A stretch of 63,330 nucleotides of DNA, filler included, from Chlamydiia bacterium (GTDB lineage: Bacteria > Chlamydiota > Chlamydiia > Chlamydiales > FEN-1388): NCBI GenBank assembly GCA_903848235.1. It is 14 parts of 14 records of this genome, joined end to end, with 100 filler letters (N's around TTAATTAATTAA, not from the genome) between each part and the next. Parts side by side here need not be neighbours in the genome. Positions count along the whole stretch, not along the records: positions 52,805 to 55,866 come from CAINFV010000217.1; 13 more parts are not named here. One strand, written 5' to 3'. The notes beneath the pieces are model-generated. The model worked only from the letters and a program-made list of their open reading frames with translations. It had not been told where the DNA came from and searched no databases. A program made the position numbers and the translations under genes. Below, one piece after another: positions 1 to 63,330 of this stretch. The first letter of the stretch is position 1; every line of letters starts with the position of its first letter.

Positions 1-81
1 AGCGACAAGAACGCCGAATACCCTCATACGAACACCATCTAGCAACCTTGGCTCCTGCGGAAAGGACATCTCTCTCATCAT
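1..81 (-). CDS. 5' part of a hypothetical protein running off the window edge
   Basis: ATG at 81 opens MMREMSFPQEPRLLDGVRMRVFGVLVA to position 1; divergent from prfB; too short to identify. Confidence 0.3.
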   Translation of the reverse strand, partial: MMREMSFPQEPRLLDGVRMRVFGVLVA

Positions 82-368
82 GATAATTTTTTACCATATT
101 GAGATCGAGCAAAAATCTCAAGTTTTTCTGTGATATTGCCAAAAGTTGTATACGTGAATCAGGAGCATTTCCTCAATCCAAAATAAATTTATACAAACCG
201 TACTTAAAACGACTCAAAGAAGCAAGTGAATTTTTGAATTCTTGATTTCTGAAGCACGATTAGAAAAATTGAGATCGTGGTCCATCACGTGCTTTTTTTT
301 CTCATGGCCGACAAAATCTCTCCTCTAGTACGCTAAAAGAGATTCAGAAAACTCAAGGGATTTTCGCT

Positions 369-1467
369 ATGTCAGAAGTCATTTCCAATGCACATTCCAT
401 CCGTGAACGAATCCTTCATTTATTGAGGTTTCTTTGACGTCTCTGCCAAAAAGAAACGTATTGAAGACCTTGAAGCTCTCATGCAAACCCCACAGTTTTG
501 GGATGATGCGAATGAAGCAAAAAAGATCATACAAGAATCCAATGACCTCAAGTCTTGGACGGAGCCGTTGGAAAATCTATTACGGCGCGTTGATGATGTT
601 TTGTCATTAGCACCCGAAGCAGAACAAGATCCCTCCTTCGTCGCTGATTTAGAAAAGGAATTAGAAAGTATTGGGAAAGATCTCTCTGAAGTCGAAATCC
701 GACGCATGCTTTCTGGAGCGATGGACAAGGCATCATGTTTCTTAAGTATCAATGCTGGAGCAGGCGGCACCGAAGCCTGTGACTGGGCATTAATGCTCCT
801 CAGGATGTACGAACGGTGGGCATCAAGAAGAAAATGGAAGGTAGAAGTTGTCGACGTCCTTCCAGGGGAAGTCGCCGGCGTGAGAAACGTGACACTTCAT
901 ATTGAAGGCGAATATGCCTATGGATATGCAAAGGCAGAAAAAGGCGTCCATAGAATCGTACGCATCTCCCCCTTTGATTCAAATGCTCGACGTCATACGA
1001 GCTTTGCCGCTGTTGACGTCATCCCCGAGATCACCGAAGATGTAAAAATCGAAGTTCGTCCCGAAGACCTGCGGGTGGACACCTATCGAGCCTCTGGAGC
1101 TGGAGGCCAGCATGTCAACAAAACAGACTCTGCCGTTCGTATACTGCATATTCCCACAGGCATTGTTGTCTCTTCTCAATCCCAACGCAGCCAAATCCAA
1201 AACCGCGAGTCATGTTTAAAGCTGCTTCGGTCGAAGCTCTATGAACGAGAAATGGAAGAGCGCCAGAAGAAGTTGGATGCTATGTCCGGAGAGAAAATGG
1301 ATATTGCATGGGGAAGCCAGATCAGAAGTTATGTATTTCAACCATATACTCTTGTCAAAGATACAAGAACAAAGTATGAAATGGGAGATATACAGTCTGT
1401 GATGGATGGGAATATAGACCCCTTCATTCAGGCATACCTTAAAGAATTTGGTGGGAAAGCACTATGA
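369..1467 (+). CDS. prfB: peptide chain release factor 2, expressed by programmed +1 frameshift
   Basis: ATG 369 reads MSEVISNAHSIRERILHLLRFL then TGA; +1 frame GAC GTC TCT is continuous with ORF 481..1467, which has GGQ and the RF2-specific SPF motif. Confidence 0.97.
425..438 (+). promoter_or_regulatory. RF2 autoregulatory +1 frameshift site
   Basis: internal SD-like GAGG (425-428) 3 nt before CTT TGA C (432-438), the canonical prfB slippery site. Confidence 0.95.
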
Positions 1468-1991
1468 CAACCGTCATTCATGAAATTCCAGAAGTAAAGA
1501 CAATCCCTGGATTAACAATACGATATACAATTCCTCAAGATGCTGAGTGGCTCAAACAGTGGCTCATGGATCTAAGTGTTAAAGACGCTTTTCCAATGGC
1601 GTCTGAATCAGAAGTCGAGGATGCTGTCCGGAGGTGGATTTCCTTTTCTCGAGTTCGCTCGAGCCTTACTGTAGAGATGGATGGCCATCCTGTTGGCATC
1701 TCGACGCTCTACATTCAGGCCTACAAGCGATTACTCCACCAAACTGAATTCGGTGTCATCGTCGATTCTCACTACAGAGGCAGATCAATAGGCTCATATC
1801 TCCTAAGTTCCATCATGAAACTTGCCAAGCAGCATTTTCACGTGGAACTAATCCATCTTCAAGTATACCAAGATAACCCAGCCATCAAGTTATACGAGAA
1901 ATTCGGATTCCGCGAATTTGGGCGACAGACCCATTGGATTAAAGATGAAGACCGTTATGTAGGAAGAATCTTTATGGAACGGTTTATCTAA
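1464..1991 (+). CDS. GNAT-family acetyltransferase (chlamydial YhhY-like)
   Basis: VDSHYRGRSIGS acetyl-CoA motif, N-PAIKLYEKFGF; ATGA overlap with prfB; prfB-GNAT-yebC order as in Chlamydia. Confidence 0.9.
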   Translation: MTTVIHEIPEVKTIPGLTIRYTIPQDAEWLKQWLMDLSVKDAFPMASESEVEDAVRRWISFSRVRSSLTVEMDGHPVGISTLYIQAYKRLLHQTEFGVIVDSHYRGRSIGSYLLSSIMKLAKQHFHVELIHLQVYQDNPAIKLYEKFGFREFGRQTHWIKDEDRYVGRIFMERFI

Positions 1992-1999
1992 AGAGGCTA

Positions 2000-2044
2000 G
2001 TGCAAAACTAGCGGCTGCGCTATGCGCAGCCGCTAGTTTTGCAC
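2000..2044. terminator. 21-bp perfect hairpin between convergent genes, derived from a dispersed repeat family
   Basis: GTGCAAAACTAGCGGCTGCGC-TAT-GCGCAGCCGCTAGTTTTGCAC; 1992-2029 matches 40815-40852 at 31/38 nt. Confidence 0.75.
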
Positions 2045-2054
2045 AAAGTCGAGG

Positions 2055-2777
2055 TTACGGCATCCTCATATTGTGGTATACAGTGTCAACGTCCTCGATT
2101 CCTTCCAACCATTCGATCAATGCCAAATTGGCATTCGACGCCACAGCATCCACCTCTATATACGACTTAGGAACCATCTCAATAGCAGCCTCATCGACTT
2201 TAAACCCGAGCTTTTCGACGGCATCTTTGACAGCGTACAAATTTGTGGGGTCTGTGGTAATCACGTAATACTCTTCATCAGAAGAAAAATCTTCAGCCCC
2301 TGCTTCTGTCGCTGCTCCAAAAAGCTCTTCTTCTATCGCATGATGCTTCGCGATAAGGATAATCCCTTTCCGGTCAAAGTTAAAGGCTACGGCTCCAGGA
2401 ACAGTGACCGTGCCCCCTCGCTTATTCGTCGCAATGTGAATGTCGGAAGCAATCCTATTTTTATTATCTGTCATGATATCGAGAATCAGCCCGACGCCGC
2501 CGTGGCCATACAGCTCATACTGCATTTCATGATAGGCTTCCTGGCCCTCACTTGACGCTTTCTTTATCACACGCTCGATGTTTTCCGACGGAAAGTTCAC
2601 CTCTTTAGCGTGTTGAATTGCAATCCGAAGCCGATTATTGACCTTAGGATCTGAAGACCCCCCAAGCTTTACAGCGTTGATTATCTCCTTCGATGCACAC
2701 GAAAAGGATTTGCCCTTCTTTGCATCGCTTTTCTCTTTGCGCCGCTTGATATTCGCCCACTTGCTATGTCCTGACAT
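2055..2777 (-). CDS. yebC: YebC/PmpR family protein
   Basis: MSGHSKWANIK N-terminus, YELYGHGG, TDNKNR, EDVDTVYHN. Confidence 0.97.
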   Translation of the reverse strand: MSGHSKWANIKRRKEKSDAKKGKSFSCASKEIINAVKLGGSSDPKVNNRLRIAIQHAKEVNFPSENIERVIKKASSEGQEAYHEMQYELYGHGGVGLILDIMTDNKNRIASDIHIATNKRGGTVTVPGAVAFNFDRKGIILIAKHHAIEEELFGAATEAGAEDFSSDEEYYVITTDPTNLYAVKDAVEKLGFKVDEAAIEMVPKSYIEVDAVASNANLALIEWLEGIEDVDTVYHNMRMP

Positions 2778-3429
2778 GATAATACCTCACCTCTTTTGGA
2801 GGAAAACCTTATAGCCAACCAATCTGTGAAAGTTGCATATACATTTGTACTGGAGGTTATGATTTTTTGAGCACTGATTTCGCTGTATGCTCAATTTCAG
2901 CCTTCCCACGCGCCGTTCACGAACATCTTCCTTCCTGCATAAGCTATCGCACGACAGATGCCCCACAATACAGCCTTAAGGCCTTTGTACCCGTAGATGC
3001 AGAAAAACTTTTTTGGAGTTTTGCACAACACACCAACAGCTTTTCGTCAAAAAAAAGGGAAAAATAGCGCAAAATCGCATACAATTTGCGCACATATGTG
3101 GAATAAAACAAATATTTTGTCACTTGCATTGTTGAAGCATACGATCAAAGAGAGCCGCTCATGCCGCTTCCCCACTCGCCAGAGGCGGCATCGCACATCG
3201 CTCCAAAAGTACCAAGAGAAAAAAAACGAAAAAAACGATATGGTACATACTAGTCTCATCTCAATACACTGGATGCGAAAAAGGATACACGACTGCAGAT
3301 ACAACACACGGCTTGTACCATGGGTTGAGAAGGCCTTACATTTGTAACCCAAGTAAGTTGGGTTTGTAGTCAATGGTCGCTTTCGAAGCAACCTGGGTTT
3401 AGAATCATCAACCCCCCTTCTGGTGGAAT

Positions 3430-5562
3430 ATGAAACATCGGATCGAAGACTCCTCGCATGACCTTGCCACGCCTGATGGCTCTATTGAATCTCTTCAGCA
3501 CACATCTGATATCTCAGCAGAGGCTATTGTCATAATCGACAACATCAGCCCCTGGTTTGTGGGATACGAGATAGACAAAAATCTTCTCTTCTTTAATGGC
3601 AAGAGCGTCCTCGCGCAAGCTGGAGTGAATATCACTGGCATCGACTATCAGCTGAACAAAACCGATGGGAAAGCTCGAGTCCATGTTCGATTAGACGCCC
3701 TCGGTCCTATTGGAAAAGAACTCTTAGGCCTGCTCAAGCCTGGCGCTTGGATTGGGAAGCTCTTTGCAAAAGATGATCGCCGACGCGTGCGAGACCCTGA
3801 CTACATCACGCGAATGTTTGGACGTTCTGACCGATGGGGAAGCCCGCTCCTCTCCCTCGGCGCTCTTCATGGCAGCGACTCTCTGATTCTCGACACCGTC
3901 GATGGTCGCGCTGTTGCCTACCTCTCACTGCTGAATGGAAAAGTCGCCTATGACTCATCGATCTTCGGCTTTTTGCCAACTCTTGCAGAGGCAACACAGC
4001 AGTGCTACAAATCTCGAGATTTGCTCCGCCTCCATCAAATATGGATCGAAGGCGCTCCGAGAAACGTCGCTGAAGGAGAAATACTCCTTGTCAAAACACC
4101 TCCGCTTCATATTCGAACCGTATTTGGCCATGTGGTCAACGAACTTCTCTCACCAGGCTACGTTCACACAACAGCATCCGTCCTTCAACCGGATACGGAA
4201 GCCTCAGGAGATATCTACGAGCTGTGGGGAGACTCCAGGCGAGAGATCACCGACATCCCATTAGAGTTTTATACCTTAGAGCCGTATCGCGAAAACGTCT
4301 TCTTTACAGATAGAGATCAGCTTCAGTCCTGCCTAGAAGCTTCTTCTGTCCTGATCAATGCATTTGAAACCGCACCGCAGCCTCGTGACCTCCGCGCCGC
4401 TGTCTTCATCGTAAAAGGGCATCAGCTTGAAACTCTTGCAACAGAAGACTGGATTGCCAGAGACCCCATTTTTCATGAACTTCCTGGCGTTGGTCATGGA
4501 TTGCGGCAAGCCATGTTAGTAGAACGATTCATCGTCCAGCAACCCTCGTATCCATTTTTAAACGCCATCGAAAAAGGACAGATCACCAGCCAGGGCATCC
4601 TGCTCTCCCGCTACTTCCCATCCCCCATCATGAAACGGATGCTGCTAAGCGAACAGGTGTCACGGTGCTTGAAGGGCATCTACTTTCGTCATCCATCGCG
4701 TTCCCATGGAGACTTCTTCTCTAACGAAGATCGGGGGCTCTTAAACGACCTCCACAAATTTGGAATGCCGGTCTTTTGGGTCGACGAGAGGTCCAATCAA
4801 GTCTTACAGTACATCCAAAAACCTCATCGAGAGACGGGGATGTTTGTCCCCATCCACCACATTGATAAGTATCTTAAATCAACAGTCTTTGGAGTGTACG
4901 GGTCTAATCTCGTCGTCGGAGCTTTTGAAGCAGAGCTTTCCGAACTTCTCCATGGCATCCTCGACATGAGAGAGACCGTCAACCATCCATTGCTCTCCAA
5001 AGAGACTCCTCTCGCCCTTGTGACAGGAGGGGGGCCCGGCGCTATGGAGCTTGCGAATAAAGTAGCTACAGAACTTGGAATTCTCTCATGCGCGAATATC
5101 GCCGATTTTCGCTTGAAAAGCGGAGCTCCCGTCAACGAACAGGAGCAAAATCCATACGTCGAAGCCAAGATGACCTATAGACTCAAGGAACTGGTGGAAC
5201 GGCAGGCAGAGTTTAACCTTGACTTCCCTATCTTCGTGACAGGAGGAATTGGCACTGACTTCGAATTCTGCCTCGAAGAAGTGCGGCGAAAAGTGGGATG
5301 CGTATTTCCAACCCCCGTGATTCTCTTTGGTGACATCGACTACTGGAAGAGCAAGATCACAACACGATACCAGTGCAACCTCTCTCAAGGAACGATCAAA
5401 GGCTCTGAATGGGTCTCTGGATGCATCTTCTGCATCCAAACGGCAAAACAGGGGCTTGAAATCTATCGCCGCTTCTTCGAAGGAAAGCTCCCCCTTGGAA
5501 AAGCTGCTCCACCACAGCCCTTAGGCTTTGTGACAGATATCAATCAGATGAGCACATCGTGA
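3430..5562 (+). CDS. conserved chlamydial protein with C-terminal LOG/lysine-decarboxylase-like nucleotide-binding domain
   Basis: 710-aa ORF; LVTGGGPGAM and TGGIGTDFE are LOG-family motifs. Confidence 0.8.
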   Translation: MKHRIEDSSHDLATPDGSIESLQHTSDISAEAIVIIDNISPWFVGYEIDKNLLFFNGKSVLAQAGVNITGIDYQLNKTDGKARVHVRLDALGPIGKELLGLLKPGAWIGKLFAKDDRRRVRDPDYITRMFGRSDRWGSPLLSLGALHGSDSLILDTVDGRAVAYLSLLNGKVAYDSSIFGFLPTLAEATQQCYKSRDLLRLHQIWIEGAPRNVAEGEILLVKTPPLHIRTVFGHVVNELLSPGYVHTTASVLQPDTEASGDIYELWGDSRREITDIPLEFYTLEPYRENVFFTDRDQLQSCLEASSVLINAFETAPQPRDLRAAVFIVKGHQLETLATEDWIARDPIFHELPGVGHGLRQAMLVERFIVQQPSYPFLNAIEKGQITSQGILLSRYFPSPIMKRMLLSEQVSRCLKGIYFRHPSRSHGDFFSNEDRGLLNDLHKFGMPVFWVDERSNQVLQYIQKPHRETGMFVPIHHIDKYLKSTVFGVYGSNLVVGAFEAELSELLHGILDMRETVNHPLLSKETPLALVTGGGPGAMELANKVATELGILSCANIADFRLKSGAPVNEQEQNPYVEAKMTYRLKELVERQAEFNLDFPIFVTGGIGTDFEFCLEEVRRKVGCVFPTPVILFGDIDYWKSKITTRYQCNLSQGTIKGSEWVSGCIFCIQTAKQGLEIYRRFFEGKLPLGKAAPPQPLGFVTDINQMSTS

Positions 5563-6753
5563 TTAAAACCCATAGGTCATACGAATCCCTACAAACTTCG
5601 TTCTATGCCGTGAGAACTGCCCTTCTGTTGAAAATCCTTGATGGTATTCGAGAAACAGCCGCACCTTCCGCCCAATGCCATGGATCTTTCCCCACTCATA
5701 GCCAAGAGCATAGGTCGTATCGATAGCAAAGTTCACATCCTGCCAGTTTTGCATATGAACCGCTAGGAATGGCTGCCCAAAAAGCTGTTTGAAATCAGTC
5801 CTCGGCCCCCGTGCCTCAAAGCCATACTCCACATACAATGGCTTCATATGCATCTCGGAATCAGAAAGTAGGATCGAGCCTAGAGTGCCATACACGCGGA
5901 GGTGGGAGTTAAACGAATAGTCTCCTGAAAGATCCAGCGCTTCAAAACTCTTATTTTTCCTATGGAAATGTCTGTGCTCGCACAAAAACTCGTCGCCAAC
6001 GTGAGAGGAGATGTGATACAGGCGCAAGCGATAGGCTATTGGCCCTTTTGCAAATGTCAGCGGTACGCCAGCATAGTAATCTGCATTGATCATAGGGAAG
6101 GTGCGCTCATGTAAGTTAAAGACTGCAAACGCGGCAGCCTCAAGCTCCAACTGCAAGTCCCCTCCTTTAAAATTCGCCCAGCGATACACAGGGAATTGGG
6201 CTCCAATGATAAAATCGGTTGAAAATGTCCCCCCTATCTTATCATGGGATCGTACCCCGCATGCAAAGCACGGCTGGCGTGGGTTGGCAATCTCGGTCGG
6301 AAATAATGTCGTGGACTGTGGAAGCCATACCCCATGCCACTTATCATGATGTTTATTCTGTGGTTCTTTTTCATCTCTATCTCGATGAGATGGGTTGGAA
6401 TCGTAGACCGATCTCTTCGTCAGGTCCCGCACGAAGCTGACAATTTCTTGGGACTTTGTCAAATCCCCCGGCAGATGGACCAACAGCACATCTCCATTAC
6501 GAACAGTTACAAGCACTCTACTATCGGGGTATTTAGTATCAAGAACTCCCTGTATATAAGCCTCAAGGTAGCTGTCAGAGCTGCTTTTCTTGGAAAGCTC
6601 TGGATCAGACATAGCTAAACGGCAGTCCTCAGGAATTTCAAGAGCCTTAATGTTCTCCGACTCTGAACAAAAACCTGTTCCGAAAAATGTCATCGCTACG
6701 GCAGTCAGCAACGGAATTATTGAGAACAATCGAAGGATCTTCATCTGTGTCAC
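5563..6753 (-). CDS. DUF1207-like exported/outer-membrane protein
   Basis: signal peptide, YLEAYIQ, RLYHISSHVGDEF, EYHQGFSTEGQF, C-terminal aromatic YGF typical of beta-barrel proteins. Confidence 0.8.
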   Translation of the reverse strand: MTQMKILRLFSIIPLLTAVAMTFFGTGFCSESENIKALEIPEDCRLAMSDPELSKKSSSDSYLEAYIQGVLDTKYPDSRVLVTVRNGDVLLVHLPGDLTKSQEIVSFVRDLTKRSVYDSNPSHRDRDEKEPQNKHHDKWHGVWLPQSTTLFPTEIANPRQPCFACGVRSHDKIGGTFSTDFIIGAQFPVYRWANFKGGDLQLELEAAAFAVFNLHERTFPMINADYYAGVPLTFAKGPIAYRLRLYHISSHVGDEFLCEHRHFHRKNKSFEALDLSGDYSFNSHLRVYGTLGSILLSDSEMHMKPLYVEYGFEARGPRTDFKQLFGQPFLAVHMQNWQDVNFAIDTTYALGYEWGKIHGIGRKVRLFLEYHQGFSTEGQFSRHRTKFVGIRMTYGF

Positions 6754-6881
6754 CTACTCCTCGTATAAAAGTCATCGAACACTTTTTTTTCGAATTCAAC
6801 TCTATACTGGACATGAGGATTTTTTGAGCAGTGGTTTTGATCGTTGAAAAATTGGAGGCCTAAAGTAGATCATCGTACACC

Positions 6882-8213
6882 TTGTTTTTTTCAGAGGAGA
6901 TTTCTCATATGCAACAGGTTGCTCGATTGTTTTCTGACCCCCTCTTGCCAGTAGATTTTTGTGTCCAACCGATCCGTTTCGTTGCTGAGCAATGCGGCAA
7001 AACCATCTCTTCGATCCAGGCAATCTTTTTCAACGCTCTTTTTTTGATTCAGAACCACGATCTTATTCCCCGAGAAGGTGAAATAAAGGTAATCACCCTC
7101 CCACAACTTCTAGAATTTCGTTTGGAGCCCTACGAAGGTAGTCATCAGTTTCAGAACCGCGGCGTATCCCAATATTCGATTTTTCAACATGATCTCTTTG
7201 AGTTTGAAACGCGTGTCGGCGATCGTTCTTCATTCACTTTGATTCGGCGACGCCATCCTTCCTTCATTAATTTCACCTATGCTCAACAGTTTCTTGACGA
7301 TGTCACGCTACTTATATCGTCGATTGCTCAAGCTATCTTGCTCGCTCCCGTCGCCATTCCTCTTGCTGCTTTTGGAGCTATTGTAAGAGGCGCGAGGCTT
7401 TGCTTTGGCCCTTCACTCTACAAGCGAGAGTTAGAGGTTTGTAAGGCCAATTCGAATGTGTATCCAGATATCGGCAGGATTGCACGAGCGTGGCAGCTAA
7501 AGGCCTGTAAGAGAGGGATGGCTACGCAATCTAATCCCTTCAGCGAGCCGTCAACATGTGAAGCTGCTGTTTTCAATGATGCAAGGACCATTTGCAAACT
7601 GATCGGTCAATGCATGGAAGCTCCTGATGAGACATGCTGGATCTTTCATAAGGTGAGGATCTGCCTGGATGTCGCTCTCCATGCAATCCAGGGGATCATG
7701 CTTGAAGGCGAAGAGGATCTCCAAACCGTCTCAGGCCAGAATTTAGGGCATCATTTAAAGATCGCACATCTTGCGACAAATCCCGATAACATACGGGCAG
7801 CCATCAATTCAGAGGTCTTCTCCCGAGTTGAAGGAAGCGGGACAGCACTGGTTTCCGCTCTTGCGCAGAAATGTTTGCGCCGACATGCAGCCGGCATCTA
7901 CTTAGAATCTGTTGAATCTGCTGTTCCATTTTACGAAAAGCTTGGATTTGTCCAACTTGATCGTCACGAAATCCGTATGCTGGAAGGCGGAGCAATACCG
8001 ATGCAGTTGACGGCAGAGAAGATTGAAAGACTCTTTCATAACGGGACGTTACGACGTCCCTCGAAAGGCACGTTGGTGATCCCCCCTGAAATACCTCCAC
8101 GAGAGCACAACCATACTTTCAGGAATTACTATGATACGACGGAACTCTCAGGAGGGGGACTTGCAGCGACTCTTTCAAAGTCGACAAGACCATTGTTCCC
8201 TTGTTGCTGTTAA
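6882..8213 (+). CDS. effector-like protein with a hydrophobic segment and C-terminal GNAT domain
   Basis: HLATNPDN..VEGSGTAL..YLESVESAVPFYEKLGF GNAT motifs; start may be ATG 6909. Confidence 0.65.
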   Translation: MFFSEEISHMQQVARLFSDPLLPVDFCVQPIRFVAEQCGKTISSIQAIFFNALFLIQNHDLIPREGEIKVITLPQLLEFRLEPYEGSHQFQNRGVSQYSIFQHDLFEFETRVGDRSSFTLIRRRHPSFINFTYAQQFLDDVTLLISSIAQAILLAPVAIPLAAFGAIVRGARLCFGPSLYKRELEVCKANSNVYPDIGRIARAWQLKACKRGMATQSNPFSEPSTCEAAVFNDARTICKLIGQCMEAPDETCWIFHKVRICLDVALHAIQGIMLEGEEDLQTVSGQNLGHHLKIAHLATNPDNIRAAINSEVFSRVEGSGTALVSALAQKCLRRHAAGIYLESVESAVPFYEKLGFVQLDRHEIRMLEGGAIPMQLTAEKIERLFHNGTLRRPSKGTLVIPPEIPPREHNHTFRNYYDTTELSGGGLAATLSKSTRPLFPCCC

Positions 8214-8321
8214 ACCTTAACAACTCATCTGGACAAAACAAAACCATTGCCTCGATATATATACGATACATATAGTAGTCTTGCGATATTAAAAGTCTCT
8301 TAATTTGGAGAAATAAAACAA

Positions 8322-8699
8322 ATGAAACAGCTCGCCATTGCATTAGCCTGTATCTGTTCTTTTCCTTCCTGCTCAGTTTTCATGGCCGCCAACAAAGATG
8401 GCGCCGACGTCTCTCAGGTCCAAGCAGCCTCCTCTCGAACCCAATTTCTGAATCTTGGCGCCAAAGTCATCAGCAGCGAACGTCTTCCGTCTGGCGAGCT
8501 TGTTGAAACCTATCAGATCCCGAAAGAACGAGGGTCTGCAGCAAGAGCCGTCATGCACGGACTGCTCGATTTAAGCACCTTTTTCATCTGGGAAATTGTG
8601 GGTACGCCCATTGAAGGATCTCTTGATAAACAAGAGTTCATCACCGTCAAAGTCACCTACACCCCCGATGATATCGCAAAAAAAGCTGAGCTGCTGTAA
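8322..8699 (+). CDS. hypothetical lipoprotein
   Basis: MKQLAIALACICSFPSC lipobox-like signal; 125-aa ORF. Confidence 0.7.
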   Translation: MKQLAIALACICSFPSCSVFMAANKDGADVSQVQAASSRTQFLNLGAKVISSERLPSGELVETYQIPKERGSAARAVMHGLLDLSTFFIWEIVGTPIEGSLDKQEFITVKVTYTPDDIAKKAELL

Positions 8700-8834
8700 A
8701 TCAAATCAATGTACAGGGCAAGAAGTCCTCTTGCTCTGTGCCTCTTCCACAACACATCCCATCACTCTTGAAAAGAAGGCATTGCTCTTGTACACCCAAG
8801 ACTGAGCATACTGACTTTCTTTGGAGTAAAAACA

Positions 8835-9071
8835 ATGCGTGCGTTTCTCTCATGCCACATTCCCGAAGAGATCATCGCCTATATCAAGACGAGGGTCCCT
8901 CTCCTTCCAACGAAAAGCAGATTTATTATTCCCAAACAACATGACCTGACAATGAAATTCTTGGGCAACGTTCCAGATGCCATTGTTCCTCAACTGCTTG
9001 AAAGACTGTCGTTGATTCACCTCACTCCATTCAAAGCTCAGCTGACAGCCGCTTCTAAAAATCAGGACTAA
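8835..9071 (+). pseudogene. thpR: RNA 2',3'-cyclic phosphodiesterase (2'-5' RNA ligase) fragment cut by a repeat insertion
   Basis: MRAFLS..LTMKFLGNV is the 2H-family N-lobe, with D where the HxT His is expected; homology ends where the repeat starts at 9049. Confidence 0.75.
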
Positions 9072-9154
9072 TGTGGACATTTAGTCCTCACAGACCAATG
9101 TCAAGCCTTCGTCCTAGATACGACAGCCTAGCAGCTCTGCTGTCGGTTCGCGTG
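9049..9154 (+). mobile_element. end of a multicopy IS/MITE-like element (CCGCTTCTAAAAATC family), copy 1
   Basis: reverse complement of 25455-25560 with 2 differences; related to 61650-61753; lies at a contig end. Confidence 0.8.
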
Positions 9155-9254
9155 NNNNNNNNNNNNNNNNNNNNNNNNNNNNNNNNNNNNNNNNNNNNTT
9201 AATTAATTAANNNNNNNNNNNNNNNNNNNNNNNNNNNNNNNNNNNNNNNNNNNN
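9155..9254. other. artificial contig linker (first of 13)
   Basis: N44-TTAATTAATTAA-N44; same linker at 10773, 22200, 25321, 29985, 41294, 44103, 47265, 50756, 52705, 55867, 59804 and 61529 (100 nt each). Confidence 0.99.
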
Positions 9255-9733
9255 CGTATGAGCTTATCGTTGACCTCGGCGATGACCAGCCTGGCTTCCT
9301 GCACCTGGCGCTTCTTGTTCCAAAGCGAGGCGCCGAAGCTGCAAAAGCCCTTCTCATCAGGCGTCGATATCTCTGTAAGCAGGACATCGAGCCCTTCTTT
9401 AAAATATTGCAGATCGAAGGGGAAGAGCGAGCCGAAGGCGATGTCGCAGCGCCTCTCCTTGATCATCTGCTCGTTGATGCCCAGCGGGAAAGAGCACGTT
9501 ATCTTGAAGGATTCATCCCACCCCGGGTCGTACCATCCGAAATCGTAGCCCGGCGTCGGCACGTAGACGTTGACGTTCTGTAATTCGCCGAGACGGGCTG
9601 CTATAGCTAAACCTATCGTCTGGGATTCCCTGCCGACGGTGAAGCCGATGCGGTCGCCCGATTTGACCATGCTGGCGGCCTTCTCCGCGGAGATCGTCCT
9701 CTCTTTATAATACTGCTGCCAGTCTTTAATCAT
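9255..9733 (-). CDS. acetyl-CoA hydrolase/4-hydroxybutyrate CoA-transferase family, 3' truncated
   Basis: WQQYYKERTISAEKAASMVKSGD, STPDEKGFCSFG, ARLVIAEVN. Confidence 0.9.
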
Positions 9734-9874
9734 GTACGGAAGAACTCCTCTTTTTTATATGCAAAACCGAACCTAATTATCCTCTTTGAACGATGAATTT
9801 GTCAAGGATAAAGGTTTATTTTCGACATGACACCGCAGGATTAAAATCTTCAGTAGAGTCTGGTAGGAGGTTAA

Positions 9875-10357
9875 CTACAGTCTCAACTTCTGCTGTGGCT
9901 GATTGTGGCTGAAATAGTTCTTGCCCAGTTGCCTCTGACGCACCATTTCCAGATAGTTTTCCCTATCGACGATGATAAGCACTAGAGGAACAGCTATTAC
10001 TGGCAAGACAACAATAGCAGCCCCAAACATAAAGAAAAACATTGCTGTAGCGAAAGAAGCAAGTGCAAAAAATGAAAGCAATATTACGGCAAATATATGT
10101 GCCCATTTTTTTCTTAAAAGCAAGAATATACAGGGAAGAATCCATAGAAAAGCTATTGGCACACATACCAATAATGCCATAGCCATTCCTTGATCCCGTT
10201 CTTGATAGTCGGTAAAACCGATAAGTGCCAATTGAGGTCCAACCACTAAAATGATTCCCGAGATAACCAGCCACACTATTGCTATCTTTGTTTTTACAGG
10301 AAACCTCGCTCTATCTGTGTTCTCTTTTTGTTCTTCGTTCATATCGTCGGCTTCCAA
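9875..10357 (-). CDS. hypothetical membrane protein (about 4 TM helices)
   Basis: four long hydrophobic stretches; start may be ATG 10342. Confidence 0.7.
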   Translation of the reverse strand: MEADDMNEEQKENTDRARFPVKTKIAIVWLVISGIILVVGPQLALIGFTDYQERDQGMAMALLVCVPIAFLWILPCIFLLLRKKWAHIFAVILLSFFALASFATAMFFFMFGAAIVVLPVIAVPLVLIIVDRENYLEMVRQRQLGKNYFSHNQPQQKLRL

Positions 10358-10440
10358 GTTATGACTAATTTATATAACGTTACTACTCTCTTGGGCAACA
10401 CTGTAACCCATGATATAGCTGCTGTCAAGAATTGTTAAAG

Positions 10441-10530
10441 AGGTGCAGGAGACTCATCTCCTGCCAGGGTTATAGGGGTGTCCCCTAACCTTTTATGTCC
10501 CCCAAAGTATGGGGGACTATCAGGGGGTTT
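10441..10530. repeat. REP-like intergenic element of tandem GC-rich hairpins
   Basis: GCAGGAGA..TCTCCTGC, TAGGGG-TGT-CCCCTA and GTCCCCCA-AAGTA-TGGGGGAC stems in series. Confidence 0.55.
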
Positions 10531-10657
10531 GGAAATCATCTCACAGCTCGACCACTAATTACTTACCTAAACACCCATCAAAGCCAAATCGAAGTTTGCA
10601 AAAAAGCCTTCGTATATGGTATATTTTTAAACGAAATATTCTCCTAGGAGGTAAGAG

Positions 10658-10772
10658 TTGAGCGAGTACTTAAAAGGTAAGAACGCAGTTGTCACCGGTG
10701 CCGCCGGTGGTCTGGGAAGAGAGATTTGTCTAGCCCTGGCCAGAGAAGGGGCAAACATTGTATGCAACGACA
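10658..10772 (+). CDS. short-chain dehydrogenase/reductase, 5' fragment
   Basis: RBS AGGAGG, TTG start, LKGKNAVVTGAAGGLGREICLALAREGANIVCND (TGxxxGxG). Confidence 0.9.
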
Positions 10773-10872
10773 NNNNNNNNNNNNNNNNNNNNNNNNNNNN
10801 NNNNNNNNNNNNNNNNTTAATTAATTAANNNNNNNNNNNNNNNNNNNNNNNNNNNNNNNNNNNNNNNNNNNN

Positions 10873-11735
10873 ATAAGCTTGCCAATGCCCTTGTCAGTGG
10901 CATCTGGGGAGGCGAAGCATCTCGCCTATCAATCTACAATACCTTCCCAGATCTGAAGGAAGCTGACGTCCGTTATGGCTCGTGTCTTATCGGAGGCATT
11001 GCCTCTCTCTTCCAGAAAAAAGAACGTCCCAAAATTCGTGGTATGTGCTCTTTTTCGAAGGGAATAGAGCAACTGGCCAAAGCTGTGTCAGCACAGCTTC
11101 GCATGCCAATTCTCACTGACACAGTAGTGCAAGCCATCGACTTCACCTCTCCATCCATTGAATTGCATTTTTCCCAGGGAACAGTGCGAGCTACTAAGGT
11201 CATCCTCGCTCTCCCAGAGCCTGCCATCAGACATCTGATCCCATCATTCTTCGGCAATGAGCAAGCAGTCCCTCATGCATCGTTTGCCACTGTCGTCATG
11301 GGGTGGAAAGAGGACGGCCTACCACGAAAAGGGTTTGGAATTCTCGCTCCATCTTCTGAAGAGGCTCATGTTCTTGGCATCGTCTTCGATTCGTGCGTCT
11401 TCCCCGAGCAGAATACTCATATGAAGACGCGCCTGACGGCGATCCTCGGCGGAACACGATGGCCAGCAGTGAACCATCAGTCTGACGAAACGCTTTTTCA
11501 GATCGCCTCATCGGCAGTCGCCTCTTGGACAGGGATGACTGCTCCCTGTGCTGAGTATAGCGTCATCCGCTCGCCGTCGGCAATTCCACAGCACCCTGTT
11601 GGAAGTCGTCGTCTTGCCCCATATCGTCTATCCTCCTGCGGAAGGGTTTGCGCTATCGCCCCAAGTATCGGCGGGGTCTCTGTAAACCAGTGCATAACAG
11701 CAGGGAGTAAGGCGGCATCTTGGATCCAGCAGTAA
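10873..11735 (+). CDS. hemY: protoporphyrinogen/coproporphyrinogen oxidase (HemY type), 5' truncated
   Basis: frame open from contig start (ALVSGIWGG); GFGILAP, LGIVFDSCVFP, AIPQ, GVSVNQCI motifs. Confidence 0.88.
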
Positions 11736-11822
11736 GAAAGATATTGAAAGAGCTGGAAAAATCCTGTCAAAAAGAAAGTCCCGTTGAAGGATTTACCGGG
11801 GCGGCAATGGTGTCGCTGCTAC

Positions 11823-13262
11823 CTATTTCCTTGAAAAAGCCTTCAAAGCCCTCTCACGCCCTTCGTTTAAGTCCACGATAGGCTTTGGATAGTTTGTTCC
11901 AAGATAGACATTCCACGACCGTAGATCTTCGACAGAAGCTTCCCATGGCCTATGGATGAATTCGTGAGGAACCAAACAGAGCTCGGGCACGTACTGCCGA
12001 ACATACGCACCTTCAGGGTCAAACCTCTGGCCTTGTACAACAGGATTGAAGATACGGAAGAACGGCGCTGGATCGACCCCGCAGCCGGTAATCCACTGCC
12101 AGCCAAAAGTATTGTTGGCAAGATCAGCATCAACAAGAGTATCCCAAAACCATGACATCCCTTCTCTCCAGGAGTAAAGGAGATGCTTCACAAGAAACGA
12201 TGCTGTAATCAGACGAACACGATTATGCATCCACCCCATCTGCCAGAGCTGCCGCATCCCAGCGTCCACAATAGGAATCCCCGTATTCCCTGACTGCCAC
12301 GCCTTCAGCTCATTGGCATTTTTCCGCCATGCAACCGTTTGAAACTCTTCTCGAAATGGAGAGGTAACAATTCGAGGGAAGTGATACATCACAGCATGAG
12401 CAAATTCTCGCCAGCCGAGCTGTCGTAAAAAGGCATCTGCCTGAGCAATCGACAGAGAATCTGAATTTTTGCGCGTCTGATCCAACACCATATTCCAGAC
12501 CCGTCGGATAGAGATTTCTCCAAAGTGAAGATAGGGTGATAGCTTCGATGTCACTTCAGCAGCAGGAAAATCGCGCTTCATTCCGTAATGGGAAAGCCCC
12601 TCAAGGCAAAACCTTTCAAGAGCTTCTAACGCACGACTCTCCCCTACTTTCCAAACGGTGGTAACCTTCTTTGGCCAATTCAGATGCTTCGGGCAGAGAG
12701 GAAGCTCTTGCGGACTTAACGAGGAAAGGGCTTTGGTATAGGGCATTGCAGGGAAGGCTTCGGGTGCCTCACAGGTATCAGGACGAGCCTCCTGAAATGC
12801 CTGCCAATAGGGGGTAAAAACTTGAAATGGATCCCCTTTCTTATTAAACAGCTGCCAAGGCTCCATTAACAGGTTGCCACGGAACGTGTTGACAGGAGTG
12901 CCCTCTAATTCGAAAATCTCTTTAATCTCATCATCCTTGATAACACCATCCGGCTCATACCGACGATTCCAAAAAAGATGAGTACCGCCCGTCTCCCGGA
13001 GAACAGCTCTGAGCACATCTACCGGTGCCCCCTCTCGTATAACCCATCCAAATCCGCGCCGCATAGCCTGGGTTCCAAAACACTCAAGCGCCTGCTCTAA
13101 CCACACGCGAGCAGCACCCCCAGGAGAGGATGGCGCATTCAAATCTGTATCAAAAATATACAGTAAGATGACAGGCTGTCCTCGAGAGACGGCTTCAAAA
13201 ATAGCTGGATTATCATGATGACGTAAGTCATTGCGAATCCAAACGACGACTGGGCGATTCAT
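11823..13262 (-). CDS. phrB: deoxyribodipyrimidine (CPD) photolyase
   Basis: WIRNDLR..DNPA, TSKLSPYLHFGEIS, GWMHNRVR, DADLANNTFGWQW, FFRIFNP; start set at ATG 13262. Confidence 0.95.
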   Translation of the reverse strand: MNRPVVVWIRNDLRHHDNPAIFEAVSRGQPVILLYIFDTDLNAPSSPGGAARVWLEQALECFGTQAMRRGFGWVIREGAPVDVLRAVLRETGGTHLFWNRRYEPDGVIKDDEIKEIFELEGTPVNTFRGNLLMEPWQLFNKKGDPFQVFTPYWQAFQEARPDTCEAPEAFPAMPYTKALSSLSPQELPLCPKHLNWPKKVTTVWKVGESRALEALERFCLEGLSHYGMKRDFPAAEVTSKLSPYLHFGEISIRRVWNMVLDQTRKNSDSLSIAQADAFLRQLGWREFAHAVMYHFPRIVTSPFREEFQTVAWRKNANELKAWQSGNTGIPIVDAGMRQLWQMGWMHNRVRLITASFLVKHLLYSWREGMSWFWDTLVDADLANNTFGWQWITGCGVDPAPFFRIFNPVVQGQRFDPEGAYVRQYVPELCLVPHEFIHRPWEASVEDLRSWNVYLGTNYPKPIVDLNEGRERALKAFSRK

Positions 13263-13429
13263 AGCAGTACTCAGGTATACTTTTTTTTGCACAATAAAAA
13301 GACGAGGCATTTCTCCTCTACATAAATCATCGCTCCCCCTTTTGAGGTTTTTGCAAAAAATGTGAACCGGCGATAATGTAGGGGCTAAGAAGAAAACGAG
13401 TATTTCAACCCCTTTTGTGATGTCGACAT

Positions 13430-16024
13430 ATGTTTGATAAATTTACCAATCGTGCGAAACAGGTCATCAAGCTGGCGAAGAAAGAAGCGCAGCGCATGAA
13501 CCATAATTACCTAGGGACAGAGCACATCCTCCTAGGGCTTCTCAAACTTGGTCAAGGGATTGCTGTAAACGTCCTTCGCAACATGAACGTCGACTATGAG
13601 CTTGTCCGCCAAGAAGTAGAACGCCTCGTTGGCTTTGGCCCCGAGATCCAGCTCTATGGCGACCCTGCGCTCACTGGAAAGGTGAAAAAGGTCATCGAGT
13701 TTTCGAATGAAGAAGCAGCAGCACTGAACCACAACTATGTAGGGACTGAGCATCTGCTCCTCGGCCTCTTACGTCAGACAGATGGTGTTGCAGCACAAGT
13801 TCTCGAAAACCTGAATGTCAACCTCAAAGAAGTTCGCAAAGAGGTTTTAAAAGAACTAGAATCATTCAACCTCCAGCTTCCGTCCTCTCCTGGAACAGGA
13901 GGCCCTCAACAATCGAGTGCGGGATCTGCAGCGTCAAAAGCCTTTGAAAAGCTCACGCCAGGCGGTGCGCAAGGGCAAGAAAAACTCTCTGCCATAAAGG
14001 CATATGGCCTCGACCTCACAGATGCAGCACGGGAAGGAAAGCTCGATCCTGTTATCGGCAGAAAAGCTGAAGTAGAGCGATTGATCCTTATCCTCTGCCG
14101 CCGTAGAAAAAATAATCCCGTTCTCCTTGGCGAAGCAGGGGTTGGGAAAACAGCCATCGTAGAAGGACTCGCCCACGCTATTGTTCGTGGCGAAGTTCCT
14201 GATATCCTGCGAAAAAAACGGCTTATCTGTCTTGACCTTGCATTGATGATTGCAGGGACAAAATACCGTGGGCAGTTCGAAGAGCGCATCAAGGCCGCTA
14301 TGGATGAGATCCGTAAAAACGGAAATATCATCCTCTTCATCGACGAGCTTCATACTATCGTAGGGGCAGGGTCTGCAGAAGGAGCTATCGACGCGTCGAA
14401 CATCCTCAAACCAGCACTCTCACGCGGCGAGATTCAGTGTATTGGTGCAACGACTCTTGACGAATATCGAAAGCACGTTGAAAAAGACTCCGCTCTCGAG
14501 CGCCGCTTTCAGAAGATCATTGTCCAGCCCTCGTCGCTTGATGAGACGATTTCTATCTTGCGGGGCTTAAAAGCAAAGTATGAAGAACATCACAAGTGCA
14601 GCTACAGCGAACAGTCTATAGAAGCTGCCGCCATCCTCTCTGATCGCTACGTTCATGGCCGCTATCTTCCAGATAAAGCCATCGACTTGCTCGATGAAGC
14701 AGGAGCCATGATGCGAATATCGATGATGCACCAGCCCCCTGATATCGGAAAATACGAGGCCGAAATCGAAGAAACACGTCTTGCAAAAGAAGAGGCCATC
14801 AGCAAACAGGAATATGAAAAGGCTGCTAAGCTTCGAGATAAAGAAAAGTCCCTCCGTGAAAAACTACAGCAGATTCGCACTGAATGGGAACTCGACAAAG
14901 AGCAGCATCAGGTTCCCGTCGACGAGGAGGATGTGGCATCCGTTGTGTCTCGACAGACAGGGATTCCCGTCCAGCGGCTTACTGAAGAAGAGGCGCTACG
15001 GCTGTTAAAACTCGAAGACCGTCTCAGAACCAATGTCGTCGGACAGGATGAGGCCGTCAGTATTGTCGCCCGCGCCATCCGTCGAAGCCGCGCTGACATC
15101 AAAGATCCAAATCGTCCAATGGGGGCCTTTCTCTTCTTAGGGCCAACAGGTGTTGGAAAAACCCTGCTTGCCAAGGTCCTTGCCGCCAACATGTTCGGTG
15201 GTGAAGACGCGCTGATTCAGCTCGATATGTCTGAGTACATGGAGAAATTCGCTGTCAGCAGGATGACCGGCTCTCCTCCAGGATATGTAGGCTATGAAGA
15301 AGGGGGGCAGTTAACAGAGAGGGTGCGTCAGCGGCCATATTCTGTCGTGCTCTTCGATGAGATCGAAAAGTGCCACCCCGATGTCGTTGACATCCTCTTG
15401 CAAATTCTTGAGGAGGGAAAGCTCACCGATGCCTTTGGGCGTAAAATCGATTTTAGGAATACGATCATTATCATGACGTCAAACCTGGGAGCCGATCTGA
15501 TCAGAAAGAGTACAGAGATTGGGTTTTCGGCGAAGGAAGGGATGCCTGACTACGCCACAATCCGTGAGAAGATCGAGAGCGCGATGAAAAAGCACTTTAA
15601 GCCTGAGTTCTTAAACAGGCTCACCGACTTCGTCATCTTCCAACCGCTTGGAACAGATGCTCTCGGCTCTATTATCGATATAGAACTTCGCAAGCTCCAA
15701 ACAAGGCTAAGCAAGAAGCAGATTACTATTGAAATCTCTCAAGATGCCAAAAACTTTCTTATCAAGAAAGGCTACCAGCCAGAAATGGGGGCGCGTCCGC
15801 TGAACAGAGCTCTCGAACAGATGGTCGAAGACCCACTGGCAGAGATGTTGCTCCGCCGTCCTGATCAGAAATGGAAATGTACCATTGGACTGGAAGGTGA
15901 GAAGCTTACCTTCCTAGAGGAGCCTCCAGCTCCTGTTAAACCCTCAGAACCAAAGCCAGAAGAGGCGGCTCCAGCTCAAGACACAACGGTGAGCCAAACC
16001 ACCAGTCAGCCTCCTGGAGCGTAA
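13430..16024 (+). CDS. clpC: ATP-dependent Clp protease ATP-binding subunit ClpC
   Basis: [13 protein letters not shown] repeat N-domain, two Walker A ([16 protein letters not shown]), UVR coiled coil, MGARP. Confidence 0.98.
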
Positions 16025-16043
16025 ATTCAACGTCTTTTTTTCC

Positions 16044-16093
16044 TCCTATTCGGAAAGCGCTTCTCCTTAAGGGAGGTGGCTTCTCGAATAGGA
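16044..16093. terminator. imperfect stem-loop downstream of clpC
   Basis: TCCTATTCG...CGAATAGGA outer stem with inner CTCC-TTAA-GGGAG stem. Confidence 0.5.
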
Positions 16094-16152
16094 TGAAAAT
16101 CGGTCTCACAAAATGCTAAAGTCCAGCGTAACCAAAACAATAGGAACAACGT

Positions 16153-16965
16153 ATGTTTCTGATCTACCTTGGATCTTTCATTATGCTAAGCCTACAGGGG
16201 CTTGGAGCTGTTGATCTCCCAAAAGATTTGCAAAACGCTAAGTATATAACTGTTGTTGAAAAAAATGACGGCTTTGGCTCTCAGCTGAAGAGGAGAATGT
16301 CGGCGATTGCCTTTGCCATGGTTCATGACAAAGTGTACGTCCACCTACCTTTTGTTGAACTACAACACAATTACGACAAAAATCCAGATTTTCCTACCAT
16401 AATGGAATCTTTTGCCAATGTGGGACTCGGATTCCCGAAAAAGGATAGTCTAGAAAATGTATCGGTATACGAACGGGAAGATTATCGATACTATACAGAC
16501 AAAAACATCGATCTGTATTACAACGATAAAGTCCTGTCCTTGTTAAGAAAAAACTACTACAGCACCCCCAAAACTCCCATTCCATATTTCAATAAACGGT
16601 TCGTGAATGTCGCGGTTCACATTCGACGCGGTGATGTAGGAAATACGGGGCCGATTGGTCGATGGAAGAGTGACGAGCATTACCTGGCGATTATGGAACG
16701 AATACGAAAGACCTATCGGAATGTACGGTTCTATATCTATTCCGAGGGAAAGCGCGAACAATTTTTGAAATTCCTTCGTGAGGACGTGGAGCTTCGTCTC
16801 AATGAGGAGATCCGACAGACCTTTCACGCCATGGTCACGGCAAACATTCTCGTCGCCTCAAAGAGCGAGTTTTCTTGCACAGCGGCCCTCCTTTCAACGG
16901 GCGTTATATACTACACAAAGTGCTGGATTCCCAAACTTTCTCGTTGGATAGAAATACAAACGTAA
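16153..16965 (+). CDS. fucosyltransferase-like glycosyltransferase (GT11/GT23-like)
   Basis: DGFGSQ, VAVHIRRGD, TFHAMVTANILVASKSEFS; N-terminal signal/anchor. Confidence 0.65.
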   Translation: MFLIYLGSFIMLSLQGLGAVDLPKDLQNAKYITVVEKNDGFGSQLKRRMSAIAFAMVHDKVYVHLPFVELQHNYDKNPDFPTIMESFANVGLGFPKKDSLENVSVYEREDYRYYTDKNIDLYYNDKVLSLLRKNYYSTPKTPIPYFNKRFVNVAVHIRRGDVGNTGPIGRWKSDEHYLAIMERIRKTYRNVRFYIYSEGKREQFLKFLREDVELRLNEEIRQTFHAMVTANILVASKSEFSCTAALLSTGVIYYTKCWIPKLSRWIEIQT

Positions 16966-16987
16966 CGAAGGTTGAAATGCCTAGCCG

Positions 16988-17443
16988 CTAATGCGCCATT
17001 CCCTTCAAGAGGGCGACGACAGCTTGGGGGGAGGTGGCGGTCACAAGGCGGCGGCGAAGCTGTTCATCACGCATAGCAACCGTCAGCGACGAGAGAAGCT
17101 TGAGGTAATCCGTCTGATGGTTGTCAGGGCCGCCTATTAAGAACACCAGTTTGACTAAGGAATCATCGATTGCATTCCAATCGATTCCCTTGCGGAGAAC
17201 GGCAACGGCAACGAAGAAATCAGAATATATGGGAAGCTTGGCATGAGGGATAGCAACACCCATGCCAATAGCGGTAGAGACAAGATGTTCCCGATCTAGA
17301 ATTGCTTGATAAAAGCGATCCTTGGCCGGCAACTCTTTCGTCGTAGCTACTAAGTCGACAAGCTGTTTCAGAACCTCTTCCTTCGAAGCAGTGTCCAGAA
17401 AGAGAACGAGACGCTCATCGATATAATTCGAAAGTCGTATCAT
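16988..17443 (-). CDS. ptsN: PTS IIA (nitrogen/fructose-type) domain protein
   Basis: REHLVSTAIGMGVAIPHA phospho-His motif; accD-dut-ptsN order as in Chlamydia; start set at ATG 17443. Confidence 0.92.
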   Translation of the reverse strand: MIRLSNYIDERLVLFLDTASKEEVLKQLVDLVATTKELPAKDRFYQAILDREHLVSTAIGMGVAIPHAKLPIYSDFFVAVAVLRKGIDWNAIDDSLVKLVFLIGGPDNHQTDYLKLLSSLTVAMRDEQLRRRLVTATSPQAVVALLKGMAH

Positions 17444-17583
17444 TGATTTTATAATCCCAAAGACTCTTCTGTTCAGAAGAGGTCTTGCCTTCATTCTCCA
17501 TCGTGGACAAAGAACGATCGTCTGTCAAGAAAAACTCATCATGATCAAAAGAAATTTTCTGGGGGAGCGAAATTTTTTATACC

Positions 17584-18048
17584 CTACGCTCCAGTATGCC
17601 CAAATCCACCATCACCTCGCTCTGTATCAGACAGAGAAAGAACAGGGATGAATTGAGCCCTTACGACCGAAGAGACCACCATCTGTGCGATTCGCATGCC
17701 GGGAATGACGATGAAAGGACTGGTGCCATGGTTCATCAAAATCACGCCAATCTCACCTCGATAATCGCTGTCAATAGTCCCAGGAGCATTGAGAACACTC
17801 AACGATGACTTCAACGCCAGCCCACTACGAGAGCGAATCTGCACTTCAAATCCTTCAGGAACCTCGACACGAATGCCAGTAGGGATGAGACACACCTTTC
17901 CAGGGAGAATCTCCACCTCTGCATCAATAGCAGCGAGAAGATCTGCTCCTGAGGCACCTTCGGACTGATAGATGGGGATCCACTTCGTTAAGGTCGCCAT
18001 AACCTTCATAGGAAGGGCTGGCACACAGGTAACAAGGTCTGTTGTCAC
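17584..18048 (-). CDS. dut: dUTPase
   Basis: ASGADL, RSRSGLA, PGTIDSDYRGEI, RIAQMV, RGDGGFGHTG. Confidence 0.97.
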   Translation of the reverse strand: MTTDLVTCVPALPMKVMATLTKWIPIYQSEGASGADLLAAIDAEVEILPGKVCLIPTGIRVEVPEGFEVQIRSRSGLALKSSLSVLNAPGTIDSDYRGEIGVILMNHGTSPFIVIPGMRIAQMVVSSVVRAQFIPVLSLSDTERGDGGFGHTGA

Positions 18049-18071
18049 ATTGCCTCACGAATATATTGTCA

Positions 18072-18932
18072 TTACAATTTTTCCTGTGCCAGGCCTGCTT
18101 GTACATAGGAAAGCAAAAGGCTAAGCGTCCGCCGCAACTGATGGCGCGAGACAATAGTATCGACCATGCCGTGTTGTAAGAGAAACTCTGACTGTTGAGC
18201 ACCTTCTGGCAATGGCTTACCTAAGATTTGTTCGATCACCCGAGGTCCAGCAAAGCAAATCAACGCATTTGGTTCAGCAATCAGAATATCCCCAAGAGAG
18301 GCAAACGAAGCTGTAACGCCGCCAGTAGTGGGGTTCGTGAGTATGGAAATATAGAAAAGCCCTTTTTCATGAAATCGTGCTAGGACAGCACTCGTCTTTG
18401 CCATTTGCATAAGGGAAAGGGTGGACTCTTGCATCCTGGCACCACCCGACGTCGAGACCACCACCAACGGCAACATCTGCTCGATAGCATACTCGATAAG
18501 GCGGCACAACCGCTCCCCCACAACGGATCCCATCGAGCCGCCCATAAAGGTGAAATCTAACACTCCAAGAGCATATTCACGACCATCCAGACGAGCTCGT
18601 CCTGTCAGAAGCGCATCGTCACGCCCGCTCTTCTGTTTGGCTGCTCGAAGCCGCTCTACATACAATTCTGTGTCAACAAACCCTAATGCATCCTTCGGGT
18701 AGATATGAGTAAACAGCTCTTCAAAGCCCCCATCATCTGTCAGCAATAGGATGCGATCTTCGACAGATATTCGATAATGATATGAACATTTCGGGCAGCA
18801 ATTGAGGTTTGAGCTCAATTCATTCGCATGGATTAACTCACTACAATGTGTGCATTTCAACCAACCACTAAAGCCATCTTTCTTTGTTGAAGAGACTTTA
18901 ATTTTTGGTTTCCTACGACTAAAAAGACCCAT
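18072..18932 (-). CDS. accD: acetyl-CoA carboxylase carboxyltransferase beta subunit
   Basis: WLKCTHC..CPKC zinc finger, GGSMGSVVGE, SGGARMQE, PTTGGVTASFA. Confidence 0.98.
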   Translation of the reverse strand: MGLFSRRKPKIKVSSTKKDGFSGWLKCTHCSELIHANELSSNLNCCPKCSYHYRISVEDRILLLTDDGGFEELFTHIYPKDALGFVDTELYVERLRAAKQKSGRDDALLTGRARLDGREYALGVLDFTFMGGSMGSVVGERLCRLIEYAIEQMLPLVVVSTSGGARMQESTLSLMQMAKTSAVLARFHEKGLFYISILTNPTTGGVTASFASLGDILIAEPNALICFAGPRVIEQILGKPLPEGAQQSEFLLQHGMVDTIVSRHQLRRTLSLLLSYVQAGLAQEKL

Positions 18933-19079
18933 TCGCAGACTCCAAATACTTCGGCTATACAGTACGATCGGTAAAGATTCTGGCTAACTCAAGTCACTGC
19001 ATTGAATCTTAGTATACCGATACCGCCCTAAAATGGGATCTTTTCTTCAGATCGTTGAGACGGTGGAGAAAGAAAGGAA

Positions 19080-19154
19080 TCGGGGTGGCGGGATTCGAAC
19101 CCACGGCCTCTTCGTCCCGAACGAAGCGCGCTAGCCAAACTGCGCTACACCCCG
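19080..19154 (-). tRNA. tRNA-Pro (CGG), CCA not encoded
   Basis: CGGGGTGTAGCGCAGTTTGGCTAGCGCGCTTCGTTCGGGACGAAGAGGCCGTGGGTTCGAATCCCGCCACCCCGA folds as a cloverleaf. Confidence 0.96.
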
Positions 19155-19212
19155 AAAAATATGCGCTAATCCTACCCTAAAAACACGTTTCCAATCCAGA
19201 TTAAACCAAGCT

Positions 19213-21837
19213 CTATGGCAATAGCTTTGGCAAGTATGGCGTCACTTGCGACTTCCTAGAGTTAATCGCTCCTGCTTTATACCGCAGAAAGGCAATGGTC
19301 GGCCCTTCCGACAGCGTATGAGCGACAATGCGATGCGCTTTAGAAAAGTTTTGCACAAAAATACTCTTCCTCTGTTCAGCTAAAGGCCCGACAATCTCGA
19401 CGTCAATAGCCAGCTTTTGTACCACTGGCGACCCTTCGAAACTGTTGAGGAATCCAATCAGATGCTGCTCTGGCACTCCGCCTTCCGGCATCCACAGCCA
19501 CATCTCATCGTGATGATCCCACACTCCTTCTTCCCCACGATACACCTCTTTCTCACTTGGTACGGTGCTGATCATCTGCAAGAAGAAGTCGACATGCTGG
19601 CGGACGCTGAAGATTTCTTCTGCATTTTTTTGCCATAACGCGATCAAATTCTGGCGATGGCTTAGGTAGGTCTTGACGTTATTGTGGAATAGCTTTGCTT
19701 GCCCAACGCGACAGCAGCCGTTCTGTTCTTTGGTATCCAAGAAAAAGGTAGACGAAAGCCCTTGTATTGCAGCCTTCAGCGCCTCATCTATCTCTTTCTC
19801 ACGAAACTGATAGACAGTGGCATAGATCGAATAGAGGTCATCGCTTTGAAGCAAAGCTTTTGCCGCAGTACGCACAAAGTTTTCATCGTCAGGAATATGC
19901 TCAAAAGAGACTGCAATAGATGGGCTTCCATCGACTAAAGACCTCATCCTATCTAAGATATTCTTCACACAGATGACATCTCTACGAGAGACCTTAGAGA
20001 GCAAATCCGTATCATCGAGAATTCCGAAGAGATACGAGAAATACTCACTCAACTCACGCGAGGAATCGACGAAAAACCCTCCGCGATACTCCTCGGACTT
20101 TCCTGCGAAGGCAGCATGAAGGCGTTCGGAGATGTCATGAAGAGGAAGCTCCCGTTTCTCCATCATCACAAGAATACTGTGAACTGTATCCTGCTTTCCA
20201 TACCGCCTATTCAGACGCAGCGACTGCTCGGCAACAAGTGTATTGCTAGACTGTGCATCACCAATGACAAGGGTAGGAGGGGTGGAGGTCTGAAGGCGCA
20301 TCTTATGATGATCGACGATGCTGATAACTTCGACATACGATGCCATCTTTGTCTCTTCGACCGTGCTAAAATCACGGAAAGAGGCAGTTCCTAATACCCC
20401 CCTCTTCAGGTCATCAGCGTAGACCACGCCCAGCGGATACCAACGACCATTCGTTTCAGGGATTACCACCGTCAAGTGATCAAAATGGTTGATCTTACTT
20501 CGCATCTCGTCGACATCGCTCTTCAACGTGACAAAGGTCGCTGGGAATTCAAGGACCTCCTTCTTGACAATAAGCAGGTGTGACAGACGCTCCATTCCTT
20601 CTCGTGCTATATCCAACGCCCGTTCCATAGCCTCGACGACATCTTCTACTGCACGTGCTGCCTGCACCCTATCTGCCTTGAGAAGTCCATTTCTATTAAA
20701 AAGCTCTGGAGACTTCAGCTCATCAGTTCTCTCAAAAAAGAGATGAAAGGTGCTCGAAAACACGACGTCGAGCTGCAAGAGAAGATCACGGAACGAATGA
20801 TGCGAGCCTTTTGGAAGTCCCAACACCTTTTTAAGATACTCATGGAACAGCATTTGACCATGGGACGTACTTTCTTTTGCTGCTGGGCAGTTTTTAATCA
20901 TCGTGTCCAACACGCGTTCGTAGGAGGCCACCACTTCGTCAGCAGTAGACTGCTCTTCAGCAAGAACACGAATCATCCCAGCATGACACTGCCCTTCAAA
21001 CCAGCGAAGGCAGTTCGACAACCCAGAGACCACCTGACGGACATCTTCAGCATCGCCGCTTCGCCACTCGCCCTTGTATAACCCCTCTTCGTCGACGATG
21101 ATCACTGCATGTTCTGTCCGCGAATGATCGATAGAATCAGCACGCTCTGACTCTTTTATCCTATGAAACTCACGTTTTGTCAGCAGATCCTGGGCATTGA
21201 TGGTGATGGTTGGCAGAAGGCGGCTGACCTGTTCAAACATCTGATCACCAAAGAGCCCTCTGAAAAAGAGGAGAAGATGACCATCACTTAACCCGCTGGG
21301 CAGACTCCATTGGTGCGTTCCTTCAGAAACACGACAGCCAAATGCGTCAGCCCATCCCCAAAAAGAGGCCACAGTAGTGTCAATGTCTGGAGACAGGTGG
21401 GCCGCCACAAAGTGCGAGCCTTGGAACATCCGCCCCATGCCGACAGGAAAAAACACCTGATACTCATCGCGAGGGATATACCGGCCAACGATCTTTCCAC
21501 GAATCTGCAATATCTCTTCAGGTGTCAACGAGCTGAAATGGTTCAGCCACAGTTCGAACAGCGTGATCGTATACGGTTCTGCTACTATCTTCTCAGCATT
21601 CACCCTCTTGATAAAGCCCAGCACAGCCGCCAACAAAAAACAGGGAATTGGCTCTTCTTGAATACAGTGAAGAAGTGCTTTGTTGACCTGCTTAAACTTC
21701 TTCCTCGATGGTAAGGCTCGGAAATCGTCCGTGTGAAACTGCCGAAAGCATACGTCGAGATCTGAAAACCTCTTCAACGTAGGGATACACTCCCCGAGAA
21801 GGGTCTTTTTATGCTGGGAGGATGGTAAATGTGTCAT
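19213..21837 (-). CDS. large DHH-family / family II pyrophosphatase-like protein
   Basis: 874 aa; HLSPDIDT, IVDHH and GILDDT match DHH phosphoesterase motifs, with long insertions. Confidence 0.65.
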   Translation of the reverse strand: MTHLPSSQHKKTLLGECIPTLKRFSDLDVCFRQFHTDDFRALPSRKKFKQVNKALLHCIQEEPIPCFLLAAVLGFIKRVNAEKIVAEPYTITLFELWLNHFSSLTPEEILQIRGKIVGRYIPRDEYQVFFPVGMGRMFQGSHFVAAHLSPDIDTTVASFWGWADAFGCRVSEGTHQWSLPSGLSDGHLLLFFRGLFGDQMFEQVSRLLPTITINAQDLLTKREFHRIKESERADSIDHSRTEHAVIIVDEEGLYKGEWRSGDAEDVRQVVSGLSNCLRWFEGQCHAGMIRVLAEEQSTADEVVASYERVLDTMIKNCPAAKESTSHGQMLFHEYLKKVLGLPKGSHHSFRDLLLQLDVVFSSTFHLFFERTDELKSPELFNRNGLLKADRVQAARAVEDVVEAMERALDIAREGMERLSHLLIVKKEVLEFPATFVTLKSDVDEMRSKINHFDHLTVVIPETNGRWYPLGVVYADDLKRGVLGTASFRDFSTVEETKMASYVEVISIVDHHKMRLQTSTPPTLVIGDAQSSNTLVAEQSLRLNRRYGKQDTVHSILVMMEKRELPLHDISERLHAAFAGKSEEYRGGFFVDSSRELSEYFSYLFGILDDTDLLSKVSRRDVICVKNILDRMRSLVDGSPSIAVSFEHIPDDENFVRTAAKALLQSDDLYSIYATVYQFREKEIDEALKAAIQGLSSTFFLDTKEQNGCCRVGQAKLFHNNVKTYLSHRQNLIALWQKNAEEIFSVRQHVDFFLQMISTVPSEKEVYRGEEGVWDHHDEMWLWMPEGGVPEQHLIGFLNSFEGSPVVQKLAIDVEIVGPLAEQRKSIFVQNFSKAHRIVAHTLSEGPTIAFLRYKAGAINSRKSQVTPYLPKLLP

Positions 21838-21863
21838 AAGATGTTAGCTTTTTCTTAACGAAA

Positions 21864-21936
21864 CGGACTGAGTAGGACTCGAACCTACGACCACCGGCTT
21901 AGAAGGCAGGTGCTCTATCCACTGAGCTATCAGTCC
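21864..21936 (-). tRNA. tRNA-Arg (TCT), CCA not encoded
   Basis: GGACTGATAGCTCAGTGGATAGAGCACCTGCCTTCTAAGCCGGTGGTCGTAGGTTCGAGTCCTACTCAGTCCG; one mismatch in the anticodon stem. Confidence 0.95.
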
Positions 21937-22337
21937 ATAAAAACTTTTTAGAATCGCGCCTATACTATCTACGATATCGACTGCCACCCGTTCTTGGCAA
22001 CAACGAGAACACATGGCCTGAAACATCGTTCGTTATTACGAGGAAAACTTGACTAAAGCGTAAGCGTCAACGGAACCCATCTTTTTTCTGAAGCAGAGAT
22101 CTTGTATTTTTCTCTCCTTTCAACTGAAGGAGATATGTATGAAAGACTGTCGATCAGAAAACGCCATCAAATGGAATGCAAGAGTTCAGCAATGGAAAGN
22201 NNNNNNNNNNNNNNNNNNNNNNNNNNNNNNNNNNNNNNNNNNNTTAATTAATTAANNNNNNNNNNNNNNNNNNNNNNNNNNNNNNNNNNNNNNNNNNNNC
22301 CTGAGTAGCGTGAGATTTAACATTTAAGGGGGTCCCC

Positions 22338-22568
22338 ATGCTTAATGTAGCGGTTAAAAAAGAGATCATCAATCAGATTGGGAAGCTAGATTACGATCGC
22401 CAGAGGCGTGTACTTGATTTTGTCCGTGCCCTTGCTGCGACCAAACCGAAAGGTGTTCCGGGTAAGCAGCTACTTTCCTTCGCAGGGATCTTCAACTCTA
22501 ATGATCTGAAGGTCATGGAACAGGCTATAGAAGACAACTGCGAGAAGGTAAATCTTAATGAGTGGTAA
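22338..22568 (+). CDS. putative antitoxin of the downstream PIN toxin
   Basis: 76 aa, KGVPGKQLLSFAG; overlaps the PIN gene start. Confidence 0.75.
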   Translation: MLNVAVKKEIINQIGKLDYDRQRRVLDFVRALAATKPKGVPGKQLLSFAGIFNSNDLKVMEQAIEDNCEKVNLNEW

Positions 22569-22944
22569 ATATATGCTTGATACCAATATCGTAATTGCCC
22601 TTATTGCAGAAGACCCTTCCGTCCAAAAGCATATTGCCAAGGCTGAAGAGGTTTATCCCGGTCACTGTTATTGGAGAACTTTTTTTTGGTGCTTTCAAGT
22701 CAGAACGGCCAAGGAAAATTCAGCACATATAGAAAAATTTACTGCGAGCAATACCGTCCTTGCATGCGATATCGGAACAAGTTGGGAATACGGACGTATC
22801 AAGAACATCTTACAAAAAAAAGGCTGTCCTATCCCTGAAAACGATATCTGGACAGCTGATCTGGCAATGGAGCATGGACTGACCCTGATCTCACGTGACG
22901 AACACTTCAAGAATATAGACGAGCTAAAAAGAGCAACATGGTGA
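22558..22944 (+). CDS. vapC: VapC/PIN toxin with a locally scrambled frame
   Basis: LDTN, PIPENDIW, LISRDEHF motifs; the expected IPVTVIGELFFGAFKS segment is in the +1 frame. Confidence 0.85.
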   Translation: MSGKYMLDTNIVIALIAEDPSVQKHIAKAEEVYPGHCYWRTFFWCFQVRTAKENSAHIEKFTASNTVLACDIGTSWEYGRIKNILQKKGCPIPENDIWTADLAMEHGLTLISRDEHFKNIDELKRATW

Positions 22945-22970
22945 TTTTTTTCAGTCTAGTGATTATTGAG

Positions 22971-23026
22971 TGGGCGTGAGGAAAAGAATCTAAGGGCCTG
23001 TCTCTCGCAGAGCACACAGAAAAAGC
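22971..23026 (+). repeat. 56-nt direct repeat, copy 1
   Basis: 46/56 ungapped identity to 24349-24404. Confidence 0.8.
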
Positions 23027-23107
23027 GTACTGTTCATGAACAGAATTCAGAGACAACCAAATTTTCTATATGTTGTATATTCGTAGGTATAATACTATTA
23101 TACTACA

Positions 23108-24262
23108 ATGATAATTGAACTTGCTAGAAATAGATTGTTGGCTGAGGTGACAGTTCGGTTGGCTGAATCCCCTGTAACAATACTCCTGGGAGCCAGACAG
23201 ACCGGAAAAACGACAATAGCCCGAATGGCAGCAAGGCAGCGTGATCTGGTAAGGTTCTTTGATCTTGAGGTCGCTGCGGACCGCGCAGCTCTGGCTATAA
23301 CACCTGAGAAGGTTCTGTCTGAGGCCAAAGGGTTGGTGATTTTGGATGAAGTACACCGCATGCCTTCCCTGTTCGAAGTGCTGCGACCATTGGCTGACAG
23401 GCCAAATGTGCCGGTGCGGTTTCTCCTCTTGGGCAGCGCCTCACCTGACCTGGTGCGAGGAACTTCAGAGACACTGGCCGGTCGTGCGCTAGTGCTTCAC
23501 ATTCCTGGCTTTACGCTGGAAGAGGTGGGTCTTCAACGGCAAAATGATTTGTGGTTACGCGGTGCTTTCCCCCGGTCCTTTTTGGCCGCTGATGAGGCAG
23601 CCAGTCTGCGATGGCGGGAATCCTTCATTGATAGTTTTTTAGAACGCGATATACCAAAGCTCGGTATTCGAACTCCGGCAGAAACTTTGAGGCGATTCTG
23701 GAATATGCTGTGCCATTTTCATGGACAAATCTGGAATGCCTCCGAGCTGGCTCGGTCGCTGGCAGCCAATGAAAAGACGGCACGGCATTATCTTGATATT
23801 CTGACCGGAGCCTACATGATTCGGGTGCTGCCTGCCTGGCATGAGAACATCGGCAAGCGTCAAGTAAAGTCCTCCAAGGTGTACCTTCGGGATAGTGGTC
23901 TTTTGCATGCCATGCTGGGAATCCAGACACGCTCACAGCTTGAATCACATCCACGCTATGGGGCTTCATGGGAAGGTTTTGCACTTGAACAGACGCTGGT
24001 GCGTTTTGGTGATCGGCACGCCTGGTTTTGGGCTACGCAGCGGGGAGCGGAATTAGATCTCATGGTGCTTCATGAAGGACGCCGCATCGGGTTCGAATTC
24101 AAATGTACAGACGCACCTGGTATGACTCGCTCTCTGGGGATCGCACTTACGGATCTTAAATTGGATCGTGTATTTGTGGTTTATCCGGGCGCTAAACGAT
24201 ATCCCCTCTCCGATCATGTGGAAGCAATACCCTTATCCGAAATACCAACACTTAAACCATAG
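23108..24262 (+). CDS. AAA_14-type ATPase with C-terminal DUF4143/PD-(D/E)xK-like domain
   Basis: GARQTGKTT, ILDEVH, LLGSAS, ETLAGR, KVYLRDSGL, WEGF, ELDL..FEFK. Confidence 0.9.
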   Translation: MIIELARNRLLAEVTVRLAESPVTILLGARQTGKTTIARMAARQRDLVRFFDLEVAADRAALAITPEKVLSEAKGLVILDEVHRMPSLFEVLRPLADRPNVPVRFLLLGSASPDLVRGTSETLAGRALVLHIPGFTLEEVGLQRQNDLWLRGAFPRSFLAADEAASLRWRESFIDSFLERDIPKLGIRTPAETLRRFWNMLCHFHGQIWNASELARSLAANEKTARHYLDILTGAYMIRVLPAWHENIGKRQVKSSKVYLRDSGLLHAMLGIQTRSQLESHPRYGASWEGFALEQTLVRFGDRHAWFWATQRGAELDLMVLHEGRRIGFEFKCTDAPGMTRSLGIALTDLKLDRVFVVYPGAKRYPLSDHVEAIPLSEIPTLKP

Positions 24263-24348
24263 GAATCATAGAAGACCAGTGACAATTTTATGCTAAAAAG
24301 GAATTTCTTTCTCCATGCCCTCTGTGCCCTCGAAGGAGCGCGAGCGAC

Positions 24349-24404
24349 TGGGCGAGAGGAAAAAACTTTAATGCCTTGTTTCTCACAGAGCACACAGAGA
24401 AAGC
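24349..24404 (+). repeat. 56-nt direct repeat, copy 2
   Basis: matches 22971-23026; preceded by CTCTGTGCCCTC, partly complementary to its CAGAGCACACAGAG core. Confidence 0.8.
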
Positions 24405-24497
24405 AGAGAAATCGTCGAGGGATTTTTATGAGGATGAAATTATTTGTTTGTGATATCCTTTGTTGTCCTATGGTTTTCACGAACAGGAGGTGCTTAT

Positions 24498-24710
24498 ATG
24501 CGTAGTTTAAAGTACGTTGTCTATCGTGAAGGAAAGTATTTTGTCTCTCAATGTTTGAATGTAGAAGTGTCCAGCTTTGGGAAAACCATTGATGAAGCTG
24601 TAACAAATCTCAAAGATGCAGTAGAGCTTTACCTCAAGGATGATTCTGAGATGTACCTCTTTCATGATGTTGGTGATGCCCTGATTGGAGAAGCTTTTAT
24701 AAATGCCTAA
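24498..24710 (+). CDS. hicB: HicB-family antitoxin
   Basis: RBS AGGAGG, ATG 24498, YFVSQC..VSSFGKTIDEAVTNLKDAVELYL. Confidence 0.88.
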   Translation: MRSLKYVVYREGKYFVSQCLNVEVSSFGKTIDEAVTNLKDAVELYLKDDSEMYLFHDVGDALIGEAFINA

Positions 24711-24906
24711 GCTGTACTCATCGCGGCACATCATAGCGGTGCTTAATTCGCATGGCTTTGTCGAGGTTGACCAAACTGGCAGCCACAAGAAGTTTCGACT
24801 TGAAAGCCTTACCGTCATAGTACCGGCGGCAAAACGTGAAATTCCATATGGCACATTCATGTCTATTCTCCGTCAGTCTGGTTTGCTTATGCAAGATTTT
24901 GAATAA
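24703..24906 (+). CDS. hicA: HicA-family mRNA interferase
   Basis: GF..QTGSHKKF..VIVP..EIPYGTFMSILRQSGL. Confidence 0.9.
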   Translation: MPKLYSSRHIIAVLNSHGFVEVDQTGSHKKFRLESLTVIVPAAKREIPYGTFMSILRQSGLLMQDFE

Positions 24907-24978
24907 GAAAAAAGAAATAGAACTACGAACCGATAAAATTGGCATTATGTCACTGTAATCCTTGATGACGACTTGCAA

Positions 24979-25131
24979 GAAGACATCCATCATCATCCCT
25001 TTTCAAGGATTGGTAAACCTGAACCTTTATGTTTTCAGTGGTCGTGATACTGGTCGCGACGGATCAATAAAACACATCGTCTCGTTTATAAGTTTCAGGA
25101 AGATTGTGTGTACATAGTTCAATGCCGCTTT
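24979..25131 (+). pseudogene. yoeB: YoeB/Txe toxin remnant
   Basis: EDIHHHPFSRIGKPEPLCFQWS*YWSRRINKTHRLVYKFQEDCVYIVQCRF; in-frame TGA at 25045-25047, no recognisable start. Confidence 0.85.
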
Positions 25132-25420
25132 CTGATCATTGAATTTGTCCCCAAGAACGACTCGCAGATTCAAAGGCTGCTCCGCACCAGAGAGTATATA
25201 GTCCCCGATTACGATCAGGATCATTTCGAGGCAGCTTTCTCAATCCATTTTTCAATCATCAAACATGATAAAATCACAGATACCGATCGGACGCTGTATC
25301 TGATGCAAAATCAAAACAAANNNNNNNNNNNNNNNNNNNNNNNNNNNNNNNNNNNNNNNNNNNNTTAATTAATTAANNNNNNNNNNNNNNNNNNNNNNNN
25401 NNNNNNNNNNNNNNNNNNNN

Positions 25421-25560
25421 CGAAGGGTCTTGGATGTTGTTGGTGCGAATCCAGCACGCGAACCGACAGCAGAGCTGCTAGGCTGTCGTATCTAGGACGA
25501 AGGCTTGACATTGGTCTGTGAGGACCAAAGGTCCACATTAGTCCTGATTTTTAGAAGCGG
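25421..25560 (-). mobile_element. CCGCTTCTAAAAATC-family element end, copy 2
   Basis: near-identical reverse complement of 9049-9154; at contig start; supplies the stop of ORF 25551..25850. Confidence 0.8.
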
Positions 25561-25850
25561 TTGCATATTGTGATCCCATTGGTGCCAAACCCACCATCGT
25601 TGGGACGAAACCACCATGCGTGGCACAATCCGCTGCTGGAGTGGATAGCAAGAGGCTGGTGTGGGCCAACGTGTTTTTGGGCTAAAAAAGCGCACGTCGC
25701 TTCCAAATCCTCAAATGGGCATTCTTTCAGAGTCGGTCGAGTTTCTAAAGGTGGTGGCGAAGGAGTGGGCTCTGCGATTTGAGGCGCGACATCATAGCTT
25801 GTTAGATAGCTGACAACAGGGGGGTGAGAAACTGGATTTGGGTAACTCAT
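25551..25850 (-). pseudogene. Pro-rich effector-like ORF truncated by the element
   Basis: MSYPNPVSHPP low-complexity N-terminus; last codons and stop lie inside the repeat. Confidence 0.5.
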
Positions 25851-26339
25851 GATATGATAAATTTTGTGTGTTTTTATTTAAAAACTAGTTGCGATCTGTG
25901 AAAATATCGATCCTAATTATGATTAAATCTGGTTTATTTGACCATGTTTTGTTTTCTTGTATATGATAAAGTCGAGCGTAAAGATATTTTTCTCATAATG
26001 AGGACAGCTCCTTGAATAGAACGTTGAATATGTCTGCAGCTTTTTGCGCCGTCCACCGAATGATGGTAGCAACAGAGGAAGAGGGTAGGTAGTTGCTCGA
26101 CAAGGACATTGTCTTCGGCGAAAGCTGCCACGAGGTTTGAGAGGTTGTTGTTTATGATTTTGAACCTCTCTCTGAAGATAATATCGAAATGGATGACTAG
26201 AAATTATTCAGAAGAGAGCGCTAATGTAAGCTTTTACTAGACGTTCGCATTTTTTGAGCATTGATTCGAGCAATCTTTTTTTCAAAGACACCCTTTCTTA
26301 GAAAGAGGGGGGGCAAAAAAGAAGAGGAATGTATAGATC

Positions 26340-27995
26340 ATGGCAGGGACATATCAAGAATCGTGGAAAGAGCCGTTCCTCTCTCCTCCTCGTTTTGAAG
26401 TGACTCGAAGCGCAAAGCGTCTTGCGGAGCTTGCAAAGAGCGCTACGAACTTAAGCGTGTCTGGAGTGGTGACGGAGGAGAGGATTGCCTCAATGCAGTC
26501 CCGTGGGGCAGGATTGACCATGCTGTACGGCTTCCAGCGCGTTGATCAGGAGATATTACGTGAGCTCCAGGCGCTAGCAGAGGAGCGTCAGGTGGTGCCG
26601 CAGATGCAGGCGTTGTTTGCTGGCAGGAGTGTGAATTTCATTGAGGGCTTTGACAGCGAGCGTCGTGCTGCCTTGCACCCTGCAACACGCGATGTATTTG
26701 AACAAGCAATTACCTCTGACCTCTCTGCGCGCCGTGTCGTAGAAGAAGAGCTGCAAAAGCTGCGCACGTTTTTTGGTGAGATAGGAAATAGCTATGACAC
26801 CATGCTGTTCATCGGTATTGGTGGTTCAGAGCTTGGTCCTCATGCTATCGCTGATGCCTTAACATGCTATAACCTGCCATCGCGAAAGGTTCACTACATC
26901 GGCAATATTGATCCTGACGAGATGACGGCAGCTCTTCGTGGCACAGACCTGCGAAAGACACTTGTCGCTATTGTTTCTAAGTCAGGAAGTACGTTAGAGA
27001 CTGCTACGAACGAAGCCCGTGCTCGCCAGGCGTTTCAGACGGCGGGACTAGATCCAAAGCAGCATTTCATCGCTGTCACATCCCCAAAAACACCGATGGA
27101 TGACCTTTCTCGATATCGAGCCGTCTTCCATCTCTTTGATTTTGTTGGTGGGAGGTTTTCATCGACATCTGTTGTGGGAGGGGTGCTGATCTGTTTTCTG
27201 GCGGGAGCGACAACCTTTTTTGAGTTTCTCGACGGTGCCAATCAGATGGATCGACTGGCACTGAGGCTTGACATTCGGGATAACTTGCCGCTTCTCTTAG
27301 CATTGTTGAGCGTATGGAATAGAAATTTCCTTGGGTTTCCTACCGTAGCGGTGATTCCCTATTCGCAAGCCTTGAGGCGCTTTCCTGCTCATCTGCAGCA
27401 GTGTGAAATGGAGTCTAACGGCAAGAGCGTCGATCGTTATGGCCGCCGTATCCCGTACCCCACGGCGCCTGTTTTATGGGGAGAGCCGGGGACGAATGCG
27501 CAGCATTCGTTTTTTCAGCTGTTGCACCAGGGAACAGACGTCGTTCCGGTGGAGTTTATAGGGTTTAAAGATTCGCAGTATGGCGAAGATTGTATGTACA
27601 ATGGAACGTCATCTCAGGATAAGCTGCTCTCTAATCTTTTTGCACAGGCCTTGGCCCTTGCGCTAGGTCATGACAATGAAAATCCCAATAAGTATTTTTC
27701 TGGGAATAGGCCGTCGACACTCATCCTTGGACAGAAGCTGGATGCAAAGACATTAGGAGCACTTCTTGCTCTCTATGAGAATAAAATTGCCTTTGAGGGG
27801 TTTTTATGGGGCATCAACTCGTTTGACCAAGAAGGTGTTCAGCTTGGCAAGGGGCTTGCAGAGCAGCTGATTGCCGTCTGTCGTGCTCGAAGAGAGGGTA
27901 GAGAAGATCTGTCGGCATCGGCTGTCGGGCGCAGGTTGTTGGATATTGTAGAGGATATTGGTTCAGCGCATGGCATCGTCCCAAAAAGCAGATAG
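26340..27995 (+). CDS. pgi: glucose-6-phosphate isomerase
   Basis: IGIGGSELG, VSKSGSTLET, VGGRFS, QQCEMESNGK, GTNAQH, NSFDQEGVQLGK. Confidence 0.97.
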   Translation: MAGTYQESWKEPFLSPPRFEVTRSAKRLAELAKSATNLSVSGVVTEERIASMQSRGAGLTMLYGFQRVDQEILRELQALAEERQVVPQMQALFAGRSVNFIEGFDSERRAALHPATRDVFEQAITSDLSARRVVEEELQKLRTFFGEIGNSYDTMLFIGIGGSELGPHAIADALTCYNLPSRKVHYIGNIDPDEMTAALRGTDLRKTLVAIVSKSGSTLETATNEARARQAFQTAGLDPKQHFIAVTSPKTPMDDLSRYRAVFHLFDFVGGRFSSTSVVGGVLICFLAGATTFFEFLDGANQMDRLALRLDIRDNLPLLLALLSVWNRNFLGFPTVAVIPYSQALRRFPAHLQQCEMESNGKSVDRYGRRIPYPTAPVLWGEPGTNAQHSFFQLLHQGTDVVPVEFIGFKDSQYGEDCMYNGTSSQDKLLSNLFAQALALALGHDNENPNKYFSGNRPSTLILGQKLDAKTLGALLALYENKIAFEGFLWGINSFDQEGVQLGKGLAEQLIAVCRARREGREDLSASAVGRRLLDIVEDIGSAHGIVPKSR

Positions 27996-28893
27996 TGCAC
28001 GACGAGTATCGAATGACCCTCTGATAGAAGAGTTTATCACTTATATAGGCTCTGAGCGGGGGCTTGCTACCCATACGCAGGCAGCGTACCGCAGAGACTT
28101 ATATCAGCTCCATGCGTTGTGTGTCGATGAAGGGCGGTCATGGCCTCCTGACGCGGAAGCTGTTGTGGCATCTCTCCATGCATCCCGGCAGTGTGGAAAA
28201 AAGACGACTTCACAAGTGCGAGCATTGGTTGCTGCCAAGGTGTTTTTACGCTATCTCTTCAGAGAAAGCTACGTGAAAACTGATCACAGCGCCTTTCTAG
28301 AGAGCCCGAAGATATGGCAGACCATCCCTTCTGTTCTCGGGTATCATGATCTAGACCGTCTTCTACAGGCTCCTGACTGCACAACAGATGAGGGGATCCG
28401 CGATCGCGCTATCCTCGAACTTCTCTATGGCACTGGTATGCGTGTGTCAGAGCTCTGCTCTTTGTCGATCTACGATGTGTCAGATGATCTTGTGAAGGTT
28501 CACGGAAAGGGAGGCAAGGAGCGCCTTGTGCCCATAGGCCGCCAGGCGCTTCTTGCTGTTGATGCCTATCTAAATCAGGTGCGTCAGAAATGTGATAGCA
28601 CGACAGAGCTGCATCTCTTTGTGACACAGCGTGGCAAGCCCATGGACCGGGTGAGTGTGTGGAAGATGGTGCGCGGGTATGCACAAAAAACAGGGATCGA
28701 AAAACGTATTTCTCCCCATACCTTTCGACATACGTATGCGACGCACCTTCTTGACGCAGGCGCTGACTTGCGTGTCATCCAAGAACTACTAGGACATGCT
28801 CATATCTCGAGCACAGACCGCTACACGCATGTCTCTTCATCGCAGATCCGCGAGGTATTTCGCACCTTCCACCCACGCTGGAAGCCATCCTAG
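27970..28893 (+). CDS. xerD: tyrosine recombinase XerD
   Basis: RDRAILELLYGTGMRVSE, GKGGKER, SPHTFRH, LGH, TDRY; adjacent to pgi. Confidence 0.93.
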   Translation: MASSQKADSARRVSNDPLIEEFITYIGSERGLATHTQAAYRRDLYQLHALCVDEGRSWPPDAEAVVASLHASRQCGKKTTSQVRALVAAKVFLRYLFRESYVKTDHSAFLESPKIWQTIPSVLGYHDLDRLLQAPDCTTDEGIRDRAILELLYGTGMRVSELCSLSIYDVSDDLVKVHGKGGKERLVPIGRQALLAVDAYLNQVRQKCDSTTELHLFVTQRGKPMDRVSVWKMVRGYAQKTGIEKRISPHTFRHTYATHLLDAGADLRVIQELLGHAHISSTDRYTHVSSSQIREVFRTFHPRWKPS

Positions 28894-28910
28894 ACACCTG
28901 TTGCGCTGTA

Positions 28911-29378
28911 TCATCGTTCTCCGGCTCCATGGATTGCATATTGCTCTCCTTCTGGAAGCAATGACACTCCGAGATGGCCGCCAAGAAAAAATGCTGATGC
29001 GGCAAGGGAGATGGGCCATGCTATGGCAGCACCGGCGATAATGACACATCGGATAAAAGGCTGTTGTTGCCCCCAGATGGCAGCAATGCGGTCGAGTGAT
29101 CCGTGCATGATTCTAGGGTTCATGATAGATACCAGAAAGCCGATGCCAAACACACTTGATTGGGCAGTGAAAAGAATGGCGCCTGCAATGAAGGCGAGTA
29201 CTGGAAGAGCGGTTTTTTGGATGCGATTAAGTCCATCGATAAATCCTGGGCGACACCGTTCGACAAAATCTTGTGTTGACAGAGCGGCATGGGTCGCCGT
29301 ATCGACAATGGTTATTGCGAAATCGTGTACGGTAGTAGACGTACATTCCCAAGCATGTTGCATGCACGAAGTGGTCAT
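28911..29378 (-). CDS. hypothetical membrane protein
   Basis: 155 aa with two hydrophobic hairpins. Confidence 0.6.
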   Translation of the reverse strand: MTTSCMQHAWECTSTTVHDFAITIVDTATHAALSTQDFVERCRPGFIDGLNRIQKTALPVLAFIAGAILFTAQSSVFGIGFLVSIMNPRIMHGSLDRIAAIWGQQQPFIRCVIIAGAAIAWPISLAASAFFLGGHLGVSLLPEGEQYAIHGAGER

Positions 29379-29853
29379 GGGTGCTATCCTCTGTAAGAAG
29401 TTTGGCTGTCATAAAGTCCACAGTGGTGGAAACTTCACATTTCAACAGTCGTCGTTTTTCGACAGTGATAGTGTACGTACCATATCAAGTAAAAGATTCG
29501 ATTAAGATAAGGTTTTCGGCTAAGGCAAAAACTGATTCTTCAACATGATTTGGTATAAATCCTTCTTAAATGAGCCATAAATAAGGTCGCCCATTGTCGA
29601 TTCTCTCTCACTATCAAAGAGTTCTTGCGCGCTAAATTATTGACATAGTGTGCATTCTGGATTCCTATGATTATCTATGCAAAAAAAATTTCCTATAAAT
29701 CAAGAGCGTTTCTCATAGCGTCCTGAGGCATGGGATTTTTTCTTTTCCTCCATTGTCTGTAAACAGCATATTCTGCTCAAAATATACTGTTGACTTTAGC
29801 ACATGTCGTGCGCCATAAGATCTGCCATTCTTTAACACGAATGGGGTGTGGGT

Positions 29854-29984
29854 ATGAAGCGGTGCCTGTTCTTTCTGATTGTCTTTTGTCAATCACTTGT
29901 TGCTGAGGAAGAACAAGATTTCTCCCTTGTCAATCTCACCAAAAGCCCGATCTCTCGAGCCGCTGGCGCTGTCAATATCATCAC
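29854..29984 (+). CDS. exported protein 5' fragment, possibly an Rhs protein
   Basis: signal peptide MKRCLFFLIVFCQSLVA, then AGAVNIIT, resembling the DUF6531 start; cut by contig end. Confidence 0.45.
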
Positions 29985-30109
29985 NNNNNNNNNNNNNNNN
30001 NNNNNNNNNNNNNNNNNNNNNNNNNNNNTTAATTAATTAANNNNNNNNNNNNNNNNNNNNNNNNNNNNNNNNNNNNNNNNNNNNAATGTGTAAACTCGAG
30101 CTAGACGTC

Positions 30110-33100
30110 TTAACTAAATATTGATCTAACCACAGAAACAGCTCCATTTTTTCCCATTATTACCAACGAGCCGGCTGCCGATCCAGCAAAAGCACCTACA
30201 AAAGGTATTGGTATAAGAGCCTGCCCAGCAGCGGCACAGGCAAAAGAAATTCCCATATCAACCGCAGCGGATGTGCCGTTAGAGACGGCTTCGCCGACTG
30301 AATTTGAGTGAAGAGCCGCAGAACCTATTGTAAGTACGCTGTTGATAGCGGCAACTCCAGGAATATATTGAGCCGCCTTGGGGGCTACCTCTTTGACGAC
30401 CCCCTTGATCACCGACCGAGCGACATCTTGGGCCACCTGCTTCGCAACACTTTTAGCTGTTTGACAGACCACTTCTTTGACTGCCTCTCCAGCCTCTTCT
30501 CCGCTAATTTTCCCTTCGGCAATACAGTGCGCACCGAAATCTACTACAGCGGCACCTGCGGTAGAGCCGAGGGCATTCGCCGACGAAAGGTGGATTTTTT
30601 CGATACGTTTTCCAAGACACCGAGCAGCCGATTTAACGCTCTGTCCAGCAGTTGCGGAGATACTGCCATCGATAATATTTTTAGCGGCGCTATCTGTCTT
30701 AGCCGCACATTCTCGTAACACCTTGGCTTTGAGTTTTTGCGATTGTTCTCTGGTCAGTGATTTTTCCTGGCCGTTTTTCATTTTCAGAGAGACGCCTTCA
30801 CCACCCTGTGAAAGCTTTTTGTCGATAAGATCAGCAATTTTTTGAAGCCGTTTTGCTTCGAGGAATTGCTTTTTCCCAATGAAAAATTGCTCATGCCTTG
30901 CGCGAACAACGCTGTCCCCATATTCTTCAACTGTTTTAGCTGCCCGAACGGCTTTTTCCTGGGTACGTTGCAGCTTTCCCTTGGCTTTTCGCAATGCGTC
31001 AAGACAACCGCCTTGAGACTCATCGGTAGGGCACGCATCGTCTGTGGCAGCCGCTGCTGCCGCTGCAGGGGACTGTTCTTCCTCAACAGGCGGTTTTTCT
31101 TGTTCATCGCGTTGCGTATCCTTGGGCTTTTCAGGGTCAGCGTCAGTCTTTTGCAGTTCTTCCTCGGCAGAAGGTTCCTTCTGTTCTGAGGGCGATTTTT
31201 CTATTTTTCGCCCCGACAAGTCAATGGGAGGCTTCTCGCGAACGCGATTTTTCAATTCTTCTAGCTTGCTGGCCAGGCCGGCTCTCGTTTGCTCCAGGGC
31301 AACCTTTTGCTCGTGGTTCAGCGTTGCCAATATCGTTTCTTCATCAACTACAGTACCGGGCTTTCGGGCCTCAAAAACTGTGTGAAGAAACTTCTGGCTC
31401 ACCTTTCTCCACCATTTTTTGTATCTCTTTACGCGCTTCATAGCCCGCTTTTCTTCTTTGCCAGAGCCTGCAATTTTTACATCTATGGCCTTAATCTCAG
31501 CCTCAAGAGCTTGGATATCTGCATCGGTTGGGAGCTCGGACAAAGGTGCCGCCGGAGTGGTCGCTTTATTCACTTCGAGCACCACAGCGTCCTTTTCCCC
31601 TTCTGTAGAGGGCGTAGCGGGATTGTCCTGCTCGACGTTTTTTGAAGACGCGCCATTTCCAGCAGGGTTGGGCGTGGAAGCAGTTGGGAGCTTCTCTTTA
31701 TTGCCAGAGGGTGGTTTAGGAGCTCCTCCTGACGCGGCCTTCCCACCCTTTTGGGCGTCTTTGGCTGCTCTAAATCTATTCAAGAGCTCAAGTTCGACAA
31801 CATAGTTCACAAATGCTTCGGATATTTTGTGTGCGCCGTTACCCGTTTTGGCATTAGCCTGTTCTGCTTGCTGCAGAGTTTCAAACGCCTGATGTACTCT
31901 TCCTTTTTGATGGCTCCATTTGATGTCTATCTGGATTCCCGCCAATTTGTCTTCACGATGTTGAACTTTGTTCCGACGGACCTTGAGTTCGTAGTCCATC
32001 CGTTCCTTGGGCCAACCATTTTTTTTATAATAGGCACAGAGGTTGGCAAGGCTTCGAAGCTCTGCTTGGCGATCTTCACCTACTAACGTAACTGACAATT
32101 TGCCGGTAAACCTTTCAAAATCAGGTGGGCGATCGTCGGGTCTGAAGTCGAAATCTGACGAACGATGGGAATCTTCACTTAGTTGTGGTTTAAGACCGTT
32201 TGGAAATCGCGAACCTGTCGCACCCGTTGCAGATGATTGCTGCCGCTGCTTAGAGGGGGCTGGTGTCTGAGAAGCTGCCGGCTGTTTAGGGTCACTTGGG
32301 TCTTTCTGGCTATTCGGCAAAAACAAATCAGGGAGTGGTATGTCAGCATAGAGCAATATGTCCAAGCTACTGGAAAGATGCTCGCCTCCCAAACTAGGAT
32401 TCCCCTTGGGAATATTGAACGGTATACCGTCGGTTGGACCAGAATGTTCACCGAGGGAGGAGAGAGAATCGTTTACCTCTTGTGTAGGGAAAACCAAAGT
32501 GGGGATGGGTATGTCGGTCATGAGTAATGCTTCCGCGGTGAATGACCGATTGGCGCCTTCTCTGTTCGTCCTCGACTCTGGTATTAGGCGCGCTACGTTG
32601 TCAGCAACGGAAGCTGTGCCTTGAAGGAGGGATGAGAGAAGAGCCTTTGGATTACCACCTACCTTATCCTGTAGAGTGGCGGCAAAAGTGTCGAGTCCCA
32701 ACATTTTTTGGGTCTCAGGGGGGAGCGTGTGTATTGTGTTCACAATCAGTTCGACAGAAGCCTCCGTTTGGAGCCCTTCACTAATGGCCTCTGCCGGGCG
32801 TGCACAGATGTGCAGAGTGTCTCTGAGTCCTTGTGCTATTGCTTGCGCTAGAGCCACATTCGCATAAGAAATTGTTGAAACTCCAATATCGGGAATCGTA
32901 TGGGATTCTTCACAAAAGCCTTCAAGAAAGAAGTCGACAAATGTTTTTGATTGGTCAGCGGGCGTCACATTTTCAGGTGGGAATTCAATTTTTCTCGGAA
33001 TTAAGTCATCCGCCTTCGTTAGCAGCGGCCCTACGACAACGTCCGCCGGCCCAATAACTGTCTTTCTCAACGCACCGTTGGCGACGCTATATACTCTTCC

Positions 33101-33244
33101 TGCGATCTCATCTGAGGCGGCTTCAAGAGGTGTTTTTTCTTTGTCCGCTGCTGAAGAGCCTTTGGCCGCCTCATCTGTGAGTTTTTTGGCTTTGGGGAGA
33201 AGATCTCCATATGGATTAGTGCCAATGCCTTGCGTCGCGCTCAT
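30110..33244 (-). CDS. 1044-aa effector-like protein with C-terminal Gly/Ala hydrophobic helices
   Basis: long ORF with RBS GGAGG; low-complexity linkers, coiled coils, AAAGQALIPIPFVGAFAGSAAG. Confidence 0.8.
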   Translation of the reverse strand: MSATQGIGTNPYGDLLPKAKKLTDEAAKGSSAADKEKTPLEAASDEIAGRVYSVANGALRKTVIGPADVVVGPLLTKADDLIPRKIEFPPENVTPADQSKTFVDFFLEGFCEESHTIPDIGVSTISYANVALAQAIAQGLRDTLHICARPAEAISEGLQTEASVELIVNTIHTLPPETQKMLGLDTFAATLQDKVGGNPKALLSSLLQGTASVADNVARLIPESRTNREGANRSFTAEALLMTDIPIPTLVFPTQEVNDSLSSLGEHSGPTDGIPFNIPKGNPSLGGEHLSSSLDILLYADIPLPDLFLPNSQKDPSDPKQPAASQTPAPSKQRQQSSATGATGSRFPNGLKPQLSEDSHRSSDFDFRPDDRPPDFERFTGKLSVTLVGEDRQAELRSLANLCAYYKKNGWPKERMDYELKVRRNKVQHREDKLAGIQIDIKWSHQKGRVHQAFETLQQAEQANAKTGNGAHKISEAFVNYVVELELLNRFRAAKDAQKGGKAASGGAPKPPSGNKEKLPTASTPNPAGNGASSKNVEQDNPATPSTEGEKDAVVLEVNKATTPAAPLSELPTDADIQALEAEIKAIDVKIAGSGKEEKRAMKRVKRYKKWWRKVSQKFLHTVFEARKPGTVVDEETILATLNHEQKVALEQTRAGLASKLEELKNRVREKPPIDLSGRKIEKSPSEQKEPSAEEELQKTDADPEKPKDTQRDEQEKPPVEEEQSPAAAAAAATDDACPTDESQGGCLDALRKAKGKLQRTQEKAVRAAKTVEEYGDSVVRARHEQFFIGKKQFLEAKRLQKIADLIDKKLSQGGEGVSLKMKNGQEKSLTREQSQKLKAKVLRECAAKTDSAAKNIIDGSISATAGQSVKSAARCLGKRIEKIHLSSANALGSTAGAAVVDFGAHCIAEGKISGEEAGEAVKEVVCQTAKSVAKQVAQDVARSVIKGVVKEVAPKAAQYIPGVAAINSVLTIGSAALHSNSVGEAVSNGTSAAVDMGISFACAAAGQALIPIPFVGAFAGSAAGSLVIMGKNGAVSVVRSIFS

Positions 33245-33363
33245 AGTCCTCCAGCAGGATAAAATTAAGTAATATTGATTTTACAACCGGTTAATTGCAT
33301 GGAACTTTCAATATGAAGTCTAGTAATTCGTTTAGAGGAGTAGCGCTTTTACTTTTTAACTGG

Positions 33364-33475
33364 AGAGGCTTTTACAAAACTCGCGATTGCGATATGCGAA
33401 GTGCCGGCGAAGGGCATGGCTTTGATCTCGACGAAACCCATAGTGGTAACTATAGGTGAGGAGAGAGCGACGTTC
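33364..33475 (+). repeat. degenerate palindromic MITE-like element (AGAGGCTTTTRCAAAAC family)
   Basis: first ~47 nt match 40815-40861; internal CCCATAG..CTATAGGTGAGGA resembles the core of 38480-38641. Confidence 0.7.
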
Positions 33476-33550
33476 TGCGAAAGCGGTGTTCAAAAAAACT
33501 AAAGTATAGTTAGGCAAGTCTATGGATTTTAATAAAGTTGTTCAAGTATC

Positions 33551-36500
33551 ATGCTGTTCATCACAAAAATAAAACAAACGATTATTATGTTTAATTTTCA
33601 ATCTCAGATGTCTCCTGGATTTCTTTCAAGAATCGACCAGTCAGTACGCACGGAATTTGAGACCGCTCAAGCTAGGGTTCGGGTGCCGCCCACAGACGCA
33701 TCTCGCGTAGAAGAGGCTATGGCAACCATTCAAAACTGCTTTTCTGAGAGGACTAGAACAAATCATACGGCCGCTGTGGATCTGTTTTTGCAAAGAGCGC
33801 ACTCATTTCTGATTTCCTCTTCTAGCGAAACGGCAGAAAGGGAGCAAAGTGTGGCAAGACTTGCGTTGAGCCAGGCAAAACCAATAGAAGAGTGTCGCTC
33901 CCCGTTACAAGAAGGACAGCGAACAGCGGCAGCCGAAAGTCCGCAGCGGTCAAAACAGCTGGCCGAAGGCGAGTCGGTAGACTCGCCACCGAAATTGCCG
34001 CAACCGCTGTCTCCCTATCTTTCTATTTGTCTAAAGATTTTCGCTTCTTCAGTCACGGGCACTGTGCTTCGTCGAGAAGAGGTGGCAATGCATTGTGACA
34101 ATCGGCTTCGAGCTCTTGGGGAATGGTGCTCTGCATACAGACGGAAAGAGCTTCTAAAAAGTCGATGTGCAGAAGAAGTTGATCTCGAAGTTCAACAGTT
34201 TGAACAAGAAGCTCGAGCCAGAATTACTGAGGAGAGGGCAAAAAACGAAGAAATTTGTGATAGGTTTGAACATATCCGGCCTACTATCGCAAGGCTGATG
34301 GGCAAGCCTACTATCGGCCCGGTGACACTAGAAATTATGCAAAAAATGCTCTGGGTACAGCCATGGCTCATGTTGATTCAACAGACTCGAAATACGCCAC
34401 GGCTTTTTGGCGACTTTTTCTCGCAAATTGGCAAAATGCCGTTGCTTCAGCCGCTTTGGCAAGATCTTATCGGCCCTCTCCTAGTCCATGCTGGGTCGCA
34501 AAGCTTCGAGATCGGCCTTGATGCTCTTGTGGAATTTGTTCAAGGACATAATCAAGCGGGAAACGGCGGAGCCACAGGGCAATTTTTTAGAGCTTTGGAG
34601 GTATCTTCATTGCCAAATGAGATACGGCTGCAACTATTGCAAGGTGCGGCACGTTTAGATTCGGAATTGCGTAAGCCCCTTTATGGAATTCTCTCGCCAG
34701 AGGCCGATCGCATTCTTAGTCAGCTGGATAGGCCAACCGCACAGGCCCTCTTCGGAATTGGATCGTCCGCGCAAAAAATCCCCCCTCACCTGGTCTCGTG
34801 TATTCTGGAGGACACTGCTCAGCTTCTGGGGTATATAACCAAAAATGCAGGGCTGCAATTGGCGCCCGAAGCGATTTCAATAATTGCTCTTGCCGCCGCT
34901 GAGTGTGCAAAACTCCAAATATTGTGCACTGGTTTTGTATCTGTCTTCCTTGCAATGAGCTGTCTTCCAAACGAGGAGTTGTCTTCGTGTCTGAGACAGA
35001 TAGCCGAAGGGCCGAGCCCAGCTCGTCTTCTATTACTCAGGATATTGAGCAGCTCTGATGAGCGCTTCCAGAGAGTAAAAACGCTCTTCCAAAAGTTCTC
35101 TCCTATGAAAGGCCCCTTGGAATCTGACGATCTTTTTCTTTGTACTGAAGTACAAAGCCGGAGTATTTCTGAGTTAGACGATCTCCTCTTTTGCCTTCAG
35201 AAAAAATTTTTTAAAGAGAAATATCCCCTCGCGAGCGGGCTCAGGATGGATAAACAATGCCTGAATTTCCTTCGGAGAACATATCGGCCAACATTAAATG
35301 AGGAAAAATCATTAGCGTGGCTCCTCGATCTCTATGACCTCTTCAAACGTCCAGATGCCATGTTTCCCACCACGTATGAAAGCGCCATTTTCATGATTTT
35401 TTCATCACTGACCGGTGAAGAGAAAGCGATATATGCTCGTCGAGCACACAAACTTAATTCACTGGAGTATTTTTGTGCTCTCGAAGGAAGCGAGCATTTT
35501 GAGCCAGCGATCTCTTCAGTTTTATTATCAGAAGTGCCAACTGAGCCTCTTATACGATTTCTTTCCTCAAAGCCATTTCCAGAAATGGCCTTGTGGTTGC
35601 GGGAAAAAATTTCGGTGATGGGAGTTCACCTGCCTCGATGTGCAACAATGACTCCGGCGCAATTGCGAGCTATGCTGTTGAGATTTCCCTCCTCGGACTC
35701 TCATTTACCTCGTAAGCCATTGTTGGAGGTGCTGGGACTGCGCGATGAAGAGGCGCAAGCGCTCTGCCATATTGAAGAAAAGCCATTGACTGCAGAGCTA
35801 ACAGAGTTTCATACGCAGCTTCAGAATAAGATCAATCCCTACGATCCCCATTCCCTCTTACACTACATGTTGCAACTCAACAGCAGTATTTTGGGTGCTA
35901 CCATGGATTTATTAGTGAATGCTCGTGTTGAGATCCTTTGCGGCGGGAGGGTTTTCTTAACATGGGGTAACGTTCCTGCAACATCATCTCCATGTGTATC
36001 TCAGGATGATATTTCACTTCACGCGCGCTATAATGGCCAGTCTATTATCGCTCACCTTAGAGGGCTTTTTAATGACCCTGGCTTTGGCGTCAGTGCGTAC
36101 ATGTTGCGAGAGCGGCTCTTTGCTCTGAAACAAATGCATCCTGTGGACTACGCGCGATTAGGGGCTGAAGAATGTCTTTTAGCATCCGCGAATTTGTATT
36201 CACAAGAGGCCAAAGAGCTCTTTTTTGAGCTGCATCGTATCGCGGGGCATATAGAAGAAAAGTACCCTTCTCTCTTTGTACAACTTGTTGACTATCCAGC
36301 TCCTGTCGAAGATTATGGTGTGGACGGCTCTATCAGAACCTTCCATGAGTTCTTGGTCTCTATCCATAGACATTGTATTGCCTATCATCGAGAACATCAT
36401 GATTTCGTATACGATGGAGATAGAGCTTCCCATAATCACGGTCTGACCCTCCTCTCCCTTTTGAAGGTGATGCGATGTGCTGGGATTGATCGAGTAGGCG

Positions 36501-37549
36501 ACGTGGTGCGAGTCTCTTTCTCTCCTACTATTCATTACCAACTGAAGAGTCTGCGGCGAGAAGAGGTCCAAATCCTTCCGGAGGATAATCCTGGGGTAGA
36601 CGCTCTTTCAGAAGTAGCAACCGATTATCCCACCCACACTCTTACTGCGTTTACTCCGCGTGAGATAACGCCGGAAAACTTTATCGCCGCTACACGAGTG
36701 ATTCAGGCTTTGCCAGAAGAGCGATTTACAGCCTTGATTCGTTCCTGCTTTGACCCTAGATTCTTGTCTGAGAATCTTGAATATGCAACTCTCAGGCAAG
36801 GGTTTGAAGCCTGGAAACAATGCTGGCCGTCAGGCGTTGATATTTCAGAATGCTCACATGTGCTCGTCACCTTAGCCGAACAGTATATCGGGCCGATCAA
36901 CGTAGGCGCGACTACTATTCGTCCCAATGGAAGATATCATCTGAACCAGGATCTCAATGCTTTTGCTTTGCAAGAGCAAGTACCGGATTTTCTCAAAAGC
37001 CAAGGGAATTTCGCGAGTGCTCTGTGCGCCTCTTTTATTCCTCTAGATCCGTATCTTCACGATGGCGACTGCAGTGTCAATTCATTCCTCCTTGGGCTTG
37101 CGCGAACTCCAGGAGAACGAAGTGCCTACCTTCAGGAAAGCGAAATGTTGGATAGAGACGTTCGTGAATTTCGACACGATCTCGTTGAGTGGGCACAAAA
37201 TCACCGGCAGGTACTCGATGAGAAATTCGGGGTATCAGAGATTGACGATTTTATTCAGTCGTATTCTCTTAGAGACGAAGGGGGGCCTTTGTCATGGAGC
37301 GGGCCTGAAGCGTGGTGGATAGCCGCTCAAGTCTACCGTAGAAAAATCATGGTCTATAACTGCGATCGTACGGGCAACGTATTTTCATTGGACGAACACT
37401 GTGCGATAAATCCAACGGCTGTCTTTGGGCTTGATGATGGGACTTTTGATGAAGAGCCTATTCATTTAGCAAATTGGTCCGTTCACTATTGTTTCTTGCA
37501 GCCAAGATTGAGGGCAGAGGCCCCGCCTCTCGCGATTTCCCCTCACTAG
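33551..37549 (+). CDS. 1332-aa effector-like protein with C-terminal OTU cysteine-protease domain
   Basis: DGDCSVNS, WSGPE, IHL..HY give the OTU Cys/His motif order; start may be ATG 33587. Confidence 0.75.
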   Translation: MLFITKIKQTIIMFNFQSQMSPGFLSRIDQSVRTEFETAQARVRVPPTDASRVEEAMATIQNCFSERTRTNHTAAVDLFLQRAHSFLISSSSETAEREQSVARLALSQAKPIEECRSPLQEGQRTAAAESPQRSKQLAEGESVDSPPKLPQPLSPYLSICLKIFASSVTGTVLRREEVAMHCDNRLRALGEWCSAYRRKELLKSRCAEEVDLEVQQFEQEARARITEERAKNEEICDRFEHIRPTIARLMGKPTIGPVTLEIMQKMLWVQPWLMLIQQTRNTPRLFGDFFSQIGKMPLLQPLWQDLIGPLLVHAGSQSFEIGLDALVEFVQGHNQAGNGGATGQFFRALEVSSLPNEIRLQLLQGAARLDSELRKPLYGILSPEADRILSQLDRPTAQALFGIGSSAQKIPPHLVSCILEDTAQLLGYITKNAGLQLAPEAISIIALAAAECAKLQILCTGFVSVFLAMSCLPNEELSSCLRQIAEGPSPARLLLLRILSSSDERFQRVKTLFQKFSPMKGPLESDDLFLCTEVQSRSISELDDLLFCLQKKFFKEKYPLASGLRMDKQCLNFLRRTYRPTLNEEKSLAWLLDLYDLFKRPDAMFPTTYESAIFMIFSSLTGEEKAIYARRAHKLNSLEYFCALEGSEHFEPAISSVLLSEVPTEPLIRFLSSKPFPEMALWLREKISVMGVHLPRCATMTPAQLRAMLLRFPSSDSHLPRKPLLEVLGLRDEEAQALCHIEEKPLTAELTEFHTQLQNKINPYDPHSLLHYMLQLNSSILGATMDLLVNARVEILCGGRVFLTWGNVPATSSPCVSQDDISLHARYNGQSIIAHLRGLFNDPGFGVSAYMLRERLFALKQMHPVDYARLGAEECLLASANLYSQEAKELFFELHRIAGHIEEKYPSLFVQLVDYPAPVEDYGVDGSIRTFHEFLVSIHRHCIAYHREHHDFVYDGDRASHNHGLTLLSLLKVMRCAGIDRVGDVVRVSFSPTIHYQLKSLRREEVQILPEDNPGVDALSEVATDYPTHTLTAFTPREITPENFIAATRVIQALPEERFTALIRSCFDPRFLSENLEYATLRQGFEAWKQCWPSGVDISECSHVLVTLAEQYIGPINVGATTIRPNGRYHLNQDLNAFALQEQVPDFLKSQGNFASALCASFIPLDPYLHDGDCSVNSFLLGLARTPGERSAYLQESEMLDRDVREFRHDLVEWAQNHRQVLDEKFGVSEIDDFIQSYSLRDEGGPLSWSGPEAWWIAAQVYRRKIMVYNCDRTGNVFSLDEHCAINPTAVFGLDDGTFDEEPIHLANWSVHYCFLQPRLRAEAPPLAISPH

Positions 37550-37606
37550 CTTGTAACTGGAGTTTGTCCAAGCAGAACAAATAAATATTTTTTTATAGGC
37601 ATAGAG

Positions 37607-38467
37607 ATGAGATTTTTAATTTTCCTTTGTTTGTTTTTGACGTGTTCTCACGGTTATTCGGAAGAACCGAATGAAGATATAGATAGCTTTCGTAATTCAT
37701 TTCCACATCAGTATATTGAAACTGCCAAGATGATCAGGTTTAGAGAGGATGCTAAAATCGTTTTTGTTCAAGACAAGGATTTTTTTATCTCCTGCGATGA
37801 AGGCAAGTCTATTGAATCCAGCCAAAATTCTTGTATTCCATACAAGAGCATTCGAATAGCAATCCATCTTCCTAAACTTGAAGATAAAAAAACGTATATT
37901 TTGTACTGCCCAAATGTCGGAAGTCCTTCCCATCCAGAGCTTTACCTGGAAGTAATAAAAGACGGAAACGACATCTTCTATTTTAATGCAGATTGTATTG
38001 CTGATACAGTTTCGCTGAACAAGGCAAAATTATTGACAATAGATGTAAATCCTGGATTTTGCTCTGACTGGTATCTTATTTCTTCTGAGCCCGACAACAT
38101 AGTACATACCTCCTTCGCGTATAAACCCATTATAGTCTCTTTAGCTACCGGGGAAACTGTTCAAATCCACAAAAAGGAGCCAGGAGGAAATATGGCGGAG
38201 ATTTTTCTAACGAATTTTCCCAAAAATACGAAGGTGTCGATTGAATCAACCTCAAGTCCGAAACATATTTTTGAAACGGACGACCAGGGGTATTCGGTAG
38301 GAATCCATCTTCCCTCCCAACATCAAGACAAAACAAAAGGTGTTGATCTCATTAAAATACTATGGGATGACCGTTGTTTAGAAACTTCAGTGGATTGGGA
38401 TAAGTCAACGCTAGATGTCGAAAGGGTACAGCCTGTTTCGAGGTTGTGGACCGCGTTTGGTTTTTAA
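37607..38467 (+). CDS. hypothetical exported protein
   Basis: signal peptide MRFLIFLCLFLTCSHGYS; AT-richer than neighbours. Confidence 0.75.
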   Translation: MRFLIFLCLFLTCSHGYSEEPNEDIDSFRNSFPHQYIETAKMIRFREDAKIVFVQDKDFFISCDEGKSIESSQNSCIPYKSIRIAIHLPKLEDKKTYILYCPNVGSPSHPELYLEVIKDGNDIFYFNADCIADTVSLNKAKLLTIDVNPGFCSDWYLISSEPDNIVHTSFAYKPIIVSLATGETVQIHKKEPGGNMAEIFLTNFPKNTKVSIESTSSPKHIFETDDQGYSVGIHLPSQHQDKTKGVDLIKILWDDRCLETSVDWDKSTLDVERVQPVSRLWTAFGF

Positions 38468-38479
38468 AACCAAGTCTTA

Positions 38480-38641
38480 GGGACTGTGCAATAATAACAT
38501 ACGCAAATTGGGTGAGCGGGGTCGTCGAGATGTCGAGGATCGTAACGAGCCCCATAGCGTGCTATGGGTGAGGAACGATCCATCGGCAGATCGATGGCCA
38601 CACGCTCACCCAACTTGCGTATGTTATTATTGCACAGTCCC
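38480..38641. mobile_element. 162-bp MITE with 39-bp terminal inverted repeats and TTA target duplication
   Basis: GGGACTGTGCAATAATAACATACGCAARTTGGGTGAGCG at both ends (1 mismatch); TTA at 38477-38479 and 38642-38644. Confidence 0.88.
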
Positions 38642-38856
38642 TTACGTTCTGAGCGTTGCCAGATTGTGCAAAGTAGAGATACTGTAATCGTCTAAAGAGG
38701 CAACGCTCCAAAAGAAATCTACAGAGGCTCTGTCTGCACAAACGCTACGACGCGCCTTTTTTTTCCATTTTTCTATTCTAACTCTAGGCCGAAAGAGGTA
38801 TATATCTCTTCTTGTTCATGAATCGGATTTCACGCTTAAAAAAAACGGTGACTTCT

Positions 38857-40677
38857 ATGTGTGGGATTTTTGCTTACGTTGGAACAAGAAATGGCATTCG
38901 CCTGGCATTAGACTGCCTGAAGAAAATGGAATACCGAGGCTATGACTCTGCAGGCCTTGCCTACATCGCCGATGGCAATCTGATAACGCATAAGGCAGTG
39001 GGCAAGCTGAGAAACCTCGAGAAGATGATCGACGATCAGACAGCGCAGTGTGTGATTGCCCACACACGATGGGCAACACATGGCAAGGTGACAACAGAAA
39101 ATGCCCACCCCATACTCGATGCGACACAGTCCGTAGCTGTCATCCATAACGGTGTCATCGAAAACTTCCAGCAGCTACGCCATGAGCTAGAACGCGAGGG
39201 CATCACCTTCCGCACAGAGACAGACACCGAAGTCATCGCCAACCTCATCGCCATCCTCTACAAGGGGGATCTTCTTCAAGCAGTTCAAGAGATGGTGCCA
39301 CTGATAAAAGGGGCATGGGCGATAGCTGTCATCCATAAGAATCACCCAGACGAATGTATCGTTGCTAAGAATAGCAGTCCTCTCGTCATTGGCATTGGCG
39401 TAGGAGAGACATTTGCAGCATCAGAGCCTAACGCCCTTATCCACCACACACGAGAAGTGATATACCTCAGCGAGGGTGAGCTGGCACGAATCAAAGCAAA
39501 TAGCGTAGAGCTGTTTGACGAGGCACGTCTTCCGATCACCAAGCAGACGGAGCAGCTCAAGCATAGTGCAGAAGAGATGTCGAAAGGGGATTTTGCTCAT
39601 TATACCCTCAAAGAGATCTATGACCAGCCGCAGGCAGTACGCAATGCCATGCTATCACGCTTCTTCGAAGACTACGGCACAGTGGCGATGGATGAGATTT
39701 CTATATCCGCAGCAGCACTCCTCGCTGTCAAACGCGTTGTCATCGTCGCCTGCGGCACATCACTTCACGCTGGGCTTGTCGCTGGCTATATGCTCGAAGA
39801 GATAGCGCGCATCCCCACCTCTGTGGAGATATCATCGGAATTTCGCTACCGTAACCCCATAGTAGAAGATGGCACGCTGGTGCTTGCCATAAGCCAGTCT
39901 GGAGAGACGGCGGACACCCTTGCTGCGGTCCGTGAGCTGAAGGCAAAAGGTGCTACCATCATCGCCATATGTAACGTACAGGGGTCTACCCTCACACGCG
40001 ACGCAGACTCCACGCTCTTCCTCCGCGCAGGGACGGAAGTCGGCGTCTGCTCGACGAAAGCATTTACCTCCCAGCTTACTGTCCTCACGCTATTCACCAT
40101 TATGATGGCGCGCCTCAGGCATATGAGTAAGGCAGAAGGACAGGAGTTCCTCTCCGCCCTCAAAGAGATACCGGAGCAAATACAGCAGGTCCTCGCCATT
40201 GCCCCTCATATAGAAAAGCTCGCCGACAAATACGCTTCTGCCAATGACTTCTACTTTATAGGGCGCCGTTATATGTACCCCACATGCCTCGAAGGGGCTC
40301 TGAAGCTCAAAGAGATAGCCTACATCAACGCCTGCGGCTATGCAGCAGGGGAGATGAAGCATGGCCCTATCGCACTTCTCAACGAAAAATGCCCTACCTT
40401 CGCCCTATGTGCGGATACCCTTACCTATGACAAGGTTGTCAGCAACGTCATGGAGTCAAAAGCACGCCATAGCCCGGTCATCTGCTTGACATTTGCAGGA
40501 GACACTCGCCTGACAAAAATCGCTGATGACATCATAGAAATCCCTATGACACGTGATGAGCTAGCGCCTATCACCGCAGCTGTTGCCTGTCAGCTGTTTG
40601 CCTACTACTGCGCTAAAAAGCGCGGCGCGGACATCGACCAGCCGCGAAACCTCGCCAAGTCCGTCACCGTGGAGTAA
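38857..40677 (+). CDS. glmS: glutamine--fructose-6-phosphate aminotransferase
   Basis: MCGIF start, EYRGYDSAG, HTRWATHG, SQSGET, PRNLAKSVTVE. Confidence 0.99.
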   Translation: MCGIFAYVGTRNGIRLALDCLKKMEYRGYDSAGLAYIADGNLITHKAVGKLRNLEKMIDDQTAQCVIAHTRWATHGKVTTENAHPILDATQSVAVIHNGVIENFQQLRHELEREGITFRTETDTEVIANLIAILYKGDLLQAVQEMVPLIKGAWAIAVIHKNHPDECIVAKNSSPLVIGIGVGETFAASEPNALIHHTREVIYLSEGELARIKANSVELFDEARLPITKQTEQLKHSAEEMSKGDFAHYTLKEIYDQPQAVRNAMLSRFFEDYGTVAMDEISISAAALLAVKRVVIVACGTSLHAGLVAGYMLEEIARIPTSVEISSEFRYRNPIVEDGTLVLAISQSGETADTLAAVRELKAKGATIIAICNVQGSTLTRDADSTLFLRAGTEVGVCSTKAFTSQLTVLTLFTIMMARLRHMSKAEGQEFLSALKEIPEQIQQVLAIAPHIEKLADKYASANDFYFIGRRYMYPTCLEGALKLKEIAYINACGYAAGEMKHGPIALLNEKCPTFALCADTLTYDKVVSNVMESKARHSPVICLTFAGDTRLTKIADDIIEIPMTRDELAPITAAVACQLFAYYCAKKRGADIDQPRNLAKSVTVE

Positions 40678-40751
40678 AGAAGGCTTGAAGACGCGTCATC
40701 AACGTCTGAATTATGGTCACTTTTTCAAAAAAGTATTTTTCTATTAAGTAT

Positions 40752-40775
40752 TTTTACTCAATGCGTTGAGTAAAA
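40752..40775. terminator. hairpin downstream of glmS
   Basis: TTTTACTCAA-TGCG-TTGAGTAAAA perfect 10-bp stem. Confidence 0.45.
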
Positions 40776-40814
40776 TCAAGAGTTGTCGTCATGTGGGCTG
40801 CAAACTCAGAGTAC

Positions 40815-40868
40815 AGAGGCTTTTGCAAAACGAGCGATTGCGATATGCGAAGTGCTGGCGACGAAGGG
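40815..40868 (+). repeat. partial AGAGGCTTTTRCAAAAC-family repeat
   Basis: AGAGGCTTTTGCAAAACGAGCGATTGCGATATGCGAAGTGCTGGCGA matches 33364 onward. Confidence 0.75.
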
Positions 40869-41180
40869 AGAGATAAACTCTCTATTCTAGCCGCCGCGAG
40901 CGTAGCGCTGATCCTTACCCATAAGTCACAAATTGACTAGTCGGAGCTTACAAGTTAGGTGGTATCAGATAATGCGAAGTTCCTCGTCACAGGTGCGTGA
41001 ATGGGTTTAGCGGTTTTACTAGTAGGTAATACACCAAACCAATCCAAACACATGTGAGAGGAAGATCTCGTTAGATGATTCTCCATAATTTGTAACCTTC
41101 GGCTGGCGCCAAACAACATGTTTTGCAATCCTGGTTAGGAATATTTGAACCACTGAGATCACCGAGAACACAGAGAGAAA

Positions 41181-41293
41181 TTATAGTCTCATGCGTCGTA
41201 ATCCATCCTTCAGCATGGTCACATTGAAATTGATAAGCAGCTCTCGTTTGTAATCAGACATCTTTAAATACGACAACAATTGAGCTTCGTGAA
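41181..41293 (-). CDS. GxxExxY-family (PD-(D/E)xK-like) protein, C-terminal fragment
   Basis: [36 protein letters not shown]; not in the ORF track; followed by CTCTGTGTTCTCGGTGATCTCAGTGG. Confidence 0.85.
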
Positions 41294-41536
41294 NNNNNNN
41301 NNNNNNNNNNNNNNNNNNNNNNNNNNNNNNNNNNNNNTTAATTAATTAANNNNNNNNNNNNNNNNNNNNNNNNNNNNNNNNNNNNNNNNNNNNAGACGGG
41401 GGGAATTACATAGAGTCTGTAATAACCAGAAAAGAATTAAGTTTACTACAGGAGAAGAAACCAATTGATGGGATATTTGAAATTGGGGATCAAGTGTACA
41501 GCATGGGGATAAGGACAATAACACAGGAGGAAGAAA

Positions 41537-41680
41537 GTGCCACTAAAACAGGGAAAAAGCAGAAAAATAATCAGTAGGAACATTAGTGAGATGGTCAAGG
41601 CCGGCCATCCACAGGATCAGGCAGTAGCGGCTGCCCTGTCAAATGCTAAGAGCGGGAAGAAACAAAAGGGGAAGAAATGA
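41537..41680 (+). CDS. small basic phage-type protein (47 aa)
   Basis: RBS AGGAGG, GTG start, [41 protein letters not shown] overlap with next ORF; missed by the track. Confidence 0.8.
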
Positions 41681-41925
41681 AAAGAACATCAGATATTAAA
41701 GGGGTAGTGAAGAGGCAGAGGATGTACTCAACCCTGGCTCGAAGGGAAGGGCAATACGCCTTGAAGAAGGAGAAGGAAGAGGAAGGAGAAGGGGCTCCAG
41801 AGATGGCAAAGGATAGCTCGAGAGAGGCAAAGATAGCGTTTGTCTTTGCTAAGAAGAGGAAGGAAATAGCAAACAATGAAGAAAAAAAACTTAGAAAACC
41901 ATTAAAGAAGAGAGTGAAGAAATGA
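41677..41925 (+). CDS. hypothetical basic phage protein
   Basis: ATGA-coupled at both ends. Confidence 0.7.
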
Positions 41926-42158
41926 CATACAATTCAGGGACATCGAATGAAAGACCTCAGCAATCTATTGAAAAATCAGCTGGATTTGGCAGCTGGAGCC
42001 TTAAAGAGCAGGCAGAGTGCCAGAAGAAAATGGCTGTCTCTCTTGAAAACATTGATGCTTCCCTCCGAAGAATAGCTTCATCAATACTATCTAACCAAAA
42101 AAAAGTTGATGTAAGTGGAAATGTCCCCCCCCAGGTGACAGACGAGATCCCTTTCTAG
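41922..42158 (+). CDS. hypothetical phage protein with SSB-like acidic tail
   Basis: ends TDEIPF; coupled to the upstream ORF. Confidence 0.7.
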   Translation: MTYNSGTSNERPQQSIEKSAGFGSWSLKEQAECQKKMAVSLENIDASLRRIASSILSNQKKVDVSGNVPPQVTDEIPF

Positions 42159-42262
42159 ACGAGGAGCTAGAGGAGGTTTTTGTTGAGACTTCAAGGAATA
42201 GTGGAATAGATTTTTTTGCAAAATTAGCTAATGAAATAGATAAGGAAGGAGAAAGACAGGAA

Positions 42263-42862
42263 ATGGCAATAGAAAGTGTTGAGAAAAAATATATGTATGT
42301 GTGGGCGTCGACAGATGATAAGGGGGGAGGGGCTACATTTGTAAGGATTGATAAGATTTTTGATATGAAGGTGCATGAGGGGATTGATAGATATGAGGAT
42401 TTGAAATGGAAACAAACACAATTTGACTTGGAAGAACCCCCTAAACTTTGCCAGGAAGGGGTAAAGATAGAGCAGAAAGAGAGCGAAATTGATGAGAAAT
42501 CGACAAATCTAAAAGAAAAACGCACAAGGGGGAATAATCTTACTGGTGGCCTGGGGACAAAATGTTTTAGAAAGTATGAAAAATTTTTTAAAGACAAGCT
42601 TGTTTTAGATGCTAGATCTTCTATTAATATGGAAGAGATTTCAAACGCTTGGATAACGTGGAATTCAATACCGGAAAACAGGGGCATTTGTCTGTCAAGA
42701 GTGAGTTCTAAAGGTTGCTCGCGAACATTGGTCAACGTCGTTAATCGCCTACATCCTAACGCTCTCCACAGGACATACATGACAAGTAAGCATAGTACAA
42801 AATCTTATAAAGTTCAGTATTACGGCATGAGACTTAAGACCAAAGAGGAACTTGATCAATGA
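42263..42862 (+). CDS. hypothetical phage protein, possible D5-primase-type winged helix at C-terminus
   Basis: FFKDKLV..EISNAWITW..YYGMRLK pattern. Confidence 0.65.
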   Translation: MAIESVEKKYMYVWASTDDKGGGATFVRIDKIFDMKVHEGIDRYEDLKWKQTQFDLEEPPKLCQEGVKIEQKESEIDEKSTNLKEKRTRGNNLTGGLGTKCFRKYEKFFKDKLVLDARSSINMEEISNAWITWNSIPENRGICLSRVSSKGCSRTLVNVVNRLHPNALHRTYMTSKHSTKSYKVQYYGMRLKTKEELDQ

Positions 42863-43395
42863 AATTATTCAATAGATTTAAGAAAAAGACTAAAGAGCCA
42901 GAAGAGGCTTCACAAGACGAGATTGATAGGGCGGAAGAGGAGTTTGGATATGAGGAGTCAGTTTCTAAGACAACATTGAAAATCCCCCTTCCACCTAAGA
43001 AAGCCTGCTGGGTTATCTCGTATAGACTAGGGACGTCAGAGGAGAAAGAGGTCGTGAAGAAGACCTGCCAGTATAGGACAGGGAGATGCTATAGACACTG
43101 TTCTAACAAGGCTCTTCATACCTTCCATGGAATGGTCTCTCTTTTCATAAAATCTAGGCTTCTTCTTAGGAAAGATGCAGCTACAGAGAGTCAGGCTATA
43201 TATGACGAGTATGTGGAGTGGTGCGAAAAAAGTGGGGAGGAGATCCCAGTAAAAGATAAGGGCCATTTTTTTGCAGAGTTTAACCATACATTGAGAGATA
43301 GAATCAGTAAGTCAAGTGTATACAGGGGAACTCTTGATGGGAGGATGTGCTATAGAGGTGTGGCCCTGAAAAGTTGCTACTTTGAGAAAATCTGA
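42859..43395 (+). CDS. phage protein with D5-primase C-terminal-like DNA-binding domain
   Basis: SQAIYDEYVEWCEKSGE..FFAEF..YRGVALK. Confidence 0.7.
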   Translation: MKLFNRFKKKTKEPEEASQDEIDRAEEEFGYEESVSKTTLKIPLPPKKACWVISYRLGTSEEKEVVKKTCQYRTGRCYRHCSNKALHTFHGMVSLFIKSRLLLRKDAATESQAIYDEYVEWCEKSGEEIPVKDKGHFFAEFNHTLRDRISKSSVYRGTLDGRMCYRGVALKSCYFEKI

Positions 43396-44102
43396 TGGAA
43401 GACGACCTGTCGGCAAAACAGTTGGAGTCTTTGAGGGACTCCAACGCTAGGATTAACATCTGGGAAGGGGCAGTTAGGTCAGGGAAAACTTATGTGAGTC
43501 TCTGGCGATGGCTCAAGGAACTCACCTATGGCGATCCTGGCGAGTATTGTGTCATCACTAGGACATATGACACCTTCAAGAGAAATATCTTGCCACAGCT
43601 CACTAGAATGATAGGGGTGGATGTTAGGTATTACTCAGGGAAGAGGGAGATGGTCATTTTCAATAAAGTTATTCACATCGTTGGGGCAGATGATGAAAGA
43701 TCAGAAAGCAAAATTCGGGGGAGCACCTTCCAGGGAGCATATGTTGACGAAACCTCAATCATCCCCGAGAGCGTGTTTAGAATGCTCATCTCTCGCTGTT
43801 GCATGGCTGGAGCCAGAATTTTCTCAACAACTAATCCAGATTCCCCCTATCACTGGCTCAAGAAGGATTTCTTGACAGACAACCCAGACGTCAAGAGCTG
43901 GAAATTCACTCTAGACGACAACCCCAAACTAACCAATGATGAGAAGGAGTACTTAAGAAGGCAGTATAAGGGGATTTGGTTTCAAAGATTTATTGAAGGC
44001 AGGTGGGTACAGGCAGAAGGAGCTATATACGACTTTTTTGACGATGATCTCCATGTCATCAATTTCCCTCCTGGAGGGGCAGAGTATTATATTGTCGGGG
44101 TC
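43395..44102 (+). CDS. terL: phage terminase large subunit (PBSX-like), 3' truncated
   Basis: EGAVRSGKT Walker A, AYVDE Walker B, TTNPDSPYHWLK, FTLDDNP, GRWVQAEGAIY. Confidence 0.93.
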
Positions 44103-44202
44103 NNNNNNNNNNNNNNNNNNNNNNNNNNNNNNNNNNNNNNNNNNNNTTAATTAATTAANNNNNNNNNNNNNNNNNNNNNNNNNNNNNNNNNNNNNNNNNN
44201 NN

Positions 44203-44792
44203 CGGCTTAACGGCGCTGTATAGCCTATGACATGGCATCCGCTACGCCCTCTAGGATAGAATCTCTTCGGAGCTCTTTCGACAACAAGCCCTGGCCAGTC
44301 CTTCGCCGCCATGTTCAGCTGATAATACTGCCGCTCTGTAAGCCCTGTCTTCACAACGACAGGCGTCGTCTGAGAAAAAACCGCATAGGAGTATATAGTA
44401 TCTTCAATATGAATCGGATCGACGTCGATAGCACTCCCTAACATCTTCGAGAGAGCATGTACATACTCCTTCCGAAGAAATCGCTTCTGCCCATTGTCAA
44501 CAATCTTACGAGGAATCTCCTGAATCGCAGGCCAGAGGATGCCAACGCGATATTCAATCGTATTGGCCGCCAAAACGACATGAAACCGATCGCGAATTGT
44601 CCCTCGCATCGCAGGCTCGACAACTAGATGCCTGCGTATACGAGCTGCCTCTTGAGAGCGTGTCTCATGTTGTACTACAGCCAGATACCAAATGCGCAAA
44701 CCAATAATCAACAATCCCACGAGAACGACATACAATATCTGATTTGCCCTATGGGGAATCGATGCAAAGGCCTCTACTCGCTTTCGGTCCAT
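44203..44792 (-). CDS. pbp2: penicillin-binding protein 2 (chlamydial type), N-terminal fragment
   Basis: TM anchor, RGTIRDRF..LAAN, KDWPGL..KRFYPRG..HVIGY dimerisation-domain motifs. Confidence 0.88.
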
Positions 44793-45062
44793 GTACGTCC
44801 ACGGTCAAATGAAAAAAATGTTGTGCTCGAAAACATAACGCTATGGCAGTAGCGTCATTGATAGAGCGGTTTTTGACAAGCCTCAATCGTGAAAAAGCCG
44901 CTAGCTCGACTTTGCACAATTTTTGGACCCATATTCGAGGGAGAAGCAAACCACTGTTGACGCCATTGAGTAGCAACTCAAATGGGTAATATGGTATACA
45001 AAAAACCAATTCCCTCCTGAGAGGGAAAAAATTTCTATCAAGCCGGCATTCTGTGAGGTCTC

Positions 45063-45833
45063 ATGGGCGGAGAGGTGTTTTCTCTCTTTGACATTCCCAT
45101 CCAACGTCTTGGCTTTTCAGAGAGCCTCCATGCTGTGCTCAATGCAAGTCAAGAGACAGCGGTACGAGTGTTCTTTGTCAATGCATACTCTCTTGTCCTA
45201 TCTCAGGAAGACCGAGGGTTTAAACGGTGCTTACAGCTTGCTGAATTTTGCTTCAGTGAAGGTGGCGCCATCAATATCGCCAGCCGCTTTCTCAACGAGC
45301 CTTCTCTGCCTTCTAACATCGACAGCACGGAGTGGGTGCCAGCACTCTTTGATCTCATAGAACAGGACCCTCATCAAGAGAAGGTCTCTCTTTTTTGCCT
45401 CGGCGGAAGACGAAATTCCGTCGACACGCTCTGCGCGGAAGTCACGACGCGGTGGCCGAAGATCAAGCTGCTAGGCCACTTCCACCAAGACTATGACGCA
45501 GAAGAAGAGGATGGCATTGTCGCCATCATCGAGGAAGAACGACCCCAAATCGTGCTCCTTGGCATGGAAACGCGACATGAAGAGCAGTTTATATGCCGCC
45601 ATTGGCACCGATTGAAGAATAGCGGAGTAAAAATAGCTATTGCCGGAGGGCAGGCCGTTGACGCCATTGCTGGCACCATACCAATGACACCGCGTCTTGC
45701 GCAAGCTATCCATCTTGAATGGCTGCTTCAAATGCTCTTAGATCCACGGAGATTTTATTCCCGTTATCTCCGAGGAGGGCCATACTTTGCCTGGTACCTC
45801 ATGAAGCAAAAAGGGTTGAAAGAGCGAAAATAA
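45063..45833 (+). CDS. WecB/TagA/CpsF-family glycosyltransferase, divergent
   Basis: VFFVNA, LFCLGG, PQIVLLGM, LEWL..DPRRFYSRYL. Confidence 0.8.
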   Translation: MGGEVFSLFDIPIQRLGFSESLHAVLNASQETAVRVFFVNAYSLVLSQEDRGFKRCLQLAEFCFSEGGAINIASRFLNEPSLPSNIDSTEWVPALFDLIEQDPHQEKVSLFCLGGRRNSVDTLCAEVTTRWPKIKLLGHFHQDYDAEEEDGIVAIIEEERPQIVLLGMETRHEEQFICRHWHRLKNSGVKIAIAGGQAVDAIAGTIPMTPRLAQAIHLEWLLQMLLDPRRFYSRYLRGGPYFAWYLMKQKGLKERK

Positions 45834-45835
45834 CA

Positions 45836-46651
45836 ATGTCCACAACTGCAGACAGAGCGATTATAGCAAGTGTTCATAAAAACGGTTGCTTCTCGCGCCC
45901 CGAAGAATCGTCAGAAACCTATCTTCACACATCGTCATTGTGGGCACAGCCCGACAGCGATGACGAGTGGGAATATCCACTGACTGTGAAGAAAGTTTTT
46001 TCTGAACATTTTGATGTCGACCTTCAGAAAATCCCTGTAGAAATATCCCCAAAAGGGTTGATGCCGTGGGAGCTGGCCTGTTGCTGGATAGATCAAGATG
46101 GCCGAGGCACAATCCAAATTCGGCCAAATGAACGGTCTCAAAAATTCGTGCAGAATGAAGCCATCCTCACCCATGAGGCGGTACATGCTGTCAGAGGCCG
46201 GCTCTTCTCATCGATATTCGAAGAACACTGCGCCTATGCTGCATGCCATGAAGTTTTCCCCCAATCCTTCCCTTTCTGGAGAGCCTTTTTAGGGCCGCTC
46301 TTCACATCTCCAAAAGAAGTCATTACCCTCTTGATTCTCGTCTGGGGAACATGGGGCATCCCTATGTTTTTTGACTGGGATGTGTCCTATGTACTACTGT
46401 TGACTCTTTCTTTTTCCTATCTCCTCTACCCTTTCACGCGCCTCATTTCGCGATGGAAAGTATGGAAATCTGCCATCAAAAATATTGCCGATGAATGGCC
46501 AAGCAAAGAGTGGAAGCTGATGATCCGGCTGTCAGACCAAGAGATAGAATGGCTATCACATCTGAAAAAGGGCGATGTCAGAGAAGCCATTCACGAAAAG
46601 GCACGCCATGAATGGCGGTGGGAGTATTTCCTCGAAGACATCCTCGATTAG
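45836..46651 (+). CDS. hypothetical membrane protein with HExxH motif
   Basis: THEAVHAVR..FEEHCAY, two TM segments; start set at ATG 45836. Confidence 0.7.
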   Translation: MSTTADRAIIASVHKNGCFSRPEESSETYLHTSSLWAQPDSDDEWEYPLTVKKVFSEHFDVDLQKIPVEISPKGLMPWELACCWIDQDGRGTIQIRPNERSQKFVQNEAILTHEAVHAVRGRLFSSIFEEHCAYAACHEVFPQSFPFWRAFLGPLFTSPKEVITLLILVWGTWGIPMFFDWDVSYVLLLTLSFSYLLYPFTRLISRWKVWKSAIKNIADEWPSKEWKLMIRLSDQEIEWLSHLKKGDVREAIHEKARHEWRWEYFLEDILD

Positions 46652-46670
46652 AGACTGCAAAAGAAATACG

Positions 46671-47264
46671 TCAGACGATACTGATATCGAAACCGTGCAG
46701 CAATCCAACAACCTCTGGAAGAGAAAACTTTGCTTTCTTGATTTTGTTTGCGCAAGGGTCGATAGAATAGTTCGTTGCGCTGGAAAAGTCCGCTTTGCAT
46801 AGATCGCAATTCTGAAACGTCGTCCCTGGGAGCTCAGTGCCGCTAAAATGAGCGCCAGTAAGGCAGGTGTTTGTGAAATAGCATTCCTTGATCTTACTTC
46901 CACTAAAGTTCACATTTTTCATATTTAGACCCGAAAAATTGCAGTACTGTAGCAGGCAATTTTCGAAGTTAGCTGAAAAAAAATGTTTTGTACACTTAAA
47001 GAATTCCACACCGATAATCTTACAGTCTAAAAACTGTACGTTCTGAATACGACAACCATCGAAGGCAACAAGGCTAAGATTGCAGCCTGCAAAAATGCAG
47101 GAACACACATGTGCATTTTGAAAGAGAGTCTTCGACAGGTTACAGCTATGAAAGGAACAGTCGGAGAAACAATGATCGTTCAGCGAGATTTCTGAAAAGT
47201 TCTCAGCGTTGAAGACCCTCCCGTCATTGTCCAGCTCAACGGACAAAGTCGTTCGAGAGGCTTC
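46671..47264 (-). CDS. pentapeptide repeat protein, 5' end uncertain at contig edge
   Basis: regular (C/A)xF/L pentapeptides, CDLCKADFSSATNYSIDP. Confidence 0.9.
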   Translation of the reverse strand, partial: EASRTTLSVELDNDGRVFNAENFSEISLNDHCFSDCSFHSCNLSKTLFQNAHVCSCIFAGCNLSLVAFDGCRIQNVQFLDCKIIGVEFFKCTKHFFSANFENCLLQYCNFSGLNMKNVNFSGSKIKECYFTNTCLTGAHFSGTELPGTTFQNCDLCKADFSSATNYSIDPCANKIKKAKFSLPEVVGLLHGFDISIV

Positions 47265-47380
47265 NNNNNNNNNNNNNNNNNNNNNNNNNNNNNNNNNNNN
47301 NNNNNNNNTTAATTAATTAANNNNNNNNNNNNNNNNNNNNNNNNNNNNNNNNNNNNNNNNNNNNTGGGATATAAAAGACA

Positions 47381-50236
47381 ATGACGAACACTCCTTCATG
47401 GCTCAAGCCTGTAAAGTTACCTACAGATCAAGATTTCGATAGACCTTCCTGGCTCAAACCTGTAAATCTGCCTACAGATCAAAAGCCTGAAGAGGAGGGG
47501 GGCTTGAAGTCAGCTGCCCGCTATGGTATGCAAATAGCCAAGGCTGCGCCTTTAGCCATTCCTGGAGTCGCTCGTGGAAATTTTGCTTTATCTCTCATGA
47601 CAGGAGGAAAACTTAACGAAGAGGAGATCCCAGAAGAATATCAGAGGCCACCATTGGGCCAAGTTGGAGAAGTCCAAGAATCTCCAATTAATCAACAAAA
47701 GCCTCCTTCTGAGCAATTTGGTAACCCATTGGGCGATCTTTATCAACATATTGAAAAGGAAACTGGTCTTCCCCTATCTGCTAAAACACAAGGTCAAAAA
47801 ACTGTTGGAATAGCCTCTGATGCAGTTGCTATGGCTCCTGGGTCACTACCATATAGAAGTTTAATCGGAATAGAGGCTGCCTCTATTTATTCAGCAGCGA
47901 AGGAGATGGGCATCCCTGATGATGTCGCAGCTAATCTCGCAACAGTTGCCTCACAAATTACTGCTAGGACAGGACTTGAAAAAGAGGCTGCTAGATTATT
48001 AGAAGGCAAAAAGACATCCCCTTCTCAGAAAAATTCTACACCACAGGCTCAAAAAACTATTACTGGCCCAAAAGATATTGAGGTTACTGGGACTGATGTG
48101 ACTTCCAAACAAACAAATAAAAGCAAACTTCCCCCGTCTCCACCTGTTACTGAATCTCAAGTCGAGTTTCCAGAGGGATTTGAGGGTGTCCCCTCTGCCA
48201 AAATAGGCCAGATGGTCAAGCAAAGGATACCAGAAGCTACGCCTCCATCAATGAAGTTAATTACCCCTTCCTCACCAGAACTACCCCCTGAAGTCCAGTC
48301 TCCTCAACTGCCAAAAACTCCAGAATTCCAACCTCCTGAATTATCAAAAATTCCAGAGTTTCAATCTCTCCAGCCACTTCCTCCTAAGCCAGAGAAAAAA
48401 CTCCCTCCAGTTGTCCAAGAGGCGACTTTTGACTCTAGCCATGAACCCGTCACTCTTAATGGAACCATTGGGAATATGTTTTCTACTCATCCAGTAAAGA
48501 GCCCTACAGAGGGTGGGTCAATGGTTGTTAAGTCTATTGACCAGGGGACGAACAAACTTTGGAAAGAGGTTAATGATAATTATGATATAGCAAAGTATTT
48601 ATATAAAGGAAAGAAGAGTATATACCCTAAGTTAATCGAATCTTTAGTTAAAGATATAGAGTCTTTATCTGAAAGATCTATGGCATCATTGGCTAATTCT
48701 GAAAGAAAGCTATTAAGAAGATCAAAAGGCATATTATCAAATATTGCTATATTAGCTCCTGAAGACTACAAGGGATTTACTGTACAAGGATATGTGCCAA
48801 GACAATATGCTGTTTCTAATCTCATCAATACAAGGAAGTCTAATAATGATGATATAAATTTTGACTGGGAACAAGGGGACAAATCTGGAAGGTTGAAACC
48901 TTTGTCTGAGGCATTGGAATTAGCTATAGAATCAGCAGGTGGGACGAAAGAAGCTCTGGCAGCTTATAAAAAAGCTAATGATTTTTACAGAACTCGATGG
49001 GCTGAAGTCTATTTAAATGATAAAATTGCCCCATACAGAGATAATAGTAAGAATGAGAATACTACAAAACTATTTAATAATGCTACTAAAGATATTGATA
49101 CATACTTAGCATTAAAAAAAGCTCTTACTTCTCAAGAGAATAAAGATGGCCCTGTTGTTTTATCAATAATAAAGAGGCATTTAGTACAAGACAGACTTCA
49201 AAGGATAATAGAAAAACCAGAAAATGTGAATTCTATTGATTATAACAATCTCATGAGTGAGCTCGATCCAATTTTGACCCCTCAAGAAAAATCCAACATT
49301 GATGAGATTTTTAAAAATATAGTCGCCCAACGGTCAGCAGAGGTTGCGAGAGTAGCGAGGGAGACTGAATATGCGAAGCAAGAAATTGAGAGACAGAAGC
49401 AGGTAGAAATAGAGTATGGGCAAAAAGTTAAAGAAAGGAATGCGATAGAAACATCTCAAAATAAACAGATAGCAGATGTAAACAGGGCTAGAAATAAACA
49501 GATAGCAGAGGCAAACAGGGCTAGAAAGGAACAATTGAAAGAGCATAATAGAATCGTAAGCGCGATGCAGACGGAGACACAAAAGAAACAGAAAGATTAT
49601 AAAAATGAGATACTAAAGAGGCAGAAAGATTATGAAGATGAGATAGTTAATAGACAGAAACTATTAGAAAAAAGGGCAAAAAATTGGAAGGCAGGTAATG
49701 CCCAGATTGAAAAGATCAGGAACATGTCTGATGTAGAGGTCTCCAACTATATGGACTCAGAGGAGGGTCTAAAGACAGTTGGCGCAATCATGACAAAATC
49801 CAAGAGAGGTCTTCGTGACTTTGAGATTGTAGGAAGGGCAAAAGGCGCTCAAATGTTATTTAGTGGAAAAGGCCATGCCGACCCTGAAGACATACTAAAA
49901 ATTATTGATAATATTGATAAGAGGAGATACCTAGAATTATGTATTGGGGGGAAAGAAGTTGCCAGGATTCAAAAAGAAGCTAAGTTGGCTCTTAAGATAA
50001 GGGAGTTGTTAAAACTTCGACATCTTAAAGAATCTGAATTCACCATGCCTATAAACTGGAAAGAAAATCTAAAAGATCCAGAAGCAGTATTAAAATTTGC
50101 AAAAGGACTTCTTACTAAAGAAGGTTTTGCAAAAACAATATCTAAGATATTAAAGACTAATTTCAATAATTCAGATGTACTCGAAGCCCTGAAATCTATT
50201 GACGAAGAGTTGATGAAGGCGTCAAAGAGTAAATAG
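47381..50236 (+). CDS. 951-aa phage-like protein with internal tandem repeats (possible internal virion protein)
   Basis: long AT-rich ORF; PSWLKPVxLPTDQ x2, NKQIAxxNRAR x2, KDYxxEIxxRQ x2; function inferred only. Confidence 0.65.
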   Translation: MTNTPSWLKPVKLPTDQDFDRPSWLKPVNLPTDQKPEEEGGLKSAARYGMQIAKAAPLAIPGVARGNFALSLMTGGKLNEEEIPEEYQRPPLGQVGEVQESPINQQKPPSEQFGNPLGDLYQHIEKETGLPLSAKTQGQKTVGIASDAVAMAPGSLPYRSLIGIEAASIYSAAKEMGIPDDVAANLATVASQITARTGLEKEAARLLEGKKTSPSQKNSTPQAQKTITGPKDIEVTGTDVTSKQTNKSKLPPSPPVTESQVEFPEGFEGVPSAKIGQMVKQRIPEATPPSMKLITPSSPELPPEVQSPQLPKTPEFQPPELSKIPEFQSLQPLPPKPEKKLPPVVQEATFDSSHEPVTLNGTIGNMFSTHPVKSPTEGGSMVVKSIDQGTNKLWKEVNDNYDIAKYLYKGKKSIYPKLIESLVKDIESLSERSMASLANSERKLLRRSKGILSNIAILAPEDYKGFTVQGYVPRQYAVSNLINTRKSNNDDINFDWEQGDKSGRLKPLSEALELAIESAGGTKEALAAYKKANDFYRTRWAEVYLNDKIAPYRDNSKNENTTKLFNNATKDIDTYLALKKALTSQENKDGPVVLSIIKRHLVQDRLQRIIEKPENVNSIDYNNLMSELDPILTPQEKSNIDEIFKNIVAQRSAEVARVARETEYAKQEIERQKQVEIEYGQKVKERNAIETSQNKQIADVNRARNKQIAEANRARKEQLKEHNRIVSAMQTETQKKQKDYKNEILKRQKDYEDEIVNRQKLLEKRAKNWKAGNAQIEKIRNMSDVEVSNYMDSEEGLKTVGAIMTKSKRGLRDFEIVGRAKGAQMLFSGKGHADPEDILKIIDNIDKRRYLELCIGGKEVARIQKEAKLALKIRELLKLRHLKESEFTMPINWKENLKDPEAVLKFAKGLLTKEGFAKTISKILKTNFNNSDVLEALKSIDEELMKASKSK

Positions 50237-50242
50237 AATTAC

Positions 50243-50410
50243 TCATTTTGGCTCTGGCTCCTTCTTCCCATTCGCCTCATCCATTATCTGCTGAATTATA
50301 TTTGCCTGTTCTTTCTGGGTTATGAAGAATGACTCGTCTTCTCTATCATGGCTCACTGCGTAGAGGTCTCCAAAAGATGGAGATCTCGGTATCGATGAAG
50401 TTGGTTCCAT
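50243..50410 (-). CDS. small hypothetical protein (55 aa)
   Basis: RBS AGAGG, MEPTSSIPRSPSFGDLY..EPK*; follows 50419..50667; missed by the track. Confidence 0.55.
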   Translation of the reverse strand: MEPTSSIPRSPSFGDLYAVSHDREDESFFITQKEQANIIQQIMDEANGKKEPEPK

Positions 50411-50418
50411 TTTTTCCT

Positions 50419-50667
50419 CTATTTAACTTGTCTATGTTTTTCTTCGATCGAGCACAACTTATCATGGAAATCCCTCATCTCTTTCGAGGCGTCTTCCCTG
50501 ATAGCGTACAACTTCCCATGAAAATCGCTCATTTCTTTGGCGATAGCATCAATCTTCTTATCTGTATGCAGGTACAACGCTATAGTTATCCCAATGCTAG
50601 TGACAATCATGGCCAGATTTGCCCCTATTACAGTCAGAATCTGAGCCCATTGCACATCTATATTCAC
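50419..50667 (-). CDS. small membrane-anchored coiled-coil protein (DFHG-L-C family)
   Basis: TM helix then KEMSDFHGKLYAI / KEMRDFHDKLCSI internal duplication. Confidence 0.75.
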   Translation of the reverse strand: MNIDVQWAQILTVIGANLAMIVTSIGITIALYLHTDKKIDAIAKEMSDFHGKLYAIREDASKEMRDFHDKLCSIEEKHRQVK

Positions 50668-50679
50668 GAACTATTTCTC

Positions 50680-50755
50680 TATTTAATTTGCTTGTATTTT
50701 TCTTCCAGAGCACAAAGTCTTCCATGGAAATCTTTAATTTCATCTTTGATTGACA
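50680..50755 (-). CDS. C-terminus of a tandem paralog of 50419..50667
   Basis: SIKDEIKDFHGRLCALEEKYKQIK*. Confidence 0.7.
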
Positions 50756-50996
50756 NNNNNNNNNNNNNNNNNNNNNNNNNNNNNNNNNNNNNNNNNNNNT
50801 TAATTAATTAANNNNNNNNNNNNNNNNNNNNNNNNNNNNNNNNNNNNNNNNNNNNGAACGCAAATAAGCGAGCCATGAAGGTGATATCCTTATTTCATAT
50901 GCTCATTATTATTTCTGATCAATTTCGTTTATAGTTATAATCAAACATAACATGCTTATAGAAAATATTATTTTATTACTAAAACAAGGATGTTTT

Positions 50997-51227
50997 ATGT
51001 CATTTCAGGCTTTAGATAACCTGCCCCCTCTCGGTGGTGCTTTCTCACCACTGGCTGCCGCAGATGTTTCTGACGACAGTAGTGATAGGGCCTTACTGAA
51101 AGATACCACAGACGCCATTGTCCAAGAGCTTTGTAGGAAAGCGCTGATGCAAAAAGATGCTGCTTCGCTGGTTGCCATTGGGGATATATACGCAAAGGGC
51201 GCAGGGGCGTTGCCGCCCCCGCTGTAG
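50997..51227 (+). pseudogene. 5' part of a Sel1-repeat gene split by inversion
   Basis: ends in the first half of a Sel1 repeat, DAASLVAIGDIYAKGAGA. Confidence 0.7.
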
Positions 51228-51238
51228 GAGAACACAGC

Positions 51239-52585
51239 TTATTGTTGACTTGGTAGAAAATCCTTGAGCCTTGGAAGTTGTTCTAGCAATTGAGGTTCCC
51301 ATGCTAAATTTTCCCGATACTCAGGATTTTTTTCCAAAAAAGCGCCTAGCCTTTGTATGTAGAGATTGATCCATCTCTGGGCGGCCGATTCGCATCCCTC
51401 TTCTTCGTCGTCTCGTTCACTTTCCGAAGCTGACGAAGGCTCACTCTCCGAATCTGATGAAGAGGCCTCTTCAGCCATTTTCCTATGTAGTGCTCGTTCT
51501 ATTTCCGATATAATATCGTCACATCCATACGATTTTAGCCACCGTATGGCCGTAGGATGGCCCCGGTTTGCGGCCGCAATAAAGTAGGGACGGGCTCTTT
51601 GAAAACAGTCTTTTCCACCTTCGTGCTCCTCTCGCCTTGCCTGGGTCCAGCGAGCCAAAAGCATCATGACTTCAGGGCTGAGTCTATCATCTCTTGCAAA
51701 AATGGCCTGTATGGCGGCTCTTTCAGCAGACAGCATATCAGCAGCAAGGGAGTGCACAGCCTCTTTCCGTACTTGGCCCACCAGAGCCAGTATTCCCGCT
51801 AGCAGTTGAGACGGCACCATTGTCTCCTTCACCATGTACGGATCTATTCCGTGTCGTTGACATAAAGCGCCAAGAATATTTTCTTGATACATCTGCCGAG
51901 AGGATACAGCGTCTGCACGTTCGTCTGCTGGCCATAATGAATTCAATAACGACAGCTGTTCAAAGCCGAGCATGATGGCGCTTTTCTCCAACTCTTCATC
52001 GCCCTGTACTTTGCGCAAACACGTTTCATCTTCGTTCACCTGTTCTAAACACAGATCATGCATGAAGCGATTGGCCGCCTCTTCACACTGCACGTCAAGG
52101 GGGATTCCTTCCTGTATCTCCTTCCCTAGACAGGTACCACGGCCATATGCTAAGTATAATTCAGGGTCAGATGCTCCACCATCACTCCCGATTCTAAGCT
52201 GTCTTTCAACCCATGAATACTCAGAATAGAGGCTCAACAGCCGCTTCTTAGCATCTATATGACCTGCATCAGCCGCCAAACGAAGCCAACGAAAACATTC
52301 CGGCCCATTTTCCTTGTTCTCTATAGTGCCATCGCTGCACCCTCCCGGAACTGAGCAAAGTGACATACTATACATTCCTTCTGGGTCGCCACCACGCGCC
52401 GCCTCGGTTATAAGACGTTTGCGTTCGAAATACACTAAGAATGAATGCTGTCCAGCAGCGAGTTGGGCAAAATCCAAGTTCACCAAACGCATCTTCGCCT
52501 GTGCACTCCCTTCCGCGGCCCCCCTTCTATACCACCGTATAGCCAACCCGTCGTCGCGCTCAACCGCTCTCCAAAACATGTTCAT
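51239..52585 (-). pseudogene. 3' part of the Sel1-repeat gene, inverted
   Basis: begins with the second half of a Sel1 repeat, AVERDDGLAIRWYRRGAAEG; more repeats FRWLRLAADAGH, YFIAAANRGH. Confidence 0.75.
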
Positions 52586-52804
52586 AGTTGATCATTGCTG
52601 ATCAATGACCAAGTTTTGGCCAAGAGCAACCACGCTCTTGAATTAATTTCCTGGCGCTGCGATTGCTCGCCGTCCGTTCCCCCGCGGGACAGACAACTAT
52701 CCCCNNNNNNNNNNNNNNNNNNNNNNNNNNNNNNNNNNNNNNNNNNNNTTAATTAATTAANNNNNNNNNNNNNNNNNNNNNNNNNNNNNNNNNNNNNNNN
52801 NNNN

Positions 52805-53054
52805 CAGGTGCGAGTCGTTCCCTTCTCATCGAATTCGATGCAGACTTTTCCGGATTTTTTGGCTGTCCATAGGAGGACCTCTTTAAACCGTCCGATGAGG
52901 GACCGATTGTTCATGCCTCGCCTCATGGCCGTGGTTATGCCATTGCCGTGGGGAGCATAATCTCCTATTGCGATACAGTCATACTTTTGGCACAGGGCGT
53001 GAGCCAAGGTAAACATAAAAGTCTTTGTCTGTTCTCGACGTTTATGAAGAGCTC
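52805..53054 (-). pseudogene. tnpB: IS200/IS605 TnpB fragment (RuvC-II region to start of zinc finger), interrupted by the intron
   Basis: ALHKRREQTKTF..YDCIAIGDY..RRGMNNRSLIGRFKEVL..DEKGTTRT. Confidence 0.85.
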
Positions 53055-55220
53055 TTGCGACACGAAGCTGTTGAGAAAAGTTGTCTCTCAATAGAAGAGT
53101 CCACCCTTACAGCGGGGTGAATCTAGGGCTCTGAATAAAGGAGCGAGCCCGACAACGTAGCGAAGGGGTTATTTAATCCCGGGATTAAAACCGAAAGGTC
53201 ACAATCCTCCTGACAAGCCATTACGAACAGGTAAGCGCTAGATAGTGAATACGGTGAAATTAAATAAATCTGCGATAATGACCGTAACATAAAGCAAGCG
53301 GAAATGGCTTTTACGCTTAAGCCAAACGGTAATGAGAATGGGTGCAACGTCTGAGCACTACGTTCACGCTGTCCATAGTTCTCCGGTCAAAAGCAGGCAC
53401 CTACCTTCACGTACTCTTCTCAATGGAACGTGGGAACCTCGAATCGCTCCCAGATCAGTCTGGGAAAGTATCTCGTAAGAGACTACCGAAAACGATCCGA
53501 GATTGGGATCCTGGAAAAAGCGAAAGCTGATCTGTAATGGGTCAGATACGGGTTGAAACATCACCCGACACGAGAGTGAGCAGACTTCCAAGTGGTTCCT
53601 CTTTGTGAGAGAACTCGAAGAACCTATTTAAACGAGGGAAATGCAAATGACGACTATGGCCTCCACAGTTGGTGCGCCCCCGGCGAGAACAATACAATGG
53701 TCTTCCATCAATTGGAAGGCTGTTCAAAATCTTGTATATAAGCTTCAAGTGCGTATTGCAAAGGCTATAAAGTTAGGTCACTACTGCAAGGCCAAAACCT
53801 TGCAATGGATCCTAACGCATTCATTCTATGCTAAACTGTTAGCGGTCAAACGTGTAACACAAAACAAGGGCAAAAACACCCCTGGAGTAGATCACGTCAT
53901 CCTAAAGACTCCCAAACAGAAAATACGAGCGGTAGAATCTTTGAAGAGACGGGGATATAAATACTCACCTCTTAAAAGAATCTATATTCCCAAGAAGAAT
54001 GGAAAACTTAGACCTCTAGGAATCCCTACGAAAATCGACCTAGCTCAACAAGCTTTACATTTGTTGGCACTCGAACCAGTAGCAGAAACACTAGCGGATA
54101 AGCAATCATACGGCTTTAGACCCAAAAGGTCTCTTCACGATGCCATTGAAGGATGCTTCAACGCATTAGCAAGAAAAGGATCTGCACAATGGATTTTGGA
54201 GGGGGATATCAAAGCCTGTTTTGACAAGATTTCTCATGAGTGGCTGCTAAAACACGTCATCATGGATAAAAAGGTGCTCAAACAATGGCTAAACGCTGGA
54301 TATATGGAAAAAGAAGTCTTTCATTGTACCTCAGAGGGAACACCTCAAGGTGGCGCAGCTTCACCATGTCTTGCAAATATCGCCCTGGATGGCCTTGAAA
54401 AAGCCATTCTAGCAATAGGCAAGAAAAAGGATAAACTCCACTTTGTGCGTTATGCCGACGACTGGATTTGCACCGCTTCTTCCAGGGAAATTCTAGAACA
54501 AAAAGTGCTCCCTACCGTTATCAGCTTTCTGAAGGAGCGAGGATTAGAACTCTCTAAAGAGAAAACTTTAATCACGCACATCAATGAAGGGTTTAACTTT
54601 CTCGGATGTAACCTGCGCAAATATAAGAAGAAACTTATCATAAAACCAGGAAAGAAAGGAATCAAAACCTTTCTAGACAGCATTCGAGAAACTATTATCT
54701 CCATGCGCGCGAGTAAGGCGGAAAATTTGATTTACATCCTTAATCCAAAGATCCAAGGATGGACCAATCATTACTGCCACGTAGTCGCCAAACAGATCTT
54801 TTCCAATATCGATTCAAGCATTTTCAAAAGTCTCTGGGCATGGGCAAAAAGAAGGCATCCCAACAAACGTCTCCAATGGATTAAAGACAAGTATTTTACT
54901 CGAATTAACCAAAGAGACTGGGTTTTCTTCTCGCATCAGAAGGGCAAACATAAGGATGAGCATAAGGATGAGCCTTTGCTCACTTTAAAATCTGCTTCCT
55001 CTACACGTATCATAAGACACGTGAAAATCAGAGCTGAGGCTAACCCCTATGATCCTAACTTCAAGAGCTACTTTCAAGAAAGGAAACTCAAGCAAAGAAT
55101 GTCTAAATATAGCCGGGCGCCCACAGGCGACCTTAGAGGGGCTCGAGCCGTATGATGGGAAACTATCACGTACGGTTCCTAGAGGGGCGGGTTGCGGCAA
55201 CGCAACTCTGCCTACTCGGC
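53055..55220 (+). mobile_element. group II intron (IIB, CL1-like) with intron-encoded RT
   Basis: 5' TTGCGACACG; EBS2 CATAAA 53288-53293; EBS1 GAGCAC 53353-53358; domain V GAGCCGTATGATGGGAAACTATCACGTACGGTTC; domain VI ending CCTACTCGGC. Confidence 0.93.
53641..55155 (+). CDS. ltrA: group II intron reverse transcriptase/maturase without HNH endonuclease
   Basis: NKGKNTPGVD, RPLGIP, YGFRPKRS, EGDIKACFD, GTPQGG, RYADD, LNPKIQGW; stop inside domain V. Confidence 0.96.
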   Translation: MQMTTMASTVGAPPARTIQWSSINWKAVQNLVYKLQVRIAKAIKLGHYCKAKTLQWILTHSFYAKLLAVKRVTQNKGKNTPGVDHVILKTPKQKIRAVESLKRRGYKYSPLKRIYIPKKNGKLRPLGIPTKIDLAQQALHLLALEPVAETLADKQSYGFRPKRSLHDAIEGCFNALARKGSAQWILEGDIKACFDKISHEWLLKHVIMDKKVLKQWLNAGYMEKEVFHCTSEGTPQGGAASPCLANIALDGLEKAILAIGKKKDKLHFVRYADDWICTASSREILEQKVLPTVISFLKERGLELSKEKTLITHINEGFNFLGCNLRKYKKKLIIKPGKKGIKTFLDSIRETIISMRASKAENLIYILNPKIQGWTNHYCHVVAKQIFSNIDSSIFKSLWAWAKRRHPNKRLQWIKDKYFTRINQRDWVFFSHQKGKHKDEHKDEPLLTLKSASSTRIIRHVKIRAEANPYDPNFKSYFQERKLKQRMSKYSRAPTGDLRGARAV

Positions 55221-55866
55221 TTCTTACGGGTTCTATCCGATGACGACATGCGCCCTCCAGTAAGAAAAGCTGATCAATTACAAATTGAAAGAGTTCCCTT
55301 CTGTCCTGATATGAAGGGCCTATCAATGAAAGGATATCATTTTTCAGCCACCTATAGAGGGTAATTACGTCTTCTGCTAGAGAAAATGCCTTTTCCAAGG
55401 CGATTTCAGCCTTTTCAAGATCCTCAAGTAATATTTGATGGTTCTGTTCTTGTTTCCACTTTCCTCTTGGGCATTGAATTTTATGCTTGAGCCCGTCAAC
55501 TACTTTGAGCGCTTCCGCCACTCGATTGTCCAAATAACAAACAAGCTTGTTAAATGGGTGTAGGGCATGAAAAACATCGCCGTGGCATTGGACATCAGGC
55601 CAAGCAACTTTTTGCCCTCTTCTTGCAGCAGGCCCTCCGTCAGCAATACTGTAATCTGGTCTAAGACCTTGTTTCTCAGAGAGTTCTAAAAGCCGCACTC
55701 CCCAGGTGTTGGCATCACACGTGTCTTCCAGACTGAGGAGATAGCAATACGTAGAGAACGTATCGCATCCTACTAAGACGGGATCGCCGGCCTGATAAAT
55801 CTCATCATGAGCCCCTACTTTTATTTTAGAGAGATTTTGATGACGATTGATGTCTTTGGCTCTATC
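55221..55866 (-). pseudogene. DDE transposase fragment interrupted by the intron
   Basis: frame open from contig end: GAHDEIYQ..PVLVGCD..STYCYLL, SIADGG, HGDVFH, HRIEPVR. Confidence 0.75.
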
Positions 55867-55966
55867 NNNNNNNNNNNNNNNNNNNNNNNNNNNNNNNNNN
55901 NNNNNNNNNNTTAATTAATTAANNNNNNNNNNNNNNNNNNNNNNNNNNNNNNNNNNNNNNNNNNNN

Positions 55967-56112
55967 GCGCCTGACACCACAGCATAGATATCGATATTGC
56001 CCTCTCTCGTCCGTACCAGGCTGCCAAAGGAGGGGGGAGCATGCAGCTCGTAGCACTCAGCCATGAAGCTGTCGGTAGAGGATTTTACGACTTCGCCGAT
56101 CTTCGTTAACAA
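55967..56112 (-). CDS. HAS-barrel domain protein, 5' fragment
   Basis: IGEVVKSSTDSFMAECYELHAPPSFGSLVR; family normally accompanies nurA/herA. Confidence 0.75.
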
Positions 56113-56128
56113 ACCATTACTCTCCGCT

Positions 56129-56455
56129 TTATCCTGTTACCTTGCAAAAACTCAGGCCGATCACCCCTAAGATTATGAAAACAATCGAGCCCATCTTCAG
56201 AGCGGTCACCGGCTCTCCAAAGTAAAAGATACCGATAGCTGCGATTAAAGACATACCGATGCCACACCATATGGCATAAGCAGCGCTCAGATTGATACCT
56301 TTCTTTAGCGCAATTGAGAAAACAGCGAACGATATCCCGTAGAAGACGAACAACAATACCGACGGCACTAACTTGCTAAAACCATCCGACAGCTTCATAC
56401 AGGTGGTACCGGCCACCTCAAACGCTATCGCTATGAACAGGAGGAACCAGCTCAT
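56129..56455 (-). CDS. SMR-family small multidrug efflux transporter
   Basis: WFLLFIAIAFEVAGTTCMKLSDGF, AYAIWCGIG, 4 TM. Confidence 0.93.
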   Translation of the reverse strand: MSWFLLFIAIAFEVAGTTCMKLSDGFSKLVPSVLLFVFYGISFAVFSIALKKGINLSAAYAIWCGIGMSLIAAIGIFYFGEPVTALKMGSIVFIILGVIGLSFCKVTG

Positions 56456-56549
56456 TTAATAACCCCCTACGCCATCAGACATTTTGTGTCATTTCAACTA
56501 ACCGACTACACGTCGATCTTGCTCGTGTCATAGATTCTTCACCGCTCTA

Positions 56550-57248
56550 CTATTTCTTTCTGCCGGCCTTAATTGCATCCAGCATATTCTTGATGCCATG
56601 CGTGAAAACCAGGTCTTTATCCCATCTCTGCCCATCATAAGCCACGCTGTATACATTCAATATCTCATGCACAGTATCAATAGTCCGATCGATCTCCTCT
56701 ATATCCACCGGGCATTCATCGAAAACATTTATATGCGTCTTGGCAACCTTCCTGTCTATATGCAACAGCGCGTCGTCCTCCCACTTCTTCAGTTTTTTAA
56801 CGGGCAACCCCTTTAATCTGGCTCTATTCTCCTTGATAACATCGCGCGTCACTTGCGAGGGCTTCTCTTCATCTACCTGCTTCTCGATGATCATTTCTTC
56901 CTCATTGCGCTTTCTGCTATCGGCAGCCGGGGCGGCAAATATATCTATGTTCTTCTCAGCAAAATCCAGAAAATAGGAGATATTCGCTGTACTCTCGTCC
57001 CCTTTCTCGAACAATTTGTTCAAACGCAGCAGGGTCTCCAGAAGATGCCCGCGCATACTCAGCGTGAAGAAGGTGTGCGCCACGTTCATCTCATCCGAAT
57101 AGCTCTCTATATAGCTCCACAGGCATTTCCAGGTGATGAAGTGCCAGTTGGCATTATTCAGTTCTCCTCTTAACGTATGGCTTAATCTTATGAACTCTTC
57201 CTCTTTACCTGTTACTTTTGTGGTTTTATTAACAGACTTCCCTTTCAT
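56550..57248 (-). CDS. HEPN AbiU2-like protein, apparently lacking the catalytic Arg
   Basis: FFTLS..TLLRLNKLFE..NISYFL helical pattern; LKKWEDDALLHID where RxxxxxH is expected. Confidence 0.5.
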   Translation of the reverse strand: MKGKSVNKTTKVTGKEEEFIRLSHTLRGELNNANWHFITWKCLWSYIESYSDEMNVAHTFFTLSMRGHLLETLLRLNKLFEKGDESTANISYFLDFAEKNIDIFAAPAADSRKRNEEEMIIEKQVDEEKPSQVTRDVIKENRARLKGLPVKKLKKWEDDALLHIDRKVAKTHINVFDECPVDIEEIDRTIDTVHEILNVYSVAYDGQRWDKDLVFTHGIKNMLDAIKAGRKK

Positions 57249-57309
57249 ACCTCACCTCTTCTTACATAAATTAGCCTAATCGGCAAACCGTTCTCATAAC
57301 AGTAATTGC

Positions 57310-57744
57310 TTATAGTATCTCTTCCAGAATCTCTACTGCATCCTGTACAAAACCGGGACAAACGGTAGAAAACAATTTCTTGCTCTTAGCGATTCGCTGC
57401 CCTTGGGGAGTGCCGATATCGCACCCCAGCAGCTCCCTGCATATAATAGTACCATTCCTCGCTTTGAATTTCTCGCTAAACTCCTTAACAAGCTTATAAG
57501 TCTTTACCTTAGCTTCATCATCATCAGCCCTTGTCCTGCCGTATTTAAGACCGATAACCATGAACGCGCCTGTTACAGCGCCGCACGTCTCGCCCATCCC
57601 CCCCATGCCGCCACCGAACGCCTGAGATACCTTCAATGCCATTTCCCTATTAACACCCATATCGACAGCGTATGTAGAGAACACCGCCTGCGAGCAGCTG
57701 AAGCCCTCTTTATAACACGATACCGACTGTTTCACCTTATCCAT
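57310..57744 (-). CDS. C_GCAxxG_C_C family putative redox protein
   Basis: FSCSQAV, FGGGMG, TCGAVTGA, ICRELLG, VCPGFV. Confidence 0.92.
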   Translation of the reverse strand: MDKVKQSVSCYKEGFSCSQAVFSTYAVDMGVNREMALKVSQAFGGGMGGMGETCGAVTGAFMVIGLKYGRTRADDDEAKVKTYKLVKEFSEKFKARNGTIICRELLGCDIGTPQGQRIAKSKKLFSTVCPGFVQDAVEILEEIL

Positions 57745-57756
57745 TCAAATATCTGC

Positions 57757-59142
57757 CTAATCAAAACCTTCACCCTTCCACCTATATGCGTGTCTGAATC
57801 CAAGAGCCTCTGCCTCAGCTACAGTTTCGACGTAGCGTTCTAGCTTATCTTCCTCAATTAGTATTGTTTCATATTGCTGATCAAATGGTAAATGATATAT
57901 CTTTTCTTCGTTTTTACGCGACACATTACATTTTACAGACGGATAACGCTGAAATGGAACTCTCTCTATGATTACACTGAGTATCTCAGCCACCTGCTCC
58001 GCTTTAGGCGAAACCCCTGTTGTAGTAACCAGCTTTGGAGTTATCTCTCTTCCCTTAATATGTGCTGGGAATAATGAGAGCTGTATATCCTCTTGCTTGC
58101 CAAAATTTTCTATATAGTATTCAACAGTAGTACCAAATAAGTAATAGATATTCTTTTCGTGGATTGTTTTTTCCTGCGACCAATATTTACACTGTATTAT
58201 TTCTACAGATTTACCCTTCTTGCAAATCAGGTCTCTTCCTAGGTCTTCATATCCTTTTCTGCCGTGGAAGTAAACATCCCAGCCCTTGCATTCATACAAG
58301 TATCCGATGTAATTCTCATAGTCTCTGCCAATTTGCCAATTAGTTTTATTAGGCTTCTCCCAATACCAATCCAGCTTCCTCTGCAACTTTTCCGTTGGCG
58401 TCAAGGCATCATAATTACTAGGCCCCATCCACCGTTTTACTTCCTCATCAAGTTCCTTTTCCTTCTTCTCCCACGATGAATGTATTTCTCTTATAACTGC
58501 ATCCAACTCCTTAGCTTCCATCCCAATATATTCATCCAACCAAGGAGCAAGGAATCTACAATACTGTAAAAGGTTATCAGCAATCCGTGCAGCTTTTTCT
58601 GCCTCTCGCCGTTCCTTTGCTATTTGTCTGACATCTTCAGCAGCTCTCCGCGCCGGATGGGATTTCATTTCCAAAGTATCTGACAATCGAATATCTTGAA
58701 GCCTAAAATAATCATCGTAAGCATCGGCTAACCAAGGAAAACCTTGAGACTTCTCTTTAGCTAATTGAATGACATCGGTATTATCTACCTTACTCTTCGC
58801 TAGTTTTATCAACCCCTCTCGTTTGTCTTCAAGCTGTTGCTCTGCTTCCTGCCTATATGATTCAATTTCCATTTTTGCTTTTCTTACTTCACCGGCTAAT
58901 CGCGTTGCTTCAGTCTTTTTATCTGTTTCAAAAATAGCCCTCTCTTGATTAAGCCTGTCTTTTATTCTAAGAAACTCGTCAAGCTCCGATCCTGTTCCTA
59001 TCCCAAGTTGATTTAGTAATTGTATGTTCTTATCTACAGCCGCTCTTTCAAGCTTAGCTATATTTTCAAAATCAGATCTTTCTCTCCTAACTAATTTTAA
59101 CAACTCGTTGAGTTCCTTTTTCTTTTCATAGTAGTAGCCCAT
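57757..59142 (-). CDS. Mrr-like PD-(D/E)xK endonuclease with N-terminal coiled coil
   Basis: GRDYENYIGYLY..DLGRDLI..IIQCKYW; C-terminal KCNV..KIYHLPFDQQY..EAEALGFR domain. Confidence 0.8.
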   Translation of the reverse strand: MGYYYEKKKELNELLKLVRRERSDFENIAKLERAAVDKNIQLLNQLGIGTGSELDEFLRIKDRLNQERAIFETDKKTEATRLAGEVRKAKMEIESYRQEAEQQLEDKREGLIKLAKSKVDNTDVIQLAKEKSQGFPWLADAYDDYFRLQDIRLSDTLEMKSHPARRAAEDVRQIAKERREAEKAARIADNLLQYCRFLAPWLDEYIGMEAKELDAVIREIHSSWEKKEKELDEEVKRWMGPSNYDALTPTEKLQRKLDWYWEKPNKTNWQIGRDYENYIGYLYECKGWDVYFHGRKGYEDLGRDLICKKGKSVEIIQCKYWSQEKTIHEKNIYYLFGTTVEYYIENFGKQEDIQLSLFPAHIKGREITPKLVTTTGVSPKAEQVAEILSVIIERVPFQRYPSVKCNVSRKNEEKIYHLPFDQQYETILIEEDKLERYVETVAEAEALGFRHAYRWKGEGFD

Positions 59143-59435
59143 TAGCGGAGACTCCTAGTGTATTTACACTCGGGATAATGATTACAACCCCAAAACTCTC
59201 CGTACTTTCCTAGTCTTCTAACTAACATACCGCTACAGTTAGGACACCTATACGTCTCAGATACATATTTACTTCCTACAGATTTTATTTCCTCTTCTTC
59301 CTTACTAAAATCGAACTCAGCGAGAGCACTACGCGCAGCAGCATCCTGCACATTGGATTTTAACCAACTATACACTTCACGGACTATGTAGCAGAAGACT
59401 ATCACACCAATTACAATGCCTATAATTTTAAGCAT
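59142..59435 (-). CDS. membrane-anchored topoisomerase-type C4 zinc-ribbon protein
   Basis: N-terminal TM; CPNCSGMLVRRLGKYGEFWGCNHYPECKYT; TAATG overlap with the nuclease gene. Confidence 0.88.
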   Translation of the reverse strand: MLKIIGIVIGVIVFCYIVREVYSWLKSNVQDAAARSALAEFDFSKEEEEIKSVGSKYVSETYRCPNCSGMLVRRLGKYGEFWGCNHYPECKYTRSLR

Positions 59436-59450
59436 AACTGTCCCTCCACT

Positions 59451-59803
59451 CTACACCCACCTCGTCCGCTTGCTCCTGCTCTTGCCGGAAACCTGCACAT
59501 CCATCCCCTTCTCCGCCATAGCCTGCTCCACCAGCAGACGGAATGTTTCCCGGTCCGCGGCTGTGACCACCGCCTTCTCATGGGCTTCCATAAGCGCAAC
59601 CGGATAACCCAGCCCGCGGCGGCATTGATCCAGCACCAGCGAATGTACTAATCCAACCAGGTCATCGCGCTCCGCGATCCATTTCGGCACCTCGACCCGT
59701 GCTATCTCCCCATCGACTTTTAAATAAAAGAAGCATATCTGATGTTCCCTGTAATATCTCTGCACATATTTCGAGCCGCTCAGGAATACGGCCGACCTCT
59801 GAC
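59451..59803 (-). CDS. nurA: NurA-family nuclease, C-terminal fragment
   Basis: FFYL..EIARVEVPKW..GYPVALMEAHEKAVV. Confidence 0.88.
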
Positions 59804-59903
59804 NNNNNNNNNNNNNNNNNNNNNNNNNNNNNNNNNNNNNNNNNNNNTTAATTAATTAANNNNNNNNNNNNNNNNNNNNNNNNNNNNNNNNNNNNNNNNN
59901 NNN

Positions 59904-61427
59904 GGAAAAACGGAAGTTTTTATTCGCGCAATTGAGGAATGTCTTGCCTCAGGTAAAGGTGTTCTCGTTCTTGTTCCAGAGATTGCGCTAACGACGCAAA
60001 CCATTCAGCGGTTTAAAAGTCGCTTCACTATACCCATCGCAGTTCTCCACCACCGCTTGAGCGATGGGGCACGACGGGAAGCATGGGACTCCATTCGATC
60101 TCAGGGCTCTCGCATCGTTATAGGCGCTCGCTCAGCTGTTTTTTGCCCCATCCCTCATCTCGGTCTCATTATTGTCGACGAAGAACACGAACATAGCTAC
60201 AAGCAAACAGATGATGCTCCGACCTATCATGCACGCGACGTCGCCGTCATGCGAGGCAAGCTCACACAGGCTACGGTTGTGCTCGGGAGCGCAACACCAT
60301 CTTTGGAGAGTTTCAACAACGCTCAAAATGGAAAGTATGAACTTCTTACCCTCTCTGAACGAAGCGCCTCTGCCACGCTGCCTCACGTCCACATCATCGA
60401 CATGCGCCCAGAGCGCGAAAAGGCAAAGGGGTTTACCCTCTTTTCGGATCTTCTCCTGAGTAAACTCGACGAGCGCCGCTTGAAGGGAGAGCAGTCCATG
60501 CTCTTTTTAAATCGACGCGGGTTTCACACCACATGCACGTGCACTGATTGTGGGAAAGTACTCTCCTGCACAAAATGTGACTCGGCTCTCACCTTTCACA
60601 AATCACACAATACTCTTTCCTGCCATCTGTGTGGATTTGAATGCGCTCCACCAACTATTTGTCCCCACTGCAAAAAGCCCTCTCTTATACGCTACGGCGG
60701 GATAGGTACGGAGAAGGTCGAGGCAGCTCTCTACAAGATTTTTGGAGATATACGGATACTGCGTGCCGACGCCGATTCGACAAAGCATAAAGGCTCTCTT
60801 GAAAAGATCCTCACCGATTTCCGTACAGGGAAGGCTGACGTACTTGTTGGTACGCAGATGATCGCAAAAGGGCTTCATTTTCCTGAAGTCACGCTTGTTG
60901 GTGTTCTCAACTGTGATACGACTTTAAGCATTCCAGATTTTCGTGCCCAAGAATATGTCTTCCAACTCATCACTCAAGTCGCTGGTCGCTCTGGGCGTGG
61001 CGTGACAAAAGGTGAAGTCATTTTACAGACGTCACTCCCCGATCACCCAACGATTCTTGCTGCGTCTCGTCAAGATTACCTAGCTTTCTACAATGAAGAA
61101 ACTTCCGTCCGAAAAATGTTTTCCTTTCCGCCCTATGTACACCTCATCAAGTTTGTCTTTTCTGGTGTGGATAACGAGGCAGTGCAGAAATATGCTTGCG
61201 CTTGGGCAGAAGCGCTCCAAAAAGAACTCCCTTCAACGTTCGTGTGCCATCCAGCACTCCCTTGTGGCCATCCCAAAGTCAATGATCGCTGGCGCTATCA
61301 ATGCCTCATCAGGGGACCAAGCGTGTCGTGCATCACAACAATTGCCGAAAAACTCGGGAAGACATTACGCTGTCCTGCTTCAGTTGCCTTTTTTTGTGAC
61401 GTAGACCCTGTCTCAACATTCTTTTAA
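59904..61427 (+). CDS. priA: primosomal protein N', 5' truncated
   Basis: GKTEVF, LVPEIALT, IIVDEEH, GSATPS, four CxxC pairs, QVAGRSGR. Confidence 0.97.
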   Translation, partial: GKTEVFIRAIEECLASGKGVLVLVPEIALTTQTIQRFKSRFTIPIAVLHHRLSDGARREAWDSIRSQGSRIVIGARSAVFCPIPHLGLIIVDEEHEHSYKQTDDAPTYHARDVAVMRGKLTQATVVLGSATPSLESFNNAQNGKYELLTLSERSASATLPHVHIIDMRPEREKAKGFTLFSDLLLSKLDERRLKGEQSMLFLNRRGFHTTCTCTDCGKVLSCTKCDSALTFHKSHNTLSCHLCGFECAPPTICPHCKKPSLIRYGGIGTEKVEAALYKIFGDIRILRADADSTKHKGSLEKILTDFRTGKADVLVGTQMIAKGLHFPEVTLVGVLNCDTTLSIPDFRAQEYVFQLITQVAGRSGRGVTKGEVILQTSLPDHPTILAASRQDYLAFYNEETSVRKMFSFPPYVHLIKFVFSGVDNEAVQKYACAWAEALQKELPSTFVCHPALPCGHPKVNDRWRYQCLIRGPSVSCITTIAEKLGKTLRCPASVAFFCDVDPVSTFF

Positions 61428-61649
61428 ATAACAATTTTTACATGAGTCATTGTATATGGGGCCCATTGAAACGCCATTTTCCATTTCAGAAAAACCTGTA
61501 TTTCCGTGCAGCTCTCCCTTTCTTGAGANNNNNNNNNNNNNNNNNNNNNNNNNNNNNNNNNNNNNNNNNNNNTTAATTAATTAANNNNNNNNNNNNNNNN
61601 NNNNNNNNNNNNNNNNNNNNNNNNNNNNATCTTGTAGGTGAGACGCCTC

Positions 61650-61753
61650 CACGCGAATCGACAGCAGAGCTGCTAGGCTGTCGTATCTAGACAACCGTTC
61701 ACAATGGCCTGAAAGGGCTATATGTCCACAATTGTCCAGATTTTTAGAAGCGG
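61650..61753 (-). mobile_element. CCGCTTCTAAAAATC-family element end, copy 3 (diverged)
   Basis: shares CGACAGCAGAGCTGCTAGGCTGTCGTATCTAG and GATTTTTAGAAGCGG with 25455-25560. Confidence 0.75.
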
Positions 61754-61754
61754 T

Positions 61755-61958
61755 ACTCCCCTCAAACATCCAATTGCCTTTACACCAGCCTTCTACTAAG
61801 CCAAAGAGACTCAACAACGAGGGAACAACTTTCTTTCTTCTATGGGAAAAGAAGATATCTCTTTTAAAGACGTTGTGCGCGAACTTTCTAACTTCGCAGA
61901 CTTTATTTTTGAAATTCAACCGCTATTGACGAAAGTCCATAGATTCCATGACGACTGA
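61755..61958 (+). pseudogene. possible C-terminal remnant of an AbiEii-type nucleotidyltransferase toxin
   Basis: TPLKHPIAFTPAFY*AKETQQRGNNFLSSMGKEDISFKDVVRELSNF; internal TAA 61797-61799; abuts the element end. Confidence 0.4.
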
Positions 61959-61984
61959 ATGTCCTTCCCTTCGTGGTTCTTAAT

Positions 61985-62149
61985 ATATACCGCTTCCAAT
62001 TGAAAGTTGGATAGATAACGCAATAAAAAGTCCGCAGATTCGAACGGAAAAAACAGACCCGCTACTAGAAGTAGGGGTTGTTTTTACCGACTCGAAGATG
62101 CAGACTTTTTCGATGGCAGGTATCCAACTTTCAACTGTCAGCGGTATAT
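61985..62149. mobile_element. 165-bp palindromic MITE-like element
   Basis: ends ATATACCGCTTCCAATTGAAAGTTGGATA / TATCCAACTTTCAACTGTCAGCGGTATAT are 26/29 complementary; interior also pairs. Confidence 0.8.
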
Positions 62150-62202
62150 TCCCTAATCATGGTAGAGCGGATTTCCTATGCCTCGCCTCCATCAGATTAA
62201 AT

Positions 62203-63330
62203 TTAGCGTTCAAATGCGCCGGCAGACTCTAGCCATTCAACGGCAGGAAGAGAAAGATGAGTAATGCTGGAAATAACTTCTGAAAGAGCCTTAAGCCCAT
62301 TTTTACTATTGGAAAATGCCACGACTCCCGATTGATGATTTTGAAACCCAACGACAAAATTCTTGAAGCACCCATTGTCTCCCCAATGCCAAAACGAATC
62401 CCCTATGCTGGTTCGCTGAATTCCCCATCCAAGACCCCACGAAACCGTCGATGACAAGGGATGTACTCTCCCCTCTAATGAGAGGCAGCCGACACACCCT
62501 TTTCTCACTGGCACACAAGGCTGCAGCATTTCATTAACCGTGGTTGCTTGCAGTCCGTTTCCCCTCATGATGGCCACCATAAACCGCGCATAATCTCTGG
62601 CATTTGTGTGCAATGTAAAGGCGGCATTGGGCGAAAGGCCAGATGGGTTTTTTAATGGCACACCTTCGGAATCATGGCCCGAGGCCTTGTCAGGACCGAA
62701 GACCCACTCAAACGTACTGTGATTCATCCTGAGGGGAACAAAAACCTGTTCTCGAAAATACGTATCAATGTGCGTGCTGGTTACGTGCTCAAGAACTTTT
62801 TGCAAAAATGCAAACCCCTCTCCAGAGTAGCTAAACCTTTCTCCTGGTTGAAAGTGAATGGCGAGCGCCTTGTCTCTCGGCCTCCAGTTAGGAAATCCTG
62901 TGGTGTGCGTTAAGACAATTCTGGCTGTTATAAGATTGATCCTTTCGTCTTCAACTTCTATGGAAGTGCGAGGGAGATAGTCCACAAGCGGTCTATCAAG
63001 CTCCAGAATCCCCTTTTCAATGAGTTTGAAGATGCCATAGGCAAAAACAGGCTTGCTTAGAGAAGCGGCTTCAAAGATGGTGTTTTCGCAAACAGTGTCT
63101 TGTGTTTGGGAATTTTTTACCCCAAACGTATGACACCACGCGATTCTGGCCCTTTTGATAATAGCTATGGAAATTCCGGGAACTCTGTTTTTTAACAAAG
63201 GGACAAGGATCTTTTGTAAAAAAAGCGTTGGGATGGGCGAGAGCAATCTCTGAGCTGTCTTAGCCAGCTCCATGGTTCTCACATAAACCTGTTCGATACC
63301 GCGTTCTTTCTCCAACCACACGAATGTATC
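62203..63330 (-). CDS. serine hydrolase, class C beta-lactamase/AmpC-like family; start uncertain
   Basis: FEAASLSK (SxxK), LTHTTG, FSYSGEG, HWGDNG. Confidence 0.9.
   Translation of the reverse strand, partial: DTFVWLEKERGIEQVYVRTMELAKTAQRLLSPIPTLFLQKILVPLLKNRVPGISIAIIKRARIAWCHTFGVKNSQTQDTVCENTIFEAASLSKPVFAYGIFKLIEKGILELDRPLVDYLPRTSIEVEDERINLITARIVLTHTTGFPNWRPRDKALAIHFQPGERFSYSGEGFAFLQKVLEHVTSTHIDTYFREQVFVPLRMNHSTFEWVFGPDKASGHDSEGVPLKNPSGLSPNAAFTLHTNARDYARFMVAIMRGNGLQATTVNEMLQPCVPVRKGCVGCLSLEGRVHPLSSTVSWGLGWGIQRTSIGDSFWHWGDNGCFKNFVVGFQNHQSGVVAFSNSKNGLKALSEVISSITHLSLPAVEWLESAGAFER

Follow-up and report, generated by a model that had tools for sequence, protein, structure and literature searches.

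IS607-family elements recombine over a shared GG dinucleotide, prefer (G)GG or TGGG targets and leave no target duplication (PMC6188088; PMC4058570; bioRxiv 10.1101/2023.11.20.567912). For end-joining by their transposase, TnpA, a circle and standard strand rotation have been proposed (PMC4058570), and circles have been shown for CboIStron (bioRxiv 10.1101/2023.11.20.567912). A rival proposal invokes sequential transfers, possibly after target capture (PMC6188088, section 17); in a model with paired ends, strand rotation would invert the DNA and not transpose it, and sequential transfers were suggested (PMC6188088). All products analysed in the same paper's assay were simple insertions, and TnpA of IS1535 was found to bind the left end far better than the right (PMC6188088). 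The accompanying TnpB protein in principle takes its guide from the bases that follow the right end (bioRxiv 10.1101/2023.11.20.567912; PMC10711439). IS607 lies near three inversion breakpoints of H. pylori, for which the part of the report available to us gives no mechanism (PMC8002640). In the literature searched, which was mostly non-subscription and had the original IS607 paper and supplements outside it, there is no report of a one-ended IS607 inversion, and the available parts of PMC13521648, PMC3627910 and PMC9956272 contain no one-ended IS607 event. Here we describe a real and apparently fixed knock-out of a bacterial gene at IS607 recombination cores, very probably neither a programmed switch nor an artefact.

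The window, that is, the whole stretch analysed, covers 63,330 nucleotides from a Chlamydiia bacterium (assembly GCA_903848235.1) and consists of 14 contigs joined by N-linkers. The finding is on contig C216 (window positions 50856-52704; 1,849 bp). The source assembly, G000, comprises 2.35 Mb in 284 contigs, with 93% completeness, 4.85% contamination and a G+C content of 47.5%. The features of the locus are as follows.

50856..51079, plus strand: DNA upstream of piece A together with its start (90% identity to the C239 contig end)
50997..51207, plus strand: piece A, the 5' part of a Sel1-repeat gene (ORFs, Sel1 profile)
51204..51207, plus strand: GGGG target motif in the last four bases of piece A (likewise at 8 of 8 left-end junctions and in two empty-site homologs)
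51208..51238, no strand assigned: non-coding tail behind piece B (fold, reading of the left joint)
51208..52563, minus strand: inverted segment of 1,356 bp (Sel1 register, gene order; left joint bridged in run X5)
51239..52563, minus strand: piece B, the 3' part of the gene, 440 whole codons and stop (profile and protein searches)
52544..52563, minus strand: predicted TnpB guide of this element copy (bases after the right end, following the published guide principle)
52564..52704, minus strand: IS607 right end, 141 bp to the contig end (98.6% identity to the L016 element)
52805..53056, minus strand: tnpB fragment of the same element at the start of contig C217 (98.4% identity to L016)

The C216 DNA is contained in sediment, freshwater and wastewater metagenome runs, and no RNA dataset is among the listed runs that contain it. 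G000 encodes four ATP/ADP translocases, three GroEL paralogs, one DUF1207 protein and a type III export gate whose best structure matches are PDB 7ALW and 6WA6, the latter presumably chlamydial; judged by these genes, the organism probably belongs to the Chlamydiota. A search for Chlam_OMP6 gave no match in G000, nor in any control genome. With the export gate and the translocases predicted in the genome, the Sel1 protein is only a hypothetical injected effector. Many repeat families lie at G000 contig ends (C103, C37, C122 and others, with 44, 22, 15, 7 and so on ends). C103 and C37 have in common a sequence that interrupts the termini of two other IS families and that, by its pattern, we take to resemble a group II intron end. 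Elsewhere in the window, contig C215 (47381-50236; 39% G+C against 47.5% for the genome) holds a 951-aa ORF without a Pfam family that is possibly phage-derived. Contig C219 (55967-59803) has a strong negative GC skew and different gene types, does not look chlamydial by eye, and may belong to the 4.85% contamination of the bin.

Both ORFs named in the initial annotation are present. Piece A comprises 70 whole codons and the first base of a split codon, and it holds the first half of a split Sel1 repeat at 51159-51206; taken alone, it matches no Pfam family. The second half of that repeat lies in piece B at 52561-52505, and more Sel1-like repeats extend to about residue 125. The register was read with a Sel1 profile of 36 positions, for which 149 unrelated proteins supplied 441 repeats. 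Piece A closes on profile positions 1-16, scoring 8.6 bits against -4.8 in the next best register, and piece B enters the profile at position 18, scoring 23.6 bits against -8.7 in the next best register. For each half, a score as high was found at 1 of 200,000 positions drawn at random from the genome. When the halves are joined with one X at the break, the split repeat scores 32.3 bits, and with three or four X it scores -6.5 and -1.2 bits. Three residues occupy the break spot in 442 of 459 natural Sel1 repeats, and four in 10. The best score with one X and the natural spacing of three residues together indicate that the break split one codon, and therefore that the original gene would have had 511 codons. 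By this register, each of the two ORFs supplies the part of a single Sel1-repeat gene that the other lacks.

That a single Sel1 gene was split by an inversion had been the central claim of the initial annotation, and the register test bears it out. Its in-frame join into a 512-aa protein at a shared alanine codon does not stand: such a join sets the spacing of two X, which scores -15.4 bits against 32.3 with one. The alanine codon match is coincidental; the inversion has its breaks elsewhere, at 51207|51208 and 52563|52564, each placed to within the shared GG. The score of the split repeat is lower than those of natural repeats (median 78.1 bits, 5th percentile 51.5, both in-sample), and piece B reaches 29.6 bits on the Pfam Sel1 family, whose cut is 30.7; the Sel1 repeats of this protein are likely divergent. 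Sel1-type proteins matching the first ~125 residues number 368.

A protein search returned 369 proteins at E<=0.001 among 1.84 billion, and in the best 150 of the 369, the protein itself aside, the best stretches lie nearly all within the first ~125 residues. For the ~315 residues of piece B after the Sel1-like repeats, an acidic Ser-rich tract included, no homolog was found, and the Atlas returned only uncharacterised clusters, at 0.90-0.91, for residues 125-440, which are at most a lead. A match to the Sel1 gene was present in 1 of 40 relatives, weak and at Sel1 level. Colinear full-length homologs of the rejoined protein, which had been named as a check, were not found: only the protein's own cluster emerged from 8,000 scored candidates of 242-770 aa, and JGI metagenomes yielded none. 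The one-gene claim therefore rests on the Sel1 register test.

The right break (52563|52564) is the terminal base of an IS607 right end, with the terminal GG at 52565-52564. The sequence 52564-52704 recurs with the same first base and 99-100% identity at the ends of contigs C99, C273 and C282. Right-end remnants occur in C104 and C231, the latter also beginning at the same base, and related right ends with an identical start were found in 3 of 22 other genomes of the family; genomes of three other genera show this start. In the sequencing runs, element depth is several times gene depth, and many different flanks are attached at 52563/52564. A whole 2,145-bp copy, 98.6% identical over the part in the window, is present on JGI contig L016. 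Its TnpA scores 206.9 bits on NF033518 (cut-off 110) and has Pfam MerR and Resolvase domains; tnpB follows downstream in an overlapping ORF, and its product scores 138.1 bits on NF040570 (cut-off 100) and is below the cut-off of the narrower NF038280 (47.8 bits; cut-off 350). From these protein matches, the element is a previously undescribed member of the IS607 family, with a serine TnpA and a TnpB.

Left ends of the element number at least 7 in G000 itself, and full right ends at least 4. The tnpA gene is found there only as fragments at such ends, none over the NF033518 cut-off, and the left part of the L016 element is only 87-89% identical to the G000 left ends. The left and right ends differ from each other and have only short sub-terminal words in common. 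GG is present at the element ends and the target in 8 of 8 left junctions, in all right junctions listed and in two empty-site homologs, and there is no target duplication in the one collinear control pair, C173-C99. The right end folds strongly (z -4.48; 0 of 200 shuffles as good), has no Rfam match, and is likely, on the predicted fold, the omega-RNA scaffold. The 'MNMFWRA' start of the 448-aa ORF is transposon DNA, the right end supplying spurious start codons. Three features escaped the initial annotation: that the right break is an IS607 end, that the left break lies at a GGGG target, and that the element carries its own serine recombinase. Its observation that no invertase is on this contig carries no weight, the window being 14 joined contigs and this one only 1,849 bp long.

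An IS with terminal inverted repeats, suggested by a 63-bp unit in C231, was considered and dropped, L016 being IS607. That unit (C231:308-370; L013) consists of two outward-facing right ends fused at the hairpin inside them, and may record slippage or another rearrangement involving copies of the element. Two further candidates for element copies, L017 (from an archaeal genome) and L015, were rejected, as they match a 20-nt pattern only. The L016 flanks 88-277 and 2417-2511 match different G000 host loci (C100-like and C22-like); given these flanks and the 87-89% identity of its left part, L016 is likely a mosaic or mis-joined metagenome contig and is not counted as a second case. In the TnpB of L016 (317-1765, minus strand), the RuvC glutamate is relocated to a position six residues ahead of the zinc finger, as it is in Fanzor-related TnpBs, and DPN stands in place of DPG (motif definitions, PMC10711439). 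Contig C217 (52805-55866) carries nested mobile elements: a 252-bp piece of tnpB at its start, then DNA of no relation to it and, at 53641-55155, a complete group II intron reverse transcriptase above the cut-off of TIGR04416. C217 and C216 are adjacent in the window, and their contiguity is only a candidate. The genes broken by other IS607 copies, in C21, C22 and C273, are an LRR-like gene, a methyltransferase-like gene from a tandem pair and an ORF of 221 codons (labels by eye from sequence), and there the right end likewise gives in-frame codons on the opposite strand.

At the left break, the last four bases of piece A are GGGG, and the Sel1 register places the break directly after them. 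GGGG precedes the element proper in 8 of 8 left-end junctions (7 in G000 and 1 in L016), and in the two empty-site homologs in G000 it is host DNA, with the right flank beginning directly after it. The last GG of 51204..51207 would thus be the crossover core of a host-to-host joint at 51207|51208. GGGG occurs at 0.29% of positions and has 13,704 sites genome-wide, 12 of them within 50997-52563. Piece A now reads into the tail and stops at 51225-51227, giving a 76-aa product. The tail holds the 5' arm and loop of a GCAA hairpin, as well as a second hairpin with a T-rich run on the plus strand (51221-51238). The GCAA-loop hairpin described earlier is present, the last bases of piece A pairing with its 5' arm (8 Watson-Crick pairs and 1 G-U). 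The version predicted to form after flipping would be made of transposon sequence and is not the original one. No repeated family of this hairpin was found in G000. The host flank on contig C143 would complete the hairpin with 7 of 7 Watson-Crick pairs. Hairpin completion was set aside as the sole test for the far flank, since the C182 flank completes it as well or better (8 pairs and 1 G-U); it was gene order that picked C143.

C239 represents a second allele, which links the locus to a recA block, and run X3 carries this allele into the locus. The gene at the C143 end has its ortholog immediately upstream of the C239 recA block in 5 of 5 relatives; G004 carries an extra ORF, and G001 retains another shared gene in the interval, with 12 nt in place of the Sel1 locus of G000. 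C143 ends, 12 nt after the stop of its gene, in GGGG and an IS607 left end in the required orientation. From the gene order in the 5 relatives, C143 is identified as the far flank, and would be the host DNA beyond this element copy; no contig spans the element, the C143 link being one of gene order. The probable order is the C239 block, piece A, inverted piece B, the element and the C143 block, with the outer blocks collinear with the relatives. In the control copy, the left end on C173 and the right end on C99 make up a collinear simple insertion without duplication. Gene-order pairing of the other element ends, carried out on 5 ends with marker genes (C44, C273 and C282 being left out), gave this one pair (C99-C173) and 4 left ends without a partner. 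The arrangement at C216 is best explained as one element whose two flanks are halves of different GGGG sites, 1,356 bp from each other.

The arrangement was compared with independent data in 4 of the 12 listed runs, as contigs only, with depth of ~2-6 on the gene and a 31-base rule for counting a joint as bridged. In run X5, from a study (P2) other than that of the main holders, a contig over 51108-51447 bridges the left joint with 1 difference in 340 bases, 100 bases on one side of the joint and 240 on the other. Run X3 extends 17 bases past the left joint and 24 past the right, in each case less than the rule asks, and X1 and X2 cross neither, so that the left joint is bridged in 1 of 4 runs and the right in 0 of 4. 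No strand-changing joint or uninverted form is among the matches listed in any of the four runs. In a protein collection, whose counts include the window's own contig and whose studies may overlap, the 76-aa product, which depends on the left joint, occurs on 2 + 7 public contigs as two alleles. Of five members of the long-protein cluster, three (on 4 contigs) begin with the element-derived leader, the other two begin at an internal Met, and none is full length. Two alleles are mosaic, being ~6-10% apart at 50856-51080 and 51217-51611 and identical in the middle of the gene (P0006/P0007, P0001/P0003), which suggests recombination within the population.

The inversion is real DNA and not an artefact. 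The initial annotation had listed an assembly or amplification chimera among its options, and a short contig that ends in a repeat might be expected of one; most runs with the DNA, moreover, come from one study, P1, possibly the assembly's own. A chimera would nevertheless have had to arise again in the X5 contig of another study and on the 9 contigs with left-joint and 4 with right-joint proteins (the window's own counted), and an artefact would not respect the target motif of the element at three joints, which makes this explanation very improbable. The inversion proposed in that annotation is upheld by the X5 contig.

The event looks fixed, with no uninverted allele found in the four runs or the protein collection, and this bears on a second earlier option, a programmed, reversible phase-variation switch of the intragenic inverton type. 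The inversion is clean, both pieces keep open frames, and a rare ON state is compatible with contigs that, at a depth of ~2-6, drop rare variants. Such a switch is still hardly credible here. The breaks have no inverted repeats beyond GG, and a transposon end forms one of the boundaries; G000 has 0 sites at which GGGG precedes the start of piece B, a strand-changing joint is among the matches listed in 0 of 4 runs, and the cluster, the only one to emerge from the 8,000 candidates scored, has 0 of 5 full-length members. The absence of an uninverted form from the four runs and the protein collection likewise tells against the option; the third one offered, a one-off rearrangement, fits the inversion that switched the gene off.

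What is observed is three joints that each lie at GG, the identity of the element and its target motif. Chance coincidence of an unrelated inversion with a later element insertion exactly on its breakpoint is put below 1 in 1,000, given about ten copies and 13,704 GGGG targets. We think it rather probable that TnpA recombined one end of the element with a nearby inverted target in a one-off accident. The element would first have inserted normally at one site, probably the one inside the gene. TnpA would then have paired one end with the other, oppositely oriented GG core in place of the element's second end, and a conservative exchange would invert the intervening DNA, with a single host-to-host joint as the result and the element still in one copy. 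A left-end exchange after insertion in the gene and a right-end exchange after insertion in the downstream hairpin would give the same product. The left-end route is slightly favoured because the left end of IS1535 binds TnpA strongly and because of the X1/P0003 allele. In this diverged X1 allele, a different 14 nt beyond 51217, which completes the hairpin, is nearer to the C143 side than to piece A; its substitutions at 51270 and 51295 match P0003, and P0003 starts with the element-derived leader. The allele is a weak hint that insertion in the gene came first, coming from one contig at depth 2.1 that is possibly a fold-back artefact or an allele chimera.

Two other routes can lead from an IS607 insertion to this locus. 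In one, an element copy in the gene and an oppositely oriented copy in the downstream hairpin would recombine homologously and invert piece B, and the left copy would then excise precisely. This uses known reactions only: precise excision by CboIStron TnpA runs at ~5% overnight (bioRxiv 10.1101/2023.11.20.567912), the several ends counted above (at least 7 left, 4 full right) could supply the copies, and IS607 near three H. pylori inversion breakpoints (PMC8002640, Table 5) would be in keeping with it. It is nonetheless unlikely, needing four events, among them a second insertion within 1.4 kb although only 12 of the 13,704 targets lie in 50997-52563, and an excision that escapes TnpB-driven retention (bioRxiv 10.1101/2023.11.20.567912); the second copy has also left no trace at the left joint. 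The end product is the same for this and the one-ended route, and sequence cannot separate them. In the other route, a break at GGGG, from a TnpB cut or a stalled TnpA intermediate, would have been repaired by the host at the G/C-rich hairpin, through microhomology or a template switch, and one end of the element would have been joined in the process. The position of the left joint in a hairpin, with the last bases of piece A pairing with its 5' arm, would suit such repair, but the shared GGGG already accounts for most of that pairing. All joints, moreover, lie on the recombinase core and are clean, with no base lost or gained by the Sel1 register and the element ends, and we consider break repair improbable.

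If a one-ended exchange did occur, ordinary excision of the element would not undo the inversion. The TnpB motif for this guide is likely GGGG. Since the predicted guide is the start of piece B and GGGG would be the motif, an active TnpB would cut an intact allele, in which GGGG is followed by the start of piece B (0 occurrences in G000), and would act against switching back. One may speculate further, though we think the idea somewhat doubtful, that IS607 TnpA exchanges one end at a time with a captured GG and that this locus is a frozen half-way local hop, held by the TnpB guide.

A regulatory switch or a new effector system is not supported. One copy, two half-targets and a clean host-to-host joint are what single-end exchange predicts, and this natural product offers a simple reporter assay as well as a genomic signature. 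If the one-ended reading is true, IS607 elements would act as short-range invertases of their neighbourhood and leave a single copy with mismatched flanks, which can be searched for in complete genomes. One-ended inversion would also be a side reaction relevant to the use of these enzymes as tools. For annotation, an ORF starting inside a contig-end repeat, or an inversion without an invertase on a short contig, should be compared with contig-end repeat families.

Among known systems, intramolecular replicative inversion by IS26 likewise inverts DNA up to a new target and splits a gene, as described in the available part of PMC4471558. IS26 is a DDE element, however, and yields two copies and inverted 8-bp duplications (PMC4471558), whereas here there is one copy, no duplication and a clean joint; an IS26-type signature was looked for at the left joint, and neither element nor duplication was found. 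Intragenic invertons resemble the locus in that inversion within a gene creates a premature stop and two ORFs; they have inverted repeats and occur in both orientations (PMC10028968), in contrast to the 2-bp core, transposon edge and single orientation seen here. Nearest to the element among known systems are IS607, IS1535 and CboIStron, which, like it, have a TnpA with MerR-HTH and serine-recombinase domains, a TnpB, a length of ~2.1 kb, GG at the ends, a G-rich target and no duplication of host DNA. Its target motif is GGGG and that of known IS607-family elements TGGG, and their published products are simple insertions, circles and precise excisions, whereas here the flanks come from two targets and there is a host-to-host joint. 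Hin, Gin and Cin, when they act at secondary sites, recombine a proper site with a poor chance site that shares the core dinucleotide. In the present case, the role of the proper site would fall to a transposon end, and that of the enzyme to a transposase of low target specificity.

Follow-up and report, generated by a model that had tools for sequence, protein, structure and literature searches.

A group II intron lies antisense between fragments of two different insertion sequence genes in a Chlamydiia draft genome

Contig C217 of the draft genome of a Chlamydiia bacterium (assembly GCA_903848235.1; G000 below) carries a group II intron between pieces of two transposon genes, which can be read as one continuous frame once the intron is taken out. 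This locus raises the question of whether the intron has shuffled domains between two insertion sequence (IS) genes, as an earlier note on this DNA had considered, or whether the mixed arrangement has another meaning and origin.

Results

The contig and its features

C217 is 3062 bp long and occupies positions 52805-55866 of the window, i.e., the whole stretch of DNA analyzed (63,330 nucleotides, filler included). Linkers of N's adjoin it at both ends; positions 52805-55866 are therefore a complete contig, and its neighbors in the window are not its genomic neighbors. Since the window consists of 14 linker-joined pieces, we dropped the neighboring genes as context. At 284 contigs, the metagenome assembly that makes up the bin is fragmented, and contigs shorter than 1.5 kb are missing from it; C217 itself measures only 3 kb. 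The following features were recognized.

52705-52804, no strand: contig linker, N44-TTAATTAATTAA-N44, left end of C217
52805-53054, - strand: piece of tnpB comprising residues 287-368 and 2 nt of the codon for Arg-286, numbered as in relatives of about 477 aa (protein identity)
53055-55220, + strand: group II intron, 2166 nt, starting UUGCGAC and ending CUACUCGGC (Rfam, 5' ends of relatives, limits of flank homology)
53641-55155, + strand: intron-encoded reverse transcriptase (RT)/maturase, 504 aa, YADD present (profile matches)
55143-55220, + strand: intron domains 5 and 6, bulged A at 55214, 7 nt from the 3' end (Rfam)
55221-55866, - strand: part of the gene for a 507-aa IS transposase-like protein, spanning residues 134-348 and a single nucleotide of codon Lys-349 in the numbering of P0121 (homology)
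55867-55966, no strand: contig linker, right end of C217

The intron and its boundaries

The proposal that positions 53055-55220 form a group II intron was confirmed by Rfam and by the RT/maturase reading frame. The D5/D6 model (RF00029) matched over model positions 1-77 of 77 with 57.2 bits (cut-off 40), the D1D4-7 model (RF02012) matched at 53101-53238 with 44.2 bits (cut-off 34), and domain 1 could be aligned along its full length with 11 relatives. The encoded protein scored 352.3 bits with TIGR04416 (cut-off 300) and also matched RVT_N, RVT_1, and GIIM; a profile search of its 504 residues found no match to an HNH/endonuclease family. [quoted passage not shown]

The 5' end at 53055 lines up with GTGCGAC or CTGCGAC of the relatives, and homology of the flanks begins and ends precisely at the boundary bases. 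A start at 53057 (GCGAC), conceivable because the preceding TT is common to native tnpB, was ruled out since the relatives align (G/C/T)TGCGAC at 53055. The intron departs from the boundary consensus 5' GUGYG ... AY 3' and instead reads UUGCG ... GC. In this group of introns the first nucleotide changes together with the penultimate one (G/A versus U/G), and, judged by sequence, the boundary of the C217 intron looks like a compensated variant and not like a defect.

The intron was present in G000 only when 41 genomes including G000 were searched; G018, G003, and G038 had nothing beyond short or weak matches. Among 606 stretches of metagenome contigs, 588 were relatives and 80 were kept, the best RT identity being 62%. 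Exact-pattern scans of the genome contigs for the intron found none, and the candidate second copy at C96:5907-5963 was rejected as a 57-nt (up to about 95-nt) 5' relic devoid of both D5 and RT. As a separate observation, the first and penultimate nucleotides were G and A in 26 of 33 relatives, U and G in six, and G and C in one, with mixed combinations in none of the 33.

Two flanks from two transposon genes

The left flank, which on the + strand serves as the intron's 5' exon, is a - strand tnpB segment, as had been claimed: over 52807-53052 its identity to full-length TnpB proteins is 94-98%, and these proteins, of 465-488 aa, possess OrfB_IS605 and Cas12f1-like TNB domains. PF07282 and/or PF01385 is found in 118 of the 120 TnpB relatives listed, and one relative (P0005) matches NF040570 with 138 bits (cut-off 100). 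A profile search with the fragment alone gave no match, and its identity is taken from the full-length relatives. The 82 residues kept in C217, cut by the intron, include the ...CIAIGDY... stretch. The zinc finger that had been attributed to the left flank is absent from it, as the contig ends before CHAC..., which begins at residue 369. C-terminal TnpB pieces also occur at the ends of contigs C282, C273, C216, and C99 and near the start of C104. Hence tnpB, the RNA-guided nuclease gene of an IS200/IS605-type element, is present in multiple copies in G000; in X2-X4 (see below), depth is 22-30 for native tnpB contigs versus 3-5 for pieces identical to the C217 intron.

The right flank, the intron's 3' exon on the + strand, is an open - strand frame of 215 codons that is 82% identical to a paralog on contig C58. 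The earlier designation of this flank as a - strand DDE transposase is unproven as to the DDE part: no significant match in Pfam or NCBIfam was obtained with the flank or with full-length P0121 (best, ISLre2 with E = 0.015). A DDE enzyme is nevertheless likely. Residues D154, D209, D230, and E436 are invariant across 44 aligned sequences of the 507-aa family, and the Atlas clusters nearest to the protein carry DDE_Tnp_ISL3 in 17-26% of their members. Structural comparisons yielded no clear match: the AF2 model has a pLDDT of 71.8 with a low core, Foldseek returned nothing at E <= 0.001 (weak rows, Hermes and ISCth4), a VIA match covered a helical hairpin only, and a profile search for relatives in the PDB found none. 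The protein has 2163 relatives, of which the 120 listed measure 393-550 aa, and 119 of these 120 are without a Pfam domain. We note in passing that this is a large transposase-like family (>2000 homologs) recognized by no profile library.

That the flanks come from two different transposon genes is borne out by the native form of each, which continues with its own sequence at the boundary. Native tnpB reads ...GAGCTC/TTCCCAGTG... (the slash marks the intron site) in Logan contigs of samples X2-X4, with proteins reading ...KTLGRALHK...; the native transposase gene reads ...GATATT/TTC... in C58 and in a 1623-bp contig of sample X1. C217 diverges from them exactly at 53054/53055 and 55220/55221. 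The material from X1-X4 consists of Logan contigs, not reads, each set holding at most 0.44 of the C217 words; parts of C217 without cover in X2-X4 were not counted as evidence.

The open frame across the intron

When precisely 53055-55220 is cut out, the two - strand parts join into an open frame (0 stops), as the earlier note had stated. It contains four stops once the 5' boundary is moved by 1 or 2 nt, and in the uncut DNA the transposase frame runs into a stop 77 codons into the intron. What the earlier note had missed is the strand: the intron and its reading frame lie on the + strand and both flanking genes on the - strand. Their mRNA would therefore contain the reverse complement of the intron, from which it cannot be spliced, and hence no DDE-TnpB protein is made. 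The claimed intron-mediated domain shuffling into an expressible fusion is not supported by this orientation; the antisense intron would simply destroy both genes. Since both sites split a codon between its first and second position, the in-frame join is coincidental, a 1-in-3 chance without protein meaning. Of the similar R-A-L-coding sites in the same codon phase that had been postulated, the common phase holds, but the transposase site encodes V-R-K-Y-L; the two sites have this phase and the TTC after the cut in common, and little else.

Exon-binding sites and the cognate target

We placed candidate exon-binding sites (EBS) by comparing 12 related introns with fixed-register scoring, and we propose the following assignments with their intron-binding sites (IBS) in the tnpB exon.

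53041-53046, + strand: proposed IBS2 at exon positions -14 to -9, TTTATG; 6/6 pairing to CATAAA (53288-53293)
53049-53054, + strand: proposed IBS1 at exon positions -6 to -1, GAGCTC; 5/6 pairing to GAGCAC (53353-53358)
53288-53293, + strand: proposed EBS2, CAUAAA, intron positions 234-239; homologous stretch tested on 12 introns
53351-53359, + strand: proposed EBS1 hairpin loop CUGAGCACU, intron positions 297-305, stem AACGU/ACGUU; own-exon pairing in 12 introns

EBS1 pairs with the intron's own exon at 6/6 positions in 7 of the 12 introns and at 5/6 in 4, compared with 3% of non-own pairs at 6/6. The C217 intron pairs with its tnpB exon at 6/6 (EBS2) and 5/6 (EBS1), with the native transposase sites at 4/6 (EBS1) and 4-5/6 (EBS2), and with the exon found in sample X3 (see below) at 2/6 (EBS1) and 3/6 (EBS2). 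Non-own exon/intron pairs reach 5/6 at EBS1 in 29.5% and 6/6 at EBS2 in 15% of cases. Jointly, at about 1 in 20, these values provide moderate evidence that tnpB is the cognate target; the intron RNA would recognize DNA by base pairing, and its target would be the antisense strand of tnpB.

Several other routes to the EBS were discarded. Accepting any complementary 5-7-mer and folding domain 1 by minimum free energy were both too noisy, a previous scoring scheme had a high background (own 5.1 versus other 4.4) and was replaced by fixed-register scoring, and GGGCUCU at intron position 72 corresponds to a helix strand in the Rfam domain 1 alignment.

Origin of the mixed contig

Junctions of both kinds occur outside G000. 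A 234-bp X1 contig bridges tnpB and the intron (52853-53086, 202 + 32 nt, 25 differences, 2 gaps), and two X3 contigs carry a transposase-like exon before 53055 in the same register, 16 of 17 nt being those of the native transposase 5' exon; this loose-end consensus derives from two contigs whose mutual agreement is only 72%. Two insertion sites therefore exist, and C217 mixes both. In X4, record 27 has 63 nt upstream of 53055 that remain unaligned with the tnpB flank. The 3' junction (55220/55221) is bridged by none of the 32 listed X1-X4 records (124 more exist). We saw neither a reciprocal hybrid nor parental copies in G000; the lack of reciprocal pieces is uninformative because contigs below 1.5 kb are missing from the bin.

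Dispersed repeats such as IS or intron copies are a standard substrate of ectopic recombination, the product of which has hybrid flanks. Such a product combines the left flank of one locus with the right flank of another, as does C217, for which the event itself is proposed. The 3' flank would represent another site at which this intron family inserted, on the antisense strand of the 507-aa transposase-like gene, and C217 would combine the 5' exon of the tnpB site with the 3' exon of this second site. As the leading explanation, two intron copies, with 2.2 kb of common sequence, would have recombined in the cell to leave a deletion or inversion junction. We consider the chances about even that the mixed contig reflects such a real recombination in vivo.

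The behavior of the assembly bears directly on this reading and on its strongest competitor, an assembly chimera. The assembly resembles a set of unitigs: in 96 oriented pairs, contig ends overlap by 141 nt (every other overlap length, <=10). The genome harbors a second intron family with at least three copies, and here contigs break: C103 and C37 end exactly 141 nt inside the end of this other intron, and in C122 its 3' end lies 87 nt from the contig start. C217, in contrast, runs through both junctions, which favors a real join. That the assembler behaves like a unitig builder and does not read through the other multi-copy intron speaks against C217 having been created from a tnpB-intron-tnpB and a transposase-intron-transposase copy, whether of one genome or of related strains. 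Graph cleaning (removal of tips or low-coverage paths) could have left a single path with the flanks of different copies, but this requires that both "wrong" branches were lost and both "right" ones retained. In addition, 4 differences in 252 nt separate the tnpB flank from the native tnpB that dominates, and the 250 nt of the flank exceed one 141-nt overlap. The chimera draws its weight from the cognate 5' exons seen at both junction types in other samples, from intron variants that coexist in X1 (over 53479-53690, for example, a pair of 212-bp contigs showing 8 and 17 differences), and from the contig itself, which is short, has repeats as both flanks, and belongs to a fragmented 284-contig bin. 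The other junctions in the population (the non-tnpB exon of X3 and record 27 of X4) could be mixed by an assembler, e.g., through clipping of low-coverage tips. Taken at its merits, the chimera is a serious contender that falls short of an even chance.

A single event without two resident intron copies appears improbable in all its forms. The intron RNA might have inserted ectopically into the transposase site while still attached to the tnpB 5' exon, through incomplete reverse splicing or through template switching of the RT that copied the donor exon; alternatively, the intron might have inserted where tnpB and the transposase gene already adjoined. Pairing of the transposase site with EBS1 and EBS2 is poor, which makes a non-standard route conceivable, and only 250 nt of tnpB are visible in C217. 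However, the transposase-like 5' exon at the intron start in X3, in the same register, argues for a normal, complete insertion at that site, and a pre-existing junction located exactly at both boundaries is hardly to be expected.

A DDE-TnpB fusion gene of natural origin, split by a single intron insertion, was already thought unlikely in the earlier note and has next to no standing: it accounts for the open joined frame, but the intron is antisense, the native sequences of both genes depart from the contig at the boundaries, the 317 TnpB relatives include 120 listed ones of 165-488 aa, of which the 20 that were read are either fragments or begin with an ordinary TnpB N-terminus, and none of the 120 listed transposase-like relatives (393-550 aa) contains a TnpB domain. 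Among the relatives listed for the two parts, no intron-less homolog covers the whole fusion. Short TnpB matches inspected as possible junction frames had ordinary sequence before ALHKRREQ or started after it (14 of 14 read), and an antisense read-through frame across the 3' junction, used as bait, yielded 14 candidates, none at E <= 0.001.

Discussion

Comparison with known introns

RmInt1 of Sinorhizobium meliloti, located in ISRm2011-2, likewise has no endonuclease domain, resides within the transposase coding region of a multi-copy insertion sequence as the C217 intron does, and departs from the AY 3' consensus (PMC4238363, PMC4181065). According to the same sources, the IS depends on splicing of RmInt1 for its mobility, which implies that this intron can be excised from the transposase mRNA (PMC4238363, PMC4181065). 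In contrast, the C217 intron is antisense to both host genes. RmInt1 belongs to bacterial class D/IIB3.

The closest annotated relative is the intron on plasmid pSn of Simkania negevensis Z (ltrA, WP_013935017.1; RT identity 62.8%, query cover 100%), whose host is also a member of the Chlamydiota. It shares the Rfam D1D4-7 and D5/D6 models and the 3' end CCUACUCGGC with the C217 intron and, like it, starts with a pyrimidine, although this is C1 (CUGCGAC) and not U1. The pSn intron is situated between tra-region and hypothetical genes on a plasmid, whereas the C217 intron lies in an IS gene.

Implications

The biology of this locus is, overall, ordinary: selfish elements are nested in each other. 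Short repeat contigs in concatenated draft genomes may mimic gene fusions, and C217 cautions against reading them as such. To specialists, the intron lineage with its co-changing first and penultimate nucleotides and the Pfam-less transposase-like family may be of interest. The most far-reaching interpretation, to which we give slightly less than even weight as a whole, is that the hybrid is real, that an antisense intron acted as portable homology that recombined TnpB and ISL3-like IS families, and that the boundary pair, supposedly universal, was repeatedly swapped within the same intron family, from G1/A(n-1) to U1 or C1/G(n-1). If true, this would provide natural covariation evidence for a contact between the first and the penultimate nucleotide, in the setting of an environmental Chlamydiota genome in which the intron occupies the antisense strands of two unrelated IS families.

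The intron-bearing contig C217

The window strings together 14 contigs; its 26 runs of N make up 13 linkers, each of the form N44-TTAATTAATTAA-N44, which put stops in six frames. Positions 52805-55866 are exactly one piece, identical to the whole of C217, a 3062-bp contig of the draft genome G000 (284 contigs, 2.35 Mb). Since linkers bound this piece, the window genes beside it are not its genomic neighbours, and any window finding that crosses a linker, or relies on neighbours beyond one, is unsafe. Relatives of both flank proteins carry the source names 'Chlamydiae bacterium' and 'Parachlamydiaceae bacterium', which points to Chlamydiota.

Features of the C217 intron
53101-53238, + strand: D1D4-7 (Rfam, 44.2 bits, cut-off 34)
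53641-55155, + strand: group II RT/maturase ORF, 504 aa (TIGR04416, 352 bits, cut-off 300; RVT_N, RVT_1, GIIM)
55143-55220, + strand: D5/D6 (Rfam, 57.2 bits, cut-off 40)

Profile searches of the 504-aa ORF gave no match to an endonuclease family. The 5' end of the intron lies at 53055, where relatives align [G/C/T]TGCGAC and where similarity to a 57-nt relic on contig C96 also begins; its 3' end lies at 55220, where the Rfam model ends, and homology to an uninterrupted paralogue on contig C58 starts at 55221. The closest annotated relative of the intron resides on a Simkania negevensis plasmid. The C96 relic (C96:5907-5963, - strand; locus L003/L010) is 96% identical to the intron 5' end, likewise begins TTGCGAC, and has a garbled continuation to about intron position 95. 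It is intergenic, directly after a terminator-like hairpin, and D5 and RT were looked for there and are absent.

The flanking genes

The left-flank fragment by itself (52807-53052, - strand) had no profile match; a search with it retrieved 317 of 330 candidate proteins at E <= 0.01. The best matches show 94-98% identity and are 429-488 aa long, PF07282 and/or PF01385 occurs in 118 of the 120 relatives listed, and one relative (P0005) passes the NCBIfam guided_TnpB model with 138 bits (cut-off 100). The earlier reading of this flank as a TnpB fragment lacking RuvC-I therefore stands, except that it does not reach the zinc finger: residues 287-368 stop just before it. The tnpB element is multi-copy in G000 and collapses the assembly.

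Further tnpB pieces in G000
C282:2-220, C273:4534-4737, C216:1750-1848 and C99:11646-11744: contig ends in the last 33-73 tnpB codons
C104:259-336: 26-codon piece near the contig start
C61:15220-15360: N-terminal piece, 47 aa, 70% identity
C251:390-598: 200-bp relic adjoining a large helicase-like gene

The right flank (55221-55866, - strand) has 215 open codons and is 82% identical to the C58 paralogue (C58:1-1149). Scoring of 8000 candidates yielded 2163 members of its family at E <= 0.001, which typically measure 507 aa and have an HTH-like region at the N-terminus. Neither Pfam nor NCBIfam has a model for the family, and a Pfam domain is missing from 119 of the 120 members listed. Judged from sequence, a transposase role is likely. 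Counted toward it are the location of most members on contigs of about 2 kb, the invariance of D154, D209, D230 and E436 across 44 aligned sequences, a weak ISLre2 match (E = 0.015), and the occurrence of DDE_Tnp_ISL3 in 17-26% of the members of the nearest Atlas clusters. Searches gave no significant profile or fold match for the narrower label of DDE transposase: Foldseek, a PDB profile search and VIA returned no clear match, and the AF2 model has a pLDDT of 71.8 with a mediocre core. The family may represent an unclassified, ISL3-like IS family. On C58, an IS110-family (DEDD) transposase gene (C58:1173-2045, - strand) directly adjoins the 507-aa gene; insertion sequences are thus clustered or nested there.

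An open joined frame without a fusion protein

As the earlier note had observed, the - strand frame is open once 53055-55220 is removed. It spans 298 codons, and a shift of the 5' boundary by 1 or 2 nt introduces 4 stops. The frame stays open because each gene is split at the same phase of a codon (tnpB Arg-286, A/GA; transposase Lys-349, A/AA), a 1-in-3 coincidence. The intron lies on the + strand and both flank genes on the - strand, so a - strand transcript, in which the ribozyme is present as its reverse complement, cannot splice. In the actual DNA, the transposase frame continues into the intron for 77 codons before it meets a stop. No fusion protein is therefore possible, and the proposed domain shuffling between IS elements is left unsupported. 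A pre-existing fusion is very unlikely, as had been supposed, since native copies of each gene continue with their own sequence at the boundary. Native tnpB in Logan contigs from the metagenome runs X2, X3 and X4 tracks the flank to 53056 and then reads CCCAGTGTC..., encoding ...RWGKRQKTLGRALH; examples are contigs of 790 bp (depth 30.5) and 1812 bp (depth 21.8), which both show 4 differences from the flank. C58 and a 1623-bp X1 contig read ...GATATT/TTC... through the transposase site uninterrupted (EPVRKYLENH...). Among the relatives listed for each part (165-488 aa for TnpB, 393-550 aa for the 507-aa family), none includes the other part.

Boundary nucleotides and target recognition

In the C217 intron family (loci L011-L090 and L096), the first and the penultimate intron nucleotides (53055 and 55219) covary. 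Among 33 introns, whose two ends were located by motifs leaving both positions free, G1 pairs with A in 26, U1 with G in 6 and G1 with C in one; mixed combinations are absent. Locus L012 and the Simkania pSn intron, judged by eye, have C1 with G. The U1/G introns are scattered on a quick RT tree with long branches, on which the starred branches require no fewer than 4 changes; on this tree, L083 (U/G) is sister to L035 (G/A) at 100. This agrees with the first-penultimate contact that an excerpt of PMC4238363 cites.

D1 was aligned across 12 related introns whose 5' exons are known. A variable hairpin loop (in C217 CUGAGCACU, 53351-53359) complements the final six bases of the exon at 6/6 positions in seven introns, 5/6 in four and 4/6 in one, against a background in non-own pairs of 3% for 6/6 and 29.5% for 5/6 or better; it is the predicted EBS1. 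The predicted EBS2, the stretch after a conserved CGU (CAUAAA, 53288-53293), is less sharp (own mean 5.1, non-own 4.6). EBS1 and EBS2 of C217 match the tnpB exon at 5/6 and 6/6 positions, native transposase sites at 4/6 and 4-5/6, and the X3 exon at 2/6 and 3/6, the proximal 13 nt of the latter being unreliable because the two X3 contigs are only 72% alike. Because it pairs better, tnpB would, with moderate confidence, be the likely target of this intron copy, at a chance expectation of about 1 in 20. In one X2 variant of the intron, a 1-nt deletion is paired with a 1-nt insertion in the EBS1 loop, at 53351 and 53356 (CUGAGCACU to UGAGCUACU); by hand reading, this variant would keep pairing to the tnpB exon end ...AGCTC in another register, suggesting that target specificity may be drifting within the population.

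Origin of the hybrid flanks

Runs X1-X4 were compared with C217 as Logan contigs (the best run contains 0.44 of C217's words). In X1, a 234-bp contig joins tnpB to the intron (52853-53086; 202 + 32 nt; 25 differences, 2 gaps), and the tnpB-intron junction is thus also present in a diverged lineage. Directly ahead of 53055, two X3 contigs have a sequence in the same register as positions -30 to -14 of the native transposase 5' exon, with 16 of these 17 nt matching. An X4 contig has 1 difference over 53055-53219 and 63 upstream letters unalignable to the tnpB flank. Both genes are therefore insertion sites of the intron family, at precisely these positions.

Real recombination between two intron copies may well have produced C217. 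The G000 contigs show 141-nt exact end overlaps in 96 oriented pairs, no other overlap length coming above 10, the signature of a unitig assembler with k = 141. C217 runs through both junctions, with flanks of 250 and 646 nt, which argues for an unbranched path and hence a real molecule. An assembly chimera is a possible but more doubtful source: coverage is seemingly low, contigs under 1.5 kb are absent from G000, both flanks are repeats, other junctions exist in related samples, and a chimeric path could remain after tip clipping. Yet the assembler breaks at another multi-copy intron: with that family (at least three copies), C103 and C37 are each broken exactly 141 nt inside the intron 3' end, which in C122 lies 87 nt from the contig start.

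Pieces of the other intron family
C103:1-141
C37: last 141 nt
C122:1-87
C82:2-74

G000 harbours at least one further family of group II introns, with three copies that have different 3' flanks and an unassembled intron body; RT pieces on C23, C82, C34 and C20 share only 33-38% identity with the RT of C217. Other routes to hybrid flanks are improbable, exon carry-over models running against an excerpt of PMC2504315 that describes bacterial group II insertion without conversion of the flanking exons.

Recombination between intron copies, the reading we prefer, gives the hybrid flanks an ordinary origin. According to excerpts of PMC4238363 and PMC4181065, the main homing sites of bacterial introns are intergenic regions or other mobile elements. 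C217 resembles RmInt1/ISRm2011-2 in that an endonuclease-less group II intron sits inside an IS transposase gene; in the same excerpts, however, splicing of RmInt1 is essential for mobility of its IS, whereas the C217 intron is antisense to its host genes. Among the papers listed, no title concerns a group II intron inside tnpB. On sequence grounds, the C217 intron is real and probably active, with tnpB and the transposase-like gene as a new host pair.
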